A stretch of DNA of 64,000 bases from Bacteroidia bacterium (GTDB lineage Bacteria; Bacteroidota; Bacteroidia; B-17B0; Aurantibacillaceae): NCBI GenBank assembly GCA_045805185.1, contig JBJMLS010000300.1, positions 10,259-74,258 on the forward strand. Direction: 5' to 3'. The notes below the pieces were generated by a model. That model searched no databases and was not told the origin of the DNA. It saw nothing but the letters and a program-made list of their open reading frames with translations. Position numbers and translations under genes: made by a program. Positions 1 through 64,000 of this stretch are shown one piece after another. Position 1 is the stretch's first letter. The number at the start of each line of letters is the position of its first letter.

Positions 1-531
1 ATGCAAACAAGAATAAATTACCCGCAAGGGTTCGCATTCATCAGTGCAGGATTAATGCTCGGCGGCCTGATGATCGTCGCGGCGCTTTTTGTATTACTTT
101 TCAAGCCTTACATCATGCTGGTCCCCGATACGGCATGGACAAGGCCGATAGCTTTACTGGTTGGATTGACCGGTGGATTGCTATTCTCCTGTAAGGGCGT
201 ACTGATCGACAAAACCGCCAACACGGTATTTTCCTATTATGTCATTTATGGAATAAGGGTTGGAAAAAAAAGATCGCTCAGCGATTTCAATTGTGTTACC
301 ATTACACGACAAGGGTATGCCCGGCAAGCGGTTAAACTAAATGAAGAAGGCACCTTTGACCGTTACGAAGTTTTCGACGTAATGATGGTGAGCCAGAATA
401 TGGAGCAGGAACAGGTGATCAGGACCTCGCCTTCCCTTGTGGATGCAAAAGGTGAAGCCCTAGAGCTCTCAGATCTGCTTGAATTCAGAATTGTAGAATA
501 TTTTTTTCCGGGAAGATCGAAAGAATCCTGA
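1..531 (+). CDS. hypothetical membrane protein (two predicted TM helices); starts at window base 1, so completeness is uncertain
   Basis: 176-aa ORF. It has two hydrophobic segments, FAFISAGLMLGGLMIVAALFVLLF and IALLVGLTGGLLF. No family recognised. Confidence 0.45.
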   Translation: MQTRINYPQGFAFISAGLMLGGLMIVAALFVLLFKPYIMLVPDTAWTRPIALLVGLTGGLLFSCKGVLIDKTANTVFSYYVIYGIRVGKKRSLSDFNCVTITRQGYARQAVKLNEEGTFDRYEVFDVMMVSQNMEQEQVIRTSPSLVDAKGEALELSDLLEFRIVEYFFPGRSKES

Positions 532-585
532 TTGTTAATTCAGCTTCTTCCTTTTCTTTGACAGCGCCTGAAAGCATTTTTTTTA

Positions 586-593
586 TAGCTTTG
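586..593 (+). promoter_or_regulatory. candidate Bacteroidota -7 promoter box TAGCTTTG
   Basis: Matches the TAnnTTTG consensus. It ends 25 nt upstream of the ATG at 618. The upstream TTTG at 557-560 is spaced further than is usual. Confidence 0.3.
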
Positions 594-617
594 CTTTTCC
601 CGCAATAAGCATTGTTC

Positions 618-2561
618 ATGAGATCCAAAAAAGTAATTACTCTTTTTTCCATTACCGGATTTGTTTTCCTGATCGGATTTCTCTTCGGTGAAAATGGTGT
701 TTTTTCCGGCCCGGGCTTTCATACTCCTGAAGAAAAACAAACACTGCAAGCCATGCTGCAGGTCCCGATCGATTCAAATGAATATTTCCTGCATTCTGAA
801 AATTGCCGTACCTGTCATGGCCACGATACAGTTGGATATGCCAATGTTGACCAAAGCGGCAATGATGTGAATTTATTCGACGACTGGCAATCCACCATGA
901 TGGCGAATTCCGCTAAAGATCCTTTATGGAGAGCAAAGGTGAGTCATGAGATCTTAGTTGACCCGGCGCATTCACTCGCGCTTCAGGATAAATGCACTTC
1001 CTGTCACGCGCCCATGGGGCATTTTACTTCAGTGTTCAAAGGTAATCCTCACTATGGCATTACCGAATTGGATAACGACACCTTGGGTCTTGACGGAGTT
1101 TCCTGCACGGGATGTCATACCATCGGACCAAACGGCAATCAATATTCAGGGAACATTCCTTACGACACACTTCGAAATGAGTATGGTCCTTTTTATAATC
1201 CGAATACCGGCCCAATGCAATTGTATGTTGGCCTCACTCCCACTTACAGTTCGCACATGGAATCCTCGCGCGTTTGTTCCTCCTGCCATACGCTGCAGGT
1301 TGCTTCTACGGACCTCAGCGGAGTTCCGACAGGAAGAACATTTACGGAGCAGGCCACTTTTCATGAATGGGAAAATTCTGGTTTTGCGCAGGATAATGTT
1401 ACCTGCCAGAATTGCCACATGCCACAGGTATTGGACTCGGTAGTAATTGCAAACGGCTACCTCAATCTTCCGCCCCGCTCTCCTTTCAACCGTCATAAAT
1501 TCATGGGCGGAAATGCCTTTATGATCGACCTGATCAAGAACAATAAAAATAAGTTAGGCATTACGGTTCCTGATATCCGCTTCGATTCGACACTTGCCAT
1601 CACTAAAAAAAACCTTCGCTACAATTCAGTTGATCTGAAAATACTACAGGACAGCATTACAGTTGATACCGCATATTACCGTGTTCGCTTAATGAATAAG
1701 GCCGGGCACAAATTCCCGTCCGGTTATCCGAGCAGAAGAGCGGTACTGCAATTTGTGGTAGTAGGAACAATGAACGATACACTTTTCCGGTCTGGGATCT
1801 TCAATACGGGAGGAGAAGTCGTTGGAATTGGAACGCCTTTCGAACCCCATTATGAGCTCATTAATTCTTCCGGCCAGAACCAGGTTTATGAAATGGTAAT
1901 GGGTGATGTGACCGGCACCAGAACAACTGTACTGGAAAGAGCGGACACCACCTTAAAGGATAACCGGCTGCCTCCTGAAGGTTTTGTTTCAACAGCCAGC
2001 GTTTACGATACTGTTAAGATAGTAGGTAACGCCAATAACGACGCGGATTTCAATAAGTTCAGCGGAGGTGTGGAAGGAAGCGGAAAGGATTTTGTGCATT
2101 TCCGGATTCCGATTGCAGGCTTTCCTCCTGTATTCAGCGTATATTCCAGGATGTATTACCAAAGCGTTCCTCCAGCCTGGCTCCAGGAAATGTTCAGTTA
2201 TTCCAGCGCTCCAATCGACTCGTTCAAGCTGATGTATAATTCCGCCAATAAGGCCCCTAACCTTGTGGATGCCGATTCCATTATGAACATTGCCGTAGGT
2301 ATCGCAAAGAATAAAAACCTGATTGAAGTAATTGCCGCGCCTGATCCGAGCAGTGATGGCAATCTGGATCTCCTCTTTTCCGTTCCAACCGAGGTCTCCA
2401 TGATCCGGATCCTGGACCTGAATGGAAGAGTGCTCAGCAGTATGCGCGTCGGTAAAAAAGTGGAGCGCTTGCCTATACGTCTCCCCGAAGAAAAAGGCAC
2501 TTATATCATTGATATCTATATTGATAATTCCCGGATAACCCGGAAAGTGATCCGCTTATAG
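618..2561 (+). CDS. multiheme (5x CXXCH) cytochrome c family protein with T9SS type-A C-terminal sorting domain
   Basis: Signal-anchor N-terminus. Five heme-binding motifs: CRTCH, CTSCH, CTGCH, CSSCH, CQNCH. The C-terminal ~75 aa (IRILDLNGRVL...GTYIIDIYIDNSRITRKVIRL) fits the Por secretion tail pattern. ATG at 618 preferred over TTG at 612. Confidence 0.8.
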   Translation: MRSKKVITLFSITGFVFLIGFLFGENGVFSGPGFHTPEEKQTLQAMLQVPIDSNEYFLHSENCRTCHGHDTVGYANVDQSGNDVNLFDDWQSTMMANSAKDPLWRAKVSHEILVDPAHSLALQDKCTSCHAPMGHFTSVFKGNPHYGITELDNDTLGLDGVSCTGCHTIGPNGNQYSGNIPYDTLRNEYGPFYNPNTGPMQLYVGLTPTYSSHMESSRVCSSCHTLQVASTDLSGVPTGRTFTEQATFHEWENSGFAQDNVTCQNCHMPQVLDSVVIANGYLNLPPRSPFNRHKFMGGNAFMIDLIKNNKNKLGITVPDIRFDSTLAITKKNLRYNSVDLKILQDSITVDTAYYRVRLMNKAGHKFPSGYPSRRAVLQFVVVGTMNDTLFRSGIFNTGGEVVGIGTPFEPHYELINSSGQNQVYEMVMGDVTGTRTTVLERADTTLKDNRLPPEGFVSTASVYDTVKIVGNANNDADFNKFSGGVEGSGKDFVHFRIPIAGFPPVFSVYSRMYYQSVPPAWLQEMFSYSSAPIDSFKLMYNSANKAPNLVDADSIMNIAVGIAKNKNLIEVIAAPDPSSDGNLDLLFSVPTEVSMIRILDLNGRVLSSMRVGKKVERLPIRLPEEKGTYIIDIYIDNSRITRKVIRL

Positions 2562-2600
2562 TCCTTTCTTTACCATAATTCCGATATGAGGTAAAAATAT

Positions 2601-2630
2601 TTTGTATTTACCTTTAATTTAATACATTTG
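2601..2630 (+). promoter_or_regulatory. candidate Bacteroidota sigma-A type promoter (TTTG N18 TACATTTG)
   Basis: TTTG at 2601-2604, then an 18-nt spacer, then a perfect TAnnTTTG box at 2623-2630. It lies 48 nt upstream of the ATG at 2678. Confidence 0.5.
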
Positions 2631-2677
2631 ACAGGCCCACGTCAGTATTCTATCACTAAATACTAAATTAGAATCAC

Positions 2678-5593
2678 ATGAAAATAAAATTACCCATTTC
2701 AGGCATGATCCGGATCTCGTGTTTTGCTTTAACCACATTAAGTTTAAACGCCCAGATCAGCTTTACGAACTCCAATGCAGTGCTGCATTCCAATACCGGT
2801 GTATTGGGAAGTAATGCAAACGCGCGCAGCGGCAATTCAGTAACCGTTGCGGACATGAACTATGACGGCCTTGATGATATCTGCAAGCTTATCGATAATG
2901 GCGAGGTTCGCATTGAATACCAGCAACCCGGTGGAAGCTACACTTACCAGTATATTGGAACAATGGGCACCACTCAGGCCTGGGCCATGTGCGCCGGAGA
3001 TGTGGATAAAAACGGGTATAAGGATGTGATCGCCGGATATGGAACTTTATTAAAGTTAATGAAGATAGGGCCATCCGGATCAATGGGTGTGACAACACTT
3101 CCAGGCTCTTATTTTGTACAGAATATCAATTTCATGGATGTAAACGCGGACGGCTGGATCGACATCTTTGCCTGTGATGACAATGCTTTTCCGAAATTAT
3201 ATTTGAACGACGGTACCGGAAGCTTCCCGTCTGAGGCTGGAAATACTGTAATAAATTTCGACGTGGCCCCCGGTCAGACGATCGGGTCTTCAAATGATGA
3301 TTCCGGGAATTACGGAAGCGTTTGGACTGATTTCGATAACGATGGCGATGTTGACCTTTATGTAGCACACTGCCGTCAATCTGTTAGCAGCGGAACGGAT
3401 GCAAGAAGGATCGATAAATTATTCGTGAATAACGGAAGCAATGTCTTTACAGAAATGGCTTCAACTTACGGAGTAGCCAGCGGTGATCAGGATTGGACCT
3501 CTTCTTTTGGAGATACCGATAACGATGGCGACTTTGATCTTTTTCTTACCAAGCACAACACCACTTCCAAATTATATACGAACGACGGTACCGGTCATTT
3601 CACTGCAGGAAATAACGTGACATTCGGAAGCATGCCGATGCAGGCGCAATTTGAAGACCTGGATAACGATGCTTTTGTTGACCTGATCATTACAGGAGAT
3701 AACGATCATCGTATTTACCACAATAACGGGAACGGAACCTTCAGCGATGTTACACCAGCAAATCTTACTGCTGGAAGTAACCTGCTTTCCTTTGCAACAG
3801 GCGACCTGAACCACGATGGCAGGATAGACATTTATGGAAGCTATGGAACAACCTATAACAATCCCGGAACTCAGGATGATATTTTCTGGAAGAATACCAC
3901 CAGCAACAGCAATCACTTTCTGACATTGGTTATGATCCCAAGCCTGAGCAACAAAGACGCCTTGGGGACCAAGGCGCGCATCTATGGCTCCTGGGGAGTT
4001 CAGACCCGCGAAGTAAGAGCAGGTGAAAGTTATGGAACAATGAACAGCGGCCACCTGCATTTCGGATTGGGCGGCGCCACGGCAATAGACTCAGTGGTCG
4101 TAACCTGGCCATCAGGCATAAAAACAGTCATTGCAAATCCAGGGGCTGATCAGTTCCTGAATGTCGGCGAACAAAATCCGTGTACTCTCTCTGGCGCAAG
4201 CATTTCACCTTCGGGTTCAACCAATCTTTGTACAGGCGATTCAATTACCTTAACCGCTACCTCAACCAGTACCGGCACCTATACTTATCTCTGGTCGACC
4301 GGCGCAACAACATCGAGTATCAACGTAAGCACTGCCGGTTCCTATGCGGTAACCATCACCGAGTCGGGCATGTGTAATTCCACCTCTCCTTCAGTATCGG
4401 TTACCATTAATGCCAATGAAACGCCTTTGGTAACTGCATCTTCCTCTGTTCTTACTTTCTGCGAAGGGAACAGCGTTACACTTACCTCATCACCTGCATC
4501 TTCTTATGCCTGGTCGGATGGCTCAACCACGCAATCCATTGTAGTGACCACCAGCGGAAATTATTCCGTTACGATCCAGGGAGCTTGTCAAAGCTGGAGC
4601 TCCACTGCTACTTCAGTTACCGTTCTTCCTGCACCTGCTGTGCCTTCAGGATCCGACATTTATATTTCGGGTCCGCAGAGCGTCACGCTTACTGCTACCG
4701 GAAACAGCGACGTTTGGTTCGACGCTCCAACAGGCGGTAACCAGGTCGGAACCGGAAATAACTACACAACCGGCATTGTAACACAGGATACCACTTTTTA
4801 TGTGGAAGATCAGAATTCCTATGGAGGAAGCAGCGCCTTTACCGGACAGACTTACCATTACGGAAGTAGTTACAGCGGAAGTACAGCAACAAATGCTTAT
4901 TCCATCTTTGATGTCCTGAATCCCTGCACATTGAATACGGTAAAAGTGTATACCGATACTCCGGGCAACCGCCTGATTGAATTAAGGAACAGTTCCGGAA
5001 CCGTTATCAATAGCGTAATGGTTAATATTCCTGTCGATACGAGCGTGATCACCCTGAACTTTCCTTTAGCAGTAGGCAACGGTTACCAGCTGGGCACCAA
5101 TGCTGCGCAAAACAACACACTGCTCGGATATGCATCACCGCGCTTAAAACGCAGCAGCAGCAATGTTACTTATCCGTATACCTTAGCTAACCTGGTAAGC
5201 ATTACCAATTCTTCGCAGGGTTCCACAGTATATTATTATTTCTACGATTGGAACGTAGTTGAGGCCCCAAGCATTTGCCCGGGCCCGCGTCATCCGCAAT
5301 CCGTATTGTTCAACGTGGTTGGTATAAATGAATCTGCAACTATGAACACCTTTTCCGTATTTCCAAATCCTGCAAAAGGATCCGTGAACATTGTTGTGAA
5401 TAAGGATTACAGCACACCAATACTTATCGAGCTCACTGATCTTACTGGTCGCATTGTTGCAACCCAATCCGTATCAAAGATCGCTAAAGGACAACAATTG
5501 AACTTTAACCTGGCTGAAGTTGCCCAGGGCGCTTATTTTCTTAAACTGAAAAACGACACTACACAGCTTATCAAAAAGCTGATCGTAGAATAA
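2678..5593 (+). CDS. FG-GAP/VCBS repeat protein with ASPIC/UnbV domain (CRTAC1-like), Ig-like repeats and T9SS type-A C-terminal sorting domain
   Basis: Repeated DxDxDGxxD FG-GAP calcium-loop motifs. UnbV/ASPIC-like block: ALGTKARIYGSWGVQTREVRAGESYGTMNSGHLHFGLG...VVVTWPSG. Two Cys-containing Ig-like repeats. The tail FSVFPNPAKGSVNIV...GAYFLKLKND...KKLIVE is typical of T9SS cargo. Confidence 0.85.
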   Translation: MKIKLPISGMIRISCFALTTLSLNAQISFTNSNAVLHSNTGVLGSNANARSGNSVTVADMNYDGLDDICKLIDNGEVRIEYQQPGGSYTYQYIGTMGTTQAWAMCAGDVDKNGYKDVIAGYGTLLKLMKIGPSGSMGVTTLPGSYFVQNINFMDVNADGWIDIFACDDNAFPKLYLNDGTGSFPSEAGNTVINFDVAPGQTIGSSNDDSGNYGSVWTDFDNDGDVDLYVAHCRQSVSSGTDARRIDKLFVNNGSNVFTEMASTYGVASGDQDWTSSFGDTDNDGDFDLFLTKHNTTSKLYTNDGTGHFTAGNNVTFGSMPMQAQFEDLDNDAFVDLIITGDNDHRIYHNNGNGTFSDVTPANLTAGSNLLSFATGDLNHDGRIDIYGSYGTTYNNPGTQDDIFWKNTTSNSNHFLTLVMIPSLSNKDALGTKARIYGSWGVQTREVRAGESYGTMNSGHLHFGLGGATAIDSVVVTWPSGIKTVIANPGADQFLNVGEQNPCTLSGASISPSGSTNLCTGDSITLTATSTSTGTYTYLWSTGATTSSINVSTAGSYAVTITESGMCNSTSPSVSVTINANETPLVTASSSVLTFCEGNSVTLTSSPASSYAWSDGSTTQSIVVTTSGNYSVTIQGACQSWSSTATSVTVLPAPAVPSGSDIYISGPQSVTLTATGNSDVWFDAPTGGNQVGTGNNYTTGIVTQDTTFYVEDQNSYGGSSAFTGQTYHYGSSYSGSTATNAYSIFDVLNPCTLNTVKVYTDTPGNRLIELRNSSGTVINSVMVNIPVDTSVITLNFPLAVGNGYQLGTNAAQNNTLLGYASPRLKRSSSNVTYPYTLANLVSITNSSQGSTVYYYFYDWNVVEAPSICPGPRHPQSVLFNVVGINESATMNTFSVFPNPAKGSVNIVVNKDYSTPILIELTDLTGRIVATQSVSKIAKGQQLNFNLAEVAQGAYFLKLKNDTTQLIKKLIVE

Positions 5594-5614
5594 ATCTATT
5601 TTTTTACTGAAGAA

Positions 5615-5642
5615 GGGGGACGCTTTAGTGTCCCCCTTTTTT
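5615..5642 (+). terminator. Rho-independent terminator after the FG-GAP gene
   Basis: GGGGGAC stem at 5615-5621 pairs with GTCCCCC at 5630-5636. The loop is 8 nt and a T-run follows at 5637-5642. Confidence 0.65.
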
Positions 5643-5692
5643 ATTTACAGTATTCGATTTCCTCAATTACATTATTTGGACTATTTTTATAA

Positions 5693-7948
5693 ATGCTAAT
5701 CGTATTAAGGGTGAAGTCTTTTCTGAGGTCATATTTCGTATTCTTAACTTTACTCTGCAGCTTTTCGCTCACAGCGGTTCCGGATTCGCTTGTGTACCGG
5801 ATCGGCGCTAAGGAACATTTGAATATCACATTCACGGGTAATTTAAAACAGGAGATCCGGAGTTCAAAAAGACTCGTCAACTGCTTTTTGTATAAGATCG
5901 GAAGCAATTATAAATGGGCAACTCCTGCATTTAATGATTCGGGGTGGACGAGAATACATCCCGACCTCGAAGACCTTGCAGAACATACTGATACCATACC
6001 TGTGCTTTGGCTCCGCCTTCATTTTCGTGCCGGGCCCGAAATGCTTCACAAAACCATCGGGCTCAAAATGGAACACCTCGGCGCATCCGAGATTTACCTC
6101 GATGGAAAATTACTCAGGGCTTATGGATTCGTCAGTAATGATGTGAACAAAGAGATTTGTGAGAATCCCAAGAACAGCATTATTGGTTTTTCCTTGAATG
6201 ATACGCTTGAACACTTGCTTGCTATTCGTTATTCCAATGTTCACTATACCACTTATCTCAAGCACGACGAGAATACACCCGGACTAAACCCCGGCTTCAT
6301 AGATTTTGAGGAAGAATACAGTTCAATGAATGACGTTACTACCTATGTTTCCATTGCCTGCGCATCCTTATTCGCTTTCTTTCTTGCGCTGAGCCTTGTT
6401 CACCTTCTTATATTCTCATTCGACCGGGAAAAAAAATTCAACCTCTATCACAGCATTTTTGTGGGGATCTTCGGGATCATCTTTTTACTGCCCATCATTT
6501 ACCAGAACAGTTCAAATCCCGTATTGACTGTAAAACTGAAGTTTTATGCAGAGTACCTGACACCCATCTTTTTTATTTCCCTTCTGGCTCTACTCTATAA
6601 CCTTTTTCAAAAACCACTGGGGAAATTCTTTTACATCTGCCTGATCTCAACCGGCGTCCTGATCCTGATCCGCTTTTTCAGCGAAGGTCTTTTCGACGCG
6701 CTTTGCCCTTTTGTGTTTTTCACGATCTACGTAAGCTCTACCGTTATTGCCATTAAAGCCATCCGTCAAAAATTACCAGGAGCCAAAATAGTAGGCTGGG
6801 GCGTTATTCTATTCACACTTTGCATATTTGCCGCGATCTTTATTTCTACCCTGGCGGCTATGATCGGCAAAGAAGCGCTTAGCGGAGTCGGAGCGCTGGT
6901 GGCAATTATATTATTAGTGTTTGCATTGCTAAGCATGCCCTTGTCCATGTCGGTATACCTTGCCGTTGACTTCGCGCGCGCGAACAAGACACTGAAGAAG
7001 CAGATCTCGCAGATCGAAGAGCTTTCACAGCAATCACTTCTGCAGGAACAGGAAAAAAAGCAGATCCTGGAAAACCAGAATAAATTACTGGAGCAGCAGG
7101 TGATGGAACGTACCACGGAGATCCTGACCAAAAATGAAATTCTCGAGGATCAGAAGAAAGAGATCATGGATAGTATAACTTATGCCAGCCGGATCCAGGA
7201 AGCCATATTACCTGATATCAATGAGATCAAAAAAACACTTCCTCAAAGCTTCGTCCTGTTTAAACCCAAAGACATTGTCAGCGGTGATTTTTATTATTTC
7301 CACAACAGTTCAGGCGCGCTTTCCAAAGACATGCAAAACGCTTCTGTATTTATTGCCGCTGTTGATTGCACCGGTCATGGAGTGCCCGGAGCCTTCATGA
7401 GCATGCTGGGCAAGGAGAGCCTTGATAAGGCCATTTCCGTTTCGGATGTTCCTTCAGAAATTCTTTCTCTTCTCAATAAATATGTAAAGCAATCCCTCAA
7501 GCAGGACAATAACAAAGATGCGACGCGTGATGGAATGGATATCGCTTTTTGTAAGATCGTATCGCGCGGGAATGAGTCCGGTGCGCATATTTATTTTTCA
7601 GGAGCAAATCGCCCGATCTGGATCATCCGGAAAGATACGCGCGAAGTACAGGAAATCAAAGCGACCAAAACCGCGATCGGAGGCTTAACTCCTACAGATC
7701 AAACATTCGATCAGCACGAGATCATTCTTCACCCCGGAGATACCATATACCTGACCAGCGATGGCTACGCCGATCAATTCAGTCCTGAAGACAAGAAACT
7801 GATGACGCGTAAATTCAAAGAAGTGCTTCTCTCTATTTGTGATAAACCGATGCACGAACAGGAAAAGCACCTGAAAGATTTTCATGTGAACTGGAAAGGA
7901 TTAATGGAACAAACGGATGATATCCTGGTGATCGGGATCAGGATTTGA
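5693..7948 (+). CDS. 7TMR-DISM type sensor fused to PP2C/SpoIIE serine phosphatase
   Basis: N-terminal extracytoplasmic domain, about 7 TM helices, a coiled coil (QISQIEELSQQSLLQEQEKKQILENQNKLLEQQ) and a C-terminal SpoIIE-like block (SGDFYYF...DCTGHGVPGAFMS...DGMDIAF...SDGYADQF...DDILVIGIRI). Confidence 0.8.
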   Translation: MLIVLRVKSFLRSYFVFLTLLCSFSLTAVPDSLVYRIGAKEHLNITFTGNLKQEIRSSKRLVNCFLYKIGSNYKWATPAFNDSGWTRIHPDLEDLAEHTDTIPVLWLRLHFRAGPEMLHKTIGLKMEHLGASEIYLDGKLLRAYGFVSNDVNKEICENPKNSIIGFSLNDTLEHLLAIRYSNVHYTTYLKHDENTPGLNPGFIDFEEEYSSMNDVTTYVSIACASLFAFFLALSLVHLLIFSFDREKKFNLYHSIFVGIFGIIFLLPIIYQNSSNPVLTVKLKFYAEYLTPIFFISLLALLYNLFQKPLGKFFYICLISTGVLILIRFFSEGLFDALCPFVFFTIYVSSTVIAIKAIRQKLPGAKIVGWGVILFTLCIFAAIFISTLAAMIGKEALSGVGALVAIILLVFALLSMPLSMSVYLAVDFARANKTLKKQISQIEELSQQSLLQEQEKKQILENQNKLLEQQVMERTTEILTKNEILEDQKKEIMDSITYASRIQEAILPDINEIKKTLPQSFVLFKPKDIVSGDFYYFHNSSGALSKDMQNASVFIAAVDCTGHGVPGAFMSMLGKESLDKAISVSDVPSEILSLLNKYVKQSLKQDNNKDATRDGMDIAFCKIVSRGNESGAHIYFSGANRPIWIIRKDTREVQEIKATKTAIGGLTPTDQTFDQHEIILHPGDTIYLTSDGYADQFSPEDKKLMTRKFKEVLLSICDKPMHEQEKHLKDFHVNWKGLMEQTDDILVIGIRI

Positions 7949-8019
7949 TTTGAGCGCCAATATTTAAATACTTTTTTCATTTAAACCCCGTTAGCCTTAT
8001 AATTCATTTTCCCCGATCC

Positions 8020-9057
8020 ATGAAGTTTTACCTCCTCACATTTTGTTCAGCTTTCTTTTTTTCGGCCACAGCGCAGAGAACAAACCTGTATACCTCTAAA
8101 AACTTCTTCAACCTATACGATGAATTTGAATATAAAAGAGACCTCCTTCGCTTCCTGGATATAAAGAAAGGGGATGTCATTGCAGATGTGGGTGCAGGAG
8201 AAGGACATAATGATGCGGCATTGTCATTGTTATACGACAGTGTTACGTTTTACATCGAAGACATCAATCCAAAAGTCCTGAATCAGAAAAAACTAAATAA
8301 ACAGGTAAAAAAATACACTAAAAAGAAAGTTTCCCTTCAGACCAACACTTTCAGATTCGTAATAGGAACCTATACTTCCACAAATCTGCCGGACGGGTTC
8401 TTTGATAAAATACTGATGATCGCTTCCTTTCATGAATTTACTCAAATGGACGAGATGATCGCCGATCTCGCAAAAAAATTAAAACCAAGAGGGAAAATAT
8501 ACATACTGGAGGCATTTTCTCTTCCTGAAAAGACAATTTATTGTGAAGATCATCACAAAGGTTACCGCATTGAAGAAGCCGTCGAAATCATGAAGAAACA
8601 AGGCTTTTACCTTACAAAAATGAAGAGTCCGGAAAGCAATATTGTGGATTATACCAATTGCCTTTCCTTCGAAAAAGCAGGAAACGCTTCCAACAGTTTT
8701 TACACGGATAAAACGGCGACGGATGTGCTCCTGCAGGAAACTTTTAGGCTTAACGAACAGGCATTTGCTTCAGATTCTACACAAGTGAGAAAACTCACGG
8801 ATTCACTCATCGGGAAACTAACTGCATTAACACACATATACATTGCCTTTGAATGCTGGCTGAAGAATATTGGCTTGAAATACATGAAGAAAAAAGAGTA
8901 TGAGGCGGCAATAAATATATTCAAAGTGAATATTCAGCTTTTTCCTGGATCGCATTACAACTATTACCAGCTGGGAAAGGCCTATAAAGCAACTAAGCAA
9001 AGCGAACTCGCCAGGTTATATTTTGGCAAGGCAAAGGCGCTTGATTCGGTTCAATAA
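8020..9057 (+). CDS. class I SAM-dependent methyltransferase with N-terminal signal-like peptide and C-terminal TPR-like region
   Basis: Motif I VIADVGAGEGHN and a post-I acidic residue (IEDIN). The N-terminus MKFYLLTFCSAFFFSATAQ looks like a signal peptide. The C-terminal helical repeat is YYQLGKAYKATKQSELARLYFGKA. Confidence 0.65.
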   Translation: MKFYLLTFCSAFFFSATAQRTNLYTSKNFFNLYDEFEYKRDLLRFLDIKKGDVIADVGAGEGHNDAALSLLYDSVTFYIEDINPKVLNQKKLNKQVKKYTKKKVSLQTNTFRFVIGTYTSTNLPDGFFDKILMIASFHEFTQMDEMIADLAKKLKPRGKIYILEAFSLPEKTIYCEDHHKGYRIEEAVEIMKKQGFYLTKMKSPESNIVDYTNCLSFEKAGNASNSFYTDKTATDVLLQETFRLNEQAFASDSTQVRKLTDSLIGKLTALTHIYIAFECWLKNIGLKYMKKKEYEAAINIFKVNIQLFPGSHYNYYQLGKAYKATKQSELARLYFGKAKALDSVQ

Positions 9058-9130
9058 GACAAAAAGGTATAATCCCCGGTCATTTTTCACTTCATTGTTT
9101 TTTGTAAATTTCGATCCAATATAAATCGAA

Positions 9131-9781
9131 ATGAAGATCCTGCAAACAGAAATGCTGAGTAATGATCTTGCAGGGACAAGGAAGTTTTACCACGACAGTC
9201 TTGGATTAAAGATCAAAAACGAAAGCGAAAATGTGCTGTCTTTTGAGGTTGGTTCCTCAACGCTTGCTTTTAAAAAAACAGGGGCCGCCGCTGTTTACCA
9301 TTTTGCTTTTACTGTTCCGCGAAACAAAACCGAAGAAGCGCTGAAATGGATCTCTGCGAAGACGCAGCCTATTCCGGTTAATGAAAAGAGCATCGCTGAG
9401 TTTGATAACTGGAACGCCCGCTCCATTTACTTTTACGATAACAACCGGAATATCCTGGAATTCATTGCGCGCATGGATCTCGACAATTCATCTGACACGG
9501 ATTTCAGTTCTGCCTCCATTCTTTCCTTAAGCGAGGCTGCAGTAGTGACAGATGATGTAATTTCACTTGCAGACCGGCTCAAAGCGAAATATGGCATCCC
9601 GCTGTTCGACAAGCAGCCTTTGAAAGAGAACTTTGCCGCCTGTGGGAACGATGAAGGATTAATTATACTTTCCCAACCCGGCCGTCATTGGTACCCGACT
9701 GAACAACCGGCGCATAAACATTACAGTAAAATCCTGGTTTCGCAGTCGGGAAAACAACACGAAATAATATTCAACCCTTAA
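9131..9781 (+). CDS. VOC (glyoxalase/dioxygenase-fold) family protein
   Basis: The N-terminal pattern LSNDLAGTRKFYHDSLGLKI...LSFEVGSSTLAF is typical of VOC modules. 216 aa. Confidence 0.55.
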   Translation: MKILQTEMLSNDLAGTRKFYHDSLGLKIKNESENVLSFEVGSSTLAFKKTGAAAVYHFAFTVPRNKTEEALKWISAKTQPIPVNEKSIAEFDNWNARSIYFYDNNRNILEFIARMDLDNSSDTDFSSASILSLSEAAVVTDDVISLADRLKAKYGIPLFDKQPLKENFAACGNDEGLIILSQPGRHWYPTEQPAHKHYSKILVSQSGKQHEIIFNP

Positions 9782-9791
9782 CAATTAACAA

Positions 9792-10577
9792 ATGAAACTC
9801 CGGATGTACCAGGTAGATGCTTTTACGGAAAAGCTTTTTGGCGGAAATCCTGCCGCGGTTGTTCCGCTTACAACCTGGCTGAGCGACGAGCTGTTGCAAA
9901 ACATTGCTATGGAGAATAACCTGGCAGAAACCGCATTCTATGTAAAAAAAGAGAACATCTTTCACATCCGCTGGTTTACACCGATAGTGGAAGTTGACCT
10001 GTGCGGACATGCAACGCTTGCCACTGCGCACGTTCTTTTCAATCATGAAAATCATACAGGAAAAGAAATCCTGTTCGATTCGAGAAGCGGAGAGTTAAAA
10101 GTAAGCCGGAATGAGGGCTTACTCACACTTGACTTTCCTGAAGATATTTTTCATGAAGTGGAGCTCAGCGATGAGCTTTGCTCCGGATTTAATTTCCGGC
10201 CAGTAAAAGCATTCAAAGGTAAAACGGATTATATGCTCGTGTTTGAAAATGAAACACAGATCAGAAACATCCGGCCCGATTATTCCGCCATTTCAAAAAT
10301 GGGTGGGCGGGGAGTTATTGCAACTGCTAAAGGCGATACCGTTGATTTCGTTTCACGTTTTTTTGCACCCCAGTCGGGGATAAATGAAGATCCCGTTACC
10401 GGCTCGGCGCATACCACCTTAACTCCCTATTGGGCGGAGTTCATAGACAAAACAGAACTGACCGCAACACAGCTTTCTCCGCGGCAGGGACAACTGGTAT
10501 GCAAGCTTTCAGGAGACAGGATCCTGATCAGCGGTAAGGCACGAACTTTTTTGAAAGGGGAAATAGAAATTGATTAA
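9792..10577 (+). CDS. PhzF family phenazine-biosynthesis-like isomerase
   Basis: The YQVDAFT...FGGNPAAVV start, ETAF, DLCGHATLA and EDPVTGSAH motifs are characteristic of PhzF/YddE. Confidence 0.85.
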   Translation: MKLRMYQVDAFTEKLFGGNPAAVVPLTTWLSDELLQNIAMENNLAETAFYVKKENIFHIRWFTPIVEVDLCGHATLATAHVLFNHENHTGKEILFDSRSGELKVSRNEGLLTLDFPEDIFHEVELSDELCSGFNFRPVKAFKGKTDYMLVFENETQIRNIRPDYSAISKMGGRGVIATAKGDTVDFVSRFFAPQSGINEDPVTGSAHTTLTPYWAEFIDKTELTATQLSPRQGQLVCKLSGDRILISGKARTFLKGEIEID

Positions 10578-10586
10578 CTTGGTGAA

Positions 10587-11018
10587 ATGAACAGTGAGCC
10601 AGAGCTATTTCCTGTAACGCTCCACCTTCGCATCGACTGGAGTGAAATGGATGTTTTCGGGCACGTGAACAATGTAATGATCTTAAAATACATCCAGGCT
10701 TCCCGCGTAAATTACTGGGAACATATTGGACTTACAAAATACATGAATCTTCACAAGACAGGCCCCATGCTGGCCTCAACCAATTGTGTTTTTAAAAAGC
10801 CCCTGCATTATCCGGGAAACATAAGTCTTCATTCACGCATGGAATTCATTAAAAACACAAGTTTTGGCATTCAGCACCGCTTGCTCGATGACAGAGGAGA
10901 TCTGGCAGCGGAAGCTAATGACGTAATGGTGATGTTTGACTTTACAAAAAACGAAAAAGCAAATTTTCCCATTGAGCTGAGGCGTGCAGCAGAGGACCTG
11001 GAGAAACGAAAGTTTTAG
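10587..11018 (+). CDS. acyl-CoA thioesterase, 4HBT/YbgC hotdog fold
   Basis: The motif RIDWSEMDVFGHVNNVMILKYIQASRVNYWEHIGL is typical of 4HBT thioesterases. Confidence 0.8.
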   Translation: MNSEPELFPVTLHLRIDWSEMDVFGHVNNVMILKYIQASRVNYWEHIGLTKYMNLHKTGPMLASTNCVFKKPLHYPGNISLHSRMEFIKNTSFGIQHRLLDDRGDLAAEANDVMVMFDFTKNEKANFPIELRRAAEDLEKRKF

Positions 11019-11173
11019 GAAAAATCTTATCCCTGCTATGAAAAAAATGTTTCTCTTCTTTATCCTGTCTCCGGCTTCTTCTTTCGCCCAACAAAGAGCT
11101 GAATATGAGGATACGCACGGAACAGTCATTCATTACCTGGAGGAAAACAAGCCGCGGGATGAGTGATCCTGAT

Positions 11174-11626
11174 TCATTTTTTAATCTGCTTTGCTTTTTT
11201 CAAAGGTTTTCGACTCTTTTCCTTTTTTTTCGACCAGCTCTTCAGATTCCTTGATCCATACCCAACCTGTTCTTCCGCTACAAACTTTCCATCCATGTTA
11301 ACCGCAAGCGAAATAGCATAATGTACGAAATCGTTCATTGTGATCCGGCTTTTTAATGCGAGTAATGCCGCTTGCTTATGTAGTTCCGGATTAATTCTCA
11401 CATTAAAAATACCTTTATATACCTTTTCCGGTTCTTTCCCTAACTTATTGCAGGTTTCCAGATAGTCGTCTACCGCCTCTTTGAATCCACGGTAAAGTTG
11501 TTTAATACTGTCTCCCTCGTAAGTGACAAGATCATTTATACCTGCTACTTTTCCGTGCAGTACCTGATCAGCGGCATTAAATTCTACTGTGCCGGTGTAT
11601 CCTTTATAGGTTAAAACATCATTCAT
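11174..11626 (-). CDS. hicB: type II antitoxin HicB family (with RHH-like C-terminal part and lysine-rich tail)
   Basis: The YKGYTGTVEFNAADQVLHGKVAGINDLVTYEGDSIKQL...FNVRINPELHKQAALLA pattern matches HicB. It overlaps hicA by 4 nt (ATGA). Confidence 0.85.
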   Translation of the reverse strand: MNDVLTYKGYTGTVEFNAADQVLHGKVAGINDLVTYEGDSIKQLYRGFKEAVDDYLETCNKLGKEPEKVYKGIFNVRINPELHKQAALLALKSRITMNDFVHYAISLAVNMDGKFVAEEQVGYGSRNLKSWSKKKEKSRKPLKKAKQIKK

Positions 11627-11877
11627 ATCTTTCCCTGTTTAATTAATTTCTCCGCAATATCATTTATCTGATACATTTTCAGTAACGAAGAAGGATGCGG
11701 CTTGTGTAACATAATAATGTCGTCCTCTTGATTGACGAATCTTCTTCTTGAACCACCGGTTTTACCAGTTTTCATTTCAGTGTATCCGAGTTTTCTTAAT
11801 AGTTTGACCAGTTCAGTCCATGTAAAGTCTCTGGGGTTTGATTTTAAGCGCTCGTTTAGCTTTTCAAGTTGACTCAC
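11623..11877 (-). CDS. hicA: type II toxin HicA family mRNA interferase
   Basis: 84 aa. The core ...LVKLLRKLGYTEMKTGKTGGSRRRFVN...IIMLHKPHP... is YcfA/HicA-like. GTG start. Confidence 0.85.
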   Translation of the reverse strand: MSQLEKLNERLKSNPRDFTWTELVKLLRKLGYTEMKTGKTGGSRRRFVNQEDDIIMLHKPHPSSLLKMYQINDIAEKLIKQGKI

Positions 11878-11893
11878 TTATATAAACGTATTA

Positions 11894-11921
11894 CAAATGT
11901 AACTATTTTGTAGTTACATTT
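11894..11921 (-). promoter_or_regulatory. hicAB promoter/operator: perfect 10-bp inverted repeat containing a TACATTTG -7 box
   Basis: AAATGTAACT (11895-11904) and AGTTACATTT (11912-11921) are separated by 7 nt. On the minus strand one arm contains TACATTTG (TAnnTTTG), 16 nt upstream of the hicA start. Confidence 0.5.
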
Positions 11922-11934
11922 CATATTAAACAAA

Positions 11935-11966
11935 TAAAAAGCGACCTGTAAAATTACAGGTCGCCT
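11935..11966 (-). terminator. Rho-independent terminator after ssb copy 1
   Basis: 9-bp stem GCGACCTGT/ACAGGTCGC (11941-11949 and 11956-11964), followed on the minus strand by a T-run. Confidence 0.65.
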
Positions 11967-11987
11967 GGTTTTAGCTCAGTGTTTCTT

Positions 11988-12329
11988 TTAAGCAGCCCTG
12001 CTACCGAGCAACAGCAGGTCATGGGCATGAATCTCTGTACTGTAACGTTTGATCCCTTCTTTATCGGTCCAGTTCCGGTTAACAAGCTTTCCTTCAACGC
12101 ACACTTCTGAACCTTTCTTGAGGATCTTTTCGGTGACACCGGCCAGTCCGCCCCAGATCACTACATTGTGCCAGGTGGTCTCTGTTACCTTTTCGCCTTG
12201 TTTGTTCTTGTAGGTTTCGTTCGTTGCCACAGAAATACGGGCAAATTTCTTGTTGTTCTCGAAAATTTTGATCTCAGGGTCATTTCCTAAATTCCCGATC
12301 AGTGTTACTTTGTTGCGCATTGAATTCAT
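11988..12329 (-). CDS. ssb: single-stranded DNA-binding protein, short OB-fold-only form (copy 1 of 3)
   Basis: 113 aa. NKVTLIGNLGNDPE...RISVATNETYKNKQGEKVTETTWHNVVIWG...KGSEVCVEGKLVNRNWTDKEG..RYSTEI is a classic SSB OB fold. There is no Gly/Pro-rich linker and no acidic DDxPF tail. Confidence 0.85.
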   Translation of the reverse strand: MNSMRNKVTLIGNLGNDPEIKIFENNKKFARISVATNETYKNKQGEKVTETTWHNVVIWGGLAGVTEKILKKGSEVCVEGKLVNRNWTDKEGIKRYSTEIHAHDLLLLGSRAA

Positions 12330-12427
12330 TATTTCTTTGGTTTTAATTTGGTCTTCATTTTAACGAAGATCCCTTTCTGTTTTATTAATTATTTTTTTTT
12401 TCGTAAGTCCGAAGCTTTAGCACAGGA

Positions 12428-12772
12428 TCAGGCCGCAAGCTTGGATCCAAGGAGCTGAACCCCATGCACCAGTATCTCCGTTGAGTAGCGCTTGATCCCT
12501 TCCTTGTCTGTCCAGCTTTTGTTGACAAGCTTTCCTTCCAGGCATACTTCGGATCCTTTCTTCAGGAACTTTTCCACCAGCTGGGCCAGTGGCCCCCAGG
12601 CAACTACATTGTGCCAGGTGGTTTCGGTTATTTTCTCACCCTGCTTGTTCTTGTAGGTTTCGTTGGTGGCCACAGAAAGGCGGGCCACACGTTTGTTATT
12701 GTCCAGCACTTTTACTTCAGGATTGTTTCCTAAATTTCCGATCAGCGTTACTTTATTGCGTATTGAGTTCAT
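12428..12772 (-). CDS. ssb: single-stranded DNA-binding protein, short OB-fold-only form (copy 2 of 3)
   Basis: 114 aa. Collinear with copy 1 along its full length. Shares nucleotide runs such as GTGCCAGGTGGT and TTGTTCTTGTA with both other copies. Confidence 0.85.
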   Translation of the reverse strand: MNSIRNKVTLIGNLGNNPEVKVLDNNKRVARLSVATNETYKNKQGEKITETTWHNVVAWGPLAQLVEKFLKKGSEVCLEGKLVNKSWTDKEGIKRYSTEILVHGVQLLGSKLAA

Positions 12773-12789
12773 AGTTTTTATTTTTTATT

Positions 12790-12814
12790 CCCTCCCGCCA
12801 TAAGCGGGAAGAGG
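12790..12814 (-). promoter_or_regulatory. GC-rich hairpin (TCCCGC loop GCGGGA) between ssb copy 3 and copy 2
   Basis: The stem core is 12793-12798 with 12804-12809. It lies 21-37 nt upstream of the copy-2 ATG and about 35 nt downstream of the copy-3 stop. On the coding strand it is followed by an A-rich, not U-rich, tract. Confidence 0.35.
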
Positions 12815-12848
12815 TGATTTATATATATTGTTTAATTGTTATTTTTAA

Positions 12849-13193
12849 TTAAGCGGCAGACTGGTGACTGAGCAGCACGATATCGTTCACCTGGATCTCC
12901 GTACTGTAACGGGTAATCCCGTCCTTGTCCAGCCAGCTCTTATTCACCAGCTTTCCTTCAACGCACACTTCCGTGCCTTTTTTAAGGAATTTTTCGCTCA
13001 CCTCTGCCAGGCGGCCCCAGGCAACTACCGTGTGCCAGGTGGTTTCGGTTATTTTCTCTCCCTGCTTGTTCTTGTAAGTTTCGTTAGTGGCAAGTGAGAT
13101 CCGCGCTACTTTTTTGTTGTTGTCCAATGTTTTGATCTCAGGATTGTTTCCCAAATTCCCGATCAGCGTTACTTTGTTTTTAATTGCGTACAT
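12849..13193 (-). CDS. ssb: single-stranded DNA-binding protein, short OB-fold-only form (copy 3 of 3)
   Basis: The ORF track gives 152 aa from 13307. The paralogue alignment starts at MYAIKNKVTLIGNLGNNPE (ATG at 13193), giving 114 aa. Confidence 0.8.
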   Translation of the reverse strand: MYAIKNKVTLIGNLGNNPEIKTLDNNKKVARISLATNETYKNKQGEKITETTWHTVVAWGRLAEVSEKFLKKGTEVCVEGKLVNKSWLDKDGITRYSTEIQVNDIVLLSHQSAA

Positions 13194-13209
13194 TTTACTT
13201 AGTTTTAAT

Positions 13210-13230
13210 GTCCCGCTTTTGAGGCGGGAC
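13210..13230 (-). promoter_or_regulatory. GC-rich hairpin (GTCCCGC loop GCGGGAC) in the 5' leader of ssb copy 3
   Basis: 7-bp stem, 13210-13216 with 13224-13230, lying 17-37 nt upstream of the ATG. It has the same core and the same spacing as the hairpin upstream of copy 2. Confidence 0.35.
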
Positions 13231-13430
13231 GGGTTTCTACATCTTAATTTTTCGTTTCTCTTTAGGACCGTTTTACCTGTGCAGATCTTTTTATTTTTAC
13301 CGTGCATTTGTGCTAACGGCCTTGTTTTTTTGATCTGATCATTTCTCCCGATCCTGTCAAGCTGATTTTGGCGCCTATCAAATTTTGACGATGCAAAGTA
13401 ACCACCGCTTCCAAAAATTATTCGGTTATT

Positions 13431-13470
13431 AATCGTTTATATACGGATAAAATCGTTTGTAAGCGTTTGT
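13431..13470. repeat. three phased direct 10-mers (AATCGTTTAT, AATCGTTTGT, AAGCGTTTGT), iteron-like
   Basis: The copies start at 13431, 13451 and 13461, spaced 20 and 10 bp (about one helical turn). They lie in the 475-bp non-coding stretch (13194-13668) upstream of the ssb array. Confidence 0.4.
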
Positions 13471-13668
13471 TGTCGGTTAATTCTTTAGGGGTAGGAAGTC
13501 ACGAATCGCTCTATGAACGAGGAAAGCAGACCCATTCAAGGCCTCCTGAAATGGGCGGGAATAAAATTTTGAGGAATTCTAAAAAATAAGTAAATTTTTA
13601 ATTCTGGTCAGGAAAACCGAGCCAGTCCGATTAAGAAAATTTACAAAAAATGTAAGCTGGAAAAGCAA

Positions 13669-13845
13669 TTAAGACCCGAAAATAAACTGGAATCCCAACA
13701 ATATGCTTACAACAACCTGAACACAGGACATGATCAAATCGCGGCTGGAACTGAAATTTACTTTTCTCTTGTACCAAAGGAAAATAGCTCCCGAGATTCC
13801 GGCTGCGATGCAAAGTATTCCGAATAGGATAAAGGGTGTTGACAT
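13669..13845 (-). CDS. possible 58-aa two-TM membrane peptide (below the ORF-track size cut-off)
   Basis: Hand translation gives MSTPFILFGILCIAAGISGAIFLWYKRKVNFSSSRDLIMSCVQVVVSILLGFQFIFGS. Two clean hydrophobic helices flank a basic loop. It is more protein-like than the listed 60-aa ORF 13631-13813, which is in another frame. Confidence 0.3.
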   Translation of the reverse strand: MSTPFILFGILCIAAGISGAIFLWYKRKVNFSSSRDLIMSCVQVVVSILLGFQFIFGS

Positions 13846-13967
13846 TTGGATCTGGTAAAGTTTAGTCTTCGTATTTCAAAGATACATTTTTAAAGAAGGA
13901 TTGAAAATCATTTCCGCAATCCCCGGGGCAAAAATTGACCTATCTTCGTCTTTCAAAAAAACCCTTC

Positions 13968-15251
13968 ATGCTTCGAACTTTATTCTTCCTGAGCGCCTGT
14001 CTTTTTCTACCGCTTTTCTCCTTCGCACAGCAACTGGTGATCACCAATGTGAATGTGATCCCCGTAGGAGGCGGACCAATGACCCTGGCTAATCAGACAG
14101 TGTTTATTAAAGACGGGAAAATCTCGGAGATCACCCCTTTTCAGGAAGAACACATGAAACTAAAAGCGCGGCTGATCGATGGAACCGGTAAATATCTTAT
14201 TCCAGGGCTCGCTGATATGCATGTTCACCTTCCTGACGATAAATCTCCGCTTCTCCTGAAAAAGGTTTTTACTCTTAACCTCGCCGCGGGTGTTACAACG
14301 CTTCGCAGCATGCGTGGGGAACAGCGACATCCCGGACTCCGGGACAGCATCCGCAAAAAACTGATCCTTGCTCCCGACCTTTACATTTCCAACCCGCTTC
14401 CTTCAGACTCCGCTGTAACAGCTGCTGAATTAAAAGCCTTTGTCGCGAAAAGTAAAAAAGAAGGATGGGACTTTGTAAAATACCTCAGCGGCCTTTCCCC
14501 TGCCCTGTTCGACTCTGCCGTGAAATACTGCGGAGAGCAGCAGCTGAAACTGGCGGGACATGTTTACAACGGCGATCTTCAAACGGCGTTGAAAGCGAAA
14601 CAGGCTTCAGTAGAACATTACCAGCCCATCCTGAAAGAATTCCGTAAGGACTCCACACAATTTGAAAAAGTGATCGCGCAACTAAAAGAGAACAGCGTGT
14701 TTGTCTGTCCTACGCTCTCTTTCTATTACATTTTCGGTTTTCAATTTTCTCCCGAACAATTGAAGCGGCGGAATGGGATGAGTTACCTTGATAAAACAGT
14801 GCAGGAAACCTGGATGAAAACTTATATGGATTATTACAACAGCTTTGATACTCCTGAGAAAAAAACAGAACTGCAAAAAGGAATAGGTCGCTCCACAAAG
14901 AACCTGGAAGATTTCGGGAAATTACTGAAACGGATGAACGATAAAAAAGTACAGCTTTTGCTCAGCGCCGACGACGGCGAATTCAATGTTCCGGGCTTTT
15001 CCTTGGCGGAAGAAATGAAGCTGTATAAAAAAGCGGGATTGAGCAATTACGAGATCCTGAAAATTGCCACGTACAACGCGGCCTGCTTTTTTGGAGCGCA
15101 AAAGGAATGGGGAAGCATTGGACGCGGAAAAAAGGCCAACCTCGTTTTACTGGATAAAGATCCGCTGAAGGATATTGAAAATATTACAGCGGTGAAAGGG
15201 GTGATCCTTGGTGGAGATTACTATTCCCAACAGGAGCTGCTCGCCAAATGA
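13968..15251 (+). CDS. amidohydrolase family protein (metal-dependent hydrolase), secreted
   Basis: Signal peptide MLRTLFFLSACLFLPLFSFAQQ. The LIPGLADMHVHL metal-binding motif is present. 427 aa from the ATG at 13968; the track ORF starts at a TTG at 13935. Confidence 0.8.
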   Translation: MLRTLFFLSACLFLPLFSFAQQLVITNVNVIPVGGGPMTLANQTVFIKDGKISEITPFQEEHMKLKARLIDGTGKYLIPGLADMHVHLPDDKSPLLLKKVFTLNLAAGVTTLRSMRGEQRHPGLRDSIRKKLILAPDLYISNPLPSDSAVTAAELKAFVAKSKKEGWDFVKYLSGLSPALFDSAVKYCGEQQLKLAGHVYNGDLQTALKAKQASVEHYQPILKEFRKDSTQFEKVIAQLKENSVFVCPTLSFYYIFGFQFSPEQLKRRNGMSYLDKTVQETWMKTYMDYYNSFDTPEKKTELQKGIGRSTKNLEDFGKLLKRMNDKKVQLLLSADDGEFNVPGFSLAEEMKLYKKAGLSNYEILKIATYNAACFFGAQKEWGSIGRGKKANLVLLDKDPLKDIENITAVKGVILGGDYYSQQELLAK

Positions 15252-15324
15252 CAAGCCTTGCATTGCGACCACGGAATTTTTCAGTCTTCATAAGAAGAAA
15301 GGGGATTATTCTTAATTTTGCAGT

Positions 15325-15687
15325 ATGGCTGAAACCCTAAAAAAATGCCTCGATTGCGGGGAACCTATAAAAGGTCGCGCAGACAAAAAATTCTGTTCCG
15401 ACCTTTGCCGCAACAATTATAACAATCACCTCAACAGCGACAGTGTTTCACTGGTGCGCAACATTAACAATGCACTTCGTAAGAACCGCCGGATCCTGGA
15501 AGAAATGAATCCCGAAGGAAAAACCAAGGCCCATAAAAGCAAACTGCTGGAAAAAGGCTTCGACTTTAACTATTTCACCAATATTTACAAAACGCAAAAA
15601 GGTTCGCTCTACTATTTTTGTTACGACCAGGGTTATCTGCAGATCGAGAATGACTTTTATATTCTTGTTCGCAGGGATGAGAAATAG
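15325..15687 (+). CDS. conserved hypothetical protein with N-terminal zinc-ribbon-like CxxC...CxxxC motif
   Basis: CLDCGEPIKGRADKKFCSDLCRNNYNN. 120 aa with clean coding appearance. Confidence 0.55.
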   Translation: MAETLKKCLDCGEPIKGRADKKFCSDLCRNNYNNHLNSDSVSLVRNINNALRKNRRILEEMNPEGKTKAHKSKLLEKGFDFNYFTNIYKTQKGSLYYFCYDQGYLQIENDFYILVRRDEK

Positions 15688-15785
15688 ATTCTGCAAAGGA
15701 TTTGTCATAATTCGGTCAATCCCACAACAAATTGCTGGTTTCGGCGTTTTTTGGTAACTTTAACTTCCTGTTTTTATATGACGAT

Positions 15786-18515
15786 ATGCGCTACGTTCTG
15801 AGAAACCTGTTCATCCTTATTTTTCTAACCTGCATGTATGGGACCGTGCATGCTACGCATAACCGTTCAGGAGAGATCACCTATTCTTACCTTGGCGGGA
15901 ACACCTATAAGATCAGGATCACTACCTACACCAATAATGGCTCCGGTTCGCTTCAGGCAGATCGCTGCTGGCAAACCGTTTACATTGACAACCTGCTCGA
16001 CAGTATTTTTCTTCCCCGTGTGAACGGATCGCCCGGCTGTACCAATGATCCGCAGGGACCGGCAATGATGGGCGTTGACCTCACACCCGCAGGACAATCA
16101 TCGGGTTATCGTGTGAATGTTTATGAAGCGAATTATACCTTTACCGGGAACTCCTGGCATATTCTCTATATGTTCGACCCTAACCGGAATGCAGGATCCA
16201 ATAACATTCCCAATTCCGTTCAGCAGACCTTTGCCCTGGTAGATACCATATTTACAGGTAATGCGCCTGGATTCGGATCAAACAATTCTCCTATCCTTAA
16301 TTTTCCTCCTATTGACGAGGCTTGTGCGGGTCAGCCCTTCATACACAATCCCGGGGCTTATGATCCGGACCACGACAGTTTATCCTATTCACTCACTACC
16401 TGCCTGGGCAACCAGGGACTTCCCATCGGCGGTTATACCATACCTTCTAACGTTAGCATTAATGCCGTTACCGGCGACCTTACCTGGAATTCGCCACCCA
16501 CGAGCGCTGCCGGAGAATACAATTTTGCGATCCTGATAACGGAATGGAGGAAAGACCTGGACGGGGTCTACCATGTTGTTGGAAAAACCCTGCGTGACCT
16601 GCAGGTAAATGTGATCGCTCCCTGTAATAACCTGCCGCCGGATATCGTAAACATCAAAGACACCTGCATCATAGCCGGAACAAATTTCACCCAGCTTGTA
16701 ACTGCCACTGATCCTAACAATGACCTCGTCACCTTGTCGGCCAATGGCGGACCATTCAACATCAATCCTTCCGCTACCTTTAACTCGACTCCCTCCACTT
16801 CAACCGTAACCGGAACCTTTAACTGGACGCCCAATTGCGGACAGGTAAGCGTGACCCCTTATCTTGTCACCATTAAGGCGCTGGACAATCATTCACAGGT
16901 ACCGCTGGTTGACTTTGCTTCTTTTTTTATTAAAGTCATAGGCCCTCCCCCTCAAAACTTAACAGCTGTTCCAAGCGGGGCGAGCATTGTTCTGAACTGG
17001 CAGCCCCCGGTTTCCTGTTCACAGTTTAGCGGCAATATGGTGGTTACCTATTTGATCTACCGCAAGCAGGATTGCGTACCCTGGCTGCATGCGCCCTGTG
17101 AAACGGGTGTTCCGGCATATACAGGATTCGTGCAGGTGGGAAGTATAAACGCGATAGGTGTTTCTTCGCCAACTTTCACTGATAATAACAATGGAGCGGG
17201 CTTAGTACAGGGCGTCGACTATTCTTATATTGTAGTTGCTCAGTTTGCCGATGGCGCTCAAAGCTACGCATCTAACCAGGTTTGTTACCATATTATCCGC
17301 GATGTTCCCGTGATCATAAATGCAAGTGTTGACACAACGGATGCCGCCACAGGAAAGATCTGGGTAAGGTGGCTGAAGCCTTTACTCTCCACCGCAACAG
17401 TTGCGAACCTGGATACGCTTGCCAACCCCGGCCCTTACGAATTCCGCCTGATGCAGCATACCGGCTTTAGCGGGACCTTTGGCGCTTCACCTGTTTATTC
17501 GGTAAGCAAGCCTTATTTCGCACAGATCAATACGGCAGCCGACACTTCTTTTACGGATTCGGCATTGAACACATTTGGGAATCCTTATACTTACCGGGTA
17601 GACTTTTATTGCAACGGAACGCTGAAGGGATCGACACAAACGGCTTCTTCTGTTTTTCTCACCGCAACCGGACTTGCCCGCCGCGTTCAGCTGACCTGGC
17701 AGGCACAGGTTCCCTGGAACAATTATTTTTATTATATCTATAAGCAAAACGCGACAGGGAACTACCTGCTGATCGATAGTACTTCTGCAACTGTTTATAC
17801 CGACAGTAACCTTGTTGACGGCATGACTTATTGTTACAAGATCAAAACTGTTGGGAAATATTCAGATCCCGGAATCTATTCGCCGCTTGTTAACTGGTCG
17901 CAAAAAGCCTGTGCAGTCCCTGTTGACAATGAGGCGCCCTGTGCACCAACGATTAGCGCGGTTGGCGATTGCATAACGCAAACCACGGTGATCACCTGGA
18001 ACAATCCGAACAATTCCTGCAGCGACGACGCAGTTTATTATAACCTCTATTATACTCCCATTCTCGATAGTCAAATGGTGAAAATAGACTCCTTACCGAT
18101 CAACATTACCCTTTACCAAACCGATTTTGCTTCTTCCATTGCTGGCTGTTACGCGATCACGGCAGTGGACTCATTTAAGAATGAAAGTGCGCCAAGCGTT
18201 GTTTCCTGTGTTGATAATTGCCCGGAATATGAATTGCCGAATATCATTACCATTAACGGCGACAGCATTAATGATTATTTTATTCCTGTAAAGAACCGCT
18301 TTGTAAAAGATATAGATCTGAAAGTATACAACCGCTGGGGTTCACTTGTATTTGAAACAACACTTGCAGCGATCAATTGGGACGGCAGGAACAAATTATC
18401 GAAATTACCCTGCACTGATGGCACGTATTATTACACCTGCGATGTGCACATGATCCGTTATACGGGTATTGAAACCAAAAAGCTGAAGGGTTTTTTACAG
18501 ATCCTGAAAAATTAA
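15786..18515 (+). CDS. T9SS type-B sorting domain (gliding motility-associated C-terminal domain) surface protein
   Basis: Signal peptide followed by ATHNRSGEITYSY. Multiple Ig/FN3-like regions. The C-terminus ELPNIITINGDSINDYFIPV...VYNRWGSLVFE...WDGRN...DGTYYYTC...KGFLQILKN matches the CHU_C/type-B pattern. ATG at 15786 chosen. Confidence 0.85.
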   Translation: MRYVLRNLFILIFLTCMYGTVHATHNRSGEITYSYLGGNTYKIRITTYTNNGSGSLQADRCWQTVYIDNLLDSIFLPRVNGSPGCTNDPQGPAMMGVDLTPAGQSSGYRVNVYEANYTFTGNSWHILYMFDPNRNAGSNNIPNSVQQTFALVDTIFTGNAPGFGSNNSPILNFPPIDEACAGQPFIHNPGAYDPDHDSLSYSLTTCLGNQGLPIGGYTIPSNVSINAVTGDLTWNSPPTSAAGEYNFAILITEWRKDLDGVYHVVGKTLRDLQVNVIAPCNNLPPDIVNIKDTCIIAGTNFTQLVTATDPNNDLVTLSANGGPFNINPSATFNSTPSTSTVTGTFNWTPNCGQVSVTPYLVTIKALDNHSQVPLVDFASFFIKVIGPPPQNLTAVPSGASIVLNWQPPVSCSQFSGNMVVTYLIYRKQDCVPWLHAPCETGVPAYTGFVQVGSINAIGVSSPTFTDNNNGAGLVQGVDYSYIVVAQFADGAQSYASNQVCYHIIRDVPVIINASVDTTDAATGKIWVRWLKPLLSTATVANLDTLANPGPYEFRLMQHTGFSGTFGASPVYSVSKPYFAQINTAADTSFTDSALNTFGNPYTYRVDFYCNGTLKGSTQTASSVFLTATGLARRVQLTWQAQVPWNNYFYYIYKQNATGNYLLIDSTSATVYTDSNLVDGMTYCYKIKTVGKYSDPGIYSPLVNWSQKACAVPVDNEAPCAPTISAVGDCITQTTVITWNNPNNSCSDDAVYYNLYYTPILDSQMVKIDSLPINITLYQTDFASSIAGCYAITAVDSFKNESAPSVVSCVDNCPEYELPNIITINGDSINDYFIPVKNRFVKDIDLKVYNRWGSLVFETTLAAINWDGRNKLSKLPCTDGTYYYTCDVHMIRYTGIETKKLKGFLQILKN

Positions 18516-18526
18516 GGTCCTTCCAG

Positions 18527-19510
18527 GTGAAAGACTTTAGCCGCAAAAAAGTATTGGTTTGTCCCCTCGACTGGGGTTTTGGTCACGCTACACGTTGTAT
18601 TCCGCTGATCCATCAATTGCTCGAGCAAAATGCAGAAGTCATTATTGCCGCCGCGCCTTCCATCAAAGCTTTACTTCAAAACGAGTTTCCGTCCTTAAAA
18701 TTTACCGATGTTTTTGGTTACGAAGTGAACTATTCCAGGGCCCTCCCGCTTAACCTGAAATTGATCCTCCAGGCGCCGCGCTTATTAAAACTAATTAAAA
18801 AAGAGAACGAGTGGCTGGATAAAGCCATTGATCAACTTGGCCTGGATGTGGTGATTTCGGACAACCGTTATGGCTTGCACAGCAAAAAAGCACATTGCAT
18901 TTTTATAACCCACCAGCTTTTTATTCCCGCGCCTGTTCTAAGCGCCGCGCTCAATAAGAAGAACCACCGCTACATTGCTCAGTTCAACGAATGCTGGGTA
19001 CCCGATCATGAAGGAAATACTAATCTCTCCGGGAAACTTTCGCACGGAAAGCACGAATTGAAAAACATAAGATACATTGGTCCTTTAAGCAGGTTCAAAG
19101 CAAGCACGGGAGCCATTCCTAAAAAATACGATTATTGCGTATTGCTTTCCGGGATTGAGCCCCAGCGGAGCATCCTTGAAAAGAAATTGCTGCGGTGCAT
19201 TACCAGGAGTGGAAAAAAAACAGTGTTTATCCGAGGGATCCATTCCGGACGGGGACGCGAGATCACCAATAACGTTGAAGTGATTTCCTTTTTAAACGGT
19301 GAGGCGCTGCGGGAAAAAATTCTTCAGAGTGAATGCGTCATCTGCCGGAGCGGTTATTCCAGTATCATGGATATGGCAACGCTGGGCAAAAAAACGATAC
19401 TGATCCCTACTCCCGGTCAAAATGAACAGGAGTACCTGGCAGCTCATCTTGAAAACAAGAGCCAGTGGCATAAGGTAAAGCAATCAAAGCTCGGCTCGCT
19501 TAAACTCTAG
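18527..19510 (+). CDS. glycosyltransferase (GT1/GT28 MurG-like superfamily)
   Basis: N-terminal GFGHATRC motif and a C-terminal nucleotide-sugar binding block (CRSGYSSIMDMATLGKKTILIPTPGQNEQEY). GTG start. Confidence 0.75.
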   Translation: MKDFSRKKVLVCPLDWGFGHATRCIPLIHQLLEQNAEVIIAAAPSIKALLQNEFPSLKFTDVFGYEVNYSRALPLNLKLILQAPRLLKLIKKENEWLDKAIDQLGLDVVISDNRYGLHSKKAHCIFITHQLFIPAPVLSAALNKKNHRYIAQFNECWVPDHEGNTNLSGKLSHGKHELKNIRYIGPLSRFKASTGAIPKKYDYCVLLSGIEPQRSILEKKLLRCITRSGKKTVFIRGIHSGRGREITNNVEVISFLNGEALREKILQSECVICRSGYSSIMDMATLGKKTILIPTPGQNEQEYLAAHLENKSQWHKVKQSKLGSLKL

Positions 19511-19587
19511 GCAGAGCAGCGATCAAATTTTAGCAGCCCTAATCTCCTTTTATATTATTTTGATACATTTGGATAAAGCATTTCCAC

Positions 19588-20421
19588 TTGAACAAAAGCA
19601 TTTCTTTCCGGGGTGACTCCGTAAGCTTCAGCGATAAAGGCAAAGGACGCGCGCTGGTGCTGCTGCATGGTTTTCTGGGATCAAAAGAGATCTGGAACAC
19701 CACAGAACAGGAACTCTCGAGGTACTTCAGGATAATTTCAATTGATCTTCCCGGACATGGGGAAACAGCTTGTTACGGTTATGTACACAGTATGGAACTC
19801 ATGGCTAAATGCGTGAAAGCTGTTATGGATCAGCTGCGTTTGAAGAAATACATTTTAGTTGGCCACAGTATGGGCGGTTACGCGGCCCTGGCTTTTGGCG
19901 AATTATTCCCGGATAACCTTCGCGGCATCTGTCTTTTTCATTCAACAGCCTATGCCGATAATGAACAGAAAAAACAGGATCGTACGCGCGCGGTAAAGCT
20001 GGTAAAAGCAAACGCCCGGCTTTACACACGTGATACCATAAAGAACCTCTTCGCCGCGCGCAACCTGGCTAAACTAAAAAAAGAGATCGGCTTCGCACAA
20101 AAGATAGCTTTCAAAACGCCGAAGCGCGGAATAGTTGCTGCGCTCGAAGGAATGAAGGACCGGCCGAACAGGGATGTGATCCTCAACTTTGCCGAATATC
20201 CCATCATGATGATCATCGGACGCTATGATACCGTTCTTCCAATGCAGCTGCTGCTCAACCAGTCCGAACTGATCCGGAGCAGCTATGTTTTACTCCTGGA
20301 GAATAACGGGCACATGGGCTTTTTAGAAAATCCAAAAGAAAGCATTACCCACCTTAAGCGTTTTGCAAGAAATTGCTTTAAGCCACAGCGAAAGCAGATG
20401 CATATCCGTGTTTCTGCTTAA
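19588..20421 (+). CDS. alpha/beta hydrolase fold protein
   Basis: LLHGFLGS oxyanion region, GHSMGG nucleophile elbow and a C-terminal GHMGF histidine region. TTG start. Confidence 0.85.
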   Translation: MNKSISFRGDSVSFSDKGKGRALVLLHGFLGSKEIWNTTEQELSRYFRIISIDLPGHGETACYGYVHSMELMAKCVKAVMDQLRLKKYILVGHSMGGYAALAFGELFPDNLRGICLFHSTAYADNEQKKQDRTRAVKLVKANARLYTRDTIKNLFAARNLAKLKKEIGFAQKIAFKTPKRGIVAALEGMKDRPNRDVILNFAEYPIMMIIGRYDTVLPMQLLLNQSELIRSSYVLLLENNGHMGFLENPKESITHLKRFARNCFKPQRKQMHIRVSA

Positions 20422-20517
20422 AAATCTTCTCCTGCAATTAAAGGGCGCGAGCGGGGATTAACAAATTTTTGCAGGTTACTTTTTTGCCGGATGCCGGATC
20501 AAGAATAAATCATTAAC

Positions 20518-21465
20518 ATGAAAACAACATTTCCACATTTCGGTAAAACGGCATTAACAGCTGGCTTACCTGTTTTTCTTTTATTTGCTTCCTGCACTCC
20601 AAGCGCCGAAGAAAAAGCAAAATTTGAATCCGTCGCTTATGCCATGAGCGATTCTGTCGCTGCACCTGTGTCGGCAACCGCCGTAGATAATACGGAAACA
20701 AAAGCCGATACTCATGTATTTCTCCGGACAGCCGATTTGAAATTCAGCGTAAAAGACGTAAGACGATCTACCGAAGAGATTGAACGTATTGTGCGGGCGA
20801 ATGATGGTTTTGTCACTTATACTAACCTTAAAGGCACAAACACGGATCAGGGCTCTACCCGGATCAGCAAGGATACGCTGGTTCGGATCAGCAGCATTAG
20901 TATTGTAAATGAGATCACCCTGCGCGTGCCGAATGAAAACCTCGACAGTACACTGCTCGCCATTAATATGCAAGTGGACTTTATGGATAACCGCGTTATT
21001 AAAGCGGATGATGTGAAATTACAGCTGCTCTCCGGAAAGCTGGCGGGCAAACGCAATAAGGAACACCTGAAAAAGCTGGATAAAGTGATCAGCAGCCAGG
21101 GGAAAAAACTGAACCAGACCATAAACGCACTGGAAAATCTGTCGAACGAAGCAAGCCTCAACGATGCGCAGGAGCTCAGCCTGCTTGAGCTCAAGGACCA
21201 GGTGAATTACAGTACAGTTACACTTTTCATTTACCAGGCTGAAAAAAAAGAATTTAAGAAAGCGGCATTCATTCCGGCCTTCGAACCTTATGTTCCTTCT
21301 TTTGCGGATAAGATGAAAACCGCTTCCGCAACCGGTCTTGAAATACTGGAAGGTATTGCCATCTTTCTCGTTACCATCTGGCCCTTCGCTCTTCTTACAA
21401 TAGTGATCTGGTCATTGGTAAAATGGCTGAGCAGGAAAAAATTGCTGAGCAAATTAATAAGCTGA
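20518..21465 (+). CDS. lipoprotein with C-terminal TM helices, DUF4349-like
   Basis: Lipobox LLFASC, a central coiled-coil segment and a C-terminal hydrophobic region ILEGIAIFLVTIWPFALLTIVIWSLV. The family call is from memory of the architecture only. Confidence 0.5.
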   Translation: MKTTFPHFGKTALTAGLPVFLLFASCTPSAEEKAKFESVAYAMSDSVAAPVSATAVDNTETKADTHVFLRTADLKFSVKDVRRSTEEIERIVRANDGFVTYTNLKGTNTDQGSTRISKDTLVRISSISIVNEITLRVPNENLDSTLLAINMQVDFMDNRVIKADDVKLQLLSGKLAGKRNKEHLKKLDKVISSQGKKLNQTINALENLSNEASLNDAQELSLLELKDQVNYSTVTLFIYQAEKKEFKKAAFIPAFEPYVPSFADKMKTASATGLEILEGIAIFLVTIWPFALLTIVIWSLVKWLSRKKLLSKLIS

Positions 21466-21471
21466 AATTAA

Positions 21472-21497
21472 ATGGTCCCGCTGCATGGCGGGACCAT
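21472..21497. terminator. bidirectional hairpin terminator between convergent genes
   Basis: Perfect 10-bp stem ATGGTCCCGC/GCGGGACCAT with a 6-nt loop. Confidence 0.6.
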
Positions 21498-21523
21498 ATT
21501 AGCGTAAAAGTTCAACCAGAAAT

Positions 21524-22381
21524 TCAGACCCGCAGACCCATGATCAGTATATCGTCTACCTGCTCTAATTCTCCTTTCCAGGATACGAGCGTTTCATGCA
21601 GAATATTTTTTTGGGCTGAACTATCCTTATGCGAAATGGAAACAAGCAGTTCTTTAAGTTGGAGAGATGTGAATTTTTTTCCTTTTGTTCCGCCAAACTG
21701 ATCTTTGTATCCATCAGAAAACCCATACACCATATCACCGGATCTTAATTGAAAGCTATGATTGGTAAAGGGTTTCTGGTAAAAGGTAGATCCTACATCC
21801 TGCTTATCGGCTTTGAGTTCAAAAAGAACGCCGTTCCTGATAATGCAAAGCCCATTGTTCGCCCCGGAAAACTCCAACACATTCGTCTTGAGATCCACGG
21901 AAAAAAAAGCGATATCCATGCCATCATGCATTTTTTTATGGCCATTCTTTTTTCCCAATGCGGTATAGATATCTTTATTGAGGCGATCCAGGATTCCTGC
22001 CGGCGACTGTGTTTCTCCTGACTTTACTATGCTATGAAGCTTTCCAATACCCAGTATGGATAGCATCGCTCCCGGAACCCCATGTCCGGTACAATCGGCC
22101 ACCGCAAGAAATACCTTATCTCCGGCTTTCTCGAACCACTTGAAATCGCCGCTTACAATATCTTTTGGTGAATTGTAAACGAATGATTGCGGAAATAGTT
22201 CTTTGAGCGATTCGGGGTCATGGCTGATAGCTTCCTGTATAAGCGCGGCATACCGCATGCTTTCCGTTTTTTCCTTTATAAGCTCGTCCAGCATCACCTT
22301 TGTCTGGTACTGCCGTTTTTTTTCCAGACACTTCTCTTCCAATTGATGTAATGTCTCTCCGTTAAAGTATCCTGTGATCAT
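21524..22381 (-). CDS. stand-alone PP2C/SpoIIE family protein phosphatase
   Basis: SGDFKWF...DCTGHGVPGAMLS...DGMDIAFF...SDGYKDQFGG...DDILIMGLRV. Collinear with the C-terminal half of ORF 5693-7948. Confidence 0.85.
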   Translation of the reverse strand: MITGYFNGETLHQLEEKCLEKKRQYQTKVMLDELIKEKTESMRYAALIQEAISHDPESLKELFPQSFVYNSPKDIVSGDFKWFEKAGDKVFLAVADCTGHGVPGAMLSILGIGKLHSIVKSGETQSPAGILDRLNKDIYTALGKKNGHKKMHDGMDIAFFSVDLKTNVLEFSGANNGLCIIRNGVLFELKADKQDVGSTFYQKPFTNHSFQLRSGDMVYGFSDGYKDQFGGTKGKKFTSLQLKELLVSISHKDSSAQKNILHETLVSWKGELEQVDDILIMGLRV

Positions 22382-22485
22382 GGAGCAAAATTAGGCAACA
22401 CCGGCGGAGGATCCCTGCCATAAACGGGCTCATTAACTACGGAGGTAAGTTTTTCAGGCTTTTTGTAGAATTGTAAAGTGTGTAA

Positions 22486-23556
22486 TTATTCAGATCCCAG
22501 TTCCACAATTACCACGTAACCTTCCTGCGTGATCAGGCTCTTCTGAATTCCACCGATGAACCTGTTTCCTTCTGGAGAAAAAGACCCGAGCCCTGTCCAA
22601 ACAGCTCTGCCCTTGTACTGCGGGTTTCCCGGATCATTAAAAAAGCTGAGCCGCTTTTTATTTTTACCGTTCACATCCATTATCCACCAGTCGGTGCCTT
22701 TATTCTTATTTCCTTTGTTGGTCATCCATACGATCCGCTTTCCGTCAGGAGTAAAACAACCGTGTTCGTTGTAGTCCCCTTCTGTCAATTGTTTTATTTC
22801 GCTCCCATCGGCATTCATTGTGAATAATTGCGAGAGCCAGGCTGAACCGGTATTCATACTGGAACAAAAAATTATTTTTTCCCCATCCGGAGAATAGCCA
22901 TAGCTTTCGTTGAAACAATTTTTTCCGGGCAGCAGATCCTTTACATTGCTTACAGCAGGCACGCTATCTTTCGCCCAGGTGAAATCGGCGGTCTTAACGG
23001 TCCAGAAGCCGAAATGCCGTTGCGGATTCCCCAGGGAAGGGCGCATGATCCGATCGGTCCATACGATCTTTGATCCGTCAGGCGAAAAGCGCGGAGCAAT
23101 TACCCCGTGATCAAAGTCGTTGGGAAGCTCCAGCACCTTAAACACTTTTTTTCCATCGACGCTCATGACGTAAATATCGCAATAAGCGCCAAAGCCCGGC
23201 AAGGCATTTACAGAGCCACGCGGGTGCTCTTTTTTTTCTGCAAGAAAGATGATCCATTTACCTGAAGGGTGCCAGGAAGGAAGACAGATGTGCCGGTTGG
23301 GAAGTAATGGATGGTTCTCTGTAATACACTTCTCAAATTTCCTGTCGGGCGAGGCAATGTAAATATCGTAGTACTTATCTTTTCCCTTGAAGGAATAAGC
23401 AACAAGGTTTCTATCTGCCGGGTTCCAGTGACAGTCAAGAGCTGAATCCCTGAAAAGACTTACACGCGTTTGACTTAGTGCCGGAAAGAAACAGGTGAAT
23501 ACAAACAACTTTAAAAACAAAATCTTCATGAGAAGGAGTAAATTATAAACCTTCAT
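22486..23556 (-). CDS. TolB-like PD40 (WD40-like beta-propeller) repeat protein, secreted
   Basis: Repeated SPDGxKIxW-type motifs: FSPDGSKIVW, YSPDGEKIIF, FTPDGKRIVW, FSPEGNRF. It has a signal peptide. An alternative start lies at 23529. Confidence 0.75.
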   Translation of the reverse strand: MKVYNLLLLMKILFLKLFVFTCFFPALSQTRVSLFRDSALDCHWNPADRNLVAYSFKGKDKYYDIYIASPDRKFEKCITENHPLLPNRHICLPSWHPSGKWIIFLAEKKEHPRGSVNALPGFGAYCDIYVMSVDGKKVFKVLELPNDFDHGVIAPRFSPDGSKIVWTDRIMRPSLGNPQRHFGFWTVKTADFTWAKDSVPAVSNVKDLLPGKNCFNESYGYSPDGEKIIFCSSMNTGSAWLSQLFTMNADGSEIKQLTEGDYNEHGCFTPDGKRIVWMTNKGNKNKGTDWWIMDVNGKNKKRLSFFNDPGNPQYKGRAVWTGLGSFSPEGNRFIGGIQKSLITQEGYVVIVELGSE

Positions 23557-23611
23557 ACAAGATAATGAATTATGTCATTAGTCTCCGATAAAAGTCCCCG
23601 TAGCGGATCTG

Positions 23612-23836
23612 TTATTTTTCCATTTTATCGTCGAGCGTTTTTTCGAGACGAACCACTAAGGTTAAAAAATCATTGTATTTGTTCTGAGCTTCCTGCCAGG
23701 CCTTATACTTTTTGTTGCGATCAGCTATCAGCTCTTTATTGGTTGAGCCTTTGATCGCAGCTTCTGCCTTGTAGTACTTCGATAATTTGTCTACTACTAT
23801 CCTGTGCAGGGTATTGCATTGATCCCTGTATGTCAT
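23612..23836 (-). CDS. hypothetical 74-aa helical protein
   Basis: Clean charged helical sequence. Divergent from the XRE gene. No family recognised. Confidence 0.4.
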   Translation of the reverse strand: MTYRDQCNTLHRIVVDKLSKYYKAEAAIKGSTNKELIADRNKKYKAWQEAQNKYNDFLTLVVRLEKTLDDKMEK

Positions 23837-24044
23837 GGCATATCTTTTTCACCCACAAAATTAATATGCGGTGAAAAAAAATCAAATTTTTTCAGGAATA
23901 ATTACTTGTGATAACAAGCATTTTTTCATTGAATTTCAAGTCGTTCCAACTGCTTTTTTAAGTTACATCTATTTTAACGATTTGCCACTATGCTTACGAC
24001 ATTTAAGTCGCCGCAAATCCGATACTTCTTCATCACCTTCGCTT

Positions 24045-24293
24045 ATGCAAAAGCCAGTCACGGATACGCTCGTCCTCTTTGGATTGATGGTGAAAAAAGC
24101 ACGACTTGAAAACAACTGGTCGCAAACGGAACTGGCTGCAAAAGTGGATATGGATATGCGTACTATACAGCGCATAGAAAGAGGAGAAACTAACCTGAGG
24201 TTTCACAATCTGTATTCTCTTATTGATGTTTTAGATATTGATCCGAATTCCGTTTTCAAAAGATCAGCAAGCGCTGTCCGTTCCTCTTCCTGA
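24045..24293 (+). CDS. XRE family helix-turn-helix transcriptional regulator
   Basis: FGLMVKKARLENNWSQTELAAKVDMDMRTIQRIERGETNLRFHNLYSLIDVL. The ATG at 24045 is chosen because the 58-aa N-terminal extension in the track ORF looks non-coding. Confidence 0.75.
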   Translation: MQKPVTDTLVLFGLMVKKARLENNWSQTELAAKVDMDMRTIQRIERGETNLRFHNLYSLIDVLDIDPNSVFKRSASAVRSSS

Positions 24294-24552
24294 ATTATTA
24301 CTGCATCTTTTATTCCTGATGATCCCTTCGCTCTCTGCGCTGGCATTTTAATTGTCAAACAGGTATTGTCCTGATACTTTCATACACCGAAGAAAAACGG
24401 GAAACAGTGTGGTAATACGGACGCTGTTCATGAGCAGACAAAAAAAAACGGGATGGTCCGCACCATTCAACATCGGAGTGTTAAATCTCTCTCCTCAATT
24501 TTCCCCAAAAAGGGGAATTCGTTCTCATTCAAATAAACCAAAACCTATATTT

Positions 24553-24813
24553 ATGAAAGTGATCAATAAAGATTACAAGACCGCTCCAGTGCCTTTGGAT
24601 TTTGTGCATAAGACAACCATGTACGCGGGAGAAGCCCGCCCTGTTTATTCCTCCTGCCACGACGGGGTATGCTTCGAATTGGATATTACGCTGAATGCAG
24701 AACACCTGGGCACGATCTCCTGTGGCGAAAACATGAAATGGACAATGCGCAATATCAGCGATCAGACCCTTATTGATAAGATCGGAGAAGAGATCGCGCT
24801 GTGGTATGAATAA
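24553..24813 (+). CDS. hypothetical 86-aa protein immediately upstream of ligD
   Basis: Starts MKVINKDYKT. The stop lies 12 nt before the ligD ATG. No family recognised, and it is not Ku. Confidence 0.45.
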   Translation: MKVINKDYKTAPVPLDFVHKTTMYAGEARPVYSSCHDGVCFELDITLNAEHLGTISCGENMKWTMRNISDQTLIDKIGEEIALWYE

Positions 24814-24825
24814 ATAAATTCGCAA

Positions 24826-27534
24826 ATGGGACTAACGAAATACAGGCAAAAAAGAAATTTTAAAGAATCCCCCGAACCTACGGGTGGAAAAGCAAGATCC
24901 GAAAAACTAATTTTCGTTATTCAGAAACATGATGCCTCTCACCTTCATTATGATTTTCGCCTGGAAATGGAAGGTGTTCTTAAAAGCTGGGCAGTGCCGA
25001 AGGGCCCATCAACCGATCCGGCTATAAAACGCCTCGCCATGATGGTGGAGGATCATCCTTACGATTACCACGATTTCGAAGGGATCATTCCCAGCGGATA
25101 TGGCGCCGGAACGGTTATCGTATGGGACGAGGGAACCTATGAAGCAGATGGCCTGGATGCTACCGACAAAAAAACACAGGATAAGGAATTGCGAAGGCAA
25201 TTGCACGAAGGCAAACTCAAATTCACCCTGCACGGAAAAAAACTCAAAGGGAGCTTTGCTCTGGTAAAAACGAAAGGACGGGGAGAGAACAGCTGGCTGC
25301 TGATCAAGCATAAGGACAAGTATGCTTCAACAGATGATATCCTGAAAAAAGACAGATCGGTGATCTCTAAAAAAACACTGGAGCAGGTGGAAAAGACCAG
25401 CACCAATTATTATGGCGATCAGCGTGTGAAGCGTGCCGCGAAGAAAAGCAGAAAAGCCACCGTATTCGAAGACAAGAAGATCAGGAAGACTGCGACCAAA
25501 ACTCCGCGGGTCAAATCAAAAACTGAAAAAAAAAAGAAAGAGATCCCCGGGAAAACAGCAAAATTTCCAGCTAAGCTCACGCCCATGCTTGCCACCCTGG
25601 TTGATAAGCCCTTTGACAGAGAGGGCTGGCTGTATGAAGTGAAGTGGGACGGCTACCGCGCTCTTGCATTTATGAACAAAGGAAAAGTAGAGCTGCGCTC
25701 CCGGAACGATAAATCCTTTGACGATAAATTTTATCCTGTACATGCTGCTCTGAAGGACTGGGGCATCAATGCCATCGTAGATGGGGAAATTGTGGTGGCC
25801 GACGAAAAAGGTATTTCCAATTTCGGCGCACTGCAAAACTGGAGAAGCGAAGCCGATGGTGAATTACTTTTTTACGCATTCGATATTCTATGGTACGAAG
25901 GAAAGGACCTGATGCAATTGCCGCTCACCGAAAGGAAGGAAGTGCTGAAGGAACTAATTCCATCCGGCGGCATCATCCGCATGAGTGAAAGCTTTAATGC
26001 CTCGGGGCTGGACTTTTTTGAATCCGCAAAACAGGCGGGGCTCGAAGGCATTATTGCTAAAAAAGCCGACAGCAATTATTTTCCGGGAGCGCGTTCCAGG
26101 GAATGGCTGAAGATAAAAGCGAACAAGAGACAAGAAGTAGTGATCGGCGGTTATACCGTTAACGACGGTACATCAAAACCTTTCAGCGCATTACTGGTAG
26201 GAGTTTATGAGAAAGGGAAACTGATCTACGGTGGCAAAGTAGGCACAGGCTTTAACATTAAGACCCAGGAGGAAATGCTGAAGAAATTTAAAAAGCTTGC
26301 AGCAAAAAATCCTCCGTTCAGCTATACTCCCGATGTGAACAAGCCCTCGCGCTTTCGACCCAATCCACCCAATGCAACTGCATATTGGTTAAAGCCCGAG
26401 CTCGTGTGTGAAGTGAACTATGCAGAAATTACCAGCGACGGGATCATGCGCCATCCTTCCTTCGAAGCCCTGCGTGATGACAAGCCGGCGAAAGAGGTGC
26501 ATGAGGACAAAGCCCTGCCGGTAGAAAAAGTTGGCGCAACAAAAAAAAGCAGTACGGTAAAAAAACTCACGGAAACCAAATTCCTCAGACCTGGCGGCGC
26601 AAAAGAACGCAGAACACTTCTTAATCCTTCGGAAGAAACACAGGTGAGGATGATCAACGGCCATGAATTGAAATTCACCAACCTCAGCAAGATCTACTGG
26701 CCAAAAGAAAAGGTAAGCAAGCGCGACATGCTGAACTATTATTACCAGGTGGCGCCCTTTATTTTACCTTATCTGAAGGACAGGCCGCAATCCCTGAACC
26801 GTCATCCGAATGGAATTGACGGGAAAAGCTTCTACCAGAAAGATGTTACCGGCAAGGCTCCGGATTGGGTGGAAACGTATTTGTACCACAGTGACGCGGA
26901 TGACCGTGACAGAAATTATTTAGTGGCGAAGGACGAAGCCAGCCTTTTGTACATGGCATCGCTCGGATGTATTGAGCTAAACCCCTGGAGCAGTCGCGTT
27001 CAAAAGCCAGATCATCCCGACTGGTGCATCATTGACCTGGATCCCGATAAGAATTCCTTTGACCAGGTGGTGGAAGCCGCCCTCGTTACCAAAGAGGTGC
27101 TCGACAGCATGGGTGTTCCTTCCTATCCTAAAACCAGCGGCTCTACCGGCATGCACATATACATACCGCTGGGCGCGAAATATACCTACGAGCAGTCCAA
27201 GGAATTTGCGCGGGTCATTGTTACCTTGGTTCATCGCGAATTACCAAAGTTCACCACCATAGAACGCGCGGTAAAGAACCGCAAAGGAAAAATGTACCTG
27301 GATTTTTTGCAGAACCGCGCACAGGCAACTATTTCGGCGCCTTACTCCTTGCGTCCGAAACCCGGAGCCACTGTCTCCACTCCCCTGCACTGGGAGGAAG
27401 TGAAGAAAGGAATGAAGATGACGGATTACCACATTTTTAATACGATGGAAAGGCTGAAAGAAGTTGGGGATCTCTTTAAGCCGGTGATCGGGAAGGGAAT
27501 TGATCTGGAGAAGGTTGTGGGGTTAGGCCAATAA
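24826..27534 (+). CDS. ligD: ATP-dependent DNA ligase LigD, three-domain form (3'-phosphoesterase - ligase - polymerase/primase)
   Basis: Phosphoesterase block FVIQKHDASHLHYDFRLEMEGVLKSWAVPKGPS. Adenylation motif I EVKWDGYR. Polymerase-domain block LKFTNLSKIYWP...LNRHPNGI...SGSTGMHIYIPL. 902 aa. Confidence 0.93.
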   Translation: MGLTKYRQKRNFKESPEPTGGKARSEKLIFVIQKHDASHLHYDFRLEMEGVLKSWAVPKGPSTDPAIKRLAMMVEDHPYDYHDFEGIIPSGYGAGTVIVWDEGTYEADGLDATDKKTQDKELRRQLHEGKLKFTLHGKKLKGSFALVKTKGRGENSWLLIKHKDKYASTDDILKKDRSVISKKTLEQVEKTSTNYYGDQRVKRAAKKSRKATVFEDKKIRKTATKTPRVKSKTEKKKKEIPGKTAKFPAKLTPMLATLVDKPFDREGWLYEVKWDGYRALAFMNKGKVELRSRNDKSFDDKFYPVHAALKDWGINAIVDGEIVVADEKGISNFGALQNWRSEADGELLFYAFDILWYEGKDLMQLPLTERKEVLKELIPSGGIIRMSESFNASGLDFFESAKQAGLEGIIAKKADSNYFPGARSREWLKIKANKRQEVVIGGYTVNDGTSKPFSALLVGVYEKGKLIYGGKVGTGFNIKTQEEMLKKFKKLAAKNPPFSYTPDVNKPSRFRPNPPNATAYWLKPELVCEVNYAEITSDGIMRHPSFEALRDDKPAKEVHEDKALPVEKVGATKKSSTVKKLTETKFLRPGGAKERRTLLNPSEETQVRMINGHELKFTNLSKIYWPKEKVSKRDMLNYYYQVAPFILPYLKDRPQSLNRHPNGIDGKSFYQKDVTGKAPDWVETYLYHSDADDRDRNYLVAKDEASLLYMASLGCIELNPWSSRVQKPDHPDWCIIDLDPDKNSFDQVVEAALVTKEVLDSMGVPSYPKTSGSTGMHIYIPLGAKYTYEQSKEFARVIVTLVHRELPKFTTIERAVKNRKGKMYLDFLQNRAQATISAPYSLRPKPGATVSTPLHWEEVKKGMKMTDYHIFNTMERLKEVGDLFKPVIGKGIDLEKVVGLGQ

Positions 27535-27575
27535 ACAACTCTTGAGGAGAGTCAGTCATACAATTATTATTTTTC

Positions 27576-28589
27576 TTAATCATTTTTTAAATAAGCTTCT
27601 TCTCTCCCCTTAGTGTGCATTTTTGTTATAGGTCTTGTGCCCCATTGCTCATTAACACTCACTGCAGTTATCTTTACTGCTACTTCAACTCCCTGTACTG
27701 CATTATCATTGGACAAACACATATAGTACATTCCCTTTAAGGGAGCTGCCATTCTCGAATGATCATTAATAACCTTCCCATTTTTATAATAACGAAAAGC
27801 TAACCCAGATGTAAAATTATTTACATTATTACCGTCTACAATATAGAAATCGATGTCTTCACCAGTTTGTAATTGACTGATATAAGAAGCTCCTCCTAAA
27901 GCAAGATTAGCTAATGGTCCATATCCTGGAATCTTTCTCACCAACGGTCCGGCATTTTTTGCAAGTAATTTAGTTGCCTGTTCGTATGCTTCCTGTCCAG
28001 CCTGGTCAACACCAACATAGTAACTCCAAGCAACAGTATTTTCGGGCAAAAGAAAATTAAAAGTAGTTTTATTCCCATTTGCATTCATTGTGGAATGTAC
28101 TTTTGCAACCTGATCCGTAATATTAGTGATCAGTGTATCTGCCTTAATTAGATATTTTTCTTGTTCCGTTGTATAAGTTGTATCATAAACAGTTCGCCAG
28201 TATACACTGCAATTAAAATTCTTAGTAGACTCCCCCGCTGGAATACGTTGGATTTTGAACTTGCAGATTCTTCCCATTATGGCTGAATTAGCAAATCTAA
28301 ACTGGTAAATTCCTGTATGTGAAATATTCAACGTTTTATTCTCGATCTTTTTAGTCTTATAATCCATAAATTTTGATGAAGACGGAAGTTCAATGATTTC
28401 CACTTCTTTCATTTCTTTTTTGTCAACCTCTTCAAAGCTGAATATTATCTGATCTCCCTCAGCAAATCCATAATAAAAAACTTCTTCCTTTAATCCCCCC
28501 ACTTTAAGGGTATTTTCTGCAACATCAATTGCTGTTTGTGCAAAAGATTGATAACTCAAAACAATTAAAACTAAGATAATTTGTTTCAT
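27576..28589 (-). CDS. hypothetical secreted protein (low-GC island gene 2)
   Basis: Signal peptide MKQIILVLIVLSYQSFAQ, from the ATG at 28589. 337 aa. No family recognised. Confidence 0.6.
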   Translation of the reverse strand: MKQIILVLIVLSYQSFAQTAIDVAENTLKVGGLKEEVFYYGFAEGDQIIFSFEEVDKKEMKEVEIIELPSSSKFMDYKTKKIENKTLNISHTGIYQFRFANSAIMGRICKFKIQRIPAGESTKNFNCSVYWRTVYDTTYTTEQEKYLIKADTLITNITDQVAKVHSTMNANGNKTTFNFLLPENTVAWSYYVGVDQAGQEAYEQATKLLAKNAGPLVRKIPGYGPLANLALGGASYISQLQTGEDIDFYIVDGNNVNNFTSGLAFRYYKNGKVINDHSRMAAPLKGMYYMCLSNDNAVQGVEVAVKITAVSVNEQWGTRPITKMHTKGREEAYLKND

Positions 28590-28599
28590 ATTTTCTTTG

Positions 28600-29595
28600 T
28601 TAAATAAATTTTTCAATACTAACTCGTTCAACGGGAACAAAACCAGATGTCTTAATAAATTTCATGTTATGACTGAAATTCTTCATGGAATCAGAAGGGT
28701 CTATATTATTAAGATATAATTTATCCAATGTTTCAGGAGGAACTGCAACAGATAATATAACCTGGTCTTCAATAAGCCCCGTTTGGGTATTCAGTAATTC
28801 ACTCAATGCGTTTACGACAATAAAATCGACTTCAAAATATGCTAATAACTCTCTGGAAATTCTTAAAACAGCACTGCATACGTAATCCTGATAAAGCTCG
28901 TTGAATTTAGCTTGCGGTAATTCTTTTTTTGATAATTTACCAGTTGAAGTTTGCTTAAGAGAATAATTGGGAATAATCTCGGGGCCTTTAATCTTTATAT
29001 CAACAGAAATGGTGTTTGATTGAAAACTGAGTGAAATTTCGGAACCGAGTTCTTTTATGTCATCAAAAGGTTTAAAATACTCAATCGCCAATCGGTATCC
29101 CTCTGGGTCTTTTGAGAGAACCTTGGTCACTATATCCTGCACCTGATCCCATTCATACTTTTCCTTATTATAATTAGCAATTCGTCGCTCGTTCTCCTTT
29201 TTATCTTCCAGTGAGGCAATCTGTACTTTACGTTTAAGACCTTCTATCCTTTTGTTAGTTAGATTAAATAACTTAACAAAAAAAGATGGCCTATAATTAA
29301 TTAAATTATTTTTAGCCAATTCCTCTCTGGATGCCACAATTTCTGGTGGCAAAGGCTTAGCTTCCCTAGCTAATCCTTCCCAAGCAATATAACCGGTACA
29401 GTTTTTATGTAAAGATCGAATTATCTCAACATATTCTTCATATTGCCTTACTGCCTCTGAAGCATTAGTTAATTCCCGAGCTTTTAGTTGAGCTTTATAA
29501 TTTTTTGCCGCCTCTTTGGCTCGTCTCTGCTGATCTCTTTCTGCACGTTTAACTGCAGCGCCGTATGCACGGACAAATTGTTTTACAGTCGCCAT
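28600..29595 (-). CDS. hypothetical cytoplasmic protein with basic coiled-coil N-terminus (low-GC island gene 1)
   Basis: 331 aa. The N-terminus is AAVKRAERDQQRRAKEAAKNYKAQLKARE. The stop is 10 nt upstream of the next gene's start. No family recognised with confidence. Confidence 0.6.
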   Translation of the reverse strand: MATVKQFVRAYGAAVKRAERDQQRRAKEAAKNYKAQLKARELTNASEAVRQYEEYVEIIRSLHKNCTGYIAWEGLAREAKPLPPEIVASREELAKNNLINYRPSFFVKLFNLTNKRIEGLKRKVQIASLEDKKENERRIANYNKEKYEWDQVQDIVTKVLSKDPEGYRLAIEYFKPFDDIKELGSEISLSFQSNTISVDIKIKGPEIIPNYSLKQTSTGKLSKKELPQAKFNELYQDYVCSAVLRISRELLAYFEVDFIVVNALSELLNTQTGLIEDQVILSVAVPPETLDKLYLNNIDPSDSMKNFSHNMKFIKTSGFVPVERVSIEKFI

Positions 29596-29843
29596 TAGAT
29601 TCTATAGTTAATTCTTGAGTAATGTTCATTTTTAGTAAAAATAATATAATTCTATAAACTGACAATACCGCCACCATCTGTCAGTATATTTCCTCAAAAA
29701 CTCCTTCTCTCCCATGTTAAATTCCACTCACGAATACACATTTCCATCCTTCAGCTATTCAAAATCCTTCCTTATCAATTATTACATCCTAAGGTCTTTT
29801 CCTGTATTACTTTTATTGTGTAAAGAAGAGGGGAAGATAAAAA

Positions 29844-30002
29844 ATGAATGATGATGAGAAGAAGGAGATCCTGAGGGAGAACAAAGAAGAGCCATGCCGT
29901 CATCCGAAGCTGGAGGCAGGTAAGGATGAAGGAGAAATTGCCTGTGCTTTATGTGGAAGGATTGTATATTCATGGAAAGCGGCTAAGATCGCGGGGAAGT
30001 AA
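29844..30002 (+). CDS. possible 52-aa Cys-containing mini-protein (below the ORF-track cut-off)
   Basis: Hand translation gives MNDDEKKEILRENKEEPCRHPKLEAGKDEGEIACALCGRIVYSWKAAKIAGK. A purine-rich stretch GAAGAGGGGAAG precedes it. The C-x-H...C-x2-C arrangement could be a zinc knuckle. Confidence 0.25.
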   Translation: MNDDEKKEILRENKEEPCRHPKLEAGKDEGEIACALCGRIVYSWKAAKIAGK

Positions 30003-30004
30003 TG

Positions 30005-30112
30005 TCGCGCAGAGACGCTAAGGCCCAGAGGCTGAGGTGTGTTTGTAGAAGTAGTGATACTGGTGAATTGACTTTCTATAGAGCATGTTAGAAGACTGAG
30101 GTGTGTTTTGTA
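30005..30112. repeat. intergenic repeat of the CGCAGAG family plus a local direct repeat CTGAGGTGTGTTT(T)GTA
   Basis: GCGCAGAGACGCTAAGGCCCAGAGG (30007-30031) closely resembles CGCAGAGACGCTAAGACGCAGAGG at 31498-31520. CTGAGGTGTGTTTGTA at 30032 is repeated at 30096. Confidence 0.5.
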
Positions 30113-30142
30113 CCCTGAACTTAAGGTTGAAGGGATAAACTA

Positions 30143-31102
30143 TTACATCGCTTCCATCACTTCAAAGATCTTATCGGGATAAAATAATTCCCCCGGGCGA
30201 TCGGCTCTGGAGGTAAAACGGATCATTCCATTTTTATCAATTAAAAAAGTAGCCGGCAGAGGGACAAACTCATAATTCTCAGGAGTCCCGGCATCCTTGC
30301 CCTGCAGTTCTACACAAAACTGCTGCGCCACTTTTTGCTTTTCATCCGAAAGCACATGGTAATCGAGGCCGAGCTTTTGCACCATTTCCTTGTTCACTCC
30401 TAATGGATCGGGTCCAATTGAAAGCAAATGAACATTTTGTTCCATGAATTTTTCTTTGTTGCGCTGGTAGGCTCGAAGTGTAATGTGACAGCCGGGACAC
30501 CAATCGCCACGAACAAAAATGATCAGGAGATTTTTTCCTAAAAAGTCTGTTGAAGAAACAGCCCGTCCTTCTTCATCCGGCAAAGTAAAGTCAGGGCATT
30601 TTTTTCCGGCATCAATGAAACCGCTTCCTGCTGCTTTTTGAAGTGCAATGAGGTCCTTAGTGATCAGGAGAGAAAGTAAATTTGAGATCAAAAGAAATAT
30701 TCCCGGGAACAGCCATGCCTGGTAAGCTGCCGGAGTTATAAAATTTGCAACAAGATAAAGGCCAATGGAACAGATTCCCGCAGAGAGCTTGAACCAGGTA
30801 ACACTGTACATGATTTTCGGAAAAAAGATCTGTAAGAACGAATTCTGCGCAGCGGTGATCAGCAACGCAAGCGATAATAAAGGGAGAATGCCCGGTGTGA
30901 AATAAAGCCAGGCCATAATTGCTCCCGGAAGAAATGAGGCAAAGGCAGAAAAGGCCGAACCATTCTTCTTGAATGAAACAATGCCCAGGATCAGCGCAGC
31001 TATGGCAAAAGATTGTCCTGCTATATTCATTCCGGAAAAAAGAAATATAAGTGCAAGGACACTGCAAAGAATGGAAGCTAAGGCGGGGATCTTATATTTC
31101 AT
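30143..31102 (-). CDS. membrane-anchored redoxin (AhpC/TSA-thioredoxin fold) with N-terminal multi-TM domain
   Basis: About five TM helices, then FTLPDEEGRAV...LLIIFVRGDWCPGCH, which is a peroxiredoxin/thioredoxin-like CxxC active site. Confidence 0.8.
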   Translation of the reverse strand: MKYKIPALASILCSVLALIFLFSGMNIAGQSFAIAALILGIVSFKKNGSAFSAFASFLPGAIMAWLYFTPGILPLLSLALLITAAQNSFLQIFFPKIMYSVTWFKLSAGICSIGLYLVANFITPAAYQAWLFPGIFLLISNLLSLLITKDLIALQKAAGSGFIDAGKKCPDFTLPDEEGRAVSSTDFLGKNLLIIFVRGDWCPGCHITLRAYQRNKEKFMEQNVHLLSIGPDPLGVNKEMVQKLGLDYHVLSDEKQKVAQQFCVELQGKDAGTPENYEFVPLPATFLIDKNGMIRFTSRADRPGELFYPDKIFEVMEAM

Positions 31103-31185
31103 ATTTTAAATATATAAAAATATTATCTATCAAAGCATATACGTGTTTAAGGGCGGCATGGATTTATTGAGAGCTTATGTCGGGC

Positions 31186-31645
31186 AGCGACGCAGGGTGC
31201 GCAGAGGTAGGCGTATTGTTTCCCGCTGAGTTTCGCGAGGTCGCGCAGAGTCCCGCAGAGAACTGAAGAATCTGTCGTGCAGAGGTGCTAAGACACAAGG
31301 GAGTTTATTGAAATCAGTTCTCGCGGAGACGCAGGGCGCGCAGAGGTAGGCATATTGTTTCTCGCGGAGTCACGCTGAGTTGTAGGAGGATTATTATTAA
31401 TGAAAATTTTTCCGCGTTCTTTGCGCCTTCTTTGTGCTCTTTGCGGTTAAATAAAAGGTTCTCGCAGAGGCACCTAGGGAATTGGAGCATAGGTCACGCA
31501 GAGACGCTAAGACGCAGAGGCCGGAGAATATTTATTTCTCGCAGAGTTTCGCCGAGTTGGCGCAGAGGCACGCAGAGTTGTAGGGGAATTATTTGTGAAA
31601 AATTCTCCGCGTTCTTTGCGTCTTGTTTGTGCACTTTGCGGTTAA
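31186..31645. repeat. cluster of three degenerate tandem copies of a CGCAGAG-rich intergenic repeat unit (about 70-145 nt)
   Basis: The copies begin GACGCAGGGTGCGCAGAGGTAGGCGTATTGTTTC (31189), GACGCAGGGCGCGCAGAGGTAGGCATATTGTTTC (31328) and GACGCTAAGACGCAGAGGCCGGAGAATATTTATTTC (31502). Copies 2 and 3 both end ...TTCTCCGCGTTCTTTGCG.CT..TTTGTGC.CTTTGCGGTTAA. Confidence 0.7.
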
Positions 31646-31708
31646 TGCACTCCAATAAAAAAGCCTCACATTTTCTGCAAGGCTCTTTTTTTATATTCTT
31701 AATCTCTC

Positions 31709-32599
31709 TTATCCATTCAGCGCTTCCGCTCCTGCAACGATCTCGAGGATCTCGTTGGTGATGGCGGCCTGACGGGCTTTGTTGTAGCTGATCTTGAGGT
31801 CGCGCAGCATGTCCTTGGCGTTATCGGTTGCTTTGTGCATTGCCGTCATACGCGCGCCATGCTCGGATGCGTGTGAATCCAACAGCGCTTTGTAGAATTG
31901 TGTTTTTAAGGAACGCGGAATGAGGTCGCTTACGATTTGTTCCTTACCCGGTTCGAATATATAATCGATGTTCTGACCTTTCTTTGCATCTTTCACTACC
32001 GGAGGCGCTTCAACAGGGAGAAAACGTTCCGCCTGCGTGATCTGCACTGCGGCATTCTTGAACTGGTTGTAAATAAGGTAAACTTTATCAAATTTTCCGG
32101 AAGCGAACGCAGCCATTATTTTCTCGGCTTCGGGAGCCACATTGGCAAAGTTAAGCTGGTTGAACAGCTCATTCATGTTCTGAGGCAATTCTCCGCCTTC
32201 AGGCAATGCATGCTTTGTTTTCTTAAATACATCGTTGCCTTTTTTTCCCACCGACAATACGCTAACGTTTGCGTTTGCATATTCTTCGCGGATCATGATC
32301 CAGGCTTTTTTAATCACGTTGGAGTTAAAGGCGCCTGCGAGTCCGCGGTTAGATGAAATCACCACCAGCAATATCTTCTTTCCTTCAGTAGAACGGGAAT
32401 ACACATTCTCTGCAGAATTAAGGCTTGAGCTTAAGTTCTGGAGGATCTCACGCAGCTTATTGGCATAAGGACGCATCTGCGTGATCGCATCCTGGGCGCG
32501 CTTCAATTTTGCAGCGCTCACCATTTTCATGGCGCTCGTGATCTGCATGGTTGAACCTACCGAGGCGATCCTGTTCCTTACTTCTTTTAAATTTGCCAT
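31709..32599 (-). CDS. atpG: F0F1 ATP synthase subunit gamma
   Basis: MANLKEVRNRIASVGSTMQITSAMKMVSAAKLKRAQ...ITNEILEIVAGAEAL is a canonical gamma subunit. Confidence 0.95.
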   Translation of the reverse strand: MANLKEVRNRIASVGSTMQITSAMKMVSAAKLKRAQDAITQMRPYANKLREILQNLSSSLNSAENVYSRSTEGKKILLVVISSNRGLAGAFNSNVIKKAWIMIREEYANANVSVLSVGKKGNDVFKKTKHALPEGGELPQNMNELFNQLNFANVAPEAEKIMAAFASGKFDKVYLIYNQFKNAAVQITQAERFLPVEAPPVVKDAKKGQNIDYIFEPGKEQIVSDLIPRSLKTQFYKALLDSHASEHGARMTAMHKATDNAKDMLRDLKISYNKARQAAITNEILEIVAGAEALNG

Positions 32600-32610
32600 T
32601 CCTTGTTAAT

Positions 32611-32640
32611 TTAGAATTCAGAATGTTAGAATTCAGAATT
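32611..32640. repeat. tandem TTAGAATTCAGAAT motif flanking the inserted four-helix-bundle gene
   Basis: TTAGAATTCAGAAT at 32611-32624 and GTTAGAATTCAGAATT at 32625-32640. A related GAATTCTTAATTCAGAATT lies on the other side of the gene at 33020-33038. Confidence 0.45.
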
Positions 32641-32650
32641 ATTGATATTA

Positions 32651-33001
32651 CTAAATGAGTACCTTTTGCTTTTTAGAAGAGTTAATAATGGCCACAAGCA
32701 GCTTTATTATTTCTTCAATGTCATTTTTTAATTCCTTATCCAGTTTACAGACTTTTAAATCGATAAGTTCAAACCAATATTGCGTTTCATCTGCTTCCTT
32801 TAAAGCAATTCCCAATTTATTTATGAAATCGGGTTTGCTTACTGCCCTCTGCGCTTCACGCACATTCGCTCCAATCGACAACCCACTTCTGCAAACCTGC
32901 CTGGAAAGAACGAACTTTTTTCTTTGTATTAACTCTTCTTCCAGATCTATTATTTTGCACGCAAACTCAAAAGTTTTCGCCTTAATAATATTCTCCTTCA
33001 T
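32651..33001 (-). CDS. four-helix-bundle protein (23S rRNA intervening-sequence protein family)
   Basis: The family-typical core is SRQVCRSGLSIGANVREAQRAVSKPDFINKLGIALKEADETQYWFELI. 116 aa. It sits between atpA and atpG. Confidence 0.85.
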   Translation of the reverse strand: MKENIIKAKTFEFACKIIDLEEELIQRKKFVLSRQVCRSGLSIGANVREAQRAVSKPDFINKLGIALKEADETQYWFELIDLKVCKLDKELKNDIEEIIKLLVAIINSSKKQKVLI

Positions 33002-33036
33002 AAACGAAATCCCAATTTTGAATTCTTAATTCAGAA

Positions 33037-34617
<1,581 letters not shown>

Positions 34618-34683
34618 CTTTGTTTGTTTTAATGATGAAGCCTCTTCCGCTCCATCGTTTATTTGTTTCGTTTCAATTTAACT

Positions 34684-35229
34684 CTAGCCAGCTACATACG
34701 GATTCTCGGAAAAATTCTTCCGGAGATCATTTAATTTTCGCGCTATACTTGCATCTACCTGCTTATCGCCTATGCGCAGTACAAATCCGCCGATCAGCTT
34801 TTTATCTACTTTTTCGATCAGCTCCACTTCCCCCTGGGAAGTCTGCTTCACCAGGTCCATTACCTTTTTTCGTGTCGCATCATCAATACCCGCAGCCGAG
34901 GTGATCACAGCTGTAAGAATTCTTTTCTGGGCTTTGTATTGCTCAACAAAAGATTTTGCAATATCATCAACGTACATCTCACGACGCTTGTCGGTGATAA
35001 TATCGATAAAGGACATGCTCATATCCGTGATCTTTCCTTTGAATATTTCGTGAAGGATGGATTGCTTCTTGTCCGTTTTAATGATCGGGCTCTCGAGCAT
35101 GATCACAAAATCGTGATTATTCTCCGAAACCTGCTGAACCAGCAGCATGTCCTGGTAAACGGCTTCAAGCTGTCCCTTTTCAACTGCAAGGTCGAGTAAT
35201 GATTTGGCGTATCGTGTAGCTACAATCAT
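34684..35229 (-). CDS. atpH: F0F1 ATP synthase subunit delta (OSCP)
   Basis: 181 aa. The start RYAKSLLDLA and the end LIGGFVLRIGDKQVDASIARKL are typical of OSCP, and the operon position fits. Confidence 0.9.
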   Translation of the reverse strand: MIVATRYAKSLLDLAVEKGQLEAVYQDMLLVQQVSENNHDFVIMLESPIIKTDKKQSILHEIFKGKITDMSMSFIDIITDKRREMYVDDIAKSFVEQYKAQKRILTAVITSAAGIDDATRKKVMDLVKQTSQGEVELIEKVDKKLIGGFVLRIGDKQVDASIARKLNDLRKNFSENPYVAG

Positions 35230-35231
35230 GC

Positions 35232-35747
35232 TTAGTTCAGGTTAACTTCTTTCATTAAGTTATTCACCAGTGTTTTTTGCTTATCGTCTGCTGATAAATG
35301 CTCTTTCAGGATCTTCTCTGCGATGTCGATGGAAAGAGTTGCTACCTGGTTCTTCAGTTCGGTAATTGCAGCCATTTTCTCTGCATTGATGGTTTCGCGG
35401 GCCTGGGCAACAATACGGTCAGCCTCAATCTTCGCTTTACCTTTTGCCTCATTAATGATCGCATCTTTTGTGTCGCGCGCTTCCCTCAGCAGGTTATCGC
35501 GTTCTGTGCGCGCTTCCTGAAGGATCTTTTCATTGCTGGCCTGCAGATCGCCCATTTCTTTTTTCGCTCTTTCAGCAGATTGCAAGGCGTTCTCAATTGA
35601 CTCTTCGCGGTCCTTTATCATTTTAAGGATAGGCTTCCATGCGAATTTCTTCAATAAGAATAAGATCGTAAGGAAAGTTACCAGCATCCAGAACATCAAT
35701 CCGAATTCGGGCTGTACCAGTGGAATATCTAATAAAATAGTAGTCAT
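35232..35747 (-). CDS. atpF: F0F1 ATP synthase subunit b
   Basis: A single N-terminal TM helix followed by a long charged helix (ESIENALQSAERAKKEM...). The operon position fits. Confidence 0.9.
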   Translation of the reverse strand: MTTILLDIPLVQPEFGLMFWMLVTFLTILFLLKKFAWKPILKMIKDREESIENALQSAERAKKEMGDLQASNEKILQEARTERDNLLREARDTKDAIINEAKGKAKIEADRIVAQARETINAEKMAAITELKNQVATLSIDIAEKILKEHLSADDKQKTLVNNLMKEVNLN

Positions 35748-35769
35748 TTGTCTTTATTATTTAATTTCT

Positions 35770-35871
35770 TTTTTAATCGCTTTAGCGCTGCATAACTAAA
35801 TCTGATTTTCGTACCTCAAATTTTTAATCGCTTTAGCGCTGCATAACTAAATCTGATTTTCGTACCTCAAA
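35770..35871. repeat. perfect 51-bp tandem duplication in the atpE-atpF spacer
   Basis: TTTTTAATCGCTTTAGCGCTGCATAACTAAATCTGATTTTCGTACCTCAAA occurs at 35770-35820 and again, identically, at 35821-35871. Confidence 0.95.
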
Positions 35872-35884
35872 TCGATTTAGTAAT

Positions 35885-35921
35885 AAAAAAGCGGCAACCA
35901 ATCGTTACCGCTTTTTGTTTT
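35885..35921 (-). terminator. intra-operon hairpin/terminator-like element immediately downstream of atpE
   Basis: Stem GCGGCAAC/GTTACCGC (35891-35898 with 35904-35911, one mismatch). On the coding strand a T-run follows. It starts 1 nt after the atpE stop codon. Confidence 0.55.
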
Positions 35922-36197
<276 letters not shown>

Positions 36198-36255
36198 TTA
36201 AACAAAATGCCCATTTTCCGAAACGAGCTAAAAACTTTCTTTTTTATCATTGCCA

Positions 36256-36435
36256 CACTGAGCGAAGCCGAAGTGGGTTAAACAATTGTCCGTTTTCTAA
36301 AAACAGACCGAAAAATATTTTGAAACCGTGACTTCGACTCCGCTCAGTCACTGGTTATTAATCATTACTACGAAATCTCTTCAGTCATCCTACAACGCTC
36401 AATTACGTTACCGTACGCTGAGCGGAGCCGAAGCG
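36256..36435. repeat. three copies (two direct, one inverted) of a CTGAGCGRAGYCGAAG motif in the atpB-atpE spacer
   Basis: CACTGAGCGAAGCCGAAGTG at 36256-36275. ACTTCGACTCCGCTCAGTC within 36327-36353, inverted. CGCTGAGCGGAGCCGAAGCG at 36416-36435. Confidence 0.55.
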
Positions 36436-36437
36436 TA

Positions 36438-37628
36438 TTATATCAGATCAATCTGCGATTTCTCCATGTTGTGATCGTCATGCCCATGATCGTGTGCATG
36501 ATGACCTTCTTCCACCGCCCCGCCGAAATACATCGCCGACAACAGTGTAAATACATAAGCCTGCAGAAATGCCACCAGCAGCTCCATCGCAAACATGAAT
36601 ATGGTAAAGGCAAGGGATACAACCGAAACACCCAAACCGGCGCCTACGTTCATTTCTCCGAAAATAAAAATAAGACTGAAGAAAGCCAGGGCGATAATGT
36701 GCCCAGCGGTAATGTTGGCAAATAACCGGACCATCAATACAAAAGGTTTCAGGAACACGCCGAGAATTTCGATCGGGGTAAGAATGAACAGCACGCCTAT
36801 CGGAACACCCGGCATGGCGAATACGTGACGCCAGTAATGTCCGTTGGTATTGATCAGGGTGATGATAAAGGTTAAAGCAGCAAGTACCAGGGTCACTGAA
36901 ATACTTCCGGTAAGGTTCGCTCCGCCAGGAATAAAGGGAATTAATCCGAGCAGGTTATTGATCCAGATGAAAAAGAAGACGGTCAGAAGAAAAGGAAGAA
37001 ATTTCTCATACTTCGCTCCGATGGAAGGCTTGGCCACATCATCGCGCACAAAAATGATCAAAGGCTCGATCAGCGATTGCATGCCTTTTGGCGTTTGTCC
37101 CGGACGACGGGAATAGGATTTTGCCACACTCATAAAGATCCATAGCATTAAGCCTGCTCCGATAAACAAGGCCAAAACATTCTTGGTGATGGAGAAGTCA
37201 TAAACTTTTGAAGTAGCCTCCTCATCAATTTTTCCGCTTGCCTCGTCCCATACTTTCACATGGTTCTCAACCAGCTTGTACGGATAATTTCCGTTATACA
37301 CTTCAGTTGGCTCATGCTCTTCATTATTGAATACGGATGAGGAAAAACATTCAAATCCTTTATCGGTTTTCAGGATCACGGGAAGCGGAAGGCTCAGGTG
37401 ACCCGTAATGTGCCAGGAGTGCGCATCGGCAACGTGTTCCAGGATCATTTTACCTGCATCGAATTTTTCTTTTTCTGGTCCCGAACCACTTTCATGTTCA
37501 GTAGTAATGGGCTTGCCGCCTTCCGCAGGCTCATAAGCGAGGCTTTTTTGAGCGAACAGCAGGAAAAAACCTAAAAGGGCTAAAAAAGAGAAGGATTTTC
37601 GGCTGAATATGTTGATTTTACTGGGCAT
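36438..37628 (-). CDS. atpB: F0F1 ATP synthase subunit a (with long N-terminal extension)
   Basis: The C-terminal half carries the a-subunit signature LMVRLFANITAGHI and multiple TM helices. 396 aa. Confidence 0.92.
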   Translation of the reverse strand: MPSKINIFSRKSFSFLALLGFFLLFAQKSLAYEPAEGGKPITTEHESGSGPEKEKFDAGKMILEHVADAHSWHITGHLSLPLPVILKTDKGFECFSSSVFNNEEHEPTEVYNGNYPYKLVENHVKVWDEASGKIDEEATSKVYDFSITKNVLALFIGAGLMLWIFMSVAKSYSRRPGQTPKGMQSLIEPLIIFVRDDVAKPSIGAKYEKFLPFLLTVFFFIWINNLLGLIPFIPGGANLTGSISVTLVLAALTFIITLINTNGHYWRHVFAMPGVPIGVLFILTPIEILGVFLKPFVLMVRLFANITAGHIIALAFFSLIFIFGEMNVGAGLGVSVVSLAFTIFMFAMELLVAFLQAYVFTLLSAMYFGGAVEEGHHAHDHGHDDHNMEKSQIDLI

Positions 37629-37666
37629 TTCGTAGAAACGGGTTTTAACGTTTTTTAATTCGGGTG

Positions 37667-37674
37667 CAAATTTA
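37667..37674 (-). promoter_or_regulatory. candidate -7 box TAAATTTG for the atp operon
   Basis: On the minus strand this is a perfect TAnnTTTG, ending about 38 nt upstream of the atpB ATG. A weak -33-like TTTC lies 20 nt further upstream. Confidence 0.35.
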
Positions 37675-38085
37675 GGGATTAATTCAATATTTCAGAAATT
37701 TTTTTCCAACACAATGGAACTATCCTTTAAAAAGTCCCGGAATGCCTCTTAATTGTCGCTGAACCAATGTTTTTGATCCACTAATTTCAGAACATCACAA
37801 CAGAAATGTGAGACGGGGAGTATCACAAATGACGGGCATGAAAAGGGTTGCTTTTCCCCGGGATCTCCCTTCGCAAACATTTTAACTCATTTATTAGCCT
37901 GGCAGGATCAGAGAGCCTATGAATCCTTTGTTGCCGGCCGTGTTAAGGACAGGAAACAGCTAAACCATCTTATTTACCGCGCATTCGTATCCCTGAATCA
38001 GGGTATTCTCCGCTTTTTTCCTTTTTACCTGTCGAGTGCATGGATTTTTCTTTATTTTTACTCTCTAAATCTTAAACTCATCTTT

Positions 38086-38562
38086 ATGAAAAAAATCGTT
38101 TTATTGCCTGCACTAGCCATCGCTTTATTTTTGGCTGGTACTGCAACAGCACAGGAAGTGTCCGGCCTTGACAAGGATATCACCGAAAAAGAAGTTCCGG
38201 CAGCAGTTATGAAAACGTTCAAAGCCAAATACCCTAACCAAAAGGTTGATAAATGGGAGCAAAAAGCAGGTAATTTTGAAGCGGATTTTACAAAAGATGG
38301 CAAGTTTTGTGAACTCGCTATAAAAGCTGATGGATCCTGGATCGAATTTGAAACGAAGATCGAAAAAGGAGATGTTCCAAAAGCGGTGCTCGACGCTCAC
38401 GCGAAATCAAAATATAAAGACTGGGCTTTTGATCACGCAGAGGAAGTTAAAACTCCCAAGCATGACAAATTATATGAAGTTACCGTGAAAAAAGGAAAAG
38501 ACATGATGGGACTTTACTTTACACCGGATGGCAAAACCCTGGTGCGCGAAGAGAAGGACTAG
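38086..38562 (+). CDS. PepSY-like (putative beta-lactamase-inhibitor-like) periplasmic protein
   Basis: Signal peptide followed by two repeats of the motif VPAAVMKTFKAKYPN / VPKAVLDAHAKSKYKDW, each with beta-rich segments. 158 aa. Confidence 0.75.
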   Translation: MKKIVLLPALAIALFLAGTATAQEVSGLDKDITEKEVPAAVMKTFKAKYPNQKVDKWEQKAGNFEADFTKDGKFCELAIKADGSWIEFETKIEKGDVPKAVLDAHAKSKYKDWAFDHAEEVKTPKHDKLYEVTVKKGKDMMGLYFTPDGKTLVREEKD

Positions 38563-38587
38563 TTATTATCAAATATACTTATGTTTA

Positions 38588-38615
38588 AAGGAGGAGCTGT
38601 TCCTCCTTTTTTATT
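38588..38615 (+). terminator. Rho-independent terminator after the PepSY-like gene
   Basis: Stem AAGGAGGA/TCCTCCTT with loop GCTGT, followed by a T-run. Confidence 0.65.
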
Positions 38616-38650
38616 TTTCTCCGCTTTGATTTCTTTTTATATGTTTGCGC

Positions 38651-41161
38651 ATGAGGAAACCAGCCATACCAACTCTTCGTCACATCAATAATTACAGAAC
38701 TATCTGCATGGTCATCGTGGCGCTTGCAGCAGTCCCCCGCGTTTTGGCGCAGCAATATTTTCAGAATGTAAAAGGAAAGATCGCGGACAGGGAATCAGGA
38801 TTGACCATTCCCGGCGTCATCGTAAAGATGAAGGGAGATACTTCCCGTAAGTTATCCGCTGTGAGTGATGAGAATGGCGTCTTTAAAATCACCGGGGTTC
38901 CAGTCGGACGCCGTACTTTTATTTTTGCGCTGGTAGGATATAAGCCTTACGTTGCCACTGATATCATGGTGGTTTCCGGTAAAGAAGTGTTCCTGAACAT
39001 TGAAATGGAGGAAGCGATCCAGGAGATCGGTGAAGTAGTGATCAGCGCGGATGATAAGGGAATTAACAATGAAATGAGTTCCGTAAGCACGAAAACATTC
39101 AGTATTGAGGAAACGGAGCGTTATCCTGGCTCCCGGCAGGATCCGGCGCGGATGGCCTCTAATTTTGCAGGTGTGCAGGGCACCAACGACAGCCGCAACG
39201 ACATTGTGATCCGCGGAAATTCCCCTTCCGGCCTGCTCTGGCGGCTCGAAGAGATCGATATTCCGAATCCCAACCATTTCAATATTGCGGGTTCAGCAGG
39301 CGGGCCGGTTTCCATCATCAACAATAAATACCTTTCCAATTCGGAATTTTTTACCGGGGCCTTTCCTGCTTCTTATGGTAATGCATTGGGCGGCGTATTC
39401 GATCTGAAAATGAGGAACGGGAACAATGAAAAACACGAGCGCACATTTCAGCTTGGGATCATGGGAACTGAACTTGCATTTGAGGGACCACTCAATAAAA
39501 GCAAAGGCTCAAGTTACATGGTCAATTACCGTTACAGCACACTTGACCTTTTTTCCTTTGCGCATATCAAGATCGGTACAAGCGCAGTGCCGCGCTACCA
39601 GGACGGCGCCTTCCGTTTTAATTTTCCCACCAAAAAGGCCGGGACATTTTCCATCAGCGGGATCGGCGGCCTGAGTACAATCTCCATTATTCTCAGTAAA
39701 GATACTGTCCGTCCAAAAGAATTATACGGCGATCAGAACCGCGACCAGTATTTCAGCACTAACCTTGGAGTGATCATCGCTAATCACGTGATCTCATTAG
39801 GTGAAAAAACCCTGATGAAAACCTCGCTGGCCCATTCTGTTTCTTACATCAGCGCTGATCACAATCTTATTTTACGCGACCGGAACTATAAACCGAACGA
39901 TACGCTTCCACAGATCCTCGACTTTGCCCAGACAGAACAAAAGACCACGCTTACTTCCTATATCAAACATAAGATCAATGCGCGCAACAGCTTTAAAACA
40001 GGCTTCTATGTAAATTATTTTCAGGCCACTTATTTTGACCGTGTAAAACAAAATGCCGTTACCGATACGCTTGCCGGTACCATTTTGAATAAAGCCTGGA
40101 AGAACCGCCTGGGAACAAGCGCGACCTATTTCCTGATCCAGCCTTATTTCCAGTATAACTTCAAATTAAATGATCAGGTAACTTTTAACGCGGGAGTGTT
40201 CGGACAATTGCTTACGCTTAACAACAGTTACGCGGTTGAGCCAAGGGCCGGCGTAAAATGGAGCATCAACAGCAGGAACATGCTAAGCTTCGGGTACGGA
40301 CTCCACAGCCAGATCCAGCCGGGTTATATTTATTTCGCCTGTCCCGACAGTGTGGTGCGCAATGGCGTGGTGCTCGGCAACGGAGGAAGCAACGGAGAAA
40401 ATAAGATCCAGGATAACCGCAACCTGGGAATGAGCAAGAGCCAGCATTTTGTTTTAGGCTATGATCTTTTTCTTTCCAGGTATTTTCGCATCAAGGCGGA
40501 AACGTATTACCAGAACCTGTGGAACATTCCCGTTTATGCAGTGCCTTCCTCTGTCTCCATGCTTAACCGGGGCGCAACATTCTCGCGTTTCTTTCCGATC
40601 TACACCATGGAAAATAAAGGGACAGGCTTGAACTATGGTATAGAGCTCACCGTGGAAAAATTATTCCACAACCATTATTTCTTTTTGTTCTCCGGTTCGG
40701 TATTCAATTCAAAATACAAAGGAAGCAACGGTAAAGAATGGGACACTGACTTCAACGGCAACTATATTTTTAACCTACTCGCGGGGCTGGAATACGGCAT
40801 AGGTAGAAGCAAGAAGAACGCCATTACCTTCGGTCCGAAATTTACATACGGAGGAGGACGCCGTTATACCATGCCTGACAGGGCGGCGAGTGATCGCATT
40901 ATGGATGTGGTACCGGTGAATGATCCTGTGAATAATTTACAGTTCCCGAATTACTTCCGGATCGATTCACGTATAGCTTACAAGATCAATGGTAAAAAAG
41001 CGGATTACGAAATTGCGGTTGACCTGGTGAACATCACCAACCAGAAAAATGTCTTAGCGCTCACCTACTCTCCTGATCCGCAGAACCCGCAGGCTGACCC
41101 GATGATAAGGAATTACCAGCTTGGGTTCTTACCGCTGTTTTACTTTAAGGTGAATTTCTGA
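38651..41161 (+). CDS. TonB-dependent receptor-like outer-membrane beta-barrel (CarboxypepD_reg + plug + barrel)
   Basis: N-terminal KGKIADRESGLTIPGVIVKMKGD...FKITGVPVGRRTFIFALVGYKP is CarboxypepD_reg-like. A plug-like region contains RGNSPSGLLWRLEEIDIPNPNHF. The protein ends in an aromatic residue (KVNF). Confidence 0.8.
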   Translation: MRKPAIPTLRHINNYRTICMVIVALAAVPRVLAQQYFQNVKGKIADRESGLTIPGVIVKMKGDTSRKLSAVSDENGVFKITGVPVGRRTFIFALVGYKPYVATDIMVVSGKEVFLNIEMEEAIQEIGEVVISADDKGINNEMSSVSTKTFSIEETERYPGSRQDPARMASNFAGVQGTNDSRNDIVIRGNSPSGLLWRLEEIDIPNPNHFNIAGSAGGPVSIINNKYLSNSEFFTGAFPASYGNALGGVFDLKMRNGNNEKHERTFQLGIMGTELAFEGPLNKSKGSSYMVNYRYSTLDLFSFAHIKIGTSAVPRYQDGAFRFNFPTKKAGTFSISGIGGLSTISIILSKDTVRPKELYGDQNRDQYFSTNLGVIIANHVISLGEKTLMKTSLAHSVSYISADHNLILRDRNYKPNDTLPQILDFAQTEQKTTLTSYIKHKINARNSFKTGFYVNYFQATYFDRVKQNAVTDTLAGTILNKAWKNRLGTSATYFLIQPYFQYNFKLNDQVTFNAGVFGQLLTLNNSYAVEPRAGVKWSINSRNMLSFGYGLHSQIQPGYIYFACPDSVVRNGVVLGNGGSNGENKIQDNRNLGMSKSQHFVLGYDLFLSRYFRIKAETYYQNLWNIPVYAVPSSVSMLNRGATFSRFFPIYTMENKGTGLNYGIELTVEKLFHNHYFFLFSGSVFNSKYKGSNGKEWDTDFNGNYIFNLLAGLEYGIGRSKKNAITFGPKFTYGGGRRYTMPDRAASDRIMDVVPVNDPVNNLQFPNYFRIDSRIAYKINGKKADYEIAVDLVNITNQKNVLALTYSPDPQNPQADPMIRNYQLGFLPLFYFKVNF

Positions 41162-41185
41162 TTTTTATACGATGAGGCTTTTTTT

Positions 41186-41360
41186 ACACCAGAGTTCACG
41201 GAGAACGCGGAGGGAATGTAATAAAATTTAATTAGACCATAAGGAATAGCTAAGAAATGAGCTTATATTGAATGGTAGAAATTTGGAGAAAATCTATCAC
41301 AGATCTTAAGGTACACCTTCCCTCAATTCTCTGCACGCTCAGCGTCAGAAATCCCCGCGA
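41186..41360. repeat. intergenic repeat with imperfect inverted termini of the GGAGAACGCGGAGGGA / TCCCTCAATTCTCTGC type around an AT-rich core
   Basis: ACACCAGAGTTCACGGAGAACGCGGAGGGA at 41186-41215. CCTTCCCTCAATTCTCTGCACGCTCAGCGTCAGAAATCCCCGCGA at 41316-41360. The sequence flavour matches the 30-31.6 kb repeats. Confidence 0.4.
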
Positions 41361-41384
41361 CTTATTAATCCGTATATTGAATAA

Positions 41385-42359
41385 GTGAAAAGACTACTGA
41401 ACATATTATGCTATTGCCTGCTGCCTTTTCTTTCTGTCGCGCAAAATACAGACAGCATCTCAACAAAACGAACCGACCCTTATTCTTATTTCCGCTTCAA
41501 TTACGACAATGACTTTTTCAGCGCAACGGACCAGTTCTATACACAGGGAACTTATTTCGAGCTGATCAGCCCATTTGTAAAAAAGATCCCGCTTGCTCAT
41601 GCATTAATTCCCTTGAAAGGGTCAGTGAATTATTATGGTCTCGAATTCGAACAGGATGTTTTCACACCTTCCAGTATCCGGAGAGATACGGTATTTACCG
41701 GCGACAGGCCCTTTGCCGCATTGGTCTATTTGTCGCAATTCCTTATTTCAATTGATCCGGTTAAAAGAATAAGACTGAACACTAAGATCGATATGGGCCT
41801 GCTTGGCCCCTGCGCTAAGGGAAAAGAAACCCAACAGAACATTCACCGCTGGCTCGATAACATTCAGCCCCTGGGATGGCAGTACCAGGTGGCAAGCGAT
41901 TACATGCTGAATTATAATATACAATTCGAAAAAGGAATTTTCCTGCGCAAAGGCTTTGAATTTATTGGTACGACAGCGGCCCGCGCCGGCACGATCTACA
42001 CCGATGCTTCAGCTGGCGCGCTGATCCGCTCAGGCTGGATGAATTCTTATTTTCAGAATATTGGGATTACAAAGTACCGCGATGCTTCGACAAAAAAATT
42101 CCAGGCTTATTTATTCTGCAGAGGCGATGCAAAAGTTGTAGGATACAATGCTACGCTCCAGGGCGGAGTCTTTAACCCTACGAGCATTTATACCATTGGT
42201 CCTGATAAGATAGAACGTATTGTTTTCACCGGCTCTTACGGATTAGTGATCACCTACAAACGCCTGAGCCTGGAGTACACCAAGGTTTACCTTACACCTG
42301 AGTTTTACAAGGGCTTTGAGCATGCCTGGGGACATTGCAACATCAGCTTTTGTTTTTGA
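41385..42359 (+). CDS. outer-membrane protein, lipid A deacylase LpxR-like (DUF2219)
   Basis: Signal peptide, then FRFNYDNDFFSATDQFYTQG, a motif typical of the family, and a C-terminal aromatic residue. GTG start. Family call from memory. Confidence 0.55.
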   Translation: MKRLLNILCYCLLPFLSVAQNTDSISTKRTDPYSYFRFNYDNDFFSATDQFYTQGTYFELISPFVKKIPLAHALIPLKGSVNYYGLEFEQDVFTPSSIRRDTVFTGDRPFAALVYLSQFLISIDPVKRIRLNTKIDMGLLGPCAKGKETQQNIHRWLDNIQPLGWQYQVASDYMLNYNIQFEKGIFLRKGFEFIGTTAARAGTIYTDASAGALIRSGWMNSYFQNIGITKYRDASTKKFQAYLFCRGDAKVVGYNATLQGGVFNPTSIYTIGPDKIERIVFTGSYGLVITYKRLSLEYTKVYLTPEFYKGFEHAWGHCNISFCF

Positions 42360-42446
42360 ATTCGGAGAATGTCGGGAAGATTACTGTCAGACCGGGCGCA
42401 GTCGGGATCCCTACAAAATCAACCGGGCTAAAATTAAACTTCATTT

Positions 42447-43673
42447 TTGTACCTTGCATCCGTGCACGATTCCTCCCTGGTGAAAAAGAAAAACATATTC
42501 CTGAAATTATTCAGTAACCTCACCGTCCTGGTGCTGATCGCTATTGCAGCGGGAATTTTTCTCGGAACTTATTTCCCCTCTACTGCTGTGAAAATGGAGA
42601 TTGTGGGAAAGACATTTGTAGACATCATCAAGTTATTTATTGGCCCCATCATTTTTCTCACTATTGTTTTAGGTATTGCGGGCATGGGCGATCTGAAAAA
42701 AGTTGGACGCATCGGAATAAAATCACTGGTCTATTTTGAGGTTGTTACCACACTTGCGCTCGTTATTGGAATTACTGTGGGACTTATCGTGCAGCCTGGT
42801 AAAATTGACAAGACGGGCCTCAGCATACAGGACGCCAGTAAATACACACAAGCGCCTGAAGGCTTTGACTGGAGTAAATTCTTCCTTTCCAACTTTACTT
42901 TGCAGGTATTGCTTGCTGCAATCGTTATCGGGATCCTGCTCAATTTCTCGAAGCGAAGAGAAAAAGCAATGCTTTTATTTGGGACAGCTTCAAAATTTGT
43001 CTTCAAGGGTTTGAAATTTGTGATGTACCTGGCGCCGCTCGGCGCTTTCGGAGGCATGGCCTTTACAATTGGGAAATTCGGATTGCACACCCTGGTGCCG
43101 CTGGCCAAATTAATGGCAACGGTTTACCTTACCATGTTTCTTTTTATTTTTCTTGTGCTCGGATCGATACTCTATTATTACAAAGAGAATATTTTCACCT
43201 TTTTGAAATACATCAAAGAAGAACTGCTGATCGTACTCGGAACTTCCTCTTCCGAATCGGCCCTTCCTTCCATGATGCTCAAGCTGGAAAAGATGGGCTG
43301 CAGCAAATCTGTTGTTGGCCTGGTTGTACCTACCGGTTATTCGTTTAATCTCGATGGAACTTCCATCTACCTTTCCATGGCCATTATTTTTCTGGCCCAG
43401 CTTTACAATGTGCAATTGAGCTTTGCAGAAATGGGAAGCATTATCGGCATCCTGATGATCACCTCCAAAGGCGCAGCGGGAGTAACCGGCAGCGGATTTA
43501 TCATACTTGCCTCAACGCTTACTGCCATTCATAAGATCCCGGTGGAAGGATTGGCCTTTTTACTTGGCGTGGATAAATTTATGAGCGAGGCCCGGGCCAT
43601 AACCAATATCATCGGGAACGGAGTGGCCACTATCGTAATTGCAAAAAGTGAAAAGGAATTTACCCCAGCCTGA
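42447..43673 (+). CDS. dicarboxylate/amino acid:cation symporter (DctA/GltP family)
   Basis: SSSESALPSMMLKLEKMGC and VVPTGYSFNLDGTSIYL motifs. AGVTGSGFIILA and NIIGNGVATIV are also present. The true start is probably the GTG at 42480 (VKKKNIFLKLF...). Confidence 0.9.
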   Translation: MYLASVHDSSLVKKKNIFLKLFSNLTVLVLIAIAAGIFLGTYFPSTAVKMEIVGKTFVDIIKLFIGPIIFLTIVLGIAGMGDLKKVGRIGIKSLVYFEVVTTLALVIGITVGLIVQPGKIDKTGLSIQDASKYTQAPEGFDWSKFFLSNFTLQVLLAAIVIGILLNFSKRREKAMLLFGTASKFVFKGLKFVMYLAPLGAFGGMAFTIGKFGLHTLVPLAKLMATVYLTMFLFIFLVLGSILYYYKENIFTFLKYIKEELLIVLGTSSSESALPSMMLKLEKMGCSKSVVGLVVPTGYSFNLDGTSIYLSMAIIFLAQLYNVQLSFAEMGSIIGILMITSKGAAGVTGSGFIILASTLTAIHKIPVEGLAFLLGVDKFMSEARAITNIIGNGVATIVIAKSEKEFTPA

Positions 43674-43674
43674 G

Positions 43675-45261
43675 CTATTTTTTTATTTCGGGTTTTAGAG
43701 GGGCCGTTTGTTCAGGTTGCAGCAGGTAATTTTTTTCCAGCTCCGAAACAAAATCCGATTTATCGTAAATAGTAATCTCTTCGCTGAAAGACTTAAAACC
43801 TTTTGCAGTTATCGTTACGAGGTATTTTCCAGGCTCCACAATAAAAATATACTTTCCTGTTTTCGGATTTACATTTTTTGCATCCAGCTCTTTTTGTGTT
43901 CCCGTTTCCGAAATACTGATATACGCGTCAATTTCTTTTTTTAAACTGTCGCCTGCCTGCACCATGCCCCTGAGCGCAGTCAGCGGCTGATCCGCCTCGT
44001 TAAATGTTATTTTATAAATATCGAGATCGCCAAAGCCTTCCTTGCGCCATGCAGAAATGTAACCATGCCGGCCGTTACCCGCGACCGAAAACATCATGTC
44101 GTCGTCCGTTGTGTTCAGTGGATATCCTACGTTGACAGGAGGACCCCAGACCTGCAAGGCTTCGTTCCATTTCGAACGAAAAATATCGTATCCTCCCATG
44201 CTCGTGTGTCCCTGCGAGCTGAAATACATTGTCTTTCCATCTTCAGAGACCACGGGAAAGGCTTCTTTATAGGACGTGTTGATCGTTGCGCCAAGATTTT
44301 GGGGAATCCCCCATTCGCCATTCGGAAGACGCCTGCTAACATAAAGATCGGTCTCTCCCTGTCCTCCCTTTCTGCTGGACGCGAAATACAAGGTGTTGGC
44401 GTCACCCGCGTAGCAGCCTTCGGATTCCAGCTGATCGCTTTTTACAGGCGGCTGAAAAGGAACAGGCCTGTTAAACGATTTCCCCTTCACTACCTCCGTA
44501 TGAAAAAGATCTCCCGGATAAGCTGCATTGTCCACATAGAACACCATGAACTTTCCATCGGGTGAAATTCCAACACATTCTTCATCTTCCGCTGTGTTGA
44601 GCGGAGGACCCAGGTTCTTTGCTTTCAGCCATTGGCCTTTTTCCACTTTTGCCATGTAAACATCAGAGGTAAAATAACCGTTGAAGCTTCTCATCTTCCC
44701 TGTGTTTTGTTCCCTCCGCGAAGTGAAATAAAGCGTGCCTTCGTCTTTTGTTACGAAAGGATAATAGTCCGCGTATTTCGTGTTGATCTCTTTTCCGGCG
44801 TTCTCGAATGTAATGTTCACCGGCTTTTTTATCAGGGCCATCGCATTTTCGCAGGTGCTGATGTAATGGTCAACCAGGGCCGTAGCTTTTGCGCCTGCTT
44901 TTTCCCTGTATTTTCCATAAAAAGAAATGGCATCTTCAAAACGATAGGCAAACTGGTAAGCCATGGCGAGTTCCAGCAATAATTCGTTCTTGTACTTTCC
45001 TTTTTTATAGCAAAATTCGAGGTAAGGTATTGCCTGCGATTTATCGCTGTAGATATTCAGGTAACATATTCCCATGCGGTGCCTGAGTTCTTCATCTTCC
45101 GGGAATTGCTTTTCAAGCTTTTTGTATTCTTCCAGGGCCTGAATGTAATTCTTAACTTCAAACAGCTCATCTGCTGTGGGAGCCTGCGCATTTATCTCTA
45201 TAAAGGAAAAGAAGAAACAGCTCAGGTAAACGAATCTCAGGTATACCAGGCGTGTTCTCAT
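43675..45261 (-). CDS. secreted TPR + PD40 beta-propeller + CarboxypepD_reg-like protein (paralogue of 48896-51208, lacking the OmpA-like end)
   Basis: TPR-like N-terminus (NYIQALEEYKKL...GICYLN). Repeated PD40-like segments (YYPFVTKDEGTLYFTSRR, ISPDGKFMVFY, YFASSRKGGQGETDLY, VSEDGKTMYFSSQGHTSMGGYDIF). Confidence 0.7.
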   Translation of the reverse strand: MRTRLVYLRFVYLSCFFFSFIEINAQAPTADELFEVKNYIQALEEYKKLEKQFPEDEELRHRMGICYLNIYSDKSQAIPYLEFCYKKGKYKNELLLELAMAYQFAYRFEDAISFYGKYREKAGAKATALVDHYISTCENAMALIKKPVNITFENAGKEINTKYADYYPFVTKDEGTLYFTSRREQNTGKMRSFNGYFTSDVYMAKVEKGQWLKAKNLGPPLNTAEDEECVGISPDGKFMVFYVDNAAYPGDLFHTEVVKGKSFNRPVPFQPPVKSDQLESEGCYAGDANTLYFASSRKGGQGETDLYVSRRLPNGEWGIPQNLGATINTSYKEAFPVVSEDGKTMYFSSQGHTSMGGYDIFRSKWNEALQVWGPPVNVGYPLNTTDDDMMFSVAGNGRHGYISAWRKEGFGDLDIYKITFNEADQPLTALRGMVQAGDSLKKEIDAYISISETGTQKELDAKNVNPKTGKYIFIVEPGKYLVTITAKGFKSFSEEITIYDKSDFVSELEKNYLLQPEQTAPLKPEIKK

Positions 45262-45325
45262 CGCTAAATGATTTCAGTCTAAATATAGTTCAATCCCTTA
45301 AAAAATCAAAGACCGAAGCAGGTGT

Positions 45326-45763
45326 TTAAGCAGCGTCCGGATGCTTTTCCAGGTAGCGGTCCGCAGAAAAGCTTCCTGAACCATAAACTTCGAATACCAG
45401 CAGGGAACACAGTACTACCCAAGCCAGCGCCTGTGTAGAGTAAAATGAGAACATAGGACTGGTCGGCATAAAAATAACGGCTCCAATGAGTATCGGGATC
45501 TGGAAGGCAACCGCCCACCGCGTTAGCAGCCCGAGACAGATCATTGCTCCACCTGCCAGGTGAACCATAATAATGTAATGTACCAGCATAAAGCTGATAT
45601 AATCGAATGGTGTATGAGAAACAAAAAGCTGGATATCGTTCGGGTTATTACCGAACTCAATTCCTTTAATGATAAGTATTGCCCCCAAAGCAATCCGGAA
45701 AATGTCCATCCACAGGTAATGGTGCTTTCGGGTCCAACGGTCAATTTTTTCAAAGGCATTCAT
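45326..45763 (-). CDS. DoxX family membrane protein
   Basis: From the ATG at 45763 the sequence is MNAFEKIDRWTRKHHYLWMDIFRIALGAILIIKG..., with four TM helices. The 85-aa N-terminal extension in the track ORF overlaps the next gene and looks non-coding. Confidence 0.75.
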   Translation of the reverse strand: MNAFEKIDRWTRKHHYLWMDIFRIALGAILIIKGIEFGNNPNDIQLFVSHTPFDYISFMLVHYIIMVHLAGGAMICLGLLTRWAVAFQIPILIGAVIFMPTSPMFSFYSTQALAWVVLCSLLVFEVYGSGSFSADRYLEKHPDAA

Positions 45764-45839
45764 GATGTAGCTCCTTTCTTTTTTAGTATACAGTAAAGTT
45801 ACGCCTGTTGCAAAAAAAAGGATATGATCTGGATCATGC

Positions 45840-48692
45840 TTATTGCGGAGCTGCAGTTTTGGGCGGACCTGCAAATTTGCGGAAGGTATAGGTAAGCATG
45901 AGCATATAATAACGCGTGAGTACTTTGGTTTGAATATCCTCAATATAGGTTTCTGTAACTGTCCGGCTAATGCTGTTGTTCTGCGCCAGCATATCAAATA
46001 CGTTAGCTTTAACTTCAAGCGATCTGTTCTTCAGAAATTTATATCCTACAGAATTATTCATGAGCAGGAAGCCGAGATTATAGGAAGCTGAAAGCCCGGT
46101 GTACACCGTGTGGGTCATGTTGGTGGAAAATACCAATCCTTTCCAGGGCATCCAGTTCAGCTTTAAAGAACTTACCTGGTTAAAGTAATTATTGTTTGAT
46201 TGCGTTTGCAGGGTGTTCTTTACAATACTGTAATTCGCATTGTAGGAAATAGTAAAATCGAGCTTTTCGCTGATATTACTGCTCAATACAACACCCTGGC
46301 TGAAATTATAGTTGCTGGCGAGATTGATGGCGTTATTGATCTGCGCCGGAGTACTGTTATAAGTTAAACCGGTATTCAGGTTAAAATTACTCCTGATCTT
46401 TTTTACAGGAAAGGAAAAAGTGACAAAGGTACGCGCGTTCCAATATCCCTTCAGGTTGACCGGGGCTGAGAGCTGCATGCCGCGCGTAAGCGTAAGCGAG
46501 CTGCTGACCGTTGTATCATTGACCGGAATCAGCGTGGAATTGCCTATGTAATTTTGCGTATAGGTGCCGTTCAAAAAGATAAACATGCTCTTCGCTTTTG
46601 CCTGGTTGCTGTTCCCGTACCGTATCGATATGTTATGGTCATAGCTTTGCTTCAGGTTTGGATTCCCGGTGCTGAGTAAAAGCGGATTGCTGTTGTTGAT
46701 CACATTCTGCAATTGCGTAATGGAAGGGCTGGTGGTGGAAGTGCGGTAATTGATCCGTATGTTCTTTGAATCGCTGAACTTGTAATTATACACCAGCTGC
46801 GGCAACAGGTTCTGGAAATTTTTTTCTACTGTAAAACTGGCCGGGTAACTTTGCTGACCCTTTAGCTGCGCTTGCTGGGCATTCAGCGTAACATTGAACG
46901 TTGCCTTACTGCCGTTGTAACGGTACCCTGCACCAGCAGCATGCGTAATATAGGTATTGTCAAACTTATTGCTCAGTAAAGTGTCCAGGCGACTGTAATT
47001 GTTATCATAAGCATCCAGGTCATTGGTTCGCTTATCCGTATGATTTTGCGTATAGCTCAGGTTGTAATTGAACTGCAGCTGTTCTTTTTTACTCAGGGGC
47101 TCTGTATAAACGAGATTACCGGACTGGGTAAAGCCATTCGTGTATTGTGTGGAACGCTGATCGATGAGCGAAGAATCCGTAAAGCCATGAAATTCGCTGG
47201 TGGAATACAGGCTGCCTGTACCGTTCTTAGTGTTCAGGTCGGTGCTTCCGTCAAGCGAGATGGTACGTCCCGCCTTTAGAAACTTATGGCGCAGAACAAG
47301 GCTATTTGAAAAAGTATAACCCGAAGCTGAATTGACATTGTCATTCTCGGTTTTACTCTGAACCAGCGTATCGCCCAGGGTATTTATCCCTGTAAGTTTC
47401 GATCCTGAATTGTTCTGCTGCACATTGAAACGCGGGCTCAGCACAATGGAGTTGAGGGTATCTATTGTGTATTCCAGGCGGAGATTGGCCCTGTGGTTAT
47501 AATTGCTGCTTTGTGAAATGCTTTCCTGGTCGTACTTTAAGCCATTCTGGTTCCCGATGATATAATTCCTGTGCGAGACGCTGCTGTTTGCATTATTGGT
47601 AAGATTGAAAAAATAACTTCCGCTCACTTTTACCTTTGTTCCCCAGGCATCGCTGTAATTCAAACCTGCGGCATGAGTTTCCGAAATACCTCCCTGCTGA
47701 CCTACAAGAAAATTATTTCCAGCGCCACCTGATCCGCCATATACCATTCCTCCGCCCATTCCACCTTTTCCGCCTTGTCCACCCCTTCCCTGCCCGCCGC
47801 TTCCTCCTGAGCCGGAAACACCGAGAAGGTCCTGCATATTGAAATTCTGCTGGTTAATGTTGTTGGAAAGCTCGAGCACCGAAATTCTCCTGTCCCCTTT
47901 AAAAATGTTCAGGTTGCCACCGGCAATGTAACGCTCATCTGTTCCGTAGCCGGCATATACTTTTCCAAACTTCCCATTGTTCCGCCCGGGCTTGGTTTTA
48001 ATGTTGATGGTTTTATTTGCCTTCCCGTCATCAAATCCGGTCAGCTGAGCCTGATCACTCGCCTTATCATAAACAGAGATCTTATCAATTACTTCGGCCG
48101 GAAGGTTTTTCAGGGCCACAGCGGGGTCATCACCGAAGAAGGGCTTTCCGTCCACGAAAATTTGCTTTACCTCTTCCCCATTGACCTTGACAGTACCATT
48201 TGTAGAAGTGATGCCTGGCATCTTAGTGATGAGGTCCTCCGCATTTGCATCCGGATTCGTCTTAAAAGCATTTGCATTATAATGCACCGTATCGCCGCTT
48301 TGCTTTGTTCTTTCCTGTACGGTTTCAATGGTAACTTCTTTCAGCTCCGTTGGCGCAGGCTTAAGACGGATCCCGAACAATCTCATTTCCGGTCGGCCTT
48401 CATTCAGGGTAAAAACTTCGCTTTTGAAGGACTGAAAAGTAAGCACCTCCACCTTTACATAATATTCTCCTGATCTTGGAACGCTTATGCTGAACCAGCC
48501 TTTTTCGCCTGAAGAGCCGCCGGCTACAGCCGTTGAATCCAATGTTGAAAAAACACCAACTGAGGCATAGGCTACCGATTGCCCGCTCACTTCTTCCTTT
48601 ATCATTCCGCTGACTTTAAACGCGCCCTGGGAACGGAGTCCGGCTGCGTAAAGAGAAAAAAGAAAAAAGAATATGTACCGGAACTTTTTCAT
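45840..48692 (-). CDS. outer-membrane beta-barrel family protein (CarboxypepD_reg + plug-like + barrel) with an internal Gly-rich insert
   Basis: Signal peptide MKKFRYIFFFLFSLYAAGLRSQ, then a CarboxypepD_reg-like start. The insert reads GSGGSGGQGRGGQGGKGGMGGGMVYGGSGGAG. A long alternating beta-strand region ends ...LMLTYTFRKF. Confidence 0.8.
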   Translation of the reverse strand: MKKFRYIFFFLFSLYAAGLRSQGAFKVSGMIKEEVSGQSVAYASVGVFSTLDSTAVAGGSSGEKGWFSISVPRSGEYYVKVEVLTFQSFKSEVFTLNEGRPEMRLFGIRLKPAPTELKEVTIETVQERTKQSGDTVHYNANAFKTNPDANAEDLITKMPGITSTNGTVKVNGEEVKQIFVDGKPFFGDDPAVALKNLPAEVIDKISVYDKASDQAQLTGFDDGKANKTINIKTKPGRNNGKFGKVYAGYGTDERYIAGGNLNIFKGDRRISVLELSNNINQQNFNMQDLLGVSGSGGSGGQGRGGQGGKGGMGGGMVYGGSGGAGNNFLVGQQGGISETHAAGLNYSDAWGTKVKVSGSYFFNLTNNANSSVSHRNYIIGNQNGLKYDQESISQSSNYNHRANLRLEYTIDTLNSIVLSPRFNVQQNNSGSKLTGINTLGDTLVQSKTENDNVNSASGYTFSNSLVLRHKFLKAGRTISLDGSTDLNTKNGTGSLYSTSEFHGFTDSSLIDQRSTQYTNGFTQSGNLVYTEPLSKKEQLQFNYNLSYTQNHTDKRTNDLDAYDNNYSRLDTLLSNKFDNTYITHAAGAGYRYNGSKATFNVTLNAQQAQLKGQQSYPASFTVEKNFQNLLPQLVYNYKFSDSKNIRINYRTSTTSPSITQLQNVINNSNPLLLSTGNPNLKQSYDHNISIRYGNSNQAKAKSMFIFLNGTYTQNYIGNSTLIPVNDTTVSSSLTLTRGMQLSAPVNLKGYWNARTFVTFSFPVKKIRSNFNLNTGLTYNSTPAQINNAINLASNYNFSQGVVLSSNISEKLDFTISYNANYSIVKNTLQTQSNNNYFNQVSSLKLNWMPWKGLVFSTNMTHTVYTGLSASYNLGFLLMNNSVGYKFLKNRSLEVKANVFDMLAQNNSISRTVTETYIEDIQTKVLTRYYMLMLTYTFRKFAGPPKTAAPQ

Positions 48693-48895
48693 TTTAAATT
48701 GTAAATGCAAAGGTCTTATATTTATTCCTGACTGAAAAAGAAATTATCGTCTCAACCGGTAATAACGGCTAATTAAAACTATGTGCCGGTATTTTATGAA
48801 ATTCATCATTTACTTTTAAAGAACCTCCCACTGAAAAATCTTGCCATTCAGAACTAAATTGTATTAAATTAGCACATTGTTAAACACAAAGAGAC

Positions 48896-51208
48896 ATGAA
48901 AGATTCCATTTACCGGCTGTTTTTTATTCTACTGTTCCTTGCCGGGTCTTCCTATGCGCAAAAGCACGATTACAAAAGCCATTTTAATAATGGCAATAAT
49001 TACCTGCTGGAAGAAAATTATGCGATGGCCCTGGAAGAGTACATGAAATCCTACGCCATTGATTCCACCAATGCCAATATCAATTTTAAGATAGGTTATT
49101 GTTACCTCTATCATCCTACGCAAAAGCACCTGGCTGAAACTTACCTGGCGAAAGCGATCAAAGATGTTTCGGGATCGTATAACGAAGATAATCCAATGTT
49201 CAAGGCAGCGCCGCCGTATGCATATTTCTATTACGGGCAGGCGCTTCACCTGGACTATAAATTTGACGCGGCTACTGGAATGTATAACGCTTATGAAAAA
49301 ATGCTGAACGAGAAACGTTCTGCGGAGGACATTGAACTCATCGAACATTATAAGCTGATGGCTGAAAATGCAAAAAAAAGAACTGCCGATCCTGCTAAAA
49401 TTCATGTAAGCAATCTCGGCGACAGTGTTAATTCGGTCTATCCTGATTTTTCCCCCTTGCTTTCTGCGGATGAGCGCATGCTGATCTTCACCTACAGGGG
49501 AATAAAAAGTACAGGCGCTGACCTGGGATTGAAAACCGAGGACGGCCGTTATTTTGAAGATATATTTGTATGTTATAAAAAAGACGATGGTAAGTGGACG
49601 AGCCCTGTTTCCATCAGTCAGAACATTAATACGATCGGTCACGAAGGATCAGTAGGCTTAACGGCTGACGGACAAACACTGATCATCTACCGCGATGACA
49701 AAGGCGATGGAAACCTGTACCATTCAACCTGGACAGGTACCGACTGGACAATTCCGGAAAAATACGGCCCGGAGATCAATTCAAAATACTGGGAGCCGAG
49801 CGCTTGTCTCGCCCCGGATGGAAACACACTTTACTTTGTAAGCGACAGGCCCGATGGTTATGGAGGAAGGGATATTTACCGTTGCAAAAAATTACCGAAC
49901 GGGAACTGGGCGCTGCCGATGAACCTTGGGCCAAAGATCAATACGCCTTACGATGAGGAATCCCCTTTCATGCATCCTAACGGAACCGATCTTTACTTCA
50001 GTTCGCAGGGACACGGATCTATGGGCGGCTTTGACATCATGTTCTCCAAAATGGATCAGAATGGCACCTTCAGTGATCCGGCTCCCCTCGACTACCCGAT
50101 CAATACAACTGATGACGATGTGTTCTTTGTGGTGAGCCCGGATAGTAAACGCGGATATTATTCTTCTTCGCATGAGGACCGTGAAGGTTTTGGAGAGAAG
50201 GATATTTACATGCTTCTTCTCGAGGAACCGACAGGTGCGGATATTCTTGCTTTACTGAAAGGGCAGATCATTTCCTCAAAAGGTCTCCCGCTCCCCGGTG
50301 GAGTGGAAATTTTTATCACTGATAAAACCTCAGGGGAACTGGTTGGGATTTACAGGCCGCAGGCAAGAACAGGAGCTTTCGTTTCCATTTTAAAACCCGG
50401 ACTGAACTATGTGATCTCCTACCAGCTGGATGGTAAGGAATTTCACAATGAGGACCTTTCCGTAAGAAACGAAGACGCCTACCAGGAGATCCACCGTGAA
50501 ATTATTCTTGATCCGGTGAAGCTCAACCTTGGCGGCGGAAACGAGGAGGAAACTATTTTGCTCGATGTATTGGCCCTGAATGCAAAAGACAAGAATCCTG
50601 TTGCAAATGCGAAAATAGAAGTATATGAAAAAGGAAAAACAGGCACAAGTGTAAGTTCGGATGCGAATGGGAAAGCCGAAGCTATTCAGCTTAAAAGCGG
50701 CAACACTTATGAGCTCTATGCCTCAATGGGTCAATTGCGATCGGAAACCGTTACGCTTTCCACGAACGGCATGAAAGCCGGGAAAATAAGCAAGACTGTT
50801 TACCTCGGTGAAGTTCCTGCCGTCGCTACCAAAAATTCAAAATACCAGTTCAGGCATTTCTTTACTTACAATCAAAATAAGATAGAGAATAATGAGGAAT
50901 ACATCCGGTTCTTAAGCGATGTGGAAACGCAGGTGAAAGAGAAAGGAAAGGCTGACATCGCGATTCACTCCTGCGCTTCAAAAGTTCCTACAACGCAATA
51001 TGGCGGGAGCAACAATAAGCTCGCGCAGCTGAGGGCAGAGTCCATGAAAAAAGATGTGATCGCTTACCTTCAGTCGAAAGGACTTTCTGAAAAGGCAGTT
51101 AAATTTGAACTGAGTTCAACAGTTGAAGGCCCGGAATATCATGGCGATTTCCTCATCAACAAGAAGAACTTCGAAAAGTTCCAGTACGTAGAAGCAGGCG
51201 TGAAGTAA
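48896..51208 (+). CDS. secreted TPR + PD40 beta-propeller + CarboxypepD_reg-like + OmpA-like C-terminal domain protein
   Basis: Collinear with 43675-45261 over about the first 450 aa (ENYAMALEEYMK...GYCYLY; LYFVSDRPDGYGGRDIY; LYFSSQGHGSMGGFDIM). The C-terminal segment ...SNNKLAQLRAESMKKDVIAYL... resembles an OmpA-like peptidoglycan-binding end. Confidence 0.7.
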   Translation: MKDSIYRLFFILLFLAGSSYAQKHDYKSHFNNGNNYLLEENYAMALEEYMKSYAIDSTNANINFKIGYCYLYHPTQKHLAETYLAKAIKDVSGSYNEDNPMFKAAPPYAYFYYGQALHLDYKFDAATGMYNAYEKMLNEKRSAEDIELIEHYKLMAENAKKRTADPAKIHVSNLGDSVNSVYPDFSPLLSADERMLIFTYRGIKSTGADLGLKTEDGRYFEDIFVCYKKDDGKWTSPVSISQNINTIGHEGSVGLTADGQTLIIYRDDKGDGNLYHSTWTGTDWTIPEKYGPEINSKYWEPSACLAPDGNTLYFVSDRPDGYGGRDIYRCKKLPNGNWALPMNLGPKINTPYDEESPFMHPNGTDLYFSSQGHGSMGGFDIMFSKMDQNGTFSDPAPLDYPINTTDDDVFFVVSPDSKRGYYSSSHEDREGFGEKDIYMLLLEEPTGADILALLKGQIISSKGLPLPGGVEIFITDKTSGELVGIYRPQARTGAFVSILKPGLNYVISYQLDGKEFHNEDLSVRNEDAYQEIHREIILDPVKLNLGGGNEEETILLDVLALNAKDKNPVANAKIEVYEKGKTGTSVSSDANGKAEAIQLKSGNTYELYASMGQLRSETVTLSTNGMKAGKISKTVYLGEVPAVATKNSKYQFRHFFTYNQNKIENNEEYIRFLSDVETQVKEKGKADIAIHSCASKVPTTQYGGSNNKLAQLRAESMKKDVIAYLQSKGLSEKAVKFELSSTVEGPEYHGDFLINKKNFEKFQYVEAGVK

Positions 51209-51217
51209 CTCATTAGC

Positions 51218-51760
51218 TCATGCTAATTCTTTTTCCCTGACACGCTTCACCGTCTTCTTCGCCTGTGTTTCTATTTCTTTTTTAATCCTGGAAGCCATTT
51301 CCTCCAGGATCTTTACCAGGTGTTTTTTTTGAGTAAGCTCACTGATGCTCCATTTCTCTTTATCCGCGCGCTTATGAGCAAGCTTGAATTTGAACCCGCT
51401 CATTTCCGTGGAATAAGTGTTGGCATCCAGCTTTTTTACATTTTGAGCGGCAAGTATGTACCAATGGTATTCCGTTCCTACAGGCACACCCGAACCTTCA
51501 GGGGCCTTTCCGGCTCTTCGCTTGGTGACCGCGTAGGAGATCTTCCATTCGTCGGGAGTTACCTTTGTTTCTTTCCATACGCCGCTATCGTAATTCCACT
51601 TATGGCTCCTGCCAACGGCCATTCCCGTATACTGCTTCCCTTCAAATTCCTTGAATTTGTTATAGGATGCAGCCCGGTCCTTTTTCACCGCTTTTGCAGC
51701 GCGCTTCTTTACTTTTTGCGCTGGCGCTACAAGCGCTACCGTTGCTCTGCGTTTAGGCAT
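51218..51760 (-). CDS. hypothetical basic protein with K/A-rich N-terminal tail
   Basis: 180 aa. Starts MPKRRATVALVAPAQKVKKRAAKAVKKDRAAS, then a globular-looking core. No family recognised. Confidence 0.55.
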   Translation of the reverse strand: MPKRRATVALVAPAQKVKKRAAKAVKKDRAASYNKFKEFEGKQYTGMAVGRSHKWNYDSGVWKETKVTPDEWKISYAVTKRRAGKAPEGSGVPVGTEYHWYILAAQNVKKLDANTYSTEMSGFKFKLAHKRADKEKWSISELTQKKHLVKILEEMASRIKKEIETQAKKTVKRVREKELA

Positions 51761-51912
51761 TCTTTTCAGAGCTTAGCTTGAGCGTATAACTGGTGTGCCC
51801 CGTTATTGCCTTGCGCGGCTGATACGAAAAAGTTTTGCGCCATTGAAAAGAATTCAAAGAATACCAGCCTTTGCAGCCGGTACTTTTAAATCCGTATCCG
51901 TACATATTATTG

Positions 51913-52620
51913 TTATTCTTCATCGCTTTCTACTTCTTCCTGGTTTTCAACTTCGTTCTCTACTTCCTCGTCTTCAGTTTCTTCCTCGTCTTCTTCTTCC
52001 TCGTCTTCTTCCTCTTCGGCTGCTTTAATGTTAATGGCGGCTTCCGCTACTTCAGTCAGCTTTTCATCAGCCGCTTTCTCTTCCTCGAGGATCTCTTCCA
52101 GCAGTTCCGCAGCATCATCCAGACCCAGTGTTCTTGCAAAAGTTCTTAACGTGCCGTAGGTCGCTATTTCATAATGCTCCACCTTTTGTCCCGCTGAAAT
52201 GATTCCCGCATCGCGCATGGCTCCTTTATCACATTCCTTCATGATCTCTTCCGCCTCCTTGATCAGGCCAGCCATTGCTTCACATTTCTTTGCCTGCGGT
52301 TTCATTTCCAACAGCTCAAATACCTGCTCCAGCTTTTCAATTTGCCCTTCGGTTTCTTCCAGGTGATTTTCGATCGCTTCGGTCAGATCTTCTGAAGTAG
52401 CATTTTTAGCCATCTTTGGCAACGCCTTGGTCAGCGCTTTTTCCGCCCAGTAAATATCTTTGAGCTCATTCTCAAATAATTTCTTCAGCTTTGTTTCATC
52501 CGATTCTTCCTTCGCGGCTTTCTTTTTAACCGGCGCTTTTACGGCGGCTTTCGCGGTTTTTTTTGCAGATGCGCTTTTCTTTGCGCCCTTTTTTGTAGCT
52601 TGTTTCTTTTTCATAACCAT
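51913..52620 (-). CDS. yciF: ferritin-like DUF892 protein, YciF/YciE homologue, with added K/A-rich N-tail and polyacidic C-tail
   Basis: The core KDIYWAEKALTKALPKMAK...HLEETEGQIEKLEQVF...AGQKVEHYEIATYGTL...EEILEEEKAADEKL aligns by eye with E. coli YciF, which has AAQKVEHYEIASYGTL. Confidence 0.85.
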   Translation of the reverse strand: MVMKKKQATKKGAKKSASAKKTAKAAVKAPVKKKAAKEESDETKLKKLFENELKDIYWAEKALTKALPKMAKNATSEDLTEAIENHLEETEGQIEKLEQVFELLEMKPQAKKCEAMAGLIKEAEEIMKECDKGAMRDAGIISAGQKVEHYEIATYGTLRTFARTLGLDDAAELLEEILEEEKAADEKLTEVAEAAINIKAAEEEEDEEEEDEEETEDEEVENEVENQEEVESDEE

Positions 52621-52623
52621 GTT

Positions 52624-52797
52624 TTACTTATTAAGATGAACTGAATCCGCACTATTATTATTGTTGGTGCTATCGGCCTCCGGGCTGTGATTGTAAGGAC
52701 CGGCATTGTTCTCCTGTTTTTTATTGTTGGTGCAGGAAGTAACTGAAACTGCCAGAACAACGCCAAGTAATAAGAGAGTCGCTTTTATTTTTTTCAT
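52624..52797 (-). CDS. 57-aa lipoprotein (copy A), below the ORF-track cut-off
   Basis: Hand translation gives MKKIKATLLLLGVVLAVSVTSCTNNKKQENNAGPYNHSPEADSTNNNNSADSVHLNK, with lipobox VTSC. It is a paralogue of 53982-54155. Its stop is 3 nt before the yciF-like start. Confidence 0.5.
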   Translation of the reverse strand: MKKIKATLLLLGVVLAVSVTSCTNNKKQENNAGPYNHSPEADSTNNNNSADSVHLNK

Positions 52798-52818
52798 TTT
52801 CTTTTTTTGGTTTTTAAA

Positions 52819-52848
52819 TCAGCGGGCTGACCGGAGTCACCCCGCTGA
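52819..52848 (-). terminator. hairpin between disordered-protein gene 2 and lipoprotein copy A
   Basis: TCAGCGGG (52819-52826) pairs with CCCGCTGA (52841-52848). An inner TGAC/GTCA pairing extends it. The position is the same as that of the hairpin at 54180-54212. Confidence 0.45.
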
Positions 52849-52882
52849 CAATTGATTACGCGATCAGCGTAAATATGTATAA

Positions 52883-53770
52883 TTAATCCTGACGCGAGCG
52901 GTTGCGTGAGCTGGAACTGGTCCTGCTGCGTCCTCTTTCAGAAGAGCTGCTGCGATCACGTCCTGAAGAACGCTGGTTTCTTCCTGAACGGCTCTCCGTA
53001 CGTGAAGAACGCCCGTTAGCATTACTTGCATAACGCTGCTCGCCTGAACGGTGGTTGCGCGACATGTCAGTATCTCCGCGTGAAGAGCGGTATTCCCAAT
53101 CTCCTCCCTGCTGGTTCCCGCTCATCCTGTTCATGGAGTTATTGCCATAACCTCCGCGTGAAGAAGATCCTCCTCCGTAAGAAGAAGACCCACCGCGCTG
53201 TCCACTGCTACTTCCGTAACCGCTGTACTGCTGTCCATAGCTGCCGCCTCCATTAGAAGAGCCGCGTGATTGTCCGTTGCCATTTCTTCCATAACCTCCT
53301 TCATAAGAGGAGCCGCGCGATTGTCCATAACCGCCGCGTGAAGAACGTCCCATTCCCATTCCACTTCCCCCTTCATACTCATCGTAATCGTCTCCACGGT
53401 TAGAATATCCACCACCGGACAATTCGCTTTGACCGTAATCGCTCATCCCATAACCGCGCTGATTGCGGCCATATCCTTCTGTTTCAAAATCGTCATCCTC
53501 ATCTTCATAATTTCCTCGGAAAGAACGCTGGTTATCATATTCGTCTTCCTCATTCTCATCATATCCTGATCCGCGCGAATTCTGTCCGCCATAATTTCCT
53601 TCAAAGTCATTATCATCTTCATCATCGTAACGTTCGTAACGATCGCTACCATAAGTGTAATTGTCCTGGCCGTAATCCGACTGGGACTCATTGTTCTGGT
53701 TACCCCTGTAATTCCCGCGGGAATATGCGCCGCTTGAGCGCGACCCGCCTCTTTGGTTCCTTGTTGTCAT
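52883..53770 (-). CDS. intrinsically disordered G/S/R/Y/D/E/N-rich protein (hydrophilin-like), paralogous N-terminus to 54223-54951
   Basis: 295 aa from the ATG at 53770, starting MTTRNQRGGSRSSGAYSRGNYRGN. There is no hydrophobic segment at all. The order is an acidic-aromatic region, a SYG/RGG-type region and an Arg/Ser-rich tail. Confidence 0.7.
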   Translation of the reverse strand: MTTRNQRGGSRSSGAYSRGNYRGNQNNESQSDYGQDNYTYGSDRYERYDDEDDNDFEGNYGGQNSRGSGYDENEEDEYDNQRSFRGNYEDEDDDFETEGYGRNQRGYGMSDYGQSELSGGGYSNRGDDYDEYEGGSGMGMGRSSRGGYGQSRGSSYEGGYGRNGNGQSRGSSNGGGSYGQQYSGYGSSSGQRGGSSSYGGGSSSRGGYGNNSMNRMSGNQQGGDWEYRSSRGDTDMSRNHRSGEQRYASNANGRSSRTESRSGRNQRSSGRDRSSSSERGRSRTSSSSRNRSRQD

Positions 53771-53882
53771 AAATTGTATGTTTTTTTTAGATTTCCGATC
53801 AAAAGCCAAAGTATATGCCATTCACTTTACTTCAGCTTTTATGTGATTTTTCATTTTACCTTCATCCAAATGGGGAAATATT

Positions 53883-53910
53883 TTTCCACATAAGGGGGAA
53901 AGATTTGTAC
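53883..53910 (-). promoter_or_regulatory. conserved upstream element, copy 2 (TTTCCACATAAGGGGGAAAGATTTGTAC on the plus strand)
   Basis: Begins 113 nt upstream of the ATG at 53770. The near-identical element upstream of 54951 has the same offset. Confidence 0.4.
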
Positions 53911-53981
53911 GGGTCAATTTGATTGCACTATTTTACCCGGATACTGCATTACAGGATACTACTCATGTTCATTTGGCCCTG

Positions 53982-54155
53982 CTATTTTACCTGATTAGAA
54001 TCTTTTGCAGGATATGCGGGAACAGTCCCTGTTGAATCATTACTGTGATTATAATTATCTCTGTTCTCATTGGCCCGTCCGTTATTTTTATTGTCACAGG
54101 CGCTTGCCACCAATGCTAAAAATGCAAGAAGCAAAATTGTGTCCTTAACTTTCAT
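53982..54155 (-). CDS. 57-aa lipoprotein (copy B)
   Basis: From the ATG at 54155 the sequence is MKVKDTILLLAFLALVASACDNKNNGRANENRDNYNHSNDSTGTVPAYPAKDSNQVK, with lipobox ASAC. It has the same length and the same YNHS motif as copy A. Confidence 0.5.
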   Translation of the reverse strand: MKVKDTILLLAFLALVASACDNKNNGRANENRDNYNHSNDSTGTVPAYPAKDSNQVK

Positions 54156-54179
54156 ATTATTTTCTTTAAGAATTGGATT

Positions 54180-54212
54180 AAAAAAACAGCGGGTTGCGAC
54201 CAGCAACCCGCC
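54180..54212 (-). terminator. Rho-independent terminator after the KGG-repeat gene
   Basis: Stem GCGGGTTG/CAACCCGC (54189-54196 with 54204-54211), followed on the coding strand by a T7 run. Confidence 0.6.
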
Positions 54213-54222
54213 GATAAAAAAA

Positions 54223-54951
54223 TTAACGACGGCTGCGTCCGCGTCCGCCATGAGAAGCTTCGCCACCCATGCGTGCAATTTCACGCTGCCTTCTTTCGCT
54301 CATCCCTGCGAAACCACGTCCGCCTGAACGACCTTGTGAACGGCCCTGTCCGGATGATGAACGATCAGAACGACCAGATCCCTGGCTGCGTCCGCGTGAA
54401 GAACCTCTTCCTGATGACCTGCCCCAGCGAGCTTCAGCGCCTAAACGGCCTGCTTCTCTTGCCTCACGTGAATCCCACTCGTGCGCAGTTCCATACTCAT
54501 GCGCAGCTACTCCGCCCATGTGAGCTATTTCGCGCTGCTCATCTTCATCCATTGAAGCAAAACCACGGCGCGAAGTACCTCCACGTGAAGACGAAGAAGA
54601 ACGACCTTCGTTTCCACCTTGAGAACGCTGTGAACGGCCACGTCCGCCATGTGAAGCTTCACCACCCATGCGTGCTATCTCTCTTTGCTCATCCCTGTCC
54701 ATTGAAGCGAAACCCCGGCGCGATCTTCCTCCTCCCTGGTAATCATCATAATAATCATCATCTTCCTCATCTCCGTAATCTTCATACGAACCGCGGGTAT
54801 CGTAATCATCTTCGTCATCGTAATACCTGTCATCGTCTTCGTACTGATCCTCATCATAAGAAGATTCATACCTGTTGTTGTTACCCCTGTAGTTTTCGCG
54901 GGAATAGCCGCCCCCTGAGCGGTTTCCGCCCCTGTTTGATCGTGTTGTCAT
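54223..54951 (-). CDS. KGG-repeat stress-induced protein (YciG/GsiB-like) with disordered acidic-aromatic N-terminal region
   Basis: Three copies of the motif: RRGFASMDRDEQREIARMGGEASHGGRGRS, RRGFASMDEDEQREIAHMGGVAAHE and GRGFAGMSERRQREIARMGGEASHGGRGRS. 242 aa from the ATG at 54951. Confidence 0.8.
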   Translation of the reverse strand: MTTRSNRGGNRSGGGYSRENYRGNNNRYESSYDEDQYEDDDRYYDDEDDYDTRGSYEDYGDEEDDDYYDDYQGGGRSRRGFASMDRDEQREIARMGGEASHGGRGRSQRSQGGNEGRSSSSSRGGTSRRGFASMDEDEQREIAHMGGVAAHEYGTAHEWDSREAREAGRLGAEARWGRSSGRGSSRGRSQGSGRSDRSSSGQGRSQGRSGGRGFAGMSERRQREIARMGGEASHGGRGRSRR

Positions 54952-55063
54952 ATATTTTTTGGTTTTAAAATTCGGGAGGGAGGTTTCCAAACTACATACC
55001 ATTCCATTTTTTTCCTTGTAATCAGGCTTCTGGCACGATATGACATATCTTGCTAGTTACTCA

Positions 55064-55091
55064 TTTCCACAGAGCGGGGAAGTACTTATAC
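55064..55091 (-). promoter_or_regulatory. conserved upstream element, copy 1 (TTTCCACAGAGCGGGGAAGTACTTATAC on the plus strand)
   Basis: Begins 113 nt upstream of the ATG at 54951. It shares TTTCCACA..A..GGGGAA....TT.TAC with copy 2. Confidence 0.4.
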
Positions 55092-55096
55092 TTGCA

Positions 55097-55465
55097 TTAT
55101 TTTTTTGCAAACAGGATCATGATCCACCAGATGAGAAACACCAATTGAACCGCTGAATCTACAATGTAAACAGCGGCAATTATTCCGCGTAAACTGTAAT
55201 AGAGATCAATGCCGGAAACAGCAAGAGCGGTGCTCACTGATAAAAGCGTTCCCACAGGAGAATTACCCGGCTTTAAATGAGCTGCCAGAAAAGACAAGCC
55301 GATACAGAGAAAAAGAACACTGACAGTTTTAACCAGCCACAAATCGGTTTTAGGACCCGTAACTGCCATAAAGCTCGAAATATCCAGGAGCGCCCATAAT
55401 CCGGTCAATAAAGTATAAGCTCCCTGTATAAGGAACAAGTACTTTTTTAAATGATCTTTTGTCAT
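55097..55465 (-). CDS. hypothetical four-TM membrane protein
   Basis: 122 aa with four clear hydrophobic helices. No family recognised. Confidence 0.55.
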   Translation of the reverse strand: MTKDHLKKYLFLIQGAYTLLTGLWALLDISSFMAVTGPKTDLWLVKTVSVLFLCIGLSFLAAHLKPGNSPVGTLLSVSTALAVSGIDLYYSLRGIIAAVYIVDSAVQLVFLIWWIMILFAKK

Positions 55466-55550
55466 ATTCTTTCCTGTTCAATTTCTGTTCCGCAGGAAAA
55501 AGAGCGCGGCATCGCTTTTGAATGCGGAAGCAAAATTAAAAAGAAGGCTA

Positions 55551-55865
55551 ATGAATAACACAAGAAATAAAATACACAGTCCAGAACTTTTAAAGATCAA
55601 TATCCGGGATCAGGAAGAGCTGGATTACTGGATGAAGACATTTCAATGCACCAGAGAAGAATTATATGAAGCAGTAACGGCGGTTGGGCCATCTCCCGCT
55701 AAGGTTGAAAAATTCCTAACCGTCAATGAACAATACGAATTGGAATACTGGGCAAGAAAGTTGAACTGCAGTACGGAAAAATTAAAGCAGGCGGTAAACT
55801 ATGCAGGTAATTCGCTCGATAAGATCGAAAAAGCATTACGCTCTGTTCAAACGGAATATGTTTAA
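55551..55865 (+). CDS. tandem DUF3606-like domain protein
   Basis: Two repeats of the pattern (D/E)xELxYW..K(F/L)xC(T/S)xEEL/KL..AV..(V/A)G(P/N)S..K(V/I)EK.L. ATG at 55551; the track ORF starts at a TTG at 55518. Confidence 0.6.
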   Translation: MNNTRNKIHSPELLKINIRDQEELDYWMKTFQCTREELYEAVTAVGPSPAKVEKFLTVNEQYELEYWARKLNCSTEKLKQAVNYAGNSLDKIEKALRSVQTEYV

Positions 55866-56637
55866 ACGGTTCATGAGGAAACCCGTTTGCATTTATGTGG
55901 ACAATTCCAATATTTTTATAGGAGGCCGCAAGCTGGCAAAATTCCGCGATGAAGACCCGACCAGGTTCAGGATAGATTTTGCTAATTTTTTATTTCTCGT
56001 AACGCGCGGCACAATGGTCTTTGATGAGCTGGTGTGGGCGGGAAGCGGTGATGAAAATATGGAAGAGGTCTTTAACGGATTGCCGGAAGAAGGGGTGGAT
56101 CTCCAATTGATCCCCCAGACAAGATACGGAGAAGCCGGAACTGTTGACCAGGCAATACAGCTTGCCATGTACAGGCGTTGCCGGAAATACAGGAGCAAGC
56201 CCGGGCTTATTGTATTGTGTACGGGAGACGGGAAAGGTTACGAAAAGGAAAAAGGCTTCCTTTACGATGTCAGGGGTTTTATCGAAGATGGCTGGAGCCT
56301 CGCACTTTACAGTTGGGACTACATTTGCCACAGGCGTCTGAAACAATTTGCATTAAAGCATGGGCATTATTTCCCACTTGAAAAATACTATCAATTTATA
56401 ACTTTTATAAAAGGACGAAGGAAAGCGAAATCTTTACTTCCATTACTCAGACATGACAAAAAACAGCATTCTTCCGCCCCAGCATACCGGCACGCACACA
56501 GGCGTTTCGAAAAACGTCCGCGCCGTCACCCGGCACCAGGCCATTATTCTGTTCAACAGCGCAAAACAAAGGCTGTTAGACATCAATCATTGGGACAAGC
56601 TTTGTGGAACCGGCAGCGCAGTTTTTCAATTAACTGA
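55858..56637 (+). CDS. NYN domain (PIN-like fold) protein, putative RNase
   Basis: VCIYVDNSNIFIGG at the N-terminus and LIVLCTGDGKGY later are typical NYN/LabA-like acidic motifs. The start overlaps the upstream stop (ATGTTTAA). The last ~60 codons are R/H/P-rich and overlap the next ORF. Confidence 0.65.
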   Translation: MFKRFMRKPVCIYVDNSNIFIGGRKLAKFRDEDPTRFRIDFANFLFLVTRGTMVFDELVWAGSGDENMEEVFNGLPEEGVDLQLIPQTRYGEAGTVDQAIQLAMYRRCRKYRSKPGLIVLCTGDGKGYEKEKGFLYDVRGFIEDGWSLALYSWDYICHRRLKQFALKHGHYFPLEKYYQFITFIKGRRKAKSLLPLLRHDKKQHSSAPAYRHAHRRFEKRPRRHPAPGHYSVQQRKTKAVRHQSLGQALWNRQRSFSIN

Positions 56638-57073
56638 CGCGTCCGGGAAAGAATTAAATAATACCGCTCCAAGAGTTGGCGACCTGGTGCGCATTTCCCT
56701 GCCCGGTCCGGGCAATCCGGAGGGCGATGGGTATGACTGGGTACGAATAGAAGAATTTGAAAATAAACTTAATCAGCTAAAGGATGAAGAAATATTCGGG
56801 TTCAGGGTGAGGCCAACAGCGAATCCCCGGGGCCTGGAAAAAGAAAGCGCCCATTTTTATACAAAAACGGCCTCCAGTACTTTTCTAATCGTCCGCGTCG
56901 CCGATAAAGTAACGGTAATGGAAAAAGGAAGGAACGAAAAAACAAATACGGAGAGCGGGTCGCTGATCACCAGGTTGAGGAATGCCGCGGTTGCGGTGGG
57001 TGCGCGACTCGGATTAGCAAGGCCGCAATGGAAGATGCTGATCAAAGGTGTGCTTTTCGGTCCGCCTGAATAA
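56453..57073 (+). CDS. hypothetical protein
   Basis: 206-aa ORF with globular-looking composition. Its first 185 nt overlap the NYN ORF in another frame. No family recognised. Confidence 0.5.
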   Translation: MTKNSILPPQHTGTHTGVSKNVRAVTRHQAIILFNSAKQRLLDINHWDKLCGTGSAVFQLTDASGKELNNTAPRVGDLVRISLPGPGNPEGDGYDWVRIEEFENKLNQLKDEEIFGFRVRPTANPRGLEKESAHFYTKTASSTFLIVRVADKVTVMEKGRNEKTNTESGSLITRLRNAAVAVGARLGLARPQWKMLIKGVLFGPPE

Positions 57074-57160
57074 TTCTTTTAAAAAAAGCTTGCATTAATT
57101 ACATCTGTTTTGATGCGGCATACATTTTGGATTTTTATTTTTTTAAAGCTCTGCTTAATT

Positions 57161-57643
57161 ATGCAAAAAGAAGAAACTGAACTTGATTTTAAAGATGACG
57201 TTGATTTTACGACGCGCGCCGATAAATTTAAAAACACGGGCATTGTGCTGTTAACATTGGTGGTTCTATCAGGGCTCTCCGGTTTGTTGGGCTTTGGGAT
57301 TTGGACAAAGACTAAGGAAGGAAATGCTTCCTTTTCCTTCCAGTATGAAAAATTCATGCGTGCCAAAAGAGAAACACGCATGAAGGCATTTGTAGCCAAT
57401 CCGACAGATTCCCTCGTTCGCATCTTCATCAGCGGATCTTATTTTGAAAAAGCGCATATTGATAAAATAATTCCATCCCCTATGAAAATGACCAGTGCAG
57501 AAGGCGGCATTACCTTTACATTCGAAGCAAAGGGTCCGCTGGAAATTGTGTTCCTTGTAATGGCGGAAAAGATGGGAAAGCAGCACGCCCTTGTAAAAAG
57601 CGGAAGCACTGAATTTAGTATTAACCAGTTTATTTATCCCTGA
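57161..57643 (+). CDS. hypothetical single-pass membrane protein
   Basis: From the ATG at 57161 the sequence starts MQKEETELDF, with a TM helix GIVLLTLVVLSGLSGLLGFGIW. No family recognised. Confidence 0.45.
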   Translation: MQKEETELDFKDDVDFTTRADKFKNTGIVLLTLVVLSGLSGLLGFGIWTKTKEGNASFSFQYEKFMRAKRETRMKAFVANPTDSLVRIFISGSYFEKAHIDKIIPSPMKMTSAEGGITFTFEAKGPLEIVFLVMAEKMGKQHALVKSGSTEFSINQFIYP

Positions 57644-57648
57644 ACATT

Positions 57649-58092
57649 ATGGATTCTGTTTTAAGAGCCTTATTGGTTTATATTGTCCTGTTCATTATTC
57701 TCCGCCTCAGCGGCAAGAGAACATTGAATACGAATACGCCCTTCGGGCTGGTGCTTATCTTCCTGATCAGCTCATCCGTGGCTGATGTTCTTAAAGATGA
57801 GGATAAGTCAATTACCAATGGCGTTGTTCTTGCCACTTCGCTGGTGCTTATTCACCTTGCTTTTGCAAGACTGAAGTGGAACAAGCGCAGTATGGAAAAA
57901 GTAATTGAAGATGTTCCCACTCTCCTGGTAAAGAACGGTGAACTTTTGAAAGACCGGATGGAAAGATCACGTATTACAACAGAAGATATATTGTACGCCG
58001 GAAGAAAACAAAAATTGAAGCAGCTTCACCAGATCAAATACGCGATATTGGAAACGGACGGAAGCCTGTGCATTATTCCGAAGGAAGAATAG
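57649..58092 (+). CDS. DUF421 (YetF-like) membrane protein
   Basis: N-terminal TM helices with the RLSGKR motif. The C-terminal LVKNGELLKDRMERSRITTEDILYAGRKQKLKQLHQIKYAILETDGSL is typical of DUF421. Confidence 0.75.
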   Translation: MDSVLRALLVYIVLFIILRLSGKRTLNTNTPFGLVLIFLISSSVADVLKDEDKSITNGVVLATSLVLIHLAFARLKWNKRSMEKVIEDVPTLLVKNGELLKDRMERSRITTEDILYAGRKQKLKQLHQIKYAILETDGSLCIIPKEE

Positions 58093-58099
58093 AACAAGA

Positions 58100-58483
58100 T
58101 CATTTGGACTTTTTCTTTGAATAGGCTCCCTGCCTGACGGATTTTCGTTCGGGTAATTCATTACGCATTTCCTTTAATTCCTTTGCGAGGGCCTCTACAG
58201 CTTTGGCAAGGCTTTCCACATCCGATTTGCTGGCAAAACCATAAGGATTTTCATGCTCCTTCCAGGAAGGAAGCTTCGTCCGGTCCTCAAACAATTCTAT
58301 GATATGAATTTCAAGCGCTTTTGCAATCTGCAGGATCCTGCTCAATGGAGCGTCTGTTTCACCACGTTCAATTTTAGCATAAGCACCTGCAGTAATTCCC
58401 AGATCATGCGCTACATTTTCCTGGGTCATTCCTTTCGATGACCTGATCCGCCGGATCCGTTCTCCTATTTTCTTATTCTCCAC
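58100..58483 (-). CDS. XRE family helix-turn-helix transcriptional regulator
   Basis: IGERIRRIRSSKGMTQENVAHDLGITAGAYAKIERGETDAPLSRILQIAKAL. Confidence 0.8.
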   Translation of the reverse strand: MENKKIGERIRRIRSSKGMTQENVAHDLGITAGAYAKIERGETDAPLSRILQIAKALEIHIIELFEDRTKLPSWKEHENPYGFASKSDVESLAKAVEALAKELKEMRNELPERKSVRQGAYSKKKSK

Positions 58484-58755
58484 TCCGCTAATTTCCTAAT
58501 ACTCACGCTCATGTATTGTCATTTAAATAAGGTATTTTGTCGTATTAAGACAATTACGTATAATTATAGCTTATTCTGGTCCGGTTTCGTTGCGGCATTC
58601 AAATACCGGGGGAAAAGAATAAAGAAGAACGATAATTGTATTGATCAATTCATGATGCGACATATTTTTCATAAAGTGAAGCTGAAAACCGTGCACTTAT
58701 ACAATTCCATCACGTGATACTATCCAAACAAAAACCTTATATTTGTAATAACATC

Positions 58756-58968
58756 ATGAAAGCAATAGAACCCCTCAATACGCAATACCAGAGTTCTGAT
58801 ACTATTACGAATACTGAGTGGCTCGTATTCTCTTTTACTGAGGACCTGGATACTATACGCTTTGATATTGTCAGCACAACTATGACCCAGACAAAGGATA
58901 TGGCTTACTTCGCGGGATTCGATCCTTCTTTTTATTTCTATACCGAATCCGGTGATGTAAAAATGTGA
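58756..58968 (+). CDS. hypothetical 70-aa protein
   Basis: MKAIEPLNTQYQSSDTITNTEWLVFSF.... An ORF only, with no family recognised. Confidence 0.3.
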   Translation: MKAIEPLNTQYQSSDTITNTEWLVFSFTEDLDTIRFDIVSTTMTQTKDMAYFAGFDPSFYFYTESGDVKM

Positions 58969-59047
58969 TCCGGAGTTTTACAATTCCCATTTAATGTAAA
59001 TTTCCGACAGGCATTTTCACCCGGCACGCGTTTTATTACCTTTGTTC

Positions 59048-60244
59048 ATGCTCTCCCGCACTTTTGCCTTATACAAAATTTCGTTTACCGGACTTTCTTC
59101 CCAAACCTGGCTGCTTTCCATTATCATGCTCATTAACCGCAGCGGCACCATGGTTGTTCCGTTCATGACGCTTTACCTTACCAGCAAAACGATGGGCCGC
59201 AGCCTGGGTGAAGCGGGAACTGTAATGGGGATCTTTGGCTTTGGAGCTGTAGTGGGGGCTTATTTCGGAGGAAAGATCTCGGACAGGATCGGCTTTCACA
59301 AAGTGCAGCTTATCACGCTTTTTTCCGGAGGGATCATGTTCATCGTTCTTGGCCAGATAAAATCATATCCGCTGATCTGTCTCTGTACCTTCTTACTGAG
59401 CCTTGTAAATGAAGCTTTCCGTCCGGCCAATTCTTCCGCAATTGCGTTTTACAGCAAACCGGAAAACAGAACGCGCTCTTATTCGCTTAACCGGCTTGCA
59501 ATTAATTTTGGCTGGGCGGTAGGCGGAACTATCGGCGGCTTAATTGCCTCTTTTAATTACGAATTGCTTTTTTGGGTAGACGGCGCTACGAATATCTGCG
59601 CGGCCATTCTACTGTTCTATTTTCTGAAGCCTTCAAGAGTTCCCATGCCCAGGCATGCTAAAGAAACTGAAGCGCCGCCAAAGCAATCCGCTTACAGGGA
59701 CAAAACTTACCTCAGCTTTATCTTTCTCGTATTTCTGTTTGCCTTTTGCTTTTTTCAATTGTTCACCACTATACCGAAGTATTTCAGGGACGGCCTGCAC
59801 CTCAGTGAACAATACATTGGAATACTGATGGCCGTGAATGGACTGATCATCGTTATTTTTGAGATGGTACTGGTGTATTCGCTCGAAGGGAAAAAAAAGA
59901 ACCTTTCCTACATTACTACAGGCACGCTTGTTTGCGCCGCCTCTTACTTATGCCTTCTGCTACCCGGTAATCCCTATGTGATCACATTACTGATGATCGT
60001 GCTCATTTCCGCCGGTGAGATCGCTGCCATGCCCTTTATGAATACGTTCTGGACATCACGTTCCAATGCTGAGAACTTTGGCCAGTACGCTGCATTGTAT
60101 ACCATTGCCTGGGGAGGGGCGCAATCGCTGGGGCCCTTAATTTGCGCTCAGCTGGCCGAATACAGCTTCAGCGGTCTCTTTATATTGCTTGGGGGAATAC
60201 TTACACTTGCCGCGCTTGGGTTTTACCGGCTGAATAAAAAATAA
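59048..60244 (+). CDS. MFS transporter
   Basis: 12-TM pattern, with the MFS loop motif GGKISDRIG between TM2 and TM3. ATG at 59048. Confidence 0.85.
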   Translation: MLSRTFALYKISFTGLSSQTWLLSIIMLINRSGTMVVPFMTLYLTSKTMGRSLGEAGTVMGIFGFGAVVGAYFGGKISDRIGFHKVQLITLFSGGIMFIVLGQIKSYPLICLCTFLLSLVNEAFRPANSSAIAFYSKPENRTRSYSLNRLAINFGWAVGGTIGGLIASFNYELLFWVDGATNICAAILLFYFLKPSRVPMPRHAKETEAPPKQSAYRDKTYLSFIFLVFLFAFCFFQLFTTIPKYFRDGLHLSEQYIGILMAVNGLIIVIFEMVLVYSLEGKKKNLSYITTGTLVCAASYLCLLLPGNPYVITLLMIVLISAGEIAAMPFMNTFWTSRSNAENFGQYAALYTIAWGGAQSLGPLICAQLAEYSFSGLFILLGGILTLAALGFYRLNKK

Positions 60245-60283
60245 ACAGCGTTTCCGCCGCGACCAACAAGTGTCCTGAAAAAG

Positions 60284-60330
60284 AAAACCGTGCAAGCCGC
60301 TACACAGCGCGTGTAGGAATTTGCACGGTT
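60284..60330. terminator. nested hairpin between convergent genes
   Basis: The outer 11-bp stem AAACCGTGCAA/TTGCACGGTTT encloses an inner CTACAC/GTGTAG stem. Confidence 0.5.
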
Positions 60331-60346
60331 TAACAGGGAGCAAGGC

Positions 60347-60634
60347 TCAGTTCGATCTTACGGGAACAGCCTTTTCTTTGTTCTTACGTTTCTTGACTCT
60401 TTTCCCAAGGGTCTTTTTATGGATACGCTTAGCGGCAGCTCTATCCGCTTTTCGTTCCTGCTTTTTTAAATTACGCTCTTCGTGACGCTTTACACGCATT
60501 TCCCTGCGTAACTCGCGTTTTCCACTATGCGTTTTATTATCGGCAAGCACTTTCGTATCGCCAGGCTTTTGAGCCAAACCCTCCAGGCAAAAGAGAACAA
60601 CAAACAAAATAATGTATGTGATGATCTTTTTCAT
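60347..60634 (-). CDS. secreted highly basic small protein
   Basis: From the ATG at 60634: signal peptide MKKIITYIILFVVLFCLEGLAQ, then a K/R-rich helix-like sequence (RELRREMRVKRHEERNLKKQERKADRAAAKRIHKK). Confidence 0.5.
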   Translation of the reverse strand: MKKIITYIILFVVLFCLEGLAQKPGDTKVLADNKTHSGKRELRREMRVKRHEERNLKKQERKADRAAAKRIHKKTLGKRVKKRKNKEKAVPVRSN

Positions 60635-60802
60635 GCCTTGACTTTTTTCAAGTTCCGAGCCAGAATTAAACAAGTGAAGGTGCACCGGGATCCTGTAAAT
60701 CAGCCGAACGGATCGCAGGAGTATTTAAAGGATAATATTATGTAAGCCTTCAGGTCCTGTCTTCACTTATTAAATTTCTACCTTAGCCGTAATCTACAAA
60801 AG

Positions 60803-61210
60803 ATGGGAACAGGCACGGAATACATTTATATGCTGGAAGAAGATCCGGATGACCGGATTATTACAAGCGAAACCTTGAATGAACTTGGCATTGGAATTCC
60901 TTTTTTTTATTTCAGCGATCCGGATGAGCTGATCTCTTCGCTCCATTCAGGCAAGCGCCCTTCTCTTATTCTTCTCGATTATCAGTCCGCTACTTCACCC
61001 GGACTGGAATTACTGAAGACCCTGAAATCATCCGGCTCATTCAATGACATTCCCGTTGTAGTGCTTGGCGAGCTTTCATTGCGGCCCATGATCAGGGAAT
61101 GCTACAGCCTTGGCGCGAATTCGTATATCACTAAGCCTTCCGATATACAACAGATCCAGCTTAAGATCAAAACATTTATTGAGTATTGGTTCACTGTTGC
61201 TGAGATCTGA
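60803..61210 (+). CDS. stand-alone response regulator receiver (CheY-like) protein
   Basis: Acidic pocket LEEDPDD, phospho-acceptor context LILLDY, and the conserved T/K positions (VVVLG...; ITKP). Confidence 0.85.
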   Translation: MGTGTEYIYMLEEDPDDRIITSETLNELGIGIPFFYFSDPDELISSLHSGKRPSLILLDYQSATSPGLELLKTLKSSGSFNDIPVVVLGELSLRPMIRECYSLGANSYITKPSDIQQIQLKIKTFIEYWFTVAEI

Positions 61211-61415
61211 GAACTCTTTTACATTCTCCTTTTAGCACGCGCCATTTCATAGTGTGTTGACATTGCTTGTTAAAATCTGTAAACTACCCCTTTCCCTTCC
61301 GGCCTATTTAAAATCCCTTAGCGACGAATACCTGATGCAGTGCGGTTTCGGCAACCGTAACTTTGGTTCAGGATTTTAAATAATGAAAAAATCAGTTCAC
61401 ATAAAACCAAAAACA

Positions 61416-62153
61416 ATGAAAACTAAAATGAAATTCGGAGCCCTTCTCGCTATCTCTTCCGTTTTGTCTTTCGGAAAGATAAGCGCACAGGTGACCGATA
61501 CCGTGCAAAGAGAAACAGTGGTTGTACAACCAGTTGTTCGTGATGAGAATCCCCCTCTCCGGGTACTTGAGCTTGGAGCGCGCTACATGCCTACATTTAC
61601 TTCGCTTGGATTAACCAATGCCAATGGCGAAGTGGTAAGAGGAGATGTAACCATGAGCCATGGAGTTGGCGGAGTATTGGGAATTAATTTTTCACGCCAC
61701 GTTGGTATACAAGGTGAAGTAATTTACAACCAGGTAATGCAGAAATACAGGGATCAAAGCCTCGACAGGCAGATAAATGTTAATTACCTGAACATTCCCG
61801 TAATGCTTTCGCTTAATACCAACAAAAGACTACCTGTTAACCTGAACGTTGTAGCGGGTCCGCAATTCAGTATTAATGTCGGATCAACAATAAAAACAAA
61901 CGGAGGAAGGGGACAGGATAACGTACAGGCAACTGTGGCGGCAAAACCCGGAGATGTTGGACTTGCTTATGGTGCAGGACTTGAGTTTGCATTGAACAGA
62001 TCACACAATATCCGTCTCGACTTCGGTTACAGGGGCATGTACGGATTGTTTGACCTTGGCGCGACCAAAGCGTCATCGGACACCTATATCATTACTGCTA
62101 AAGGCTCAAGAAGATCACACGCTGGTTACGCGGGACTAACATTTTGTTTCTGA
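61416..62153 (+). CDS. outer-membrane beta-barrel (porin-family/OmpA_membrane-like) protein
   Basis: Signal peptide ending KISAQ. Alternating beta-strand pattern with GAGLEFAL and a terminal GLTFCF. The track ORF starts at 61383. Confidence 0.75.
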   Translation: MKTKMKFGALLAISSVLSFGKISAQVTDTVQRETVVVQPVVRDENPPLRVLELGARYMPTFTSLGLTNANGEVVRGDVTMSHGVGGVLGINFSRHVGIQGEVIYNQVMQKYRDQSLDRQINVNYLNIPVMLSLNTNKRLPVNLNVVAGPQFSINVGSTIKTNGGRGQDNVQATVAAKPGDVGLAYGAGLEFALNRSHNIRLDFGYRGMYGLFDLGATKASSDTYIITAKGSRRSHAGYAGLTFCF

Positions 62154-62196
62154 TACTGACACTATCAGTTTCCCGCAATAGACTATATAACCAAGG

Positions 62197-62228
62197 CATT
62201 CCGGTTTAACCGGGATGTCTTTTTTTTT
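62197..62228 (+). terminator. Rho-independent terminator after the OMP gene
   Basis: Stem CATTCCGG/CCGGGATG with one G-T pair, followed by a T9 run. Confidence 0.6.
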
Positions 62229-62262
62229 GTCGCGAAGATGAGGATATCCTATTAATCTGAAC

Positions 62263-62664
62263 TTAAATCCCTGCTGTTGGCTGCATTTCCATTTGAGCCC
62301 TGAGCCATTCCATTGCAGCTTCACGGTTACTGAAAATCTTAGTGACCACAGCCGGCTTATTCAGCTTGTTGTAAAGATCGCCCAATAAAGCAAGCGAGAA
62401 ATTATTGGTAACAAAAGCAACCGCTTTCATGTGCGATGAAAATTCCGCAGAAGCGCTCAGCTCGCGTACTTTCCGCGTCGCCCTGAAAAAACCTTTTCCT
62501 TCCGCAATCACATAGAACCTGGCCCCCGGTTTATAATTCATAAGCGCCTCTTTGGCTTCGATTGCGATGTCGATATCATGTGTCACACCTTCCTTTATGT
62601 AATATTCCACAAGGAGATCATCGTGAACATGCATGACATAAAATTCGGTTTCTATGGTCTTCAT
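62263..62664 (-). CDS. hypothetical protein, possibly STAS/SpoIIAA-like fold
   Basis: 133 aa from the ATG at 62664. The alternating beta/alpha pattern and size resemble SpoIIAA-like (STAS/SEC14-like) proteins. This call is weak and from memory. Confidence 0.4.
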   Translation of the reverse strand: MKTIETEFYVMHVHDDLLVEYYIKEGVTHDIDIAIEAKEALMNYKPGARFYVIAEGKGFFRATRKVRELSASAEFSSHMKAVAFVTNNFSLALLGDLYNKLNKPAVVTKIFSNREAAMEWLRAQMEMQPTAGI

Positions 62665-62783
62665 AAGGACGCAAATATAAAGCTTTCCATTGATATGCAT
62701 TCAGCAGAAGCCCGACGGGATCCGGACCAACTATTCGCCCCTATCGCGGCCAAAAAATACTTATATTAGTGAAGTAATAACGC

Positions 62784-64000
62784 ATGAAACGATTTTTACT
62801 TCTCCTGTTTGTTATTTCCGGATTGCATAGCGTGGCTCAACATGTCCCGCGTCTCATAGAAGATCTCGGAAAGCATGACTTTGCAAAGGAACCTGTTCAT
62901 AGCCTTAACGGGAGCTGGGAAATATATTATCAGCGCTTGCTATTTCCCGAAGATTTTAAGACGCCTGATCCAAAGCGCGAAGCCATACTGACAAAGCCTT
63001 CTTCCTGGGGCGATATCCGGGTGAATGGTAAGGCCCTTGAAAATAAAGGATACGCTACTTACCGCATTACTCTTGTTCACTTACCTGCGGAGGAACTTGT
63101 GCTGGATGCCTACAGCATGCAAACCTCTTACCGGATCTTTATTAATGGAAAACTCTCGGCGGAGGTCGGAAGGCCCGGCAAAGACCTATTGTCAACGGTA
63201 CCGATGAATCGTGACGTACAGGTGAGCCTTCCTTTAACGGATACCGTTGAGATCATTGTTCAGGCGGCTAATTTTCATCACCGCAAAGGAGGCTTTGTAC
63301 ATCCGTTTGAAATTGGCACCCGTAAGGCAATTACAAAGCAACGGATGACATATTATTTACTGGACGTCACTGAAACTTCCGCCCTGGCCATTATTGGACT
63401 TTTTCTTCTTGCCTTATTTATTTTCAGGAGAAAGGACCTGTCGATACTTTATTTCGCTTTGTTTTGCATTACACTCAGCTTCCGTCCGGTGATCGCTGTT
63501 AATTACCTGCTCTCCACACTTGTGGAACAGATCAATTGGTCGCTGATGCTAAAGACCGAATACCTGGCGATGCTGTTCCCCTGCCTGTTCATGCTGCTCT
63601 TCATACGAAAATTATTTACGGCCCAGTTCCCAAAACTGTTATTTACTATTTTCAGAAATGTGCTGCTGACCATGATCATTATTGTAGCCGCCTTTCCCCC
63701 TTCTGTTTTTTCCTGGTTAGTGCTTCCGATACTGATCATCATTCCTGCGGGAGTGACCTTATTCGCAATTACAATTATTCGCGCCATTGTTGCACAGGTG
63801 GAAGGCGCGCGTTACGCGGGTTTCGGATTGGCGACCCTTCTGTTGAGCCTGATCCTGAAAGTTACGGTATATGCGGGATTGATTGAACAGGTGCAGGTGC
63901 TGATCACCTTGCTCGATGTAGGCTTTATCTTCATGATGTCGCTCATTCTCGGCTCACGCTTCTCGCTTCAATTCTCCAAAGTGGAACGCCTGCAGATTAA
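62784..64000 (+). CDS. 7TMR-DISM type receptor, N-terminal part (runs off the window end; not in the supplied ORF track)
   Basis: Hand translation from the ATG at 62784 stays open to base 64000 (405 codons). It gives signal peptide MKRFLLLLFVISGLHSVAQ, an extracytoplasmic domain (YRITLVHLPAEELVLDAYSMQTSYRIFINGKL) and then multiple TM helices. The architecture parallels ORF 5693-7948. Confidence 0.7.
   Translation, partial: MKRFLLLLFVISGLHSVAQHVPRLIEDLGKHDFAKEPVHSLNGSWEIYYQRLLFPEDFKTPDPKREAILTKPSSWGDIRVNGKALENKGYATYRITLVHLPAEELVLDAYSMQTSYRIFINGKLSAEVGRPGKDLLSTVPMNRDVQVSLPLTDTVEIIVQAANFHHRKGGFVHPFEIGTRKAITKQRMTYYLLDVTETSALAIIGLFLLALFIFRRKDLSILYFALFCITLSFRPVIAVNYLLSTLVEQINWSLMLKTEYLAMLFPCLFMLLFIRKLFTAQFPKLLFTIFRNVLLTMIIIVAAFPPSVFSWLVLPILIIIPAGVTLFAITIIRAIVAQVEGARYAGFGLATLLLSLILKVTVYAGLIEQVQVLITLLDVGFIFMMSLILGSRFSLQFSKVERLQI

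Follow-up and report, generated by a model that had tools for sequence, protein, structure and literature searches.

Gene content of the locus

The locus lies within a 64-kb stretch of DNA, hereafter the window, which stems from a single MAG, a soil-type Bacteroidia genome. It comprises six ORFs, all on the minus strand, in the order KGG protein, hairpin, 57-aa lipoprotein, 295-aa disordered protein, hairpin, 57-aa lipoprotein, YciF/DUF892 protein and basic 180-aa protein (Table 1). In the ORF list of the window each of them is found where a preliminary description of this DNA had placed it.

Table 1. Genes and sequence elements of the locus, in the direction of transcription.
Feature	Position	Strand	Basis or remark
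Upstream block 1, copy 1, TTCCCCGCTCTGTGGAAA	55064..55081	-	TTCC-N9-GGAA imperfect palindrome, putative regulator site
Upstream block 2, copy 1, GAATGGTATGTAGTTTGG	54987..55004	-	putative core promoter, TAnTTTG -7-like element
KGG-repeat hydrophilin, 242 aa	54223..54951	-	ORF and three Pfam KGG repeats
Hairpin 1, canonical intrinsic terminator	54180..54213	-	11-bp stem, 5-nt loop, U7
Small lipoprotein 1, 57 aa, CDS ACJ76F_13530	53982..54155	-	signal peptide and lipobox ASAC
Upstream block 1, copy 2, TTCCCCCTTATGTGGAAA	53883..53900	-	putative
Upstream block 2, copy 2, GAATGGCATATACTTTGG	53806..53823	-	putative
Disordered protein 2, 295 aa, without Pfam family	52883..53770	-	ORF
Hairpin 2, strong 9+4-bp stem-loop without U-tract	52818..52849	-	folding against shuffles
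Small lipoprotein 2, 57 aa, CDS ACJ76F_13520	52624..52797	-	lipobox VTSC
YciF-type ferritin-like protein (DUF892)	51913..52620	-	Pfam DUF892
Terminator-like hairpin 3' of the DUF892 gene	51860..51884	-	
Basic 180-aa protein	51218..51760	-	ORF; without family

The proposal of a yciG/yciF-type cluster, made in the same description, is borne out by Pfam and by solved structures: The KGG protein carries three KGG repeats (PF10685; E=3.6e-23; 81.8 bits against a cut-off of 20.4), membership being defined by at least one copy of the ~22-residue repeat above the Pfam gathering threshold, and nearly all of its 171 homologues contain PF10685, many of them under the name "general stress protein YciG". 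The DUF892 protein covers profile positions 2-158 of 159 of its family (PF05974; E=6.9e-60, 202 bits) and matches the YciF structures 4ERU (E=2.8e-41) and 2GS4 (E=5.1e-40). Its N-terminal tail is rich in Lys and Ala, its C-terminal tail is acidic, and NCBI sets the start of the protein at 52614 (233 aa, MFL5754424.1); the stop codon of lipoprotein 2 precedes the DUF892 start by 3-9 nt. Pfam holds no family for lipoprotein 1, disordered protein 2, lipoprotein 2 or the basic 180-aa protein; for the last of these, which has a net charge of +23, NCBIfam and PADLOC likewise yielded none. A homologue of the basic protein, 60% identical, lies directly upstream of the KGG gene in the metagenome locus L083.

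Comparison of the two modules

The four ORFs preceding the DUF892 gene form two modules, each with a disordered protein and a lipoprotein. All four are annotated CDS, as implied by the run of NCBI accession numbers, and an A-rich leader lies 5' of each ATG, in keeping with the Kozak-like context of initiation that has been reported in Bacteroidota.

The two disordered proteins follow the same charge layout: In the KGG protein a basic N-terminal motif is succeeded by an acidic D/E/Y-rich segment and by the three KGG repeats, which are embedded in G/S/R-rich linkers, and in disordered protein 2 a basic start leads into an acidic DY-rich and then a G/S/R/Y-rich part that carries nine [GS]Y[GS] and four RGG motifs as well as an RS-rich tail. 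Hydrophilins are operationally defined by a Gly content >6% and high hydrophilicity, and both the KGG protein (Gly 19.0%, GRAVY -1.77) and disordered protein 2 (Gly 20.7%, GRAVY -1.92) have this composition. Their N-termini, said in the preliminary description to share the first ~25 residues, are identical at 36 of 60 positions (60%; BLASTP with composition adjustment, E=2e-11) and have the 24-residue motif MTTRxxRGGxRSxGxYSRxNYRGN in common. Past about codon 25-60 no alignment between the two was obtained (BLASTP outside the N-terminus, E=33), and the KGG repeat, sought in disordered protein 2, gave no Pfam match at E<=0.1. We rejected disordered protein 2 as a KGG protein because it lacks the repeat and is a paralogue through its N-terminus only.

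Upstream of both genes lie two conserved blocks, block 1 (TTCCCCnnTnTGTGGAAA), whose first copy sits about 113-130 nt 5' of the KGG ATG, and block 2 (GAATGGyATrTAsTTTGG). The fixed offsets reported earlier are exact: In each copy the blocks are 59 nt apart and block 2 lies 35 nt before the ATG, while the spacers show random identity between copies. A search of the window with 0 mismatches allowed found no further copy of either block. Block 1 is probably a regulator site and block 2 probably a core promoter with a -7-like TAnTTTG element, which differs from the canonical Bacteroidota promoter (TAnnTTTG with a -33 TTTG); the two blocks matched no nameable promoter type. Together with the N-termini, these similarities establish, at the level of sequence, that the heads of the two modules are paralogous.

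Downstream of each disordered-protein gene a stable hairpin was found (z=-4.7 for hairpin 1 and z=-6.5 for hairpin 2 against shuffles). Hairpin 1 begins 9 nt past the KGG stop codon and ends 31 nt 5' of the lipoprotein 1 ATG, hairpin 2 lies 20 nt 5' of the lipoprotein 2 ATG, and of the two only hairpin 1 has a U-tract. Both had been described as beginning with CAGCGGG; on the coding strand this is correct for hairpin 2, whereas hairpin 1 begins with CGGCGGG. Both finish with CCCGCTG, and their basal stems agree at 13 of 14 nt.

The small ORFs behind the hairpins each encode a signal peptide ending in a lipobox with the invariant Cys, by which bacterial lipoproteins are recognized, so that lipidation is predicted for both. 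In lipoprotein 1 (...LALVASA-C) the Cys is residue 20, leaving a mature part of 38 aa that is hydrophilic and rich in Asn (GRAVY -1.86); in lipoprotein 2 (...AVSVTS-C) it is residue 22 and the mature 36 aa contain 28% Asn (GRAVY -1.78). A generic lipobox filter passed these two 57-aa ORFs and no others in the window, against 0.17 expected per shuffled window, and the chance of two lipobox ORFs falling into two specific ~250-nt gaps is of the order of 1e-7. What had been said of their likeness stands for the length of 57 aa and for YNHS, at residues 35-38 of both, but overall the similarity is weak (whole-length BLASTP E=0.035) and for the mature parts it is not significant (P=0.09 against composition-preserving shuffles). 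They are nonetheless reciprocal best six-frame matches in the window (E=1e-4; next best 0.18). The presumed homology of the pair rests on position, length, one common 4-mer and signal-peptide similarity.

Distribution and known systems

For both lipoproteins, a word-index search of 5.8 billion proteins and an exhaustive scan of 1.84 billion representatives gave no homologue. By the preliminary description's own account, a lack of conservation of the pairing of lipoprotein and disordered protein in related genomes would speak against its proposal, and this is largely what was observed, the pairing not being conserved by homology: Both lipoproteins and disordered protein 2 are absent from all 80 DUF892 loci in GTDB species representatives and from all nine loci retrieved via KGG homologues. 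The N-terminal motif did not occur outside this locus in the searches made, all of them weak. With lipoproteins and motif found nowhere else, selection cannot be inferred from comparison, and since the small lipoproteins are without relatives anywhere, the locus would be a lineage-specific variant and not a new system. That a KGG hydrophilin and YciF are paired is already known, and KGG and DUF892 genes are neighbours in six other contexts from Bacteroidota and metagenomes (L071, L081, L084-86, L088). Small lipoproteins of similar composition, rich in Asn, Ser and Thr, adjoin KGG or DUF892 genes in a few other Bacteroidota loci: In L084-86 a 105-aa Asn-rich lipoprotein is encoded divergently from the KGG gene, and in L026 (Flavobacterium quisquiliarum) and L049 the DUF892 gene is preceded, at a distance of 360-450 nt and on the same strand, by the gene of a hydrophilic lipoprotein of 94-95 aa.

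As in yciGFE of E. coli and Salmonella, the gene of a hydrophilic KGG-repeat protein adjoins a DUF892/YciF gene on the same strand. The locus differs in that its KGG protein, of 242 aa, has in addition a basic motif at the N-terminus as well as an acidic D/E/Y-rich segment, in that a YciE paralogue is missing, and in that the KGG and DUF892 genes are separated by those of two small lipoproteins and a disordered paralogue without KGG repeats. Bacteroidota are not known to have RpoS, so regulation must differ from that of yciGFE. B. subtilis GsiB is a further bacterial hydrophilin. In A. baumannii, mutants of the KGG-domain protein ABUW_2433 are >100-fold more desiccation-sensitive (bioRxiv 10.1101/2021.08.11.455981). 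The proteins described here resemble such hydrophilins and ABUW_2433 in being fully disordered, Gly-rich and strongly hydrophilic and in the presence of the KGG motif; sequence similarity, however, is limited to the KGG repeats, and in disordered protein 2 their place is taken by low complexity of the [GS]Y[GS]/RGG/RS-rich type.

Among small lipoproteins, the entericidins EcnA and EcnB of E. coli are stress-induced and encoded by a tandem pair of paralogous genes, ecnAB. They and OsmB and OsmE are alike very small lipoproteins of a general-stress or osmotic regulon, but none shares a sequence or family match with the lipoproteins here, and none of their genes adjoins a hydrophilin gene. Moreover, the mature parts of OsmB and entericidin are of the Gly-zipper or amphipathic type, whereas those described here are Asn-rich and disordered. 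No Pfam or NCBIfam model of the known small-lipoprotein families (OsmB/Gly-zipper, entericidin, PG1828) was matched at threshold. The PG1828 family (NCBIfam NF050142, Porphyromonas) is also a Bacteroidota lipoprotein of ~59 aa; membership was rejected, as lipoprotein 2 aligns through its signal peptide alone (profile positions 1-30, E=1.2e-4, 22.7 bits against a cut-off of 50) and lipoprotein 1 is unmatched. The remark in the preliminary description that no role is described for a small lipoprotein paired with each hydrophilin overlooks OsmB and OsmE, osmotically inducible lipoproteins of the E. coli sigma-S regulon (PMC4447067), although their genes are not adjacent to yciG.

Origin and possible function of the modules

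We consider it probable that the locus is a yciG/yciF-type general-stress cluster in which a whole expression module has undergone tandem duplication, followed by divergence of the copies. The duplication, suggested already in the preliminary description, is supported by the collinearity of the modules, by their N-termini, upstream blocks and hairpins, and by the reciprocal best matches of the lipoproteins. As the mature lipoproteins show no significant similarity, the case for a duplicated 3' half depends on collinearity and minor features, and it is here that a partial duplication or gene conversion has to be weighed, in which a ~215-bp head (promoter blocks and first ~25 codons) was copied or converted onto a second, unrelated disordered-protein gene. 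The hairpin and lipoprotein tails would then be non-homologous, with small Asn-rich lipoproteins and GC-rich terminators merely looking alike. Demonstrable homology is indeed limited to -140..+75 relative to the ATG, DNA identity near the lipoproteins equals background (0.28 upstream, 0.38 in the coding part), and within the first 24 codons the two copies have the same codon for 13 of 17 conserved residues, where 5.0 would be expected (P~9e-5), a pattern that patchy gene conversion would give. Against this speak the collinear order as a whole, including the equal length of 57 codons and the identically placed YNHS, the nearly identical basal stems and the reciprocal best matches; moreover, the random identity of the spacers within the head favours an old divergence with selection on islands over a recent conversion tract. 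We regard a copied head as unlikely.

It is unlikely that the functional partner of the lipoprotein is YciF/DUF892 instead of the disordered protein, in which case the lipoprotein-yciF pair would have come first and lipoprotein 1 would be a remnant of the duplication. The narrow gap between lipoprotein 2 and DUF892 indicates tight coupling, 54-57-aa lipobox/TM ORFs lie 5' of DUF892 or DUF2383 in three loci (L015, L035, L083), and the 94-95-aa lipoprotein of L026/L049 aligns with lipoprotein 2 at 42% over 45 aa (single-comparison E=0.001). With composition controlled, however, the mature part of lipoprotein 2 gives P=0.04 against L026 and P=0.25 against L049, such an ORF is found in only 2 of the 19 loci with Flavobacterium in the record title and in 3-5 of the 80 DUF892 loci overall, and no DUF892 gene follows lipoprotein 1. 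Very improbable, finally, is that the 57-codon ORFs are unexpressed chance or decaying frames behind ordinary terminators: Their lack of homologues in any database searched, the canonical terminator directly 5' of lipoprotein 1 and the low complexity of the mature sequences would agree with it, but both ORFs have a complete signal peptide and lipobox, a number and placement far from chance, equal length, a common A-rich initiation context and a CDS entry in the NCBI annotation.

Under tandem duplication of a complete module, each copy consists, in the same order, of a distal palindromic block, a proximal block, the gene of a Gly-rich, presumably cytoplasmic disordered protein, a strong stem-loop directly behind the stop codon and, starting 20-31 nt past it, an ORF of 57 codons whose predicted product is an Asn-rich, disordered peptide with a lipid anchor. 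As this gap leaves no room for a promoter, the lipoprotein genes would be transcribed by read-through, so that the hairpins would set a ratio of high protein to low lipoprotein; in module 2 the read-through transcript would run on into the YciF-like gene. Hairpin 1 could, alternatively, simply end transcription as a canonical terminator, and a lipoprotein promoter may lie within the 3' end of the disordered-protein genes. The common promoter architecture suggests that both modules answer the same signal, which, given the homology with KGG proteins and YciF, would be stationary-phase, osmotic or desiccation stress. By analogy, the cluster probably serves desiccation or osmotic stress, and a protective or desiccation role can reasonably be inferred because a KGG-domain disordered protein is needed for desiccation tolerance in Acinetobacter baumannii. 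The disordered proteins would protect cytoplasmic macromolecules, YciF would control iron or oxidative damage, and the lipopeptides would possibly protect the envelope. A more speculative and, in our estimate, improbable extension is that the 57-aa products are "lipid-anchored hydrophilins", disordered, Asn-rich peptides tethered to an envelope membrane and made at a low ratio to the cytoplasmic hydrophilin that terminator read-through fixes, so that one promoter shields both compartments in drying or osmotic shock. The lipoproteins of L084-86, L026 and L049 would then be convergent, similar lipoproteins having been recruited repeatedly and evolving too fast for homology searches to follow.

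Both KGG hydrophilins and YciF-type proteins are stress proteins of wide occurrence, and how they work is still poorly understood. The practical value of the locus is that of a candidate for targeted experiment and not of a discovery: It offers a natural pair of paralogues with a common promoter architecture and 24-residue motif, of which one retains the KGG repeats and the other has FUS-like [GS]Y[GS]/RGG/RS low complexity instead, and which could help to tell the function of the KGG repeat from the effect of general disorder. If the lipoproteins are expressed together with the hydrophilins, they would point to a so far undescribed envelope-side counterpart of cytoplasmic hydrophilins.

Gene content of the cluster

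All genes of the preliminary description of this cluster are present on the minus strand, as confirmed from the ORF list and the sequence (see table). Pfam recognises three KGG repeats in the KGG protein (E=3.6e-23) and a full DUF892 domain in the DUF892 protein (E=6.9e-60), which also matches the solved YciF structures 4ERU and 2GS4 (E~1e-40), and gives no family for lipoproteins 1 and 2, disordered protein 2 or the basic 180-aa protein. NCBIfam and PADLOC yielded nothing further for the cluster, except that lipoprotein 2 matches the PG1828 lipoprotein family below the NCBIfam threshold and over the signal peptide alone. The YciF-like protein carries a Lys/Ala-rich, histone-H1-like N-terminal tail of ~40 aa and an acidic C-terminal tail of ~35 aa, for which imperfect GAA/GAG tandem repeats code (TRF, 51916-52017). 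Elsewhere in Bacteroidota, DUF892 proteins with a basic N-terminal tail are also found, for example at the Flavobacterium quisquiliarum locus L026. In the NCBI MAG 'Bacteroidia bacterium' the small ORFs are the hypothetical proteins ACJ76F_13530 (lipoprotein 1) and ACJ76F_13520 (lipoprotein 2), and the accession run MFL5754423 to MFL5754429 implies a CDS annotation for each of the four module ORFs. A foreign island was rejected, as the GC content of 0.39-0.53 resembles the surroundings, and so was anti-phage defence, for which PADLOC returned no hits.

Coordinates of the cluster genes, module-head islands (relative to each ATG), neighbouring genes and features at comparison loci
Feature	Location	Positions	Strand	Remarks
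KGG protein, 242 aa	window	54951-54223	-	ORF list and sequence
Lipoprotein 1, 57 aa	window	54155-53982	-	ORF list and sequence
Disordered protein 2, 295 aa	window	53770-52883	-	ORF list and sequence
Lipoprotein 2, 57 aa	window	52797-52624	-	ORF list and sequence
DUF892 (YciF-like) protein, 235 aa	window	52620-51913	-	ORF list and sequence
Basic protein, 180 aa	window	51760-51218	-	ORF list and sequence
Island 1	module heads	-140 to -113		block 1, TTCCCCnnTnTGTGGAAA
Island 2	module heads	-62 to -36		block 2, GAATGGyATrTAsTTTGG
Island 3	module heads	-15 to +75		start codon and first ~25 codons
Upstream ORF, copy 1, 19 codons	window	54955-55014	-	MEWYVVWKPPSRILKPKNI; rejected
Tandem DUF3606 protein	window	55518-55865	+	neighbour
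DUF421/YetF-type membrane protein	window	57649-58092	+	neighbour
Stand-alone response-regulator receiver	window	60803-61210	+	neighbour
SpoIIAA-like DUF7793 protein	window	62263-62700	-	neighbour
Lipobox ORF	L001			4 kb from DUF892; 1.0-Mb lipobox scan
Lipoprotein, 95 aa	L026	5260-5547	+	360-450 nt upstream of DUF892 (about 415 nt); 1.0-Mb lipobox scan
Lipoprotein, 94 aa	L049	5358-5642	+	about 360 nt upstream of DUF892; regex scan and tblastn, missed by lipobox filter
Asn-rich hydrophilic lipoprotein, 105 aa	L084	3440-3757	-	divergent from KGG gene; same in L085, L086
KGG protein	L084	4001-4945	+	same arrangement in L085, L086
DUF892 protein	L084	5104-5634	+	same arrangement in L085, L086
G/S/R-rich disordered protein, 64 aa	L084	5790-5984	-	after DUF892; same arrangement in L085, L086
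Small proteins, 54-57 aa, lipobox then second hydrophobic segment (...SC.xIGDIFxAG.xxGI...)	L015; L035; L083	5420-5590; 974-1147; 2242-2406	+	directly upstream of DUF892 or DUF2383
Homologue of basic 180-aa protein	L083	3195-3938	+	metagenome contig

The basic 180-aa protein has a net charge of +23 and is assigned to no family by Pfam, NCBIfam or PADLOC; its single-sequence AlphaFold2 model (pLDDT 39.9) was unusable. A homologue that is 60% identical over 135 aa lies on the metagenome contig L083, directly upstream of a KGG gene and with a ferritin-like DUF2383 gene on its other side, and the same contig holds a 54-aa lipobox/TM ORF. Possibly the basic protein is a conserved component of Bacteroidota stress clusters that has so far escaped recognition.

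Module heads and their upstream blocks

A global DNA alignment of both proposed modules was uninformative past its first ~240 columns, and for this reason we used an ungapped comparison anchored on both ATGs. It delineates three islands of 60-85% identity between the module copies, separated by spacers whose identity (10-30%) is that of random sequence. The statement that the upstream regions match at fixed offsets is confirmed to the base: in both copies 59 nt separate block 1 from block 2, and 35 nt separate block 2 from the ATG. Neither block recurs in the window at 0 mismatches, and 0.94 Mb of related loci contain no match; a one-mismatch occurrence of block 1 at 24500-24517 lies inside an ORF and was judged to be chance. 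The palindromic form of block 1 (TTCC-N9-GGAA) suggests that it is the site of a dimeric regulator, and block 2 contains a -7-like TAnTTTG.

The likeness continues into the coding region: the KGG protein and disordered protein 2 are identical at 36 of their 60 N-terminal residues (E=2e-11 with composition correction), and both run from a basic head through an acidic D/E/Y-rich segment (net charge -21 or -22) to a G/S/R-rich basic body. Within the first 24 codons (54880-54951 and 53699-53770, minus strand) identical codons are used at 13 of 17 conserved non-Met residues, compared with 5.0 expected from the codon usage of the window (P~9e-5), and the promoter spacers beside this codon-conserved region are fully randomised. 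The identical codons suggest that selection acts on the nucleotides of the 5' coding region or, alternatively, that gene conversion has been patchy.

Two other readings of the region before the ATG were weighed. An upstream ORF in copy 1, which starts just before block 2 and overlaps the KGG start codon by ATGA, is probably not functional, because the corresponding frame of copy 2 lacks a start codon. Likewise, an in-frame ATG within block 2, 17 codons upstream in both copies, was rejected as translation start in favor of the MTTR that opens the common N-terminal motif, since the intervening peptide is not conserved and the three differences between the copies of block 2 fall at second codon positions. 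A structured leader RNA would offer another explanation for the conserved blocks, and a helix from block 1 to +62..+72 was indeed proposed by RNAalifold as the only shared long-range helix; it is devoid of covariation. Moreover, the two copies have different minimum-free-energy folds for -145..+90, neither of them unusually stable (z=+0.64 and -1.99), and Rfam gave no match at gathering thresholds, the sole candidate being an archaeal snoRNA (E=0.12). On these grounds a structured RNA in the leader is improbable, so the blocks are more likely DNA elements.

Hairpins, small lipoproteins and the extent of the duplication

Strong stem-loops follow the stop codons of both disordered proteins (z=-4.7 and -6.5 versus shuffles). 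Their basal stems, C[G/A]GCGGG...CCCGCTG, agree at 13 of 14 nt, the upper stems differ, and a U-tract is found in hairpin 1 only (11 bp plus U7). The gaps from hairpin to lipoprotein ATG, 31 nt in module 1 and 20 nt in module 2, are too short for a promoter, so that expression of the lipoprotein genes would most simply occur by read-through past the hairpins. Given that 3-9 nt separate the stop codon of lipoprotein 2 from the DUF892 start and that a terminator-like hairpin lies 3' of the DUF892 gene, two transcription units are likely: the first would comprise a promoter P1, the KGG gene, a terminator and lipoprotein 1, the second a promoter P2, disordered protein 2, a hairpin, lipoprotein 2, YciF and a terminator, with the basic 180-aa gene next.

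Both 57-codon ORFs are very probably real genes: they are called as CDS by NCBI, are preceded by A-rich leaders and, among all ORFs of at least 40 aa in the window, are the only ones to pass a generic lipobox filter, which passes 0.17 per 64 kb in shuffled windows and follows a standard lipobox definition, albeit devised after the ORFs had been seen and hence somewhat circular. The mature parts comprise 36-38 residues with 24-28% Asn and a GRAVY of about -1.8, and are therefore expected to be disordered lipopeptides.

How far the two lipoproteins are kin bears on the proposed duplication of a disordered protein/hairpin/57-aa lipoprotein module. They are equally long and share YNHS at residues 35-38, and in a six-frame comparison across the 64-kb window each is the best match of the other (E=1e-4, against 0.18 for the next best). 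With composition preserved, the similarity of their mature parts is not significant (P=0.09), and the DNA around both shows background identity between the modules. Strictly demonstrable homology is thus, at the sequence level, confined to the module head. Duplication of the whole module nevertheless stands as the most economical reading and a likely one, given the collinear arrangement, the matching basal stems of the hairpins and the equal length of the ORFs.

Relatives of the parts and role of the cluster

The word-indexed search of 5.8e9 proteins with the lipoprotein profile retrieved only the two window proteins, and an exhaustive HMMER search of 1.84e9 representatives gave self matches and P0126, a 1384-aa repeat protein whose match comes from the sixfold repeated GPYDHSADGTS and was judged spurious. 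For the common N-terminal motif the profile search found nothing, a weak negative as the window's own two proteins were also missed; this may reflect the composition-bias correction of HMMER or absence of the proteins from the collection, in which the KGG protein and disordered protein 2 sequences are indeed not contained with either candidate start. A first metagenome scan confirmed nothing, a weak negative since it used only acidic low-complexity patterns, and a 44-bit degenerate DNA pattern for GGxRSxGxYSRxNYRG had no match in metagenome contigs, again weakly negative because 12 exactly conserved residues were demanded. The motif is likewise in none of the 120 KGG homologues listed. In 80 DUF892 loci of GTDB species representatives there is no counterpart of either lipoprotein, of disordered protein 2, of the basic 180-aa protein or of the genes that flank the cluster. 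By homology the pairing of lipoprotein and disordered protein is, consequently, not conserved, an outcome that the preliminary description had named as grounds for refutation.

Similar kinds of parts do occur elsewhere. KGG genes lie beside DUF892 at loci L071, L081, L084-86 and L088, and small hydrophilic proteins lie on the flanks of the KGG gene at L087. When 1.0 Mb (window plus loci) was scanned for ORFs of 40-110 aa that combine a lipobox and a hydrophilic mature part, three kinds (L001, L026, L084-86) came up besides the two genes of the window. The Ser/Thr/Asp-rich lipoproteins of L026 and L049, both Flavobacteriaceae, are homologous (54% identical), and their mature start C-K-N-N..DPY..DST resembles C-T-N-N..GPY..DST of lipoprotein 2, a match (BLASTP E=0.001) that is not significant after composition control. 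The parts of the metagenome locus L084 are of the same kinds as those in the window, the lipoprotein being without sequence homology, and response-regulator and HSP20 genes lie nearby. For the different, 54-57-aa type found at L015, L035 and L083, no Pfam family is recorded. Once composition is controlled, the small hydrophilic lipoproteins at the other loci are not significantly similar to those of the window (P=0.01-0.3); they give a weak, post-hoc hint of a recurrent guild near KGG/DUF892 and no evidence of a conserved system.

Regarding function, KGG proteins carry the annotation 'general stress protein' and YciF-type proteins are, by their PDB entry names, stress-response ferritin-like proteins; general-stress protection, as predicted from these families, is the best-supported reading of the cluster. 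The DUF3606, DUF421/YetF-type, receiver and DUF7793 neighbours are loosely consistent with a stress neighbourhood and are not syntenic with any of the DUF892 loci compared. There is precedent for small lipoproteins in a stress regulon, as the E. coli sigma-S regulon includes the small osmotically inducible lipoproteins OsmB and OsmE (PMC4447067), whose sequences are unrelated to those in the window. A role of the lipopeptides as hydrophilins anchored in the envelope and produced through terminator read-through seems improbable. Of the earlier interpretation, the stress cluster and the duplication hold, but a lipoprotein/hydrophilin system that is conserved does not. Seen in one MAG, the locus represents a lineage-specific form of the KGG/YciF stress cluster already known.

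Follow-up and report, generated by a model that had tools for sequence, protein, structure and literature searches.

Hydrophilins are defined by a glycine content above 6% and a hydrophilicity index above 1 (PMC5437024). YciG is a hydrophilin that depends on sigma-S and belongs to the yciGFE locus (PMC5437024, PMC6064147, PMC13689561), and in enterobacteria it comprises about 60 aa (PMC5437024). Bacterial hydrophilins of this type are widespread and strongly induced by stress. The protein described here, designated P0001, is encoded in a 64,000-nucleotide stretch of Bacteroidota DNA (the window), and shares with YciG, YmdF and STM14_1829 of E. coli and Salmonella (PF10685, sigma-S regulon) the make-up of small to medium-sized cytoplasmic stress proteins that are (as predicted for P0001) fully disordered, glycine-rich and very hydrophilic. 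Likewise, its gene precedes a DUF892 gene of the yciF/yciE type, as yciG does in E. coli. Unlike enterobacterial YciG, P0001 is five times longer, carries no KGG repeat and has essentially no lysine. It is made up entirely of acidic-tyrosine and G/S/Y/R stretches of the kind that link the KGG repeats in long environmental YciG proteins, in which SYG/GYG- and S/R-rich linkers are a frequent feature.

The P0001 coding sequence occupies positions 52883..53770 of the minus strand and, as read from the ORF and its translation, specifies a predicted fully disordered hydrophilin of 295 aa. It is composed of G (21%), S (19%), R (13%), Y (9%), N (9%), D (8%), E (7%) and Q (6%), lacks C, I, K, P and V altogether, and holds a single L. 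Its glycine content, together with a GRAVY (mean Kyte-Doolittle hydropathy) of -1.92, places it within the hydrophilin composition of Garay-Arroyo; the charged-residue fraction is 0.28 and the net charge of the entire protein is -5. The original prediction had described three compositional zones and no hydrophobic segment, and both descriptions hold, as all three stretches that it quoted are found in the 295-aa translation and the top 19-residue Kyte-Doolittle window reaches only -0.94. More finely divided, the protein begins with a basic N-module (residues 1-27, net charge +5), followed by an acidic-aromatic zone (residues 28-135, -26), a G/S/Y/R/Q zone (residues 136-222, +7), a bridge (residues 223-252, 0) and an R/S tail (residues 253-295, +9), the 43 residues of the latter being 37% serine and 30% arginine. 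There are 4 RGG and 14 RG motifs, 9 [GS]Y[GS] motifs, and 25 RS/SR and 21 RG/GR dipeptides. Charge segregation along the chain is strong (z = -8.9 vs shuffles). The use of residues is equally biased, with 0 K and 39 R while the proteome has a K/(K+R) of 0.67 (P = 3e-19), and with 27 Y vs 3 F (P = 1.5e-6 against the proteome). Aliphatic residues make up 5-7% of P0001, depending on the start codon chosen, against a genome ORF median of 39%, and P0001 ranks second among the hydrophobic-poor ORFs of its genome (2,252 ORFs of at least 150 aa), the four most hydrophobic-poor of which are all of its hydrophilic type, so that its composition is far from random. P0001 is predicted to be disordered throughout, with an AF2 mean pLDDT of 40 from the single sequence and 38.5 from an 11-sequence alignment, and no secondary structure.

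In regard to its origin, the closest evidence is found next to it. The tandem paralogue P0002 (54223..54951, minus strand) encodes a 242-aa YciG-family protein (PF10685, E 3.6e-23) with 171 homologues, most of which, where a source name is given, are called YciG ('general stress protein YciG'). P0002 has the same N-module and acidic-tyrosine block as P0001, plus three KGG repeats. The N-termini are 73% identical over 26 aa, and for residues 1-60 the similarity reaches z = 10 against shuffles, with 0/300 shuffles attaining it. The P0001 N-module can also be aligned with those of the KGG-bearing proteins P0012, P0038, G028 and L117. Recent gene conversion between P0001 and P0002 was considered and rejected, the 5' regions being merely about 73% identical.

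Furthermore, matching blocks lie at equal distances upstream of the two genes. The proximal promoter-like block of P0001, GAATGGCATATACTTTGG (53806..53823, minus strand), resembles the Bacteroidota -7 box, and the end of its 15-nt core is 36 nt ahead of the P0001 ATG. The 3.43-Mb assembly has exactly three copies of the 15-mer ATGG[CT]AT[AG]TA[CG]TTTG, all of them 32-36 nt upstream of one of three paralogous disordered-protein genes; a wider regulon marked by this motif was rejected, as it is present only ahead of these paralogues. The distal block TTCCCCCTTATGTGGAAA (53883..53900, minus strand) is common to the P0002 gene at an equal offset, exact matches to TTCCCCnnTnTGTGGAAA are found only upstream of P0001 and P0002, and the block could be a candidate regulator site. 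On the 3' side, just after the P0001 stop, there is a GC-rich hairpin (52819..52848, minus strand) with an 8-bp stem, TCAGCGGG/CCCGCTGA, followed by TTTAAAAA. This hairpin was read off the sequence and aligned with the P0002 hairpin; it resembles a terminator or attenuator whose T tract is weak, and is absent from the consensus terminator scan listing. Hairpins equivalent to it are found 3' of the orthologous genes in relatives. After P0002, an intrinsic-terminator-like hairpin (54187..54213, minus strand) has 11 pairs and then TTTTTTT. In both cases the hairpin is followed by a small lipoprotein-like ORF: one of 57 aa (52624..52797, minus strand), with a signal peptide, a lipobox Cys and an N-rich mature part, and a second copy of 58 aa (53982..54158, minus strand) downstream of P0002. 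The two are weakly similar, with a common [PN]YNHS motif, and the lipoprotein-like ORF was duplicated jointly with the disordered-protein gene. Common descent with KGG-bearing members is thus found outside the repeat, in the N-terminus, the promoter blocks and the duplicated gene-hairpin-lipoprotein module.

The third element of the locus is the DUF892 gene downstream of P0001 (51913..52620, minus strand; PF05974, E 6.9e-60), which encodes a ferritin-like protein of the YciE/YciF type whose N-terminal tail is rich in K/A and whose C-terminal tail is polyacidic. P0001 lies upstream of it on the same strand, i.e. in the position of yciG. It is a different paralogue from that next to the other KGG-less genes, 43% identical to the DUF892 type found on contig C28, and the small lipoprotein gene and the hairpin separate it from P0001, so that co-transcription of P0001 with DUF892 is uncertain. 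Given the N-module, the promoter, the tandem paralogy and the position upstream of DUF892, P0001 can be assigned from its sequence to the YciG lineage as a hydrophilin of a KGG-less branch.

The KGG repeat itself, intact or decayed, was not found in P0001 by a Pfam scan or by a purpose-made HMM trained on 198 repeats (consensus about RGFASMDxExxREIAxxGG). With this model, P0001 scored -3.3 bits, a value reached by 60% of zone-preserving shuffles, while P0002 scored 46-55 bits; true KGG repeats generally gave 43-55 bits, and the 11 KGG-less members tested gave -0.7 bits or less. Two apparent relics were rejected. In P0001, MAFFT had paired RGGYGQSRGSSYEGGYG with a KGG repeat, and 'QRYASNA' resembled 'RGFASM', but P0001 scores no better than shuffles with the KGG model, and the motif RGYSSVDRDD..RGG in L129 gives no match to the KGG model.

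Database searches with P0001 returned no matching family in Pfam and NCBIfam at E <= 0.1, no homologue among 5.8 billion proteins at either E <= 0.001 or E <= 10, and 0 PDB chains at E <= 10. An exhaustive profile search of 1.84 billion representatives, with P0001 and the C28 protein as the query, gave 0 matches. Pattern matches in genome contigs (N-terminal alignment) and metagenome contigs (P0001) were not confirmed by tblastn in any case. Relatives were recovered through gene order. Synteny revealed 12 more proteins of this design, all KGG-less, in 12 genomes from 6 genera, 13 proteins with P0001 included. The group was defined here as proteins of 222-340 aa, devoid of KGG, encoded upstream of DUF892 and laid out as a basic N-module, an acidic-aromatic block, a G/S/Y/R(N) zone and a basic S/R tail. 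P0001 agrees with 10 relatives in architecture and charge profile, with the qualification that the DUF892 gene beside it is another paralogue, from which a small ORF separates it. A gene of the P0001 type is situated directly upstream in 13/15 orthologous (C28-type) DUF892 loci and in 0/15 cases upstream of distant DUF892 paralogues. This order corresponds to that of the yciG-yciF-yciE stress operon in enterobacteria. The paralogue on contig C28 is likewise KGG-less, has the same 15-nt promoter core, and immediately precedes a second DUF892 gene. In the genome set examined, the gene is missing upstream of DUF892 in the only other species of the genus, which argues that it is dispensable. As judged from these loci, the KGG-less group holds at least 13 proteins and is confined to one Bacteroidota order.

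All members show the same basic/acidic/neutral/basic charge blocks, almost no lysine, tyrosine over phenylalanine and predicted full disorder. The Arg-over-Lys and Tyr-over-Phe bias is present in 11/11 members analysed, and charge segregation ranges from z = -3.4 to -12.7 vs shuffles. Aromatic residues tend to be spaced more evenly than random (z = -0.7 to -2.1), although individual values are not significant. What this group conserves is its architecture and its choice of residues (Arg in place of Lys, Tyr in place of Phe, hardly any I/L/V/C/P), and not its sequence. The order-specific similarity of P0001 to its relatives is modest, with z about 4. The body of P0001 is nearest to the C28 paralogue (z = 4.5, within a range of 4.0-4.5 for this pair) and to L125 (z = 4.8), and a profile made from 10 relatives gave P0001 148 bits, with zone-preserving shuffles at 124.6 +/- 6.3 (z = 3.7; 7/1000 reach its score). 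A further candidate, C314:12744-13643, was rejected owing to z = 0.46 and a different composition. As composition-corrected methods find nothing, the case for homology of the P0001 body depends mostly on synteny, on architecture and on the N-module.

Based on the above, we propose that P0001 is a translated, cytoplasmic, disordered hydrophilin of the KGG-less YciG lineage, made under stress and protective through reversible self-association, and we assign to this reading a probability of about 0.6. According to this proposal, P0001 would be made together with DUF892 under general stress, such as stationary phase, water loss, osmotic stress or acid, and would protect the cytoplasm as a hydrophilin. 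Self-association could arise from Arg-Tyr contacts and from attraction between the acidic block and the basic zones, it may be triggered by a change in crowding, pH or ionic strength, and its outcome would be a condensate or gel and not a dilute 'shield'. Composition, together with distant enterobacterial relatives that bear KGG repeats, is the basis on which we infer condensation, stress induction and protection, and phase separation of P0001 is plausible by analogy. The conserved pattern of segregated charge, of arginine and tyrosine in place of lysine and phenylalanine, and of almost no aliphatic residues points to physical self-association as the selected property.

It is also possible, if doubtful, that P0001 is a classical non-condensing hydrophilin comparable to LEA proteins or Hsp12, acting as a dispersed shield or as a water-replacement or vitrification agent, with the FUS-like appearance being incidental. 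Its hydrophilin composition and YciG lineage would suit such a role, and the GRAVY and charged fraction favour solubility, but a shield would have no need for arginine over lysine in a Lys-rich proteome, for tyrosine over phenylalanine, or for conserved charge segregation. The sole difference between this explanation and self-association is the physical state of P0001.

A more far-reaching and rather unlikely extension is that P0001 and its 12 KGG-less relatives are independently arisen bacterial FUS-type scaffolds that form a protective condensate or glass and recruit DUF892. Upon water loss, acidification or crowding, such a scaffold would self-coacervate, by way of Arg-Tyr contacts and of attraction between acidic block and basic zones, into a reversible condensate or glass in the cytoplasm, and the K/A-rich and polyacidic tails of DUF892 could dock onto blocks of opposite charge in P0001. 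If true, a two-gene module would encode a stress-induced membraneless compartment.

The abundance of arginine raises an improbable alternative, in which P0001 would bind RNA, the nucleoid or polyphosphate via the RGG/RG zone and the R/S tail, in the manner of eukaryotic RGG boxes, with the acidic block as an autoinhibitory mimic. The 39 Arg residues, 21 RG/GR dipeptides, 4 RGG motifs and +9 tail are in line with this, and the intramolecular block of -26 could gate binding; P0001, however, has no RNA- or DNA-binding domain and a net charge of -5, and its conserved genomic partner is the ferritin-like DUF892 and not a gene of RNA metabolism.

P0001 is a real protein-coding gene, since its frame has the top synonymous-codon score, ORFs of 295 codons are expected by chance only 0.013 times per random genome of matching composition, and no overlapping ORF longer than 94 aa is present in the ORF list of all frames. 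The synonymous-codon score is 0.078 in this frame and 0.023 or less in the other five, the 95th percentile of long ORFs being 0.075, and codon likelihood is also highest in this frame among the six compared. Two shorter ORFs had been put forward in the original prediction as antisense competitors: 53026-53256 is indeed antisense, while 53131-53415 lies on the same strand in a different frame, and both score poorly in codon usage. Recent repeat expansion or an assembly artefact was rejected, given that no tandem DNA array is present, that degenerate SSRGGYG-coding units number three only, and that all synonymous codons are used for Gly (4/4) and Ser (6/6), and 5/6 for Arg. A longer in-frame version of 312 aa reaches 53821, but its ATG is a misleading one, situated within the promoter-like block and out of frame in the C28 paralogue; the 53821 start was therefore rejected and 53770 is the better start. 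The notion that P0001 lies in untranslated DNA as an ORF open by chance or as a relic, or that the true product lies in another frame or strand, could draw on the lack of any homologue in the databases searched and of an identical copy on record in an exact-sequence look-up. It is nevertheless very improbable in view of the codon scores and chance expectation, the low-scoring competing ORFs of at most 94 aa, the conserved promoter-like motif and A-rich leader ahead of P0001, and the syntenic genes of the same architecture that stay open in 12 genomes though their sequences diverge. Finally, export as a structural or adhesive material, e.g. as a matrix or coat cross-linked through Tyr in the way of silks and cuticle proteins rich in G/S/Y, is hardly credible. 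A G/S/Y-rich zone resembling structural low-complexity proteins and the adjoining small lipoprotein genes speak for it, but the relatives are cytoplasmic stress proteins, and a Pfam scan and hydropathy profile showed no signal peptide, hydrophobic stretch or secretion-type C-terminal domain.

If P0001 is a self-associating hydrophilin as proposed, it could provide a compact, cytoplasmic and domain-free bacterial test case for the 'sticker' rules derived from human FUS-family proteins, with DUF892, the product of its natural partner gene, as a candidate client. The lineage dropped its only recognisable motif and kept a pattern, not a sequence, across six genera. Related to this, the group is a warning that conserved proteins can be invisible to composition-corrected searches of billions of proteins, as it was recovered only via synteny and architecture.

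Close known counterparts of P0001 include the long environmental YciG proteins of Bacteroidota. The 260-aa YciG-family protein of Flavihumibacter petaseus NBRC 106054 (L079 6573-7352), encoded downstream of DUF892, and P0038 have the same D/E/Y acidic block, R/G/Y/S zones and S/R tails. Such proteins also have an N-module of the type 'RERDSxGRF' and adjoin DUF892, as does P0001, but unlike P0001 they hold 2-4 intact KGG repeats (43-55 bits). Long environmental YciG proteins are similar to P0001 at z = 2.1-2.3, which is not significant after composition correction.

The resemblance to eukaryotic FUS-type and RS domains proposed in the original prediction is real at the level of composition, and extends beyond that proposal to a family-wide R/K and Y/F bias, to blocky charge and to a tendency towards evenly spaced aromatics, but involves no kinship. 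With no PDB match, no RRM or eukaryotic-type domain, and no matches among 5.8 and 1.84 billion proteins, it is an analogy, and P0001 is not eukaryote-like by descent. The Tyr/Arg grammar of FUS-family proteins was reportedly set out by Wang et al. in Cell in 2018. It is also cited from PMC5704491. As in the low-complexity (SYGQ) and RGG regions of FUS, EWS and TAF15, tyrosine and arginine are the dominant 'sticker' residues of P0001 (27 Y and 39 R in 295 aa), with [GS]Y[GS] and RGG motifs in G/S/Q spacers, near-absent aliphatic residues (5%) and predicted disorder. Unlike that family, P0001 has no homology to it and neither RRM nor zinc finger, the FUS low-complexity domain has nothing equivalent to its strongly acidic 108-residue block, the tyrosine density of its G/S zone is lower (9%), and its context is a bacterial stress operon. 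With SR-protein RS domains it shares the Ser/Arg tail and RS/SR dipeptides, the latter counted protein-wide, but it lacks an RRM and a long strict RS-dipeptide run, and we know of no SR-protein kinase context for it; comparable tails of the S/R/N/T/K kind occur widely in the YciG family.

The same prediction had called such a composition unusual outside hydrophilin/LEA-like classes, which does not set P0001 apart, as it falls within the published hydrophilin definition itself. No LEA family model (LEA_1 to LEA_6, dehydrin, SMP) in Pfam or NCBIfam matched P0001 at E <= 0.1. Classical LEA proteins and Hsp12 are Lys-rich. With LEA proteins, tardigrade CAHS and yeast Hsp12, P0001 shares a hydrophilin-type composition and a presumed role in water deficit, but it is rich in Arg and Tyr where they are rich in Lys, Ala and Glu, and no amphipathic-helix propensity is predicted for it.

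The minus-strand ORF at 52883-53770 is a real gene. Translation of its 295-aa product (P0001) yields all the stretches quoted in the original prediction, and codon usage favors this frame, which has the top codon likelihood among the six. It is also the best frame by the synonymous-codon score, where amino-acid composition is factored out (0.078, the others reaching at most 0.023), long ORFs of the genome having a mean of 0.049 +/- 0.017 and a 95th percentile of 0.075. All four Gly and six Ser codons and five of the six Arg codons are in use, with the third-position composition of the genome's genes. The chance expectation of a 295-codon ORF in a random genome of the same composition is 0.013, and the longest competing ORF does not exceed 94 aa; the one at 53131-53415, claimed to be antisense, actually lies on the same strand in a different frame. 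As the gene holds no tandem DNA array, just three degenerate SSRGGYG-coding units, its low complexity is kept at the protein level and not by slippage. A 312-aa reading was rejected, because its ATG falls within a conserved DNA motif and is out of frame in the paralogue on contig C28 of the same genome, and the MTTR start at 53770 is therefore preferred. In both tandem genes described below, an in-frame ATG 51 nt upstream, inside the promoter-like motif (53771-53821, 54952-55002), gives spurious 17-aa N-terminal extensions (312-aa and 259-aa ORFs), an annotation trap for gene callers favoring the longest ORF.

P0001 is composed of G (21%), S (19%), R (13%), Y (9%), N (9%), D (8%), E (7%) and Q (6%); L occurs just once, and C, I, K, P and V are missing altogether. 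The predicted absence of a hydrophobic segment is borne out by a GRAVY of -1.92 and a top 19-residue window of -0.94. Net charge changes along the chain from +5 (residues 1-27) through -26 (28-135), +7 (136-222) and 0 (223-252) to +9 (253-295). The 3.43-Mb assembly has 2,252 ORFs that reach 150 aa; ranked by aliphatic content, the four poorest are all of this hydrophilic type, P0001 being second. AlphaFold2 predicted no structure, not even secondary structure, either for P0001 alone (mean pLDDT 40) or with an 11-member alignment of the group (38.5).

The gene sits in a tandemly duplicated module, the other copy being P0002 (54223-54951, minus strand), a 242-aa protein with three KGG repeats (PF10685, E 3.6e-23), whose 171 database homologues, where source-named, are mostly 'general stress protein YciG'. 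Both genes are preceded by a distal block, TTCCCCnnTnTGTGGAAA, and, at equal offset, by a proximal block that resembles the Bacteroidota -7 box, GAATGGnATnTAnTTTGG, and both are followed by a GC-rich hairpin 3' of the stop codon. Placed after the hairpins, and duplicated along with the disordered-protein genes, are two lipoprotein-like ORFs of ~57 aa (52624-52797 and 53982-54158, both minus strand) with a signal peptide, a lipobox Cys and an N-rich mature peptide of ~35 aa sharing a [PN]YNHS motif; neither had a family match. Downstream on the same strand lies a DUF892 gene (51913-52620, minus; PF05974, E 6.9e-60), DUF892 being the family to which YciE and YciF of E. coli belong. Its product is flanked by a K/A-rich tail at the N-terminus (~40 aa) and a polyacidic one at the C-terminus (~34 aa), and a comparable K/A-rich tail opens the product of the gene that follows (51218-51760, 180 aa, no Pfam match). 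With their opposite charges, the tails could provide docking contacts to P0001's charge blocks.

YciG, YmdF and STM14_1829 are described as small hydrophilins that are intrinsically disordered and depend on sigma-S; they have been linked to acid resistance, biofilm formation and motility, and yciG heads the yciGFE locus (PMC5437024, PMC13689561, PMC6064147, PMC9262955). Given this published order, the module with DUF892 downstream is a yciG-yciF arrangement in Bacteroidota form, with two genes in the 'yciG-position'. Some other genes nearby deserve mention. A DUF421/YetF membrane-protein gene occurs near both disordered-protein/DUF892 loci of the genome (57649-58092 in the window; 4581-5165 of locus L089 on C28, where it is divergent and directly upstream). 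It is possible that the loci are paralogous stress modules of larger extent. Within 55518-56637, a gene encoding two DUF3606 repeats (E 2.2e-30) overlaps the 5' end of a 278-aa ORF whose NYN-domain match is faint and below the cut-off (E 0.043); this ORF in turn has an out-of-frame overlap with the following one (56453-57073). Possible partner-switching regulators of a general stress response are encoded some kb away from the cluster: a lone response-regulator receiver (60803-61210) and a protein of SpoIIAA-like/DUF7793 type (62263-62700, E 3.4e-18).

In regard to its origin, P0001 has no KGG repeat by Pfam, and a custom model built from 198 repeats scored -3.3 bits, matched by 60% of shuffles, against 46-55 bits for the P0002 repeats. 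Yet descent from the YciG lineage is supported by sequence comparison: identity to P0002 is 73% for residues 1-26 and 64% when 60 residues are compared (z = 10 for the latter against zone-preserving shuffles). Long environmental YciG proteins carry D/E/Y-rich and S/G/R/Y-rich linkers between their KGG repeats, some openly SYG/GYG-rich, as in the database match P0038; P0001 consists solely of such linker-type material and the shared basic N-module (residues 1-27).

Composition-corrected searches of 5.8 billion and 1.84 billion proteins, contigs and PDB returned no relatives of P0001, and since they are blind to it, synteny was used. A further gene of this design lies on C28, directly upstream of a second DUF892 gene and with the same 15-nt promoter core at -47; the similarity of its product (285 aa, no KGG) to P0001 exceeds 500/500 shuffles (z = 4.0). 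The survey took in all DUF892 places of the taxonomic family, which is the sole family of its order. A same-strand gene of P0001 design stood directly upstream in 13 of 15 orthologous C28-type loci (54-67% identity; 12 KGG-less, one with KGG repeats) and in none of 15 loci of more distant DUF892 paralogues. Including P0001, the KGG-less proteins number 13 (222-340 aa), from 12 genomes and six of the 11 genera sampled. In the three relatives' loci examined, a -7-box-like promoter (canonical TAnnTTTG in two) precedes the disordered-protein gene, after which come a hairpin plus T-run and then DUF892. A profile of ten relatives gave P0001 148 bits against 124.6 +/- 6.3 for zone-preserving shuffles (z = 3.7; reached by 7/1000), its body (61-295) being nearest to the relative at locus L125 (z = 4.8) and to C28 (z = 4.5). 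KGG-less and KGG-bearing members have the N-module in common, its pattern being M-[TI]-T-[KR]-x-Q-N-R ... RS-x-ERDS-x-GR[FY]. P0001 is atypical in that its neighboring DUF892 is a different paralogue (43% identity to the C28 type). Such a gene is also missing upstream of DUF892 in the one other congener in the set, which makes the P0001/P0002 module look like an additional copy specific to this lineage.

The genome has a fourth protein that is very hydrophilic (contig C314, 12744-13643; L090 4745-5641, minus strand; 299 aa, Y/R/E/D/K-rich with some hydrophobic residues). It was rejected as a relative, showing no order-specific similarity to P0001 (z = 0.46), a different upstream sequence and no Pfam match. 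In Flavobacterium (L031, L036, L039, L042, L051, L088), another conserved disordered protein, 150-190 aa long and extremely acidic, with conserved motifs that include 'RGYTVRNG(Y/H)(D/N)PN(K/R)PNPD' and C-terminal 'NDPR(K/R)F', is encoded just upstream of DUF892 on the opposite strand. Disordered hydrophilins adjoining DUF892 are common in Bacteroidota, where this family seems to draw in disordered partners that fall into several types by composition.

The 11-member alignment has a mean column identity of just 34% and two invariant columns; what all members analyzed have in common is a pattern. Each begins with a basic stretch, continues with strongly acidic aromatic blocks (one or two) and a G/S/Y/R/N zone close to neutrality, and ends in a basic S/R tail, with charge segregation of z = -3.4 to -12.7 against shuffles, and I, L, V, C, P and K together account for 1-16 residues per protein. 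Arg replaces Lys (0 K and 39 R in P0001, P = 3e-19; P = 1e-12 to 2e-23 in the others) in a proteome with K/(K+R) of 0.67, and Tyr replaces Phe (27 Y vs 3 F in P0001, P = 1.5e-6). Every KGG-less member shows a tendency to more evenly spaced aromatics than expected by chance (z = -0.7 to -2.1, singly not significant).

P0001 is a cytoplasmic hydrophilin, predicted to be disordered, that belongs to the YciG lineage and has a genomic link to DUF892. By analogy with YciG-family proteins it would be stress-induced and protective, presumably working through reversible self-association. Its main rival, a dispersed 'molecular shield', is the same except for the physical state; however, Lys or any polar residue would equally serve simple hydrophilicity or charge, while conserved Arg and Tyr with segregated opposite charges are a condensation grammar, which argues for self-association. 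Wang et al. (in Cell, 2018) reportedly found that Arg/Tyr grammar drives condensation of FUS-family proteins. PMC5704491 treats this grammar with segregated charges as a condensation driver in FUS-family and other proteins. Less favored than either physical state is binding of RNA or a polyanion by the RG and R/S zones. Self-association of P0001 is plausible and testable, as is its biology in general; function, expression and condensation are putative, and the conservation of the pattern is striking.

The likeness to FUS and SR domains in the original prediction held for composition alone, as Pfam and PDB searches gave neither homology nor an RRM. P0001 falls within the definition of hydrophilins (PMC5437024) and matched no LEA family in Pfam. 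Bacteroidetes were previously noted as rich in prion-like predictions (PMC6400439). P0001 represents a conserved KGG-less, Arg/Tyr-grammar branch of YciG hydrophilins, limited to one order and undetectable through ordinary sequence search.
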